A DNA stretch of 19,505 nt. Origin: Verrucomicrobiota bacterium (GTDB lineage Bacteria; Verrucomicrobiota; Verrucomicrobiia; Limisphaerales; CANJXF01). The position numbers and the translations under genes are program-made. Numbering within the stretch: the stretch's first letter is position 1; each line of letters starts with the position of its first letter. The DNA lies in NCBI GenBank assembly GCA_038214755.1, contig JBBQRQ010000095.1:1-19505 (forward strand). Reading direction: 5' to 3'. Of the stretch, positions 1 through 19,505 are shown in pieces. The notes beneath the pieces were generated by a model. That model saw nothing but the letters and a program-made list of their open reading frames with translations, was not told where the DNA came from and made no database searches.

Positions 1-42
1 GAGCAGTGATTGAGGCAGTTTGTGGCGGCGGATTTTAGGCAT
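1..42 (-). CDS. 5' end of a small protein (MPKIRRHKLPQSLL...), probable toxin partner of 35..256; runs off the window
   Basis: Manual translation; the ATG at 42 overlaps the last codons of the upstream ORF, a coupling typical of TA pairs. Confidence 0.55.
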   Translation of the reverse strand, partial: MPKIRRHKLPQSLL

Positions 43-256
43 GAGACTGGTCGCCGTAGAAACCGCGCACGATCTCTTCTTGCAGCCGATCCGCCTCTTG
101 CGGGTCTTTTGCTTCGACCATTCGTTTGGCTAACTGACCCAATTCTTCTGGCGTAAGCATGCGGCTTTCTCCCGCCTGCCGGGCAAACTTGATTACCCTC
201 GTCTGTTCATCTTGCGGTAAGCGTTTTATCTCTTCGATGATTTCAACCGCTGTCAT
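35..256 (-). CDS. small putative antitoxin (addiction-module-like)
   Basis: 73 aa; N-terminus MTAVEIIEEIKRLPQDEQTRV resembles 1927..2124 (MSAHEIIEQIKGLPSSERAQV); overlaps the downstream gene; promoter directly upstream. Confidence 0.65.
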   Translation of the reverse strand: MTAVEIIEEIKRLPQDEQTRVIKFARQAGESRMLTPEELGQLAKRMVEAKDPQEADRLQEEIVRGFYGDQSHA

Positions 257-262
257 GCAACC

Positions 263-291
263 AGATTACCTATTCCAACGTCGGCGCGCAA
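263..291 (-). promoter_or_regulatory. sigma70-type promoter, probably leaderless
   Basis: TTGCGC-17 bp-TAATCT, then 6 nt to the ATG at 256; no Shine-Dalgarno. Confidence 0.6.
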
Positions 292-384
292 GCGGTTCAA
301 TGGTTGTCTTTTTTCCGCGCAACGTTTTCGTTCATGCAGAACCTGGCCGTCTCGAAGTCAAAATGGCTTTGAAGGAAAAAAATT

Positions 385-563
385 GACTGACAGCCACCGA
401 CGAAATTGTTTCGCCCTCCACATAAAAGGCAGCTCGCAAATCCTGCGCGAGATCCACCGCGTAGATCGTGCGTCCGTCGTGGGCGGAGAGCCGGTGGATT
501 TTGTGCGCCCGGAGACGTGGATCGAAAGAGTTCTGCTTGAAAATCGGAAAGGCTCGCCGCGCC
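385..563 (-). pseudogene. degenerate RelE/ParE-like toxin fragment (central and C-terminal part)
   Basis: An unlisted frame reads ARRAFPIFKQNSFDPRLRAHKIHRLSAHDGRTIYAVDLAQDLRAAFYVEGETISSVAV, homologous to ARQAWKIFKENPFDPRLRSHKI of 1790..1930; in-frame TGA just upstream and no start codon. Confidence 0.7.
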
Positions 564-618
564 AGAGGTCACCGTTGTTCATTTCATATTGTGATTCGTG
601 TGACCTTTTGCTCGAATC

Positions 619-957
619 ATGCCAATGAAACTTCCCCACGGCGAACGGGCTGACCTCGGCACAAAGCTGGAGGATTACTCGCTCAACCCGGTGCATCGGG
701 ATGGACGGCATAAGGCGCGGGTTTTCGCCTCCGTTCTTGGAATCACGGTCGATAATCATCAGAAGCTGCGGGATGCGTTGCTTCATTTCGCCGCAACGTC
801 GGATGCCGCCGAAGCCAGAGGCGATAATGGGTTCGGAAATGTTTTCGTGCTGCGCTTTCCACTGGCAACCGAAACGAACACAGCCACCGTGATGAGCGTC
901 TGGATTATTCGTCATGGAGAGGACTTCCCACGGCTCACAAGTTGTTATATTGTTTGA
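619..957 (+). CDS. DUF6883-like protein (putative toxin); start possibly at 625
   Basis: KLEDYSLNPVHRDGRHKARVF...SVWII...PRLTSCY family pattern; followed by a DUF4926-like gene. Confidence 0.75.
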   Translation: MPMKLPHGERADLGTKLEDYSLNPVHRDGRHKARVFASVLGITVDNHQKLRDALLHFAATSDAAEARGDNGFGNVFVLRFPLATETNTATVMSVWIIRHGEDFPRLTSCYIV

Positions 958-960
958 CCT

Positions 961-1203
961 ATGAACGCCGAAATTCATCTGCACGATGTGGTGGTGTTGA
1001 CCGAAGATGTGCCGACAAAGCACTTTGAATCCGGTCGCGCGCTTTGGCTGCGCCGTGGCCAGGTCGGCACCGTTGTGATGACTTATGACGGCACGGCGTT
1101 TGAAGTCGAATTTTCCGGCAAAGACGGACGAGCCTATGCGCTGCTTCCGGTGGCTGCGAAAAAGCTGATTGTCCTCCATGAAGAGCCGGAACTCGCGATG
1201 TAG
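961..1203 (+). CDS. DUF4926 domain protein
   Basis: LHDVVVLTEDV...LRRGQVGTVV...AFEVEFS...GRAYAL signature; typical partner of DUF6883. Confidence 0.85.
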   Translation: MNAEIHLHDVVVLTEDVPTKHFESGRALWLRRGQVGTVVMTYDGTAFEVEFSGKDGRAYALLPVAAKKLIVLHEEPELAM

Positions 1204-1315
1204 TTGGCGGCAAAGAGTATTGATATTTTTCTCGTTTTAATCAGCCATTTCGCCGGGATAACGAAAGTCCTTTCGCCAGACTTCTGCGTTCTCGGAGTTC
1301 GCAGCGGAGATAAAG

Positions 1316-1344
1316 TTGACCGACATTGGAAACCAATTTAATCT
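1316..1344 (+). promoter_or_regulatory. leaderless sigma70-type promoter of hicBA with a palindrome in the spacer
   Basis: TTGACC-17 bp-TAATCT, 6 nt before ATG 1351; inverted repeat ATTGG-aaa-CCAAT at 1325-1337. Confidence 0.65.
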
Positions 1345-1350
1345 TTTGCC

Positions 1351-1563
1351 ATGAAATTCCGCGTGATGATCGAGCCGGATGAAGATGGTGTTTTTGTGGC
1401 AGAGTGCCCGTCACTGCCGGGCTGCATTTCGCAAGGCCAGACTCGGGAAGAAGCGCTGACCAACATCAAGGATGCCATCGCCGGTTATCTCGTCAGCCTC
1501 AAAAAGCACAATGAGCCGGTGCCTTTGCCGATCACGGAAGAAGTGGTTGAAATCCCGGCATGA
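1351..1563 (+). CDS. hicB: HicB family antitoxin (short, no DNA-binding extension)
   Basis: EPDEDGVFVAECPSLPGCISQGQTREEALTNIKDAI signature. Confidence 0.92.
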   Translation: MKFRVMIEPDEDGVFVAECPSLPGCISQGQTREEALTNIKDAIAGYLVSLKKHNEPVPLPITEEVVEIPA

Positions 1564-1778
1564 GCAAGCTGCCCGTTTGTTCCGGTGTCGATGCGGTCAA
1601 AGCGTTCCGCTAACTGGGTCACGAATTTGATCACCAGACTGGTAGCCACATTATTCTTCGGCATCCATCCATGCGGCGCCTGACCGTTCCCAATCATCGA
1701 GAATTGGCCAAAGGCACTTTGCGCGCACTGATCCGTGACGCGGGAATCACAAAAGAGCAGTTCAGCGAATTGCTTTGA
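1560..1778 (+). pseudogene. hicA: HicA family toxin with a premature stop (TAA at 1611-1613)
   Basis: ATGA overlap with hicB; translation MSKLPVCSGVDAVKAFR*LGHEFDHQTGSHIILRHPSMRRLTVPNHRELAKGTLRALIRDAGITKEQFSELL with the GSH and TVPxH motifs. Confidence 0.88.
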
Positions 1779-1789
1779 AAGAGCCGTTC

Positions 1790-1930
1790 GATTTTGTGTG
1801 ACCGCAAACGAGGATCAAAAGGGTTTTCCTTGAAAATTTTCCAAGCTTGGCGCGCGGATTCTTTTTGTGCGGGAGAAAGGCGGTAGAAACTCGTCCAGAA
1901 TCGTTCAACGGCGCGGTAGCGATATTTCAT
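1790..1930 (-). pseudogene. RelE/ParE-like toxin, 3'-truncated after ...RSHKI (the ORF reads on antisense into hicA to 1694)
   Basis: MKYRYRAVERFWTSFYRLSPAQKESARQAWKIFKENPFDPRLRSHKI; ATGA overlap with 1927..2124; lacks the C-terminal strands seen in the 385..563 homolog. Confidence 0.7.
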
Positions 1931-2124
1931 CGCAGATGTGGCGGGGGCGTTTCAAACAAAGCCGTTTCCATCTCGACCAACCGCCCGGCCTCCAAATCTT
2001 TCATGGCATCTTTGAATTCGTCGGGAATCCAGGAATTGTCGGACTCGACCACGAACCGGGTGACTTGCGCCCGTTCGCTGGAAGGCAGTCCTTTGATTTG
2101 TTCGATGATTTCATGTGCGCTCAT
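1927..2124 (-). CDS. putative antitoxin of the RelE-like toxin
   Basis: 65 aa acidic protein coupled to the toxin; GATAAT 6 nt before the ATG; N-terminus paralogous to 35..256. Confidence 0.7.
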   Translation of the reverse strand: MSAHEIIEQIKGLPSSERAQVTRFVVESDNSWIPDEFKDAMKDLEAGRLVEMETALFETPPPHLR

Positions 2125-2263
2125 GTTTCAATTATCCCGCGAAATTTTCTTACGGCCAGTTTTCAAATCCAAGAAAGGGGCGGGGTGATGGTCAAACTTT
2201 CAAACTGGACCAGCACCGAAAGTTTTCGCTTCAATCTTTGTTTAATTTACTTACTATTTTTGA

Positions 2264-4408
2264 ATGCGCCTTTCCCCATTGTTCCTTAACCCGCTTTTAT
2301 TCGCCGCCAATATTTTTTCCGCCGAGCCAAATCGAATTGATAAGCCGGAACACTTTCAAACCCTGGTCAATCCAAAATGTTCCTACTGCAATGTTGAACA
2401 AGGCCGTCGCGCTGACGAGTTGCGTGACGATGATCGCGCGCTGGCGTGGATTCGCGGCAAGCATGATGGCGGCGCGGTGCCGTTCCGTTTTTTTCTCGTG
2501 CCGTATCGCGTCATCAGTGACAGCTACGGCGTCTGGGTTTATGACGCGGACGCGGGATTCGTTCGCGGGTTTGAACCGTCTTACGATTTTACTTTTCACG
2601 GCTGGCGGAACGGGGTCATGACCATCAAACACAAAGACGGCACGCTCTTTTCTGCATTGAGCGGCGTGGCGTTTGACGGGCCGCGAAAAGGAACTTCGCT
2701 CAAATTCCTGCCAACGATACAAACCGATTGGGGCTACTGGCGCAAAGCGTATCCGCGCACGGTCGCTTACGAAATGCTGGATAAATTTCGTCCGATAAAT
2801 CTTCCGTCAGAAAAAACTTCCGAATCGTTCGCCACTCGCTTGCCGCCGGACGAACGATTAATACCCGACGAACCCGTTATCGGTCTCGCGCTGGGAAATC
2901 TTGCCAAGGCGTATTCGATTTCCGTTTTGTCCAACAAAAAAATCATTCACGACAAAGTTGGCGATCAGGAAATCGTGGTGCTTTGGTACGCGCCCACCAA
3001 AACCGCCGCGATTTATTCCCCCCGAATGGAAACCAACAAAATTCCTGAACAACTTTCCTTGCAAGCGAACGACCAGATTTCGACCGCGCCGTTTGCGGAT
3101 CGTGAAACGTATTCGCACTGGACAATCGAAGGCCGAGCCGTCGAAGGGCCGCTCGCCGGGAACGCATTGGCGTGGCTTCCCGCTGTGCAATGCAAATGGT
3201 TTGCGTGGGCAGCGGAATATCCGCAAACGGAAATTTATTCCACGAATTCAAAAAGCGCGGTCATCGCTGCTACGCCGATGATCGCCAAATTGATCGACGG
3301 CGAACGTCTCGATTGGGAAAAAATGGAAAAGACCGAAGCGACTATTGTGAAAATTAATTCTGAAACCATTTCGGTGATCGCCGACAGCGACAAAAAGGAA
3401 CACAGCGCGAGTTTCATGCCGCAAACGGAATTTTATTTTCACGGCGCGTGGGGCAGCGCAAAAACTTTTGGCGCGAAACAGCGCGTTTATATTATCGCGA
3501 GGACGAGCGCAAAAAAAGAGTGGAACACTGTTCACGCGCTGGCGGACGAAATTTCCATGGAAGCTATGTCCATGCCTTGGATTTTGAAACGGAATGACGC
3601 GGCTAAAAATACCTTCGTCTTCGGAGACAAAAAAGGACGCAAACCGGAACGCGAGTTGAGCCGCGATGAGAATACCCACCTTCGCTTTTCGTCGAAAGCC
3701 AATGCGCCGATGGTGGGTCAACCGTATTTTTACAACACGCGCTCCGAGGGTAAACGAAATGTGGCGATGGAAATTTTCGATGCGGCATCATTTGAAAATG
3801 AACGCGCGAAGTTGCAAAAGCAAAATCGCGATTCCGCCGCGCAGAACGGCCTTGTCGCGACCGTCGTTGAAACTGACGTTGCGACTCATCGCATCAGTTT
3901 GTTGATTCGCCGCGCCGATTCTTTATTCGCCCGAATCTTGAAAAAAAATGACAAAGTGCGTCTTGCGGGAAAATTTCTCGGGGACGCTGAAAATCATTTC
4001 GAGGTGGTTGACGTTCGACCGGATTATTCGCGGACGCGATTACGACTGGAAATTCCATTGGCGAGTTTTGAAAATTTTCATACTGGCGAGACTATCCGCG
4101 TGTTCGCGCCACTTCCGGAAAATTTAAGTATAGACACGCCGCCGGATTTGGGCCGTTTCACTGCGCGGCTCGAACGAATCGATTATTTTATGTCAACGAT
4201 TTATTGCCCGTGTGGAATGCTGGGGACAAGTTGCGCGGGACATTGGAACACGCTGGCGGCGTGCAAACTTCACGGATGCGGAATGCCGAATTTAATGACG
4301 CGAGAGATCGGTGAGTGGATTGACGCGGGAAAAAGCGACGAGGAAATTCTTGCAACCCTGATTCAACGAAACGGAAAAATAATCCTCGCGCAGCATCAGC
4401 AGTGGTGA
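2264..4408 (+). CDS. secreted DUF3179-domain protein with a C-terminal Cys-rich CcmH-like domain
   Basis: Signal-peptide-like N-terminus; DUF3179-like motifs (GVAFDGPRKG, TDWGYWRKAYP, DRETYSHWTIEGRAVEGPLAG, WFAWAAEYPQT); C-terminal CPCG...C...C...CG...IGEWIDAGKSDEEI. Confidence 0.7.
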   Translation: MRLSPLFLNPLLFAANIFSAEPNRIDKPEHFQTLVNPKCSYCNVEQGRRADELRDDDRALAWIRGKHDGGAVPFRFFLVPYRVISDSYGVWVYDADAGFVRGFEPSYDFTFHGWRNGVMTIKHKDGTLFSALSGVAFDGPRKGTSLKFLPTIQTDWGYWRKAYPRTVAYEMLDKFRPINLPSEKTSESFATRLPPDERLIPDEPVIGLALGNLAKAYSISVLSNKKIIHDKVGDQEIVVLWYAPTKTAAIYSPRMETNKIPEQLSLQANDQISTAPFADRETYSHWTIEGRAVEGPLAGNALAWLPAVQCKWFAWAAEYPQTEIYSTNSKSAVIAATPMIAKLIDGERLDWEKMEKTEATIVKINSETISVIADSDKKEHSASFMPQTEFYFHGAWGSAKTFGAKQRVYIIARTSAKKEWNTVHALADEISMEAMSMPWILKRNDAAKNTFVFGDKKGRKPERELSRDENTHLRFSSKANAPMVGQPYFYNTRSEGKRNVAMEIFDAASFENERAKLQKQNRDSAAQNGLVATVVETDVATHRISLLIRRADSLFARILKKNDKVRLAGKFLGDAENHFEVVDVRPDYSRTRLRLEIPLASFENFHTGETIRVFAPLPENLSIDTPPDLGRFTARLERIDYFMSTIYCPCGMLGTSCAGHWNTLAACKLHGCGMPNLMTREIGEWIDAGKSDEEILATLIQRNGKIILAQHQQW

Positions 4409-4480
4409 GCGAGAAGTAATGTTCCGCTCAGAGAAATCCTACCGTTACTCCCCGTCACGTGGCGCGGAGATCGGATGGGT

Positions 4481-6106
4481 TCACGATTTTTTCTGAAGAA
4501 AATGTTCGATGACATTGCGGGTAATTTTTGAAATGTGTTCATCCACCAACACGCAAGCAGTCCAGGTGATCGAGCCGATGGAAAAAACCGCGCCGCCACT
4601 CTCAGTTTCGTGATAGATGATCTCCGCGCCGCCACCGTCGGCGTTTGTTCCTCGCGCGAGCAACACGGCATTCTTCGGGGTCGAAGTCGTGCGCTTATCG
4701 GTTTCGAGCCCTGACGCCCCGCCGGGGCAGCGTTCCTGCAAACTTTTCGTGCCGAACAAATCGCCATCTTTCAAAATCGTTCCGTAAAATATCCAATGAT
4801 CTGAATGAACGACGCGGTAGGGCGACGCGGTGGCGATGCCCGATTCGCTGAAAATAATTCCGAGTAATTCCGCCGATGATTCTCCCTTAAAATGAAAACG
4901 GCTTTCATATTTTTTTCCATCATCAGGGTCAACCACGGCGAGCGCGCCGGTAGGATTTGGCAGCCATGTTTTGCAACGCATCGCAGTGTCTTCGAGAAAT
5001 TCAATTTCGCAATCAATGCCATTGCCGCCGAGATACATTAATTTTCCGCCGCGCTCGAACACCCACTTTTTCACTCGAAGATAAGCGTCGCGCGACCAGT
5101 ATTCAGGATGGGTGCTGACGATGAGAATTTTGTAGGCATCCAGATCAAGCTGGCCTTCGTGCAATTGGTAATCAGAATAAAAATCGTAATCGAACCGCTC
5201 GCGCTCCAGCCAGCCGAGCAACCGCCATTCTGCGGGCGCGAGATGACAACTTTGTCTGCCACGAATCGGGTCGGTGACTTCCGTATTTTGAGGAACGTGA
5301 TTGAAAATTTCTGGACGATCAAAAGACAACGGCGCGTATTCCGAATCGCGCGCCTGCCAAACGCTGAGCAATTCGCCGGAGTAACGCGGCAGGTCCTGAC
5401 GGGAATTCACGGTGGGGCGCGGCGGCAATATCGTCGTGTTGATGTAATTGCTGCGCCCGCCAAAATTGTTGTAGGCGTTCCAGGTGTTGGTCGAAGCTAG
5501 CACGGCGATTTTTGCTTGTGGCATTTTCGGCGCAACCACCCAGGGAAAGGAAAAAAAATTCCCGCTCTCCGTTTCCGCGTGGAAATAATACAGCCCCGAT
5601 TTTTCCGGAGCGATGACCGTTTGAAATTTGGAATTCCTTTTGTAACCGGTTTGATTCCACCGCACGCCCGTCTGGGTAATATCGCCCTCTGGCAAAATCT
5701 GCAGGTTGGCTCGTGGAGCATGTTCATCATACCAGCCCAGCAACTTCACGAATTCCTTTTTCAATCCGTATCGCCAAAGAGACAACCGGTAGGATTCAAC
5801 GGCGTGAATTTTGAATTCGCCCGACGCGCCCGACTTCACCCATTTTGGCCAGACGTAGCCAAGCAATCCATCGCTGAGCAAACGGAAGTGAATCGGCTCG
5901 CCGGTGCCAATCGTCAGCGCGACGCTCTTGGAACCGAAACCAGGCTTGACCAAAGTTACTTTGTAATCGGCGGGAGAAAGATCAGCCTGGATAGCGCCGC
6001 AAGGAGTTGAGTGAACGGTTGTGAGGCTCCGTCCCTCGCGCTCGAACTCAACAGCGACATCGGAGAGCGCGGAAAAATTTTCATCGCTGACGTAGCCGAT
6101 TAGCAT
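4481..6106 (-). CDS. N,N-dimethylformamidase beta-subunit family protein with an N-terminal carboxypeptidase-regulatory-like domain
   Basis: TNTWNAYNNFGG, SFDRP, HPEYWS, MYLGGN, GLETD and GAVFSIGSITW motifs; 541 aa. Confidence 0.8.
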   Translation of the reverse strand: MLIGYVSDENFSALSDVAVEFEREGRSLTTVHSTPCGAIQADLSPADYKVTLVKPGFGSKSVALTIGTGEPIHFRLLSDGLLGYVWPKWVKSGASGEFKIHAVESYRLSLWRYGLKKEFVKLLGWYDEHAPRANLQILPEGDITQTGVRWNQTGYKRNSKFQTVIAPEKSGLYYFHAETESGNFFSFPWVVAPKMPQAKIAVLASTNTWNAYNNFGGRSNYINTTILPPRPTVNSRQDLPRYSGELLSVWQARDSEYAPLSFDRPEIFNHVPQNTEVTDPIRGRQSCHLAPAEWRLLGWLERERFDYDFYSDYQLHEGQLDLDAYKILIVSTHPEYWSRDAYLRVKKWVFERGGKLMYLGGNGIDCEIEFLEDTAMRCKTWLPNPTGALAVVDPDDGKKYESRFHFKGESSAELLGIIFSESGIATASPYRVVHSDHWIFYGTILKDGDLFGTKSLQERCPGGASGLETDKRTTSTPKNAVLLARGTNADGGGAEIIYHETESGGAVFSIGSITWTACVLVDEHISKITRNVIEHFLQKKS

Positions 6107-6415
6107 AATTTGGTTGAGTTAAAATGTAACGGCATTCGATTGGGAGTTGTCGCACGATTTTTTTTCAAATCGAAAACTCCGGCGATTGTTGGAATCCAAA
6201 AATACTTTCTGGATGGGACCAGATCGGCGGCGAGCCATGACTCAAACTTAATCAGAGATTCGACGTTGTCCAAGTCGCCTTTGACGGAGCCCGGGGGCGC
6301 CCGAGCGGGATCTCGAAAGGTGCATCTTACGAAGGGACGGCGACGATTGGGGGATAATTCCCCATCTGTGGAATCTTGTTCAAAATCTACCAAACGCTTT
6401 GATTGGAGGAACGAG

Positions 6416-7225
6416 CTATTTGACCGACCTAGCTTTCTCCCTCTCCTTCATTGCTTCCGGCAAAAGATCTTTCAAATCTTGAACACGTCGTTCATGCGAC
6501 GGATGCGTCGATGCGAACTCAAGCGGTTGGCGGGCTCCGGTTTCGCTCATTCGCTCCCAAAACAAAATCGCTTCATTCGGGTCGTAACCTGCGCGCGCCA
6601 TATAAAACAAACCCATCTTGTCCGCTTCCTTTTCGTGCTGGCGGCTGAATGGCAACAGCACTCCGTATTGCGCGCCCGCTCCCAGCGCAGCCATGATGGT
6701 TTGCCGCTGGTTATCATCCAGATTACCCATCGAAAAATTCGCGCCGAGCATGGCCGTCTGGGCAAGAGTTGAGCGCAGCAGGCGTTGCGATCCGTGCCGG
6801 GCAATCGCGTGCGCCATTTCATGACCCATCACGGCGGCCAGCCCGTCCTCCGTTTTCGCGTAGGGAATAATTCCCGTGTAAACGACAATCTTCCCGCCGG
6901 GCAAACAGAAGGCGTTGACTTGCGGGCTTCGCACCACGCTCACCTGCCATTTGAAATCCTTCGCATCATCGCCCGTGGCGCTAGCGAGCCGTTTAGCTAC
7001 GCGGACGACGAGGTCATGTTCCTGTCCGCTTTCCACCACGTCTGACTTAGATAACACTTCGCGAAAACTTTGCATCCCGAGGGTTTCTTCCTGTTCTGAC
7101 GAAAGCGCGACGCGCGCGCTCTTGCCCGTGATGGGGTTGGTGATCTTTTCCGAACCACAGTATTGGAAAATCATCACGACGGCGGCGATGACAATGGGGA
7201 AGATGGCAATGTGACGTCCACGCAT
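6416..7225 (-). CDS. M48 family Zn metallopeptidase (YfgC/LoiP/Oma1-like)
   Basis: VNAFCLPGGKIVVYTG, GHEMAHA (HExxH), FSRQHEKEAD, STHPS. Confidence 0.93.
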   Translation of the reverse strand: MRGRHIAIFPIVIAAVVMIFQYCGSEKITNPITGKSARVALSSEQEETLGMQSFREVLSKSDVVESGQEHDLVVRVAKRLASATGDDAKDFKWQVSVVRSPQVNAFCLPGGKIVVYTGIIPYAKTEDGLAAVMGHEMAHAIARHGSQRLLRSTLAQTAMLGANFSMGNLDDNQRQTIMAALGAGAQYGVLLPFSRQHEKEADKMGLFYMARAGYDPNEAILFWERMSETGARQPLEFASTHPSHERRVQDLKDLLPEAMKEREKARSVK

Positions 7226-7360
7226 AAAATTATTTCGGAGGAAATCGTAGTGGAAGGTGAAACGGATTCAATAGGTAGAACCCCCGTTATTTTATAGGAG
7301 ACCACTCGTTGGTTCGGTGGAATACCGAGGTGCGGGACCGCCCGTCGCAACGAATTAGTG

Positions 7361-7488
7361 GGTCGGGACGAGTTCCACCTCGTCCTCATTATTTCAGGGA
7401 AATCGAACTCATTGGGATTTTCCTTCTAAAGTTTCCGAGTTGGGAAGGGCTAACGATTAGTCAGGGGCGCGGTTGAAGGCGTCCTTAC
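7361..7488. repeat. REPIN/MITE-like element: two inverted REP-type palindromes about 65 bp apart
   Basis: GGTCGGGACGAGTTCCACCTCGTCC (7361) is an inverted copy of the degenerate GGGGCGCGGTTGAAGGCGTCCTTAC (to 7488); 7415-7488 also matches 12600-12674. Confidence 0.7.
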
Positions 7489-7507
7489 GTCCTCACCACC
7501 ACAACAT

Positions 7508-9124
7508 TCAGGGCACCACCACAACTCGGTAGAATCGTTGCGGAACGCCAGAGAGGTCATCGGTGGCCGAAGCGGTGCTGGCGTTTGCGACCACGGGTGC
7601 GCCGCGGTTGGACCACGCGCTCGGATCCAAACTCTCGTTGTATTGGAGCTGGTAGGTTGCGTTGCTGACTGCGCTCCATGTCAGCGTCACGCTATTCGTT
7701 CCAGTGATCTCAATGGATTGAATCAGGGGGCGAGGTAATACGATTCTGAGGATTGCGTTGGAACTGACGACAGAACCCGCAACGTTGGTGATCGACACGG
7801 TATAATTTCCGGCATCACCAGGTTGCACGTTGTTTCGGGTGTAGCTCGCTTTAGTCGCTCCGGGGATGTTCACGCCGTTCAAGCGCCATTGAAAAACCAT
7901 TGGCACGGCTCCCAGCGCATTGACTGTCCAGGTGACGTTGTCGCCCAGCGCCACTGATTGATCAAGGGACTGCGATGAAATGACCGGGATCGGATTGGTC
8001 ATTCCCAAAACGCCGCTGGCGTCCACCACCAACAAACCCCGCTGTAGGTCGCTCAGGAGAATTTTGTTTATGCCGAGAAACGGCCATACACCCCAGTTGC
8101 CTTGATAGTCACTGGTTGCATTCGGGTAGGTGTCATACGAACCGACACGGATAGGCATGGCGGGATTGCTGATATTGAAAACCTGCAAACCGGCTTGATA
8201 CCAGGCGACGTAAAGCAGGTTGCCCACGATGGCGGGGATGTGCGGCACGGCTTTCTCGATTCCGATGCCGCTGGTTGTCAATTGCGCCACCAGCACGGCG
8301 TTGCTTGGAGTTGAAATGTCGAAGATGCGCACGTCGCCATCAGCCGTTGACTCGCGGGCGCTCACGAGATAGCGGCCATCCTCCGTGGGCCAACTGGTGT
8401 GCGATTGGCCACCAGAATTCACAATGCCCAGCCGAGGCGGCGGCTCTGTGCTGATGTTGCTCACGTCGTAAATGTCGGTGTGCCCGCCCCAACCTGAAGT
8501 ATAAAGACGGTTGCTGATGACGGTAACTTGATGAATGAGGATTGAGTCGGAGGTAACGATGTTTCTCAGAAAGACTGGCGCGACGGGATTGGCGACGTCG
8601 AACACCTTGACCGTCGGGGTGCGGCCGTCCGCGAGATAAAGATAGTTCTGGTCCAGAAACAGAGTATGGACGGCATTGAAACCATTGATCACCGTGCCGG
8701 CAACATCCGCCGTAATCCGCGAGAGAAACTGTGGCGCGGCAGGATTGGTCAGGGAAACGATGTGCAAGCCTCCGTTCCCGCTGTTGCTGGCGAAGTAGCC
8801 GATTTTGTTTCGCACCACGCCCATCTCGAACTGGTTGTTCCCCGCCGGACTGGGAAAATAATTCCCCAACAGCACGGGATTCGCCGGGTTGGTAATGCTG
8901 AAGATTCCCACACCGTAGCCCGCAGTGTAGGGCGAATAGACGCCGAGACAAGCCAAGTCATCTTCGGCCCAGATGTCGCCGTACTGCATGGTGACGCCTG
9001 TGAAAGGATTGACTTCGCTGACCAGCGTGATGTTTTGCGCGCGCAACGGTGACACCGCCAATCCCACCAATCCCAAGAGGAGCAGCAAGCCTGTCGGACG
9101 ATGGGTGATGGAAGGGCAATTCAT
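7508..9124 (-). CDS. secreted LVIVD-repeat / choice-of-anchor-B-like beta-propeller with an Ig domain and a verrucomicrobial C-terminal domain
   Basis: Signal peptide; repeated (V/I)FD(V/I)SNP units; GSYDT...GNWGVWPF...SDLQRGLLVVD; Ig motifs FQWRLNG and DAGNYTV; ends LTW...YQLQY...W...RFYRV. Confidence 0.85.
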   Translation of the reverse strand: MNCPSITHRPTGLLLLLGLVGLAVSPLRAQNITLVSEVNPFTGVTMQYGDIWAEDDLACLGVYSPYTAGYGVGIFSITNPANPVLLGNYFPSPAGNNQFEMGVVRNKIGYFASNSGNGGLHIVSLTNPAAPQFLSRITADVAGTVINGFNAVHTLFLDQNYLYLADGRTPTVKVFDVANPVAPVFLRNIVTSDSILIHQVTVISNRLYTSGWGGHTDIYDVSNISTEPPPRLGIVNSGGQSHTSWPTEDGRYLVSARESTADGDVRIFDISTPSNAVLVAQLTTSGIGIEKAVPHIPAIVGNLLYVAWYQAGLQVFNISNPAMPIRVGSYDTYPNATSDYQGNWGVWPFLGINKILLSDLQRGLLVVDASGVLGMTNPIPVISSQSLDQSVALGDNVTWTVNALGAVPMVFQWRLNGVNIPGATKASYTRNNVQPGDAGNYTVSITNVAGSVVSSNAILRIVLPRPLIQSIEITGTNSVTLTWSAVSNATYQLQYNESLDPSAWSNRGAPVVANASTASATDDLSGVPQRFYRVVVVP

Positions 9125-9359
9125 TTACAGCAATGTCGTCATTCTATAACCCGTTTCGATGCCTCCCGCAAATGATACGATTGAATCAATTCCGGTTCTG
9201 GCCAGCCCCTTTTCAAAATCAACAATTCCTTTCGGTTTAACCAAGACCATTTCGTGTCCAACCCATGAATTCCAAGCCGCACAAAAATAATTGACGCCTC
9301 TGAGAATCGGCGTATCACTTGATCATGCCCTCAAAAGTTTATTGGACAGGAGATTCCCT

Positions 9360-10925
9360 GTGAACCCGCCAAACACTCGTCGCGAATTTCTGGCCGATGT
9401 CGGTCGAGGAATGCTCGTTGCCACCGTCGGATTTGAAGTCGCTAACGGTCTCGGCCTCGCTTCCGCTTTTGCCGGGGATACCGCCGACACCCTTTCGTTC
9501 GGCTCACTGGAGCCACTCGTTTGTCTGATGCAGGAAACGCCTGTTAACCGCCTCCTGCCCGTATTGGCGGATCGATTGCGCTCAGGCACTGACTTGCGCA
9601 CGCTCGTTTCTGCCGCCGCCCTGGCCAACGCGCGGACGTTTGGCGGGGAAGACTACGTGGGCTTCCATACGATGATGGCGCTCGGACCCGCGTTCCACAT
9701 GTCGCAGGAGTTGCCGCCGGATTTGCAGCCGCTCCCGGTTTTCAAAGTCCTTTACCGAAACACCAACCGGATTCAGGAACAGGGGGGTCGCGCGCACGAG
9801 GTCCTTCACCCGGTGAAATCCGGCGCGGTATCCAAAAGCGACCTTGAAGGCGAGCCGTTGCGCGACGCGGTTCGTCGCAAAGATGTCAATGCCGCCGAGC
9901 AAACTTTCGCCTCACTCATGGAGCGCTCTGCGGATGAAGCTTTCAATCATTTGCTGGTCTCGGTTCAGGACAACACCGAAGTCCATCGCGTGGTGCTGCC
10001 TTATCGCGCGTGGGATTTGGTCGGGCTGATCGGGAGGGAACAGGCGCACACGCTGCTCCGGCAATCGGTGCGTTACTGCGTCAAAGCCGAATCCTGGCCG
10101 CGCTCGGTGAAGAACGATGAACCGCGCACACTCCTGCCACGACTGCTTGACGAACATAAATTGTTGGGCCGTTCTCCCGGTGAACGTCAGCCCGATGACA
10201 ATTGGGTTGATCAACTCAGCCAAACCATTTTCAAGTCCAGCCCGGCACAAGCTGCGGAAGCCGCCGCCGCTGCGCTCGCGGAAGGCATGTCGTCGCGGGC
10301 TGTGGGCGAAGCACTGACGCTCGCCGCGAATCAACTCGTCCTGCGCGACATCGGTCGGACGCCCCGCGACGAGGTGCCCGGCAAGCCGCTCGGCAGCGTG
10401 CATGGCGATTCCATCGGCGTTCATGCCTGCGATTCCGCCAATGCGTGGCGCAACATGGCTCGCGTGAGCAATGCCCGAAACTGCTGCGCCAGCCTCATCC
10501 TCGGGGCCTACCAGGTGGCCCTGGATCGCACGGCGCGTGGCGGAGATTTTCTCAACTGGCAGCCGTTGCCGGTGCAACGGCACTTGGATGAAATCAAAGC
10601 GACCGATCCGGACGCGTTGTTGCGTGAAGCGGACGAAGCGATTCGGGGCAATCTCCAGGCCAAGGCCAGCGCTGTGATTCATCGCTACGGTGCATCGGGT
10701 CATGCGCCGCGCCCGGTGTTCGATCTCCTGCTGCGGTACGCAGTAAGCGAAGACGGCTCGCTGCACGCCGAAAAATTCTATCGCACCTGCTCGGAGGAAT
10801 TCGCGGACGCACGGCCTGCCTACCGCTGGCGTTACCTCGTGGCGCTCGCCCGCGTGACCGCCAGCGAATTTGGCCGCACGGCCCCCGGTATGGCCGAGGC
10901 CCGGTCATTGCTCAAACTGTCATGA
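9360..10925 (+). CDS. conserved hypothetical helical protein with a twin-arginine-like N-terminus
   Basis: Long ORF 9291..10925; likely start GTG 9360 after AGGAGA; TRREFL motif; several His-containing motifs. Confidence 0.7.
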   Translation: MNPPNTRREFLADVGRGMLVATVGFEVANGLGLASAFAGDTADTLSFGSLEPLVCLMQETPVNRLLPVLADRLRSGTDLRTLVSAAALANARTFGGEDYVGFHTMMALGPAFHMSQELPPDLQPLPVFKVLYRNTNRIQEQGGRAHEVLHPVKSGAVSKSDLEGEPLRDAVRRKDVNAAEQTFASLMERSADEAFNHLLVSVQDNTEVHRVVLPYRAWDLVGLIGREQAHTLLRQSVRYCVKAESWPRSVKNDEPRTLLPRLLDEHKLLGRSPGERQPDDNWVDQLSQTIFKSSPAQAAEAAAAALAEGMSSRAVGEALTLAANQLVLRDIGRTPRDEVPGKPLGSVHGDSIGVHACDSANAWRNMARVSNARNCCASLILGAYQVALDRTARGGDFLNWQPLPVQRHLDEIKATDPDALLREADEAIRGNLQAKASAVIHRYGASGHAPRPVFDLLLRYAVSEDGSLHAEKFYRTCSEEFADARPAYRWRYLVALARVTASEFGRTAPGMAEARSLLKLS

Positions 10926-10947
10926 CGGCCCGGAGCGTGGAAGGGCG

Positions 10948-12447
10948 TCACGGAACCAACTGGTAACTGACAAACGCCAGCTTCCGGCTGTCGGGCGACC
11001 ACGATGGAACGTTGAGGGTTCCCTGTCCGCCGAAAAGTTTCGCCAGCAAGTCAATCTTTCCATCCGTCAGCGAAAGCAGGCGCAGCATCACATCTTTGTT
11101 TTCAGGATGCCCTTTTACGTCGGGTTCGTAGGAGAGAAACACGAGCGATTTGCCGTCGGGTGATGGGTGCGGAAACCAATTGTTGTAATCATCCTTCGTG
11201 ATTTGTTCCTGCTCCGCGCCGTCGGGTTTCATGCGCCAGACCTGCATCCGCCCCGCGCGATCCGAGTTGAAGTAAATCCACTTCCCGTCCGGCGAATAAT
11301 CCGGTCCATCATCCAGTCCCTTGGCGTCGGTCAGCCTCGTCTCGGTTCCGCCGCCGACCGGAATCGTGTAGATGTCGAACTCGCCGTTACGCTCCGCGCA
11401 ATACGCGAGCGTCTTGCCATCCGGCGACCACCCGTGCCAGTAGGACGGACCCGTTTCCGTGATGAGCTTCGGTGTGCCGCCCGTGATCGGCAGGGTGTAG
11501 ATGCGCGACCGCTGGTTGCCCTGCGATTGATCGCTGATCGCGAGTTGGGTGCCGTCGGGTGAAATGCCGTGATCATTATTGCAGCGAGTGGCAAACGCGG
11601 TGTCGATGACCACGGGTTCGCCGCCTGACAGCGCGATGCGGTAAATCCTCCCTTTGCTGTTGAAGAATAGGTTGGTGCCGTCAGGCAGCCAATTCGGCGC
11701 TTCGATCAAATTCGTGGTCCACCATACGACCCGCCGATCTTTCGACGCCAGTGTGATCGTCTCAAGCGTGCTGATCAGCGAAGGTTTCGGCGCGGCTGGC
11801 ACCGTTCCTTCGTGCAACTCGACGTTTTTGAACACCGCCGTTTCCAGTGCGTCGTCGTTGTGCGCGCAGACACCGAGGCCCACGTAAAACGGATACCTCA
11901 AGTCCAGCCGAAACGACCCGCCTGCCGGGGCCAACGGCGCGCTGCCGGTCGCGATGGACATCGACACATACTTGCCGCGCTTCTCGATGCGCAGGCGCCG
12001 GGGGCCGGCCACGTTCGATTGAATCTCGCGCGTCAACGCTCCCTTCGCCCCGCGATATTGGAGCGAAGTCAAACCATCGCCATGCAATGCGGCATCGGCA
12101 TAGGCGGAATCGGCGTCGAGATCTTGGCGGATGAGCAAACACGCTTTGCGATGCGGATCGCCTCCCGCTCCCTCGAACGCGATGTCCGCTGCGAGGGTCA
12201 CGTCGCTGGAAACTTTCTTCCAAACGAAATGCATCGCGTCGTTCGTGAACCACATGTTCTTCCCGCCTCCGGCGACATCGTAGCTCTGCCCGGCGGAATC
12301 ATAATGGGTAGAACCTCGTTGGGCCGGATCACCGATGTCGGCGTGGCCTTCGAAGAGGCCTCTCGCGTTCGAGTTGGTTTCCGCCGCCATTACGGGCAGC
12401 GCAAGAAAAACGAATGCGATGGAGAGCGATCGTTTCAGTGGATTCAT
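10948..12447 (-). CDS. TolB-like PD40 (WD40-like) repeat protein with an N-terminal beta-sandwich domain
   Basis: Repeated WSPDG/YSPDG/HPSPDG motifs; signal peptide from ATG 12447 ([21 protein letters not shown]); the ORF extends to 12555. Confidence 0.85.
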
Positions 12448-12575
12448 GTCTCCATTGGACGTTGGAACGGGATTTTTGACAATGAGTGAAAATTGATGAC
12501 ATCCGCGAGCGCAAAGGCGATGGGAATCTGGAGAATCCCGCGGAATGCGTTTCACGGTTGCAATGATTCTGCCGA

Positions 12576-12675
12576 GGGAAAACGCATCCCTACGCGTTCG
12601 GATTTTCCTTCTGACATTTTCGGATTTGGGGATGCGCTCAGATTAGTCAGGGACGCGGTGGAACGCGTCCCTACC
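12576..12675. repeat. second, partial copy of the REP/MITE-like element
   Basis: GGATTTTCCTTCT...GATTAGTCAGGGACGCGGTGGAACGCGTCCCTACC matches 7415-7488; hairpin GGGACGCG-gtggaa-CGCGTCCC. Confidence 0.75.
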
Positions 12676-12732
12676 ACGCGCCAGATATCTCGGTAGAGAC
12701 GAGTGTCAATTTTCTTGATGTGACTTCTCACA

Positions 12733-13017
12733 TCACGCTTTGACTAATTCAATTTTAAGATTCTTGCCCAAGGCGCGCGCCACTCGATCCAAGGTCGAAA
12801 GCCGGACATCTTCGGCGTGATTTTCCAGACGCGAGATGGCGGATTTTTTTGTGTTGGTGCGTTGCGCTAAATCTTCCTGCGTAATGCCCGCTTCTTCGCG
12901 GGCTTGTCGCAAGAGGACGCCGACTTTGAATTCCTGATAACCGCTCTCGAAATTTTCCGCGAACTTTGCATCGGCGCGTTTCCTTCGGTTAATGTATTTT
13001 TCCAAATCGTCTTTCAT
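12733..13017 (-). CDS. higA: XRE-family HTH antitoxin (HigA-like)
   Basis: [31 protein letters not shown]...RLSTL; ATGA overlap with the upstream toxin remnant. Confidence 0.85.
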
Positions 13018-13222
13018 CTTTTTGCCTTTCGGTTGAGGTAATCATGTTTTCGCTGTTCGGCAATTTCAATTTCGCGCACGGGCGTTTTCTGCGTCTTCTT
13101 TGCAAATCCGTTCGTCAGATAATAAGGTTTCCTGCATCCCAAAATCCCAGCAACCGAAAAGCATCGCTGCCAAATTCAGCCCGCACTTCCCAAAGTTCGT
13201 CGGGGCCTTCGAGCTTCTTGAA
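13014..13222 (-). pseudogene. higB: HigB/Gp49 (DUF891)-like toxin remnant, 5'-truncated and frameshifted
   Basis: [35 protein letters not shown], then a 1-nt shift near 13117 to [34 protein letters not shown]. Confidence 0.85.
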
Positions 13223-13290
13223 CTCCTCAAAATCCACCAACTTCTTGATCTGCACCAGAAACCAGCGGTCGATTTTCGTGAGGTTGAAAA
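13223..13290 (-). pseudogene. carB: carB fragment, copy 1 (about 68 bp)
   Basis: [22 protein letters not shown], matching the CPS large-subunit oligomerisation-domain motif; 6 mismatches in 65 nt to 16596-16660. Confidence 0.8.
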
Positions 13291-13427
13291 CTACGCCCTC
13301 GTGTGACTGAGATTTTCGCGGGGGGAACACAGTAAAATCGCGCAGGGCTTGACACTCTCCCGCGAAGCGGTTTTTCTGGCGTCAGAGAATTGATGACAAC
13401 CGCCGTGCTGGCATTGGTCCGCCTCCT

Positions 13428-14771
13428 ATGAAAATACTGCTTTCTGCTAACGCCTGCGATCCCTACATGGGTTCGGAAAGTTACTTTGGATGGGCGGCGA
13501 TAAAATGTCTTTCCCAGGATCACGAGATATTTGTCATAACCAGCAGCCGTAATCGCGACAGTCTGGCCAAAGCGAAGGCGGAAGGGTTGGTTCCTCCCAA
13601 TGTTCAATTTTTTTACGCCGGTAAATTCGCTGAGTGGCATCCGAACCGTCTGTTGGCAAGAATCCAAAACTGGAAGGAATACATCCATTTCTCCAAGGAT
13701 TCGCTCGCGGTCTCCATAAGACTGCACCAAGTGGAAAAATTTGATCTCGTTCAGCATGTCACTATTGCGACTTGGCGGGTGGCCTCGCCGCTATGGCAAT
13801 TGGGCATTCCCTTTATTTTTGGCCCCATCGGCGGGAACGAAAAATTTCCGCTTCGAATTTTTCCGGTTTTAAGTCCGGCCGGTGCCGCCTTTGAGCTGTT
13901 ACGGAAGACATCCAATGTTATTTCCAGGTTTTCACCCAGCGTCCGCCGGGGTATTTGCGAGGCCACCCACATTTTCGCGGGCACCACAGAAACGGAACAG
14001 TTGGTGAGAGCTTTGCGCTGTTCCGGCAAAGGTATTTCGCGATTGCTACCGGGATTTTATTCGGCGGCGAAGGTGGCAACCTTGGCCCGCCTGGCCCCGA
14101 ATAAAAAGCTGGACGGGCCGCTCCGTCTCTTTGCCTCGGGCAATCTTGGGGGGCACAAAGGTCTGGGGCTGGCATTGCAAGCCTTGGCCAGTGTAAAAAA
14201 AAGCGGGGTGGATTTTCGCTACCATCTGGGCGCAAGCGGGCCGGAAATCCCGCATTTGAAAAAACTGGTCGCCAGACTGGGCTTGAACCGGGAAGTTCTT
14301 TTTGGCGGAGCCATGAGCAGCGAGGATTATCAGCGGGAATTGGGCAACACCCATGTTTACCTCCTCCCCAGCATGCGGGAAAGCGTCGGCCTGACCATGA
14401 TGGAAGCCATGCTGGCCGGGTGTGTGCCGGTGGTGGCCGACTGCGGCGGGCCAAACTTTATTGTCACGGAGGATTGTGGTTATAAAATTGCCGTTTCCAC
14501 ACCGGAGCGAATGATTGAAGAGATGGCGAATATCATTGTGGCAATTGATCGCGACCGGAAAATCATTTCAGAAAAAGGGGCGGCATCCACCAAAAGAATT
14601 GCCACCCATTTTACAGAGGAAAATTACCGCCAGACCGTCAATGCAGTTTACACATCAGTGACCAACCGCGACAGCGAACTTGAGAGAAACGTTTGCCAGT
14701 CTGCCCCCGTAAAAACGCCAGTCCAAGTGCTTGCTGCCCGCCTCCACCCACGAACCAGCGATTCTCCGTGA
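13428..14771 (+). CDS. glycosyltransferase family 4
   Basis: MKILLSANACDPYMGSE N-terminus; PFIFGPIGG; LPSMRESVGLTMMEAMLAGCVPVV (EX7E). Confidence 0.92.
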   Translation: MKILLSANACDPYMGSESYFGWAAIKCLSQDHEIFVITSSRNRDSLAKAKAEGLVPPNVQFFYAGKFAEWHPNRLLARIQNWKEYIHFSKDSLAVSIRLHQVEKFDLVQHVTIATWRVASPLWQLGIPFIFGPIGGNEKFPLRIFPVLSPAGAAFELLRKTSNVISRFSPSVRRGICEATHIFAGTTETEQLVRALRCSGKGISRLLPGFYSAAKVATLARLAPNKKLDGPLRLFASGNLGGHKGLGLALQALASVKKSGVDFRYHLGASGPEIPHLKKLVARLGLNREVLFGGAMSSEDYQRELGNTHVYLLPSMRESVGLTMMEAMLAGCVPVVADCGGPNFIVTEDCGYKIAVSTPERMIEEMANIIVAIDRDRKIISEKGAASTKRIATHFTEENYRQTVNAVYTSVTNRDSELERNVCQSAPVKTPVQVLAARLHPRTSDSP

Positions 14772-14818
14772 ACTGTGGAGTGCAAAAAAAAACGACTTCC
14801 TATCAATTTAATATTTCA

Positions 14819-15358
14819 ATGAAAAGAATACTTAATGTCGGATGCGGAAAGGAAACTTACGGAACGGACTTTGTCGATATGTATCCTAGTAGAAAGAATG
14901 TGGTCCAATGTGATATGGAAAAAGGACTTCCTTTTGAAAACAACACCTTTGACGAGGTATATAGCCACTGTCTTTTTGAACACCTCAAAAATCCTTTCAA
15001 TATGGTAATGGAAATGAAAAGAGTTACGAAAGAAGGAGGAAAAGTAAGAGTGATAACAGACAACGGAAGTTATTGGGCGTTCGGACGTAACCATGGGGCG
15101 CACACAGGAGGATACGAAAAAGTGGAATATCCCGATGACAGGCACTATTGTTTTTTTACAAAGACACACCTTATAAATCATTTTACAAAAGCAGGGCTTG
15201 ATGTAGAAGAAGTGAAATTTGTAGAATACTTTTCAACATCCTGGATAAAAAGTTCTATCTGTTTTATAGTTCAGAATATCTTAAAGATTACTCCTTTTCG
15301 GAATATGGCCTATGCTAGAATAGAAATCGTAGGGGTTAACAAATATAAAGGGGTCTGA
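14819..15358 (+). CDS. class I SAM-dependent methyltransferase (Methyltransf_11-like), AT-rich
   Basis: MKRILNVGCG, LPFENNTFDEVYSHCLFEHL, KRVTKEGG; likely start ATG 14819. Confidence 0.85.
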   Translation: MKRILNVGCGKETYGTDFVDMYPSRKNVVQCDMEKGLPFENNTFDEVYSHCLFEHLKNPFNMVMEMKRVTKEGGKVRVITDNGSYWAFGRNHGAHTGGYEKVEYPDDRHYCFFTKTHLINHFTKAGLDVEEVKFVEYFSTSWIKSSICFIVQNILKITPFRNMAYARIEIVGVNKYKGV

Positions 15359-15636
15359 ATGGCCATTAGCTAGAGCCTGTCTCCGGGGGAGAAGGGCTTG
15401 TCGTTATTGATGTCGACGGCGGGTTGGTCGTCTGGCAAAAGCGGCGATAGGACAGGCCAAATTTTTCACTCCGGGTAATGGCTGCGGTGCGGCAACTCTT
15501 CACGAGCGACGCGTTTTCCGCACCGTTTGTCGCCGGTTCAATCTTGTGATTGGGTTACAACCGGTTCCGTCAGACGGGCCGTGGGTTTGGGCACGTCAAT
15601 TTAAACGCGTCGTTTCGGGTTTGCCGCGTGTAGATA

Positions 15637-15752
15637 AAAAGAATCACCCGGCATTTTGCGGAAGAAATTACCGTCAGACCATCAATGCAGTTTACCCATC
15701 AGTGACAAACCGCGACGGCCAACTTAAACAATCCATTTACCAATGCGCTTAA
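15637..15752 (+). pseudogene. duplicated 3' segment of the GT4 gene
   Basis: 15665-15725 matches 14621-14681 with 6 mismatches in 61 nt (NYRQTINAVYPSVTNRD vs NYRQTVNAVYTSVTNRD); its stop lies inside the start of the FkbM gene. Confidence 0.8.
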
Positions 15753-16552
15753 ACACCCCCGGAAAACTCAACAGATTTGGCAAGAAGGTGACGCCGTTTC
15801 TCAGTCATCTGGTTGCCAGTGCGCGGGCCACCCGCTTTCTGGAGTTGGGAAGTTCATATCTGAATTGTGTTATTGGTAAAGGCGGGGGAAGCAACTGGCA
15901 CATGGGAGAAGAACTCGCGGCGTCCCAGTTTATCCACCGGGAAAATCCGGTTATTATGGATATCGGAGCAAACAAGGGATGGTGGACCCTTGAACTTCGA
16001 CGTCTGATCGGAGAACGGGGGCGATGGATTTTGGTCGATCCAGCGGCAGAATGCTGCGCCATCTTGCGCAAAATAAGCGGAGTTGAAGTCATTGAGGCGG
16101 CTGTCGGCGAGCACGCAGGGAAGGCCAAATTTTATACTCCGGGAGATGGCAGCGGTTTTGCAAGTCTTCACAAGCGGCACGACTCACATGCGCGTATGGA
16201 GCATTTGATTTTAGAGGAACGCGAAGTCGTGGTGACGACCATTGACGACATTCTGGACAGGCGTGGAATTGAAATTGTTGATATGGCCAAGATGGATTTG
16301 GAGGGTCATGAACTTTTTGCTTTGCGCGGAGCTGCCCAATCGTTGAAAACGCATCGCATTCGTGCGTTGACCTTTGAATTTGGCACGTCGAATGTCGATT
16401 CCAGAACTTTCTTCCGCGATTATTTTGATTTGTTGACAGGATATGGATATAAGATTCAACGAATCTATCCAGGCGGCAAAACTGTGCCGGTATTTGAATA
16501 CTATGAAGATTTGGAGTTCTTCAGAGGCGTTACCAACTATATTGCATTCTAA
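15743..16552 (+). CDS. FkbM family methyltransferase
   Basis: [33 protein letters not shown]. Confidence 0.9.
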
Positions 16553-16595
16553 GTCTAAAGAAGTTCGTCCGAATGGGGCGACCCCTTGGTTCTCC

Positions 16596-16801
16596 TTCAA
16601 AATCCACAAGCTCCTTGATCTGCCCCAGAAACCAGCGGTCAATTTTCGTGAGGTTGAAAATCTCGTCGAGGGTGAAGCCGGCGCGGCGGGCGTGGCGGAT
16701 GAAGAAGATGCGCTCGCCCCGCAGGCGCGGGATCAGTTTGTCCCGCAGAGCGGGATCGCGTGGGAGGATGTCGCGGTCGCTATAAACTTCCGTGCCGATG
16801 C
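16596..16801 (-). pseudogene. carB: carB fragment, copy 2 (about 205 bp)
   Basis: [15 protein letters not shown]...[40 protein letters not shown]. Confidence 0.85.
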
Positions 16802-16881
16802 TAATCATTTATTCTTTTTTTACATTGCCACGTCTTACAGCCTACATCTATCCTTCTCATCAATCCTTATAATCATTATCT

Positions 16882-18708
16882 ATGATAGCTCTTATTCGCG
16901 TCAGATTCAATAACACGCCTGCTGATAAAGTGTGGAGTGATGCAGTGATGCATAACTGGATGAACCCGGGAATACAATATAGCCTGGCACATTTCTGGAC
17001 CCGCACTTCCTTCTTCCAGGCAGATATGCGATACTTTCTTTTCGCCCCGGTTGCAATGGATGATCCGCGACCCAAAACACCAAAAGACTCCACCGAAAGG
17101 CAATATCTCGTTGCTAAAGTAATTGCAGAGGTCACGAAGGCTTTTTCCCCCGACTGGAAGATCTTTGATCAGTTGCTGATATGCTTTGCTCAACCTACCG
17201 ACCAATTTGGAGGAGGTGAACACAAGGTGCCCATTGCTGGTGGTGAAAAAACAATCCCGGCAGCAGTGGTTGATGTTGCAAGCCCGTTCAGCAATATATG
17301 CCAGGAGGTGGGTCATACATTTTTACTTGACCATGAGATTGACGGTGCAGGCAATGAATATATGAGCCCTTACTCATCCATGAGCAGTGAATTATACGGC
17401 GGCGCACAATCCTCTTTTGAGCGTGAAAAAGTTCCTGCGCTGCCCGTAGGTTTTCCACGTCCTGCCCCTGAAATAACTGCAGTGGATACCGATGACATGC
17501 AACGTGTGATAGGTCCTTACATAACACCCGTGCAATTTTACCTGAAAGCAATGGGAATTTTTATTGATGACAGAACTGTCTATCAGGTGCCCGGCTCTTT
17601 TACCACCGCACCTCATTCCTTTCGCCTGGCAGCCCTCGACAAAGGAATTGACTTATGGCCGGCGCGCCATGTAGTACTGGCCGTTCTTCCACCTGCCGTT
17701 CCCAATGGGGATACGTATTTTCTAGAATTGCGCAGGAATGTTAGCTATGATGCGGGGCTAACCTCCGATGGCGCTAACAGTGCTCCTGTAGCCTTGGTGA
17801 TTCATGCTGCTGATATCTCTTCCAAAGCCAAAAGGGTTCGTTATGTTAATCGTGTTGCTTTAGTTGCTTCACCCGGTGATCGTGACTATCATTGTTTTGC
17901 AGGTCATTTCACAGTGCGGCTCAATAATTTTGCAGAAGATTTTTCATCATGCAGTGTCACTGTCGGCGGCGACGATTTTTGGAAATATTTCGGAGTGAAT
18001 TTCGATACCATTCTAACAAATGAAATACCGGGCGGAGAAAGCGAATGGAATTTCGGAAAGGTTTCTCCTTGTTTCATGTTTCCTGTTTCTATTTATACTT
18101 ATAAATATCATTACATCAGCAGCGAGGTAGTGATGGTTGCCTCATCTTTTGGATATGAAACGCCGGCCTACCAATGGTTTTTAAATGACCAGCCTCTTAA
18201 TCCGTCGGATGCACAAATTACCATAAGGTCAAAAGTGAGGGTGCCTCACAACGGTGAATTAAGTGAGCTTCATGATGAAGATGTGACCGTACAATATAGG
18301 ATTACACAAAACAAACTTAACCTGACATTCAATGAACTCTTTTCAGGCATTTATGCCACTGTGAAAGTTATAGTAAATGAAAGCTCCGGTGAAGTTCTCC
18401 AAAATTTTTATCCGGAACGGACAGTATGGACGAGCATTTCAGTAAATAATGTGGAGATCGAATGGGACCAGGCGTATAAAGATGCGCAGAATGCATGTGA
18501 GAAAAGGTTGGATGAAATCAATGATCATTATGCTAAAAGTCACCCGCATATACCCCAACGCAATCCGGAGCCTGACTGGGGTATATCCACCATTAACCTG
18601 ATAAACGAACTTGTACAGTCTAACCCTGCTGCGGCAAATGCAGCCATTAATGAAGTGGCGAGGTTAGGAAATATCAGTAAGCTGGAAGTAATAAAGAAAC
18701 TTCGATAA
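16882..18708 (+). CDS. low-GC metzincin-like (M6/M11-like) metallopeptidase homolog with a QExxHxxxxxH motif
   Basis: 608 aa; ICQEVGHTFLLDH, a Met-turn-like YMSPYSSMS and YFLELRRNVSYDAGL. Confidence 0.6.
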   Translation: MIALIRVRFNNTPADKVWSDAVMHNWMNPGIQYSLAHFWTRTSFFQADMRYFLFAPVAMDDPRPKTPKDSTERQYLVAKVIAEVTKAFSPDWKIFDQLLICFAQPTDQFGGGEHKVPIAGGEKTIPAAVVDVASPFSNICQEVGHTFLLDHEIDGAGNEYMSPYSSMSSELYGGAQSSFEREKVPALPVGFPRPAPEITAVDTDDMQRVIGPYITPVQFYLKAMGIFIDDRTVYQVPGSFTTAPHSFRLAALDKGIDLWPARHVVLAVLPPAVPNGDTYFLELRRNVSYDAGLTSDGANSAPVALVIHAADISSKAKRVRYVNRVALVASPGDRDYHCFAGHFTVRLNNFAEDFSSCSVTVGGDDFWKYFGVNFDTILTNEIPGGESEWNFGKVSPCFMFPVSIYTYKYHYISSEVVMVASSFGYETPAYQWFLNDQPLNPSDAQITIRSKVRVPHNGELSELHDEDVTVQYRITQNKLNLTFNELFSGIYATVKVIVNESSGEVLQNFYPERTVWTSISVNNVEIEWDQAYKDAQNACEKRLDEINDHYAKSHPHIPQRNPEPDWGISTINLINELVQSNPAAANAAINEVARLGNISKLEVIKKLR

Positions 18709-18754
18709 GCATACGGGAAGCTTTTAAAGGGGGCAGGACTGACGCCATATGCGC

Positions 18755-19186
18755 TCCCGCCAGTTTTTCTTCAAAATCCACAATCTCTTTGATCTGAACC
18801 AAGAACCAACGATCAATCTTGAACAGTTGGAAGATTTCCTCAATCGTGAATCCAGCGCGCGGAGGGCATGGCGGATGAAAAAGATGCGTTCGTCCCGCAG
18901 GCGCGGGATCAGTTTGTCCCGCAGAGCGGGATCGCGCGGGAGGATGTCGCGGTCGCCGTAAACTTCGGTGCCGATGCGCCACGGTTTGCCGTCGCCGCCC
19001 AACCCGCTTCGGCCAATCTCCAGCGAGCGCAAACATTTCTGCAAACTTTCCTTGAGCGTGCGGCCAATGGAAAACGAGGCATAGGGCGAGTTGCCCAATG
19101 CCACACGCGAGTCGGATGTGCTGCCCATTCATTCGCGTGTTGAGCGTCGGAGTTGGCTTGCGGAAATTTCTCGAAAAGGAACCGCG
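18755..19186 (-). pseudogene. carB: carB fragment, copy 3 (about 430 bp; two frameshifts and a palindromic insertion)
   Basis: RFLFEKFPQAN/PTLNTRM-[insert]-IGRTLKESLQKCLRSLEIGRSGLGGDG...[45 protein letters not shown]; matches the CarB RFxFEKF...TxMKSVGExMAIGRxFxE and IDxWFL motifs. Confidence 0.9.
19080..19127. repeat. REP-like palindromic insertion inside carB copy 3
   Basis: GGGCGAGTTGCCC hairpin plus ACACGCGAGTCGGATGTGCTGCCCA sits where the conserved KSVGExMA codons should be. Confidence 0.55.
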
Positions 19187-19319
19187 TGCTGAGCAAAGTG
19201 CCGAACGACCGGCAAAAAGGAACTTGTCACCCGGCAGACAGGGGCGGAAAATCATGATGAGCCGAATGGGAAAAGCAATCCTCCGTGCACTGCGGAGCGT
19301 CAGAAAATCAATCTTTTAT

Positions 19320-19505
19320 ATGAAACTCCAAACGAGCCTCCTCGCCGTCTTTGCGGCATTCCAAGGAGCGGCCCTTGCGGCCCCAATCCCGTTGACCGGG
19401 ACCATGACTTACAACCAAAACTTCGATTCTCTCGGCACCGCCAGCGTTCCCTGGGTCGATGATTCCACGCTGCCGGGCTGGCTTGCGGAAATCAACGATG
19501 GGACA
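19320..19505 (+). CDS. N-terminus of a secreted protein (partial; runs off the window)
   Basis: MKLQTSLLAVFAAFQGAALAAPIPLTGTMTYNQNFDSLGTASVPWVDDSTLPGW: signal peptide plus a YxQNFDSL...LPGW motif common in verrucomicrobial surface proteins. Confidence 0.7.
   Translation, partial: MKLQTSLLAVFAAFQGAALAAPIPLTGTMTYNQNFDSLGTASVPWVDDSTLPGWLAEINDGT

Follow-up and report, generated by a model that had tools for sequence, protein, structure and literature searches.

Orphan 3' ends of a split carB gene flank variable cargo at a hotspot without a linked recombinase in Verrucomicrobiota

Three 3' ends of a split carB gene

The window (the whole stretch of 19,505 nucleotides analysed here) contains the three minus-strand carB pieces described in an earlier note on this DNA, and each passes the Pfam cut-off for CPSase_L_D3 (F1, E = 1.3e-10; F2, 3.2e-14; F3, 8.7e-7). 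CarB is split into two genes across the order (probably Limisphaerales); the note had suspected a split near the end of the pieces, and it lies exactly there, since the gene for the N-terminal half (carB-N) stops in relatives at the same motif. The 609-codon C half of carB is on C110 and the 5' part of the N half on C56; the intact carB-N 3' end of this genome is missing from the assembly. Positions within the pieces are counted from the stop of the intact carB-N of a same-genus genome (G007).

18752..19186, minus strand: F1, degenerate carB-N 3' piece, nt -397 to -9 from the stop, frameshifted
19069..19127, minus strand: palindromic insert in F1 at -340, which we take to be REP-like
18893..18932, minus strand: two short hairpins in place of carB codons in F1
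16597..16801, minus strand: F2, carB-N 3' piece, nt -226 to -28
13223..13290, minus strand: F3, carB-N 3' piece, about -90 to -24, fused in frame to the middle of higB

The pieces are thereby confirmed as real carB fragments that represent 3' ends of carB-N, and their shared boundary is therefore the gene's own stop codon rather than a site of recombination, which leaves a special boundary element there unsupported. All three do end near the stop, but their 3' ends lie up to 19 nt apart, with F1 reaching furthest (9 nt short of the stop). The copies are 9-26% divergent and carry private frameshifts and inserts. F1 is a mosaic, its final ~70 nt being 93% like an allele from another family. Inserts occupy the same position (-340) in stubs of G134 and G005, and the hairpin pair of F1 recurs in F2 (about 16717-16756) and in a stub from another family (G100). 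A fourth carB piece (F0) is located just past the window end, within about 1.1 kb of the gene at 19320..19505.

Cargo genes and other repeats in the window

The cargo reported between the pieces (a 608-aa gene; a GT4 gene plus two methyltransferase genes; higB'/higA) is present, together with several shorter repeats.

19320..19505, plus strand: 5' part of a gene with a signal peptide (judged by eye), running off the contig
19274..19307, plus strand: short copy of the GT4 stop region upstream of the following gene (alignment score 37, reached in 0 of 300 shuffles)
16882..18708, plus strand: 608-aa ORF, no Pfam family, GC 0.45, zincin-like QExGH motif
15743..16552, plus strand: FkbM-type methyltransferase (PF05050), start codon uncertain
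15637..15742, plus strand: GT4 3'-region stub, copy of 14592-14698
15449..15513, plus strand: FkbM gene fragment, copy of 16117-16181
14819..15358, plus strand: class I methyltransferase, GC 0.37
13428..14771, plus strand: GT4 glycosyltransferase, its own 3' end also used as an anchor
13014..13222, minus strand: higB/RelE-like toxin gene, 5'-truncated and frameshifted
12733..13017, minus strand: higA-like HTH antitoxin
12597..12674, no strand assigned: dispersed REP-like repeat at the close of the array, with a second copy at 7412-7488

The 608-aa ORF, which has relatives named from several phyla, is indeed low in GC, but its description as peptidase-like is doubtful because the first zinc-ligand position carries Q instead of H in 64 of 68 relatives. 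With its copies in G009, G005 and G006 the higB/higA pair shares 87-89% identity; the intact form of higB in G009 (unpublished) matches Gp49 (PF05973), and in G005 the same higBA is found at a different gene. Several copies of the repeat that closes the array surround carB-N of G007. Only higB'/higA has the orientation of the stubs; GT4, the 608-aa ORF and both methyltransferase genes are encoded on the opposite (plus) strand.

F1 and F2 lie inside a block flanked by GT4-end repeats that is absent from a co-occurring relative, and a depth-8 contig links 14775 directly to 19316; this is the one empty-like form seen, in a comparison set without a conspecific genome. Three serial insertions at carB are therefore not the sole reading of this window.

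A gene-acquisition hotspot behind carB-N

Same-strand carB-N stubs were found at 14 of 59 relatives' loci (10 of 59 under a strict rule), compared with 2 of 807 other genes of the same order, and 48 different downstream neighbourhoods occur behind carB-N among 62 genomes, 19 further carB-N regions at contig breaks having been left out. The neighbours of the stubs are toxin-antitoxin, restriction and other defence-type genes; cargo in relatives includes Mrr, HNH and methylases, and some slots are restriction-modification systems. Reuse of the site for gene capture, as originally proposed, is thus borne out, and the hotspot extends across the order. The 5' ends of the stubs vary from -601 to -51 (from -515 to -56 in a set of 30 stubs) and the 3' ends vary too, contrary to the fixed breakpoints that tandem site-specific integration would leave. 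The 5' ends nevertheless cluster at about -500, -436, -397 and -125, partly with different cargo, and cargo ORFs often stop within 2-30 nt of the next stub, as examples show.

The earlier note had seen no recombinase, and none of the tyrosine or serine type gave a hit in 79 carB-N loci (740 kb; tblastn, with this genome's recombinases as queries for the tyrosine type); C95 likewise showed no tyrosine recombinase, nor did any recombinase lie 3 kb or less from an own-genome stub pair. The cargo does include one integrase-core ORF of IS type (C73) and, in addition, one DDE transposase (G114). A simple pattern for integron attC sites (RYYYAAC...GTTRRRY) gave 0 matches on both strands of 12401-19505 in this window. 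Among the records listed in searches of the open-access literature for carB as an integration site, for split carB and for stub arrays in Verrucomicrobiota, none was relevant.

The same scar at many genes of one genome

A genome-wide scan showed that 55 other genes of this genome are followed by their own 3' stub, and with 20 further unrelated genes the genome holds about 75 such scars. A carB-specific system was accordingly rejected: carB-N is a reusable anchor, as the note had it, but by no means the only one. The local repeats are direct in 255 cases and inverted in 11. The 3' ends of 43 of 54 own-genome stubs fall within -12 to +8 of the stop, the zone where donor homology would end, and the repeats almost never extend past the stop into recipient intergenic DNA (maximum +22). 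More distant stubs are shorter, both in this window and at ilvD.

Stubs and working genes differ mainly at silent sites, which identifies the stubs as displaced alleles. The dN/dS of stub versus parent was 0.12 (50 pairs), 0.16 (19 pairs) and 0.11 (24 carB stubs), values that BLAST detection, favouring conserved stubs, may have lowered; simulation gave 0.43 for a decaying copy and 0.07 for two working alleles. A few stub/parent pairs are 96-100% identical.

When one strict detector was applied, G000 had stubs at 21 of 1889 genes; the counts elsewhere were 2 among 807 other genes from this order and 3 among 474 genes from other orders. These samples are too small to rank orders, and a whole-order excess of scars does not emerge from them. 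The occurrence of scars in other orders implies a background process that is not confined to this one.

A carB-N tract shared across families

In 21 of 98 genomes from other families, a carB-N tract of ~440 nt shows 90-97% identity, whereas identities across families reach at most 83% for carB-C and 85% for recA. Within the tract (-870 to -430), 171 of 1919 cross-family pairs have at least 80% identical codons, compared with 0 of 1919 in the 5' part, and the 5' tree does not group the 28 tract sharers as a single clade (AU p = 3.2e-6). Over all pairs, a fall of synonymous divergence toward the stop was not seen; the signal is a tract in a subset. The longest stubs begin inside this tract. Moreover, one cargo end with its junction is common to G005, G024 and G013 (three families; 91% mean column identity), and a cargo end with its junction is also common to G013 and G134. 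A near-identical carB-N tract across families and one cassette with its junction in three families are new observations. The allele of this genome is 95-97% identical to those of G007 and G009 and 87% to the shared allele; since it is the family allele, the cross-family tract does not explain the genome's own array.

Origin of the arrays

Homology-facilitated illegitimate recombination (HFIR), one of the options raised in the note, fits these observations best, and we assign a probability of roughly 0.6 to homology-anchored uptake that displaces old carB-N ends and then spreads through ordinary recombination. DNA of a relative, probably taken up by transformation, would pair by homologous recombination either with an older stub or with the conserved stretch of carB-N, and would supply the donor form of the gene end together with any small genes behind it. 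Its far end would then be joined illegitimately, that is, to the recipient chromosome without long homology. A join inside the old gene end of the recipient would leave the remainder as a stub behind the cargo, and a join past the stop would leave no stub. In the order of events that we infer, cargo with carB sequence on both sides could subsequently be re-mobilised by two ordinary crossovers, also between families, and such cross-family moves would homogenise the anchor tract. The competence genes ComEC and DprA are present in this genome and are also matched in most control genomes. Several points count against the model. Clustered 5' ends are not predicted by random joining, and the 2-30 nt between cargo ORFs and the next stub are tighter than expected. 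HFIR is described as rarer than normal recombination by orders of magnitude (PMC5361080), and in two transformable species most hotspot gains are reported to lack a recombining flank (PMC12359135).

Insertion with long target duplication, in which the gene end is duplicated de novo, is unlikely, although it has been described, without involvement of a mobile element, for restriction-modification genes whose variable repeats span a start or stop site (PMC2853133). It agrees with the defence-type cargo of relatives (Mrr, HNH, methylases), with the excess of direct over inverted repeats, with the Ku present in the genome and with the few near-identical pairs. However, duplication would not be expected to halt so consistently at the stop, the dN/dS values are far below that of a decaying copy, and much of the cargo lacks a nuclease.

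Less probable still is the joining of DNA at preferred sequences by an HUH/RAYT or other single-strand nuclease acting in trans, with REP-like hairpins marking the stub starts. The genome has 17 Y1/RAYT matches, RAYT-like genes occur at 9 of 79 carB-N loci, REP-like inserts sit at matching stub positions in three genomes, a short hairpin is found four times in 7.6 kb of stubs but not once in 33.8 kb from the corresponding region of intact genes, and the stub 5' ends are clustered. Nevertheless, the hairpins lie within stubs, away from most 5' junctions, six of the nine RAYT loci have no stub, no common motif was found by eye at the listed junctions, and dead DNA gathers such repeats in any case.

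Tandem island integration by a site-specific integrase with attB in carB-N, followed by decay, is largely refuted. Several long stubs start within -515 to -481, stubs shrink with distance, and five tyrosine recombinases are encoded elsewhere in the genome, but starts lie tens to hundreds of bases apart without a fixed core, no recombinase was found in the 79 loci or within 3 kb of the own-genome stub pairs, unrelated genes share the scar and the same cassette occurs at another gene. A fixed att core near -500 was rejected because the starts are not nucleotide-exact and three of those near -505 represent one inherited junction. No viral contig with this allele was found; the one viral locus has only 67% protein identity.

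The region is covered at depth 20-23 by tiling contigs of the probable source run, evidence that depends on the same assembly, and these contigs overlap across F3; among the matches listed, contigs end inside F1 and F2 and no single record bridges either (run X2, covering small conserved parts only, was left out). An assembly or binning artefact at conserved repeats, suggested by these two breaks, by the absent carB-N 3' end and by the many genomes whose contigs break inside carB-N, is scarcely credible against the divergence and private changes of the copies, the even depth, the arrays on long contigs (for example, 2.3 Mb in G135) and the shared tract in assemblies of 4-30 contigs (G050, G133, G116).

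Homology-anchored uptake leads to a further, tentative proposal, which we consider possible rather than probable: the carB-N tract may be an order-wide, self-reinforcing dock for cassettes that have the tract on one side and, on the other, a stub beginning within it, and that enter hosts of about 19 families by plain recombination. Each insertion would overwrite the host tract with the common allele, so that the dock would stay compatible and cassette traffic and tract identity would presumably reinforce each other. If true, this would be an integron-like exchange system for defence genes built from nothing but housekeeping coding sequence, and it would bridge a divergence (some 80% identity outside the tract) that normally shuts down recombination.

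Implications

The scars of this genome provide a countable and datable footprint of recombinase-free gene gain in nature, where HFIR and long target duplication have so far been mostly laboratory or single-locus observations, and the dN/dS of stub versus parent discriminates between the two. The cross-family tract suggests that a hotspot can locally erode the sequence barrier to recombination, and thereby that toxin-antitoxin and defence genes can pass from family to family with no mobile element involved. For the discovery of unknown defence genes, the slot behind carB-N is worth mining; carB-N itself is a poor phylogenetic marker and a source of contig breaks in this order.

Comparison with known systems

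The carB array resembles integrons and CALINs in that its genes are short, often lack promoters, frequently have toxin-antitoxin or defence functions and probably stand with the newest first. It differs from them in that no integrase, no attC pattern and no fixed crossover point were found and that its cargo faces both ways. A displaced piece of a protein-coding gene end downstream of foreign DNA is also left by integrative elements that restore the end of their target gene (for example, e14 at icd, ICE/IME accretion); they have a recombinase and a fixed 5' stub boundary at the att core, neither of which was found for the carB stubs.

Long target duplication (Furuta et al. 2010, PMC2853133; Nobusato 2000 as cited there) is described as leaving small genes of defence type enclosed by direct repeats, long and variable, across a start or stop site, without a mobile element and with proposed re-mobilisation through the repeats. 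The carB inserts are below 20 kb, with direct repeats above 30 bp and no mobile element; restriction-modification cargo is absent from this window and present in some slots of relatives. In contrast to the near-identical repeats tabulated there (for example, 44/46 and 47/47), the carB repeats are diverged alleles, are stacked in arrays, end at the stop and enclose cargo beyond restriction-modification.

Hotspots free of mobile elements that gain genes through recombination in the core genes beside them (Oliveira et al. 2017, PMC5635113) share the high turnover beside a core gene, the lack of an integrase and raised flank recombination. As described, they operate within species or genera by replacement between two flanks, whereas at carB a single flank is enough, new genes add to those already there and homogenisation of the flank extends across families.

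A close parallel is the sequential displacement model via HFIR for T6SS effector-immunity loci (PMC5361080) and the C-terminal displacement of rhs/cdiA (Jackson 2009, Poole 2011, as cited there). In those accounts the incoming DNA is anchored by a conserved upstream stretch, the new module takes the first place, old 3' ends are pushed downstream without an integrase, and arrays later move by homologous recombination. The carB arrays likewise show variable-length, same-strand orphan 3' pieces downstream of a working gene, displaced pieces that are former working alleles, and a mosaic anchor gene. However, their anchor is the housekeeping carB-N instead of a polymorphic toxin with a fused variable tip, the cargo is unfused and bears no relation from one slot to the next, the behaviour extends to many of the genome's genes and exchange reaches across families. 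The carB arrays thus work like rhs/cdi/T6SS arrays but are not members of that class.

The carB-N gene and its shared tract

The main interest lies in a tract of carB-N, the N half of a split carB, that is shared across families, and in travelling cassettes, more than in the three carB pieces of the window. When 63 intact carB-N genes were compared pairwise, codons -275 to -150 (counted, like all positions relative to carB-N below, from the stop codon) were at least 80% identical in 171 of the 1919 cross-family pairs, against none in the 5' part of the gene and 47 in its last 150 codons. Single-linkage clustering of tract sharers joined 28 genomes from 19 families, with a tract extending from about nt -870 to -430 (the top group having been chosen on part of it). 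Queries of 400 nt from G001, a congener of the source genome G000, were run against the same 101 genomes, 98 of them outside its family. The tract matched 21 of the 98 at 90-97% over nearly its full length and G000 at 87%, whereas the best full-length cross-family match was 83% for a control in the C half, carB-C (G000, 90%), and 85% for recA (congeners, 86%). A single clade of the 28 sharers was rejected in the 5'-part tree (AU p = 3.2e-6). G000 itself carries the family allele of the tract, not the shared one. Among 13 named public records, the tract matched at 90% or more in seven and a same-strand stub, that is, a partial copy of the gene end, was present in two.

Stubs were found in 12 of the 28 sharers versus 5 of 35 others, or in 9/24 versus 3/33 once six preselected loci are set aside (Fisher p about 0.02, a significance inflated because kin are not independent). 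The 5' starts of the longest stubs fall within the tract's 3' half. Three genomes of three families (G005, G024 and G013) have the same cargo end with the same junction at -505/-503, and a second cargo end and junction is common to G013 and G134.

carB pieces in the window

The window is the whole of contig C95, from a 5.1-Mb genome in 175 contigs. All three minus-strand pieces placed in it by the earlier note are present; they are listed here with their extent on an intact same-genus carB-N, together with neighbouring genes:

18752-19186, minus strand: F1, nt -397 to -9 from the stop
16597-16801, minus strand: F2, nt -226 to -28
13223-13290, minus strand: F3, about nt -90 to -24
16882-18708, plus strand: 608-aa ORF
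13428-14771, plus strand: glycosyltransferase gene GT4
12733-13222, minus strand: higB'/higA

F1 contains a frameshift and a 59-nt REP-like insert, and in both F1 and F2 carB codons are replaced by two short hairpins. F1 is moreover a mosaic, its 5' parts being about 90-98% like family alleles and its last 70 nt 93% like G027, a member of another family. Both methyltransferases lie on the plus strand with the 608-aa ORF and GT4, and higB'/higA is the only cargo oriented like the stubs. In some stubs (window 18893-18932 and about 16717-16756; loci L073, L057 and L045) a 15-19 nt hairpin stands in place of a few carB bases. It occupies the same two sites in G000 and in G100, from another family, and has 34 copies genome-wide, whereas intact gene ends totalling 33.8 kb contain none. 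The 608-aa protein is without a Pfam match; records of its relatives carry the names Burkholderiales, Chitinophagaceae, Nocardia and Chloroflexi. Because Gln replaces the first His of the zincin-like motif in 64 of 68 family members, the protein may be a metallopeptidase that is variant or inactive. A small toxin-antitoxin-type cluster at 35-2124 (DUF6883/DUF4926, HicB and RelE-like remnants) includes a 76-nt diverged repeat at 487/1780.

Copies of the GT4 end lie at 15637-15742 and, in short form, at 19274-19307. Because 14775 is linked directly to 19316 in a depth-8 contig from the same sample, a relative in the sample has GT4 directly ahead of the secreted-protein gene, without F1, F2 and the genes between. 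A depth-21.5 contig extends beyond the end of the window and reaches another carB piece, which matches from 18974 upwards and stops about where F2 begins. More than one history fits the window: carB-N ends may have been displaced serially, part of another array allele may have been imported by way of the GT4 anchor, or a single long stub may have been split.

Split carB and the common 3' boundary

As had been suggested, carB is split near the fragment ends. Contig C110 carries a 609-codon C-terminal half starting at position 57 of the D3 domain, and C56 carries the N half, which ends with the contig at about where F1 starts; the intact carB-N 3' end is absent from the assembly. Since carB is split and its N half stops 22-34 codons past the DxWF motif in relatives, the 3' boundary common to F1-F3 is the natural stop of carB-N. 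Across the loci examined, stub 5' ends vary from -601 to -51 (clustered near -500, -436, -397 and -125), and many 3' ends are truncated as well.

A frame upstream of carB-C is presumably an IS1595-like transposase. Both halves (L007 on C56, L004 on C110) contain short repeat-derived inserts, in frame and varying from genome to genome. In part of the order, members (G015, G019, G022, G029 and G012) have a full-length carB alongside the split pair, and at L042 (G024:C238) cargo cuts a long carB-N copy about 55 codons short of its normal end, followed by a -505 to 0 piece. Beyond the order, in 150 other genomes of the phylum with at most two carB matches each, carB appears to be whole, because the matches listed almost all sit in frames of more than 1000 codons; no stubs were seen among those matches. 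Two public records titled Bifidobacteriaceae and Hyphomicrobiales (L202, L205) hold a split carB-N protein 97-99% identical to that of G001, the titles probably reflecting depositor labels or binning.

carB-N as a hotspot

From 150 matches listed in a 201-genome search, 60 loci with intact carB-N and downstream room were taken and 59 scored (L096, whose frame ran on, was left out), a sample biased toward relatives of G007 and unbroken contigs. One to four same-strand stubs lay within 6.5 kb in 14 loci (10 by a strict rule). The first 1.5 kb behind carB-N formed 48 clusters in 62 genomes. The cargo includes HigBA-, RelB-, PIN-, HicB- and Phd-type modules; Mrr, HNH, DNA methylases and an AAA ATPase plus RloB; and ORF6N, TIR, Schlafen and SDH protease, with 27 or so of 71 ORFs lacking a family. 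In many examples cargo ORFs start 4-60 nt past the stop and end 2-30 nt ahead of the next stub. The higBA of the window stands directly 3' of intact carB-N in G009 (unpublished, the sole basis). The carB-N locus is a real hotspot. At L072 (G088) a Pycsar-like pair, a cNMP-binding/TIR gene (PF10137, PF00027) and a cyclase-like ORF recognized by eye, starts 7 nt past the carB-N stop.

Gene-end scars across the genome

A self-comparison of G000, based on heuristic gene calls, found 266 local repeat pairs of low copy number (255 direct, 11 inverted), a few of them whole paralogues. A 3' end was repeated downstream in 62 pairs (55 genes) versus 11 the wrong way round, and a 5' start upstream in 22 pairs (20 genes) versus 4; 43 of 54 partial 3' pairs end within -12 to +8 of the stop. 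The scars are therefore not specific to carB. Three stubs at ilvD (512, 122 and 54 nt) become smaller with distance downstream; several stubs each lie at thrS and at a gyrB-like gene. Further multi-stub arrays of G000, with toxin-antitoxin, TIR and unknown cargo, lie at:

C26:15400-26175, at ilvD
C42:18394-28600, at thrS
C15:41400-52380, at the gyrB-like gene
C73:5662-12120, at a peptidase M3 gene (5' end)

In G005, the same higBA as in the window sits in the 5'-stub array of a different gene. One strict detector applied to 20-kb stretches found scars at 21 of 1889 genes in G000; the counts were 2 of 807 for the rest of the order, with carB left out, and 3 of 474 for other orders. A general background process therefore makes gene-end stubs, G000 is rich in them, and the average gene is a far cooler site than carB-N.

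Origin of the arrays

We favour, at a probability of roughly 0.6, a model in which carB-N or an older stub anchors recombination, the far join is illegitimate and the cargo later spreads; homology-facilitated illegitimate recombination was one of the two mechanisms first proposed. The anchored exchange would import cargo together with the gene end of the donor. At its far end the incoming DNA would be joined illegitimately, leaving a stub if the join fell inside the old gene end and none if beyond it. Cargo with flanks on both sides could then spread by double crossover. G000 has ComEC, Ku and two DprA-family matches, all of them common, so that they prove nothing. This model does not explain why stubs with different cargo cluster in their 5' ends, or why the ORFs are packed so tightly.

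Stub and parent differ with a dN/dS of 0.12 at dS 0.42 (50 pairs), 5' pairs with 0.16 (n = 19), and carB stubs and their own intact gene with 0.11 (n = 24); in a simulation, a fresh copy under neutral decay reached 0.43 and a pair of working alleles 0.07. Judged by these ratios, stubs appear to be displaced alleles, although a working gene that exchanged alleles afterwards could produce the same signal, for which reason de novo duplication is only weakened. A de novo long target duplication, at odds with the value simulated for a decaying copy, is unlikely. We regard as improbable a far join made by an HUH/RAYT enzyme, to which 17 Y1 matches in G000 and the hairpins (four in stubs totalling 7.6 kb, none in intact ends totalling 33.8 kb) would point; RAYT-like genes were matched in 9 of 79 carB-N loci. 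No tyrosine or serine recombinase was matched in those loci (740 kb), which agrees with the earlier observation of no visible recombinase, speaks against the integron-like array then proposed and makes a site-specific integrase very improbable. Least credible is an assembly artefact: depth is 20-23 over the region in contigs of the probable source run (the same data as the assembly, hence not independent), and overlapping contigs cross F3, while pieces among those listed end inside F1 and F2.

Comparison with known systems

The literature searched gave nothing relevant on the carB-N locus or its lineage. Integrase-free hotspots with recombining flanks are general according to PMC5635113, though the study in PMC12359135, on two transformable species, found that most hotspot gains lacked recombining flanks. 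As parts of PMC2853133 describe it, insertion with long target duplication often yields repeats spanning a start or stop, and the anatomy at carB-N also falls within that working definition. The anchored displacement model favoured here is the one that PMC5361080 proposes for T6SS immunity arrays and rhs orphans. The carB-N array is real and a hotspot, and it is neither an integron nor specific to carB but works like displacement arrays.

Follow-up and report, generated by a model that had tools for sequence, protein, structure and literature searches.

Tandem relics of the carB-N 3' end in a Limisphaerales genome and their probable origin in repeated cassette insertion

The stretch of DNA analysed here (the window, 19,505 nt) carries three pieces of carB, all on the reverse strand and 66, 210 and 435 nt long, which are separated by spacers of 2.0 and 3.3 kb without any mobility gene (Table 1). 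In the order of the host, Limisphaerales, carB is split: the back half of the gene sits elsewhere, and the front half, carB-N, stops a few codons past the peptide VDFE in 27 of the 30 relatives' loci listed. The pieces are thus 3' ends of carB-N, i.e. spare copies of the tail of an essential split gene, with accessory genes after each. The large subunit of carbamoyl-phosphate synthetase is likewise encoded by two separate genes, CPS.A and CPS.B, in Aquifex aeolicus (PMC6022934); the part of that account available to us does not mention an array, and the Limisphaerales split differs in being a conserved gene end in mid-domain. The carB-N end of the host itself is absent from the assembly searched, in which C56 ends at KFPQA, where copy 3 begins, so that the label 'host-like' depends here on G007, of the same genus, and G009. 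In the reads, an intact class A-like carB-N end is present at host-like depth, but the depths of several contigs are summed, so that it is not attributed to the host; a further run, X2, containing just a small share, was left out.

Table 1. Features of the carB-N relic array (window positions; A and B are the two synonymous allele classes of carB-N)
Feature	Position	Strand	Remarks
Intact HTH antitoxin	12733..13017	-	same pair between carB-N and relic in G009 (unpublished)
Gp49/RelE-type toxin gene remnant	13020..13222	-	PF05973; 5' part lost, 1-nt deletion
Copy 1	13223..13288	-	carB-N -89 to -24; deletion-fused to broken toxin gene
Family 4 glycosyltransferase, cargo	13428..14771	+	PF00534
Class I methyltransferase, cargo	14819..15358	+	PF08241; GC 37%
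Diverged relic of glycosyltransferase 3' end	15637..15742	+	repeat D3, 82-83% to 14592-14698
FkbM-family methyltransferase, cargo	15743..16552	+	PF05050
Copy 2	16592..16801	-	carB-N -226 to -24; class A/host-like end
608-aa protein gene, cargo between copies 3 and 2	16882..18708	+	without Pfam family
Copy 3	18752..19186	-	relic of last ~400 nt of carB-N; mosaic, frameshifted pseudogene
Copy 3, class B (foreign) end	18752..18856	-	last diagnostic sites 11/11 B; best match G027
Copy 3, front part, host-family-like	18857..19186	-	groups with G007 and G009, 96/92
Two hairpin patches, TCCCGC-n3/4-GCGGGA	18893..18931		in place of 12 and 15 coding nt; +3 nt each
Further gene, start only	19320..19505	+	upstream of copy 3

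With the stop codon of the G007 reference as origin, copy 3 corresponds to carB-N -397 to -9, and it runs ~330 nt past the end that an earlier, sequence-only reading had given it. Its two parts join at 2 extra nt near 18855. In the front part, ~59 nt are replaced at about 19069-19127, and 1 nt is inserted near 19151. Both hairpin patches are present in copy 2 too, at about 16717-16755, and a dispersed repeat found at other places in the host genome (C31, C94) has a core matching the second. Among the cargo, the 608-aa protein gene has a GC content of 44.9% vs 52.7% for the genome, the glycosyltransferase relic is a nested scar of the same type as the carB relics, and the toxin remnant, defined also by alignment with G009 and G361, belongs to a pair that precedes a relic in G361 as well. 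Single read contigs of ~20x span 13251-16654 and 16731-18923, bridging the relic-cargo junctions, in a run that is possibly the source of the window DNA and not independent support; another (depth 21.5) runs beyond the window end into another carB piece.

Over the 84 nt up to VDFE, copies 2 and 3 show 22 differences, distributed 5/2/15 over the three codon positions (11 codon differences synonymous, 6 non-synonymous), an even spread being rejected (binomial p = 0.0009) and pS reaching 0.835 for a pN of 0.125. The corresponding peptides, LDEIFNLTK and IEEIFQLFK, are as previously stated, and the earlier proposal that copies 2 and 3 diverged under protein-level selection is supported. Over 65 nt, copies 1 and 2 show 6 differences (2/1/3), where a codon bias is not evident taken alone (p = 0.32).

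The sequence-only reading had also taken the array as a record of serial events, which is borne out: at the last 11 diagnostic sites, copy 3 is entirely of class B, as are intact genes of other families, and copy 2 is of class A at 10. Its further claim, that each piece arrived whole from a different organism with its own cargo, is not supported as worded: copy 3 is a mosaic, and copies 1 and 2 resemble the host type. A foreign origin is clear only for the last ~115 nt of copy 3; over its last 107 nt, identity is 88.8% with G027, of another family, and 73.8% with G007 of the host's own genus. The front part of copy 3 and copies 1 and 2 look host-like, the ends of copies 2 and 1 being 94.6% and 93.9% identical to G007, their best or joint best match. 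In the phylogeny, the front part of copy 3 falls with same-family genes and the class B sequences form a clade (92/87); AU tests on these short segments fall short of significance (p 0.087-0.13) and reject neither copy 3 with copy 2 (p 0.09) nor the front part with class B (0.13). The pieces had been said not to be decaying local duplicates; the derived lesions shared by copies 2 and 3 and the frameshifts of copy 3 indicate that they are decaying now. The block common to copies 2 and 3 (121 nt, 93% identity) includes both hairpin replacements, and 6 of its 9 differences lie at third codon positions. As such an excess is not predicted by plain target duplication of a dead relic, different lesion-bearing alleles may have been the sources.

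The expectation that similar cargo would lie beside carB in relatives is confirmed for the toxin-antitoxin pair, homologues of which are adjacent to carB in 2 of 13 loci (G009 and G361, 1.5-kb flanks), and not for the rest. A search of 400 genomes from the order gave no match to the 608-aa cargo; among 67 homologues elsewhere, the few named are from Burkholderiales, Chitinophagaceae, Chloroflexi and Nocardia, and carB was beside none of 7 metagenome loci with flanks of up to 3 kb. Homologues of the glycosyltransferase and methyltransferase pair occur in G323 and G341, with no carB piece within 12-13 kb.

Relics of carB-N are present in 35 of 86 selected genomes, in 21 families, and all 69 relics begin inside the last 542 nt of carB-N, are oriented as the gene, and have cargo of toxin-antitoxin, restriction or other type between them. 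A single copy is found in many members of the order, and genomes of the same genus carry other arrays. The genes past the arrays differ between genomes, both homology blocks being pieces of carB-N. The hairpin lesion is found in 8 relic copies and in no intact gene. Thirty-five relics could be compared with their own and foreign genes, the other 34 lacking an intact own gene or aligning over fewer than 45 nt, and L031 (G018) being dropped because of its fragmented alignment. Of the 35 compared, 28 have a foreign gene as their nearest (by at least 5 points in 17); the G001 relic, for instance, is 98.8% identical to G260, from another family, and 79.5% to the gene of G001 itself. The remaining 7 are equally near or nearer to their own gene. 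Differences amount to 186/161/768 by codon position. Among the matches listed (all but 4) for 103 genomes of other orders of the class, there were no short tandem relics, with a query that is less sensitive there. No published account of carB-N arrays in this order was found in a literature coverage lying mostly outside subscription journals.

Such scars are not confined to carB-N. The host genome holds 45 similar relics at 43 other genes, including thrS, ilvD, purB, purC, gatA, lysS and accC, often with toxin-antitoxin cargo and with differences of 195/130/546 by codon position; 4 of the genes considered lay outside the fetched regions or were relics, and were dropped. Cargo and arms are joined in the same way in different families: a VapBC cassette has the same right-arm junction in 5 families (69-86% DNA identity), a cassette of ~880 bp in 3, and a Y1-transposase cassette and an MTase cassette in 2-3 each.

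Intact carB-N genes share their ends as well. Over the last ~870 nt, identity between families reaches 97.6%, whereas carB-C never exceeds 86% and the other carB sequences of these families are ~80% alike. Cross-family pairs of at least 93% number 86 of 1974 in the last 500 nt vs 2 of 1974 upstream, and pairs reaching 92% number 102 of 286 for the carB-N end vs 0 of 286 for the carB-C control; as the 86 genomes were partly picked for multiple matches, with a bias to class A carriers, ten of which form one clade in the carB-N 5' part, these pair counts are neither frequencies nor independent. Change points of identity cluster at -850 to -1000, the 5' part being compared over -1230 to -900, and the protein conservation of the end is 97.7% (286 pairs). 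Two synonymous allele classes, A and B, cut across families; often the gene is of class B and the relics are of class A. GC3 is 0.61-0.69 for class B vs 0.80-0.84. Divergence between families lies far beyond the level at which homologous recombination would be expected to fade.

We consider that the 3'-end copies of carB-N, separated by cargo, were probably left by repeated insertion of integrase-free cassettes by homologous recombination of the host, insertion and transfer being deduced from comparison and not from an observed event. A donor stretch would consist of a gene end, cargo and a relic; as both of its homology arms lie in one conserved gene, two ordinary crossovers would suffice for insertion, either behind the carB-N of any recipient or inside an existing relic. 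The recipient gene would receive the end of the donor, and a hybrid relic would stay downstream. On rare occasions, illegitimate joining would create a new cargo-arm junction, which would afterwards be passed on as one unit. In the window, a host-type relic with earlier damage likely received the class B end and the 608-aa gene, an insertion that would have duplicated the ~110 nt common to copies 2 and 3. The resident end of greatest age is likely copy 1 with the toxin-antitoxin pair. Cassettes using the carB-N tail as a recombination handle likely pass between distant families without an integrase of their own. Natural transformation would be their likeliest carrier, to judge from comEC and dprA, both found in the host genome. 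Two carB-N genes, in G024 and G007:C318, are shortened by cargo, and such truncation is unexplained by a gene-preserving insertion.

That the array consists instead of stacked, decayed site-specific integrative elements, CIME-like or e14/icdC-like, seems unlikely. An integrase would then have inserted elements supplying replacement carB-N 3' ends, their mobility genes being lost or acting in trans. The longest relic starts do cluster at -508 to -492, and others near -435, -397, -155 and -127; class B, by its GC3, resembles a recoded replacement arm; and five tyrosine-recombinase matches elsewhere in the host genome could act in trans. Over all relics, however, starts vary between -542 and -56; although clustered, they do not fall on one exact nucleotide, and they follow the cargo and not one core. 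Integrase families were found neither in the window nor among the 96 spacer ORFs scanned (of 178 candidates; 3 are IS-type transposases), relatives' spacers measure only 0.4-4.5 kb (n = 53), and a pattern search of IMG/VR gave 12 matches, none confirmed as a viral contig with the carB-N end. The same scars lie at about 40 unrelated genes, and the exchanged tract in intact genes extends to -870, past every relic start. The streptococcal CIMEs at fda, rpsI, rpmG and rplL are similar in carrying tandem cargo without mobility genes at a housekeeping 3' end, but are, as described in the part available, decayed ICEs or IMEs that are att-bounded and integrase-moved (PMC7563491), none of which, including a fixed att core, was found at carB-N. 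The E. coli prophage e14 provides icd with a replacement 3' end, the synonymously diverged C-terminal fragment icdC lying downstream as a pseudogene; it is described there as a 15-kb prophage excised under SOS (PMC13626634), whereas carB-N has variable arms, and no prophage or integrase was found.

Somewhat less probable again, cassettes could loop out as circles when two copies recombine and re-enter by a single crossover, or a nuclease in the cargo could cut the site at which they insert, with the same end products reached through a different intermediate. Direct repeats of 66-500 nt on both sides of each cargo would suit this, as would the mosaic relics, expected of single crossovers, and the many cargoes of relatives that are nucleases or addiction modules (XcyI with a methylase in G223). 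No circle was seen among the read contigs, however, no nuclease is recognisable among the window cargoes between copies 1-3, and exchange upstream of -542 is unexplained by a circle alone. Local tandem duplication of the host gene end, followed by decay and later insertion of cargo, is improbable: it would account for the 91% identity of copies 1 and 2 without codon bias, for the lesions common to copies 2 and 3 and for the 7 relics nearest to their own gene, but the pS and pN of copies 2 and 3, the eleven class B sites and the cargo junctions common to several families speak against it. For the end of copy 3 it is contradicted; for copies 1 and 2 it could hold, given a host end almost identical to them. 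Strain chimeras produced by assembly or binning at a highly conserved gene end are very improbable indeed, even though most genomes are metagenome bins whose contigs often break at the carB-N locus and L106 is in a bin titled as another phylum, as arrays lie inside a 2.3-Mb contig for carB-N (G142) and a 1.7-Mb contig of a 2-contig genome for thrS (G059), uniform ~20x contigs bridge the window junctions, and relics hold derived lesions missing from intact genes.

Insertion with long target duplication was reportedly described by Nobusato et al. in 2000. The best explanation of the carB-N arrays is a variant of it, by serial, integrase-free homologous recombination. The inserts described by Furuta et al. 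2010 (PMC2853133) are similarly below 20 kb, with long, variable direct repeats and no mobility gene; their repeats can span a stop codon, and they occur mostly in naturally competent species. Those in the window are below 20 kb and without other mobile elements, and all three copies exceed the 30 bp given there for the duplication. According to the part of that account available, its inserts carry restriction-modification genes, for which none was found in the window's cassettes, and are found within species with near-identical repeats, whereas the carB-N arrays show mixed cargo, stacked events, synonymously diverged repeats, and arms and cargo crossing families. A virus-like cycle has been proposed for such inserts, of which release and reinfection are, by the authors' own statement, without experimental evidence (PMC2853133). 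In T6SS effector-immunity/Rhs arrays (Kirchberger et al. 2017, PMC5361080), units are also added serially behind an anchor and old ends displaced downstream, as foreign 3' ends are stacked behind a constant 5' part at carB-N; these arrays are proposed to arise by homology-facilitated illegitimate recombination and to spread by homologous recombination. Their displaced end is, in the part available, a variable toxin domain with immunity genes, whereas at carB-N it encodes nearly the same peptide, with unrelated cargo and a core metabolic anchor. Neisseria minimal mobile elements likewise swap cargo by homologous recombination in conserved flanks, but these are described as two specific conserved genes between which the content is replaced (PMC3787668), whereas in the carB-N arrays a single gene supplies both arms, and cassettes accumulate.

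More tentatively, the last ~870 nt of carB-N could be an order-wide recombination port, a self-reinforcing, integrase-free analogue of an integron in which alleles A and B compete; this stronger possibility we hold in some doubt. Cassettes carrying an allele of the port would convert the essential gene of each recipient to a shared allele, a conversion that would make divergence less of an obstacle to the following cassette, and relics would serve as safe landing pads. If true, this port would have moved defence and addiction genes between bacterial families. If cassettes drive the sharing, the arrays would provide comparative evidence for the 'release and reinfection' step, with a defined, testable substrate. 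In this order, the 3' parts of core genes can lead phylogenies astray and interrupt assemblies, and relic arrays offer a simple way of locating new defence genes.

In the host order, Limisphaerales, carB is usually carried as two genes, a front gene of about 500-590 codons (carB-N), whose stop lies a few codons past VDFE, and a back gene (carB-C) that starts at domain position 55-58 and is located elsewhere; a split large subunit was already known in Aquifex, according to the excerpt of PMC6022934. As carB-N ends shortly after VDFE, the three minus-strand pieces of the window that match the CPSase oligomerisation domain PF02787 (copies 1 to 3; see table) are gene ends and not internal fragments. 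The window is one entire contig (G000:C95), and a read contig at its depth runs beyond position 19505 into a further carB piece, which retains the segment lost from copy 3, so that the array extends beyond the window. The host carB-N lies on contig C56 and leaves it at KFPQA, the point at which copy 3 starts; the assembly lacks the final ~120 codons of this gene. Short low-complexity inserts of the heptamer-repeat type, all in frame, are present in both host halves (C56 for carB-N, C110 for carB-C; peptides LKTENLKLKT and NIEHRTSNTEHR).

The last 130 residues of carB-N were matched in 228 of 251 genomes of the order, 65 of which have at least two matches (hand count, including some unsplit paralogues). 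Stretches from 86 genomes, of which half had been picked for multiple hits, contained 69 relics, or spare copies of the gene's 3' end, belonging to 35 genomes and 21 families. All begin inside the last 542 nt, in the same orientation as the gene, and are separated by spacers of 0.4-4.5 kb (n=53); in one genome (G142), the array sits within a 2.3-Mb contig. Among the 96 spacer ORFs scanned out of 178 candidates, most of those that could be named belong to toxin-antitoxin (PIN/Phd, ParE, PemK, Gp49, MqsA), restriction-modification (methylases, XcyI, Mrr, HNH) or AAA_21/RloB systems or are one of a few enzymes; three of the ORFs scanned encode IS-type transposases.

Where a relic's own intact gene is present (35 relics), 28 relics are nearer to the gene of a different genome (for 25 of these 28 the best match is in another family), and for seven the own gene is as close or closer; pooled differences between relic and own gene are distributed 186/161/768 by codon position. 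The intact genes are themselves mosaic: cross-family pairs of at least 93% identity number 86 of 1974 over the last 500 nt and 2 upstream, and most change points fall between -850 and -1000, counted from the carB-N stop codon. As a control, 25 genomes were chosen, a set in which the common allele is over-represented. An identity of at least 92% at the end of carB-N was found for 102 of 286 of their cross-family pairs (highest value 97.6%, with synonymous-codon identity as high as 0.92), but for 0/262 in the 5' part of the gene and 0/286 in carB-C (maximum 86%, best 820-nt window 0.77); as ten of these genomes are one clade in the gene's 5' part, the pairs are not independent, yet G031, G136 and G138 carry the shared allele from outside that clade. 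Two allele classes of the carB-N end, A and B, defined without the window copies, differ at 58 sites over the last 400 nt, 48 of them third positions, and cut across families; in four genomes (G001, G013, G042, G141) the first copy is B and the relics are A. A class B end is also followed by an SMODS (CBASS-type) nucleotidyltransferase at locus L106, from a bin labelled as another phylum and probably misbinned.

The sequence-only reading had held that the window copies diverge at synonymous sites, are not decaying local duplicates, and were probably each imported with their cargo from a different organism. The divergence is real, and this reading is partly right. Its counts are exact: copies 2 and 3 differ at 22 of 84 nt (5/2/15 by codon position; 11 codons differ synonymously and 6 non-synonymously), a third-position excess over an even spread (p = 0.0009; pS 0.835, pN 0.125), and copies 1 and 2 differ at 6 of 65 nt, with no departure from an even spread (p = 0.32). 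Foreign origin is clear for the end of copy 3, 88.8% identical to G027 (another family) and 73.8% to same-genus G007; its front part (91.5% to G007) looks host-like, and so do copies 2 and 1, whose ends are 94.6% and 93.9% identical to G007, tied with genes of other families. Copy 3 carries the B state at every one of its last 11 diagnostic sites, ten of which have the A state in copy 2; copy 1 has the A state at 6 of 7. Trees agree with the match identities, the end of copy 3 falling inside class B (support 92/87), but its front part with G007 and G009 (96/92) and copy 2 with G007 (94/95); AU tests on 100-220 columns did not reject alternative placements (p 0.087, 0.09, 0.13).

The allele switch inside copy 3 falls at a 2-nt insertion, and copies 2 and 3 have in common two hairpin patches that replace coding sequence; the pieces are thus mosaics in decay rather than whole imports. 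A relic of G105 has both patches, and a relic of G034 has one of them. Eight relic copies, and none of the intact genes, contain patches of the form TCCCGC-n-GCGGGA, which together occupy five different sites; the sequence of one patch corresponds to the core of a repeat dispersed in the host genome. A second motif of this kind, present in either orientation, was seen in one gene and in 12 copies, from 7 genomes, that are relics or lie at a contig edge. The patches resemble SPDIR microindels as outlined in the excerpt of 10.1101/2023.11.22.568220, and may alternatively be simple passengers of cassette arms.

Coordinates of the carB-N pieces and of other features (window positions unless a contig or locus is named)
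Feature	Location	Strand	Remark
Copy 1	13223-13288	minus	PF02787 match
Copy 2	16592-16801	minus	PF02787 match
Copy 3	18752-19186	minus	PF02787 match
Hairpin patches	16717-16755 and 18893-18931		also in relics of L044, L048, L059, L066, L077, L080
608-aa family	16882-18708		no Pfam hit
Apparent carB-N truncation	L064:1374-4100 (G024:C238)		~55 codons before normal end; complete class B end follows cargo
Apparent carB-N truncation	L222 (G007:C318)		~75 codons before normal end; cargo follows
REP-like repeat	12588-12681 and 7412-7488		seven copies in G007 carB-N array region
Diverged direct repeat	15449-15513 and 16117-16181		internal FkbM piece upstream of gene
Diverged direct repeat	487-562 and 1780-1855		brackets toxin-antitoxin cluster at left end
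Small toxin-antitoxin-like cluster	1-2124		DUF6883/DUF4926, HicB-like, others
Candidate IS-like transposase ORF	G000:C110:10508-11692		immediately upstream of carB-C
Multi-copy relic arrays (thrS, ilvD)	G000:C42:18295-28621; C26:15420-26175		relics also at about 40 other loci

The idea that cargo lies beside carB in relatives holds for the Gp49/HTH pair behind copy 1, which in G009 has the carB-N stop on one side and a relic on the other (88.8% DNA) and in G361, of another family, lies immediately ahead of a relic (75%), with no carB within 1.5 kb at 11 other loci; it does not hold for the 608-aa cargo, whose homologues have carB beside them at 0/7 metagenome loci. As this cargo (GC 44.9%) has no match among 400 genomes of the order and its 67 homologues are scattered patchily across phyla, its recent capture is likely. 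Its QEVGH..L.H motif is presumably zinc-protease-like. In the window, copy 1 is joined to a toxin remnant by a deletion, the antitoxin being intact, and a glycosyltransferase has a small relic of its own. Among relatives, five families have a 645-bp VapBC cassette and three have a ~880-bp one; the Mrr, histidine-kinase-like, methylase and Y1-transposase cassettes were each found in two or three families. For each recurring cassette, the junction into the next relic is nearly identical.

Relic scars are not special to carB. When the host genome was compared with itself, using our own rough gene calls, 43 genes had relics behind their 3' ends, 45 relics in all, a few of which may be paralogous tails, with differences of 195/130/546 by codon position. 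The anchors include gatA, purB, purC, accC, pyruvate carboxylase, transketolase, glyA, ilvD, ftsK, thrS, lysS, mutS and lipA, and the cargo HigB, YafQ/RelB, PIN, DUF433/DUF5615, Gp49 and a TIR effector; thrS relics were found in relatives too, including a 2-contig genome. Many core genes of the host are followed by single relics with toxin-antitoxin cargo.

The best model, which we consider fairly probable, is an integrase-free insertion of cassettes by two RecA crossovers in arms belonging to one conserved gene. A donor arranged as gene end, cargo and relic would offer two homology arms inside that gene; the crossovers would insert the loop, pass the donor's end to the recipient gene and leave a hybrid relic. 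New cargo-arm junctions would arise rarely, through illegitimate joining, which the excerpt of PMC5361080 proposes as the origin of T6SS array junctions. The layout, the mosaics and the common junctions are observed; that crossovers took place, what carried the DNA and in which sequence the events occurred are inferred. The host genome has both comEC and dprA. An insertion driven by an integrase fits less well, as arm starts are variable, none of the 96 spacer ORFs scanned is an integrase, a search of IMG/VR for a phage-borne arm found none and the target genes number dozens, although relic starts are clustered and five tyrosine recombinases are encoded elsewhere in the host genome. RecA-mediated insertion leaves unexplained the third-position bias in the block common to copies 2 and 3, and the apparent shortening of carB-N by cargo in G024 and in a second G007 copy, which is either real or a misassembly.

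The carB-N array works like an insertion with long target duplication, but the window cargo is not of the restriction-modification kind by which the excerpt of PMC2853133 recognises such insertions. It also resembles 3'-end displacement arrays, icd/icdC (PMC13626634), CIME accretion (PMC7563491) and minimal mobile elements (PMC3787668), and lacks their defining features, for the last three as far as the excerpts describe them. Literature searches found no paper on carB-N arrays in the host order. The part worth pursuing is the cross-family homogenisation of the end of an essential gene.
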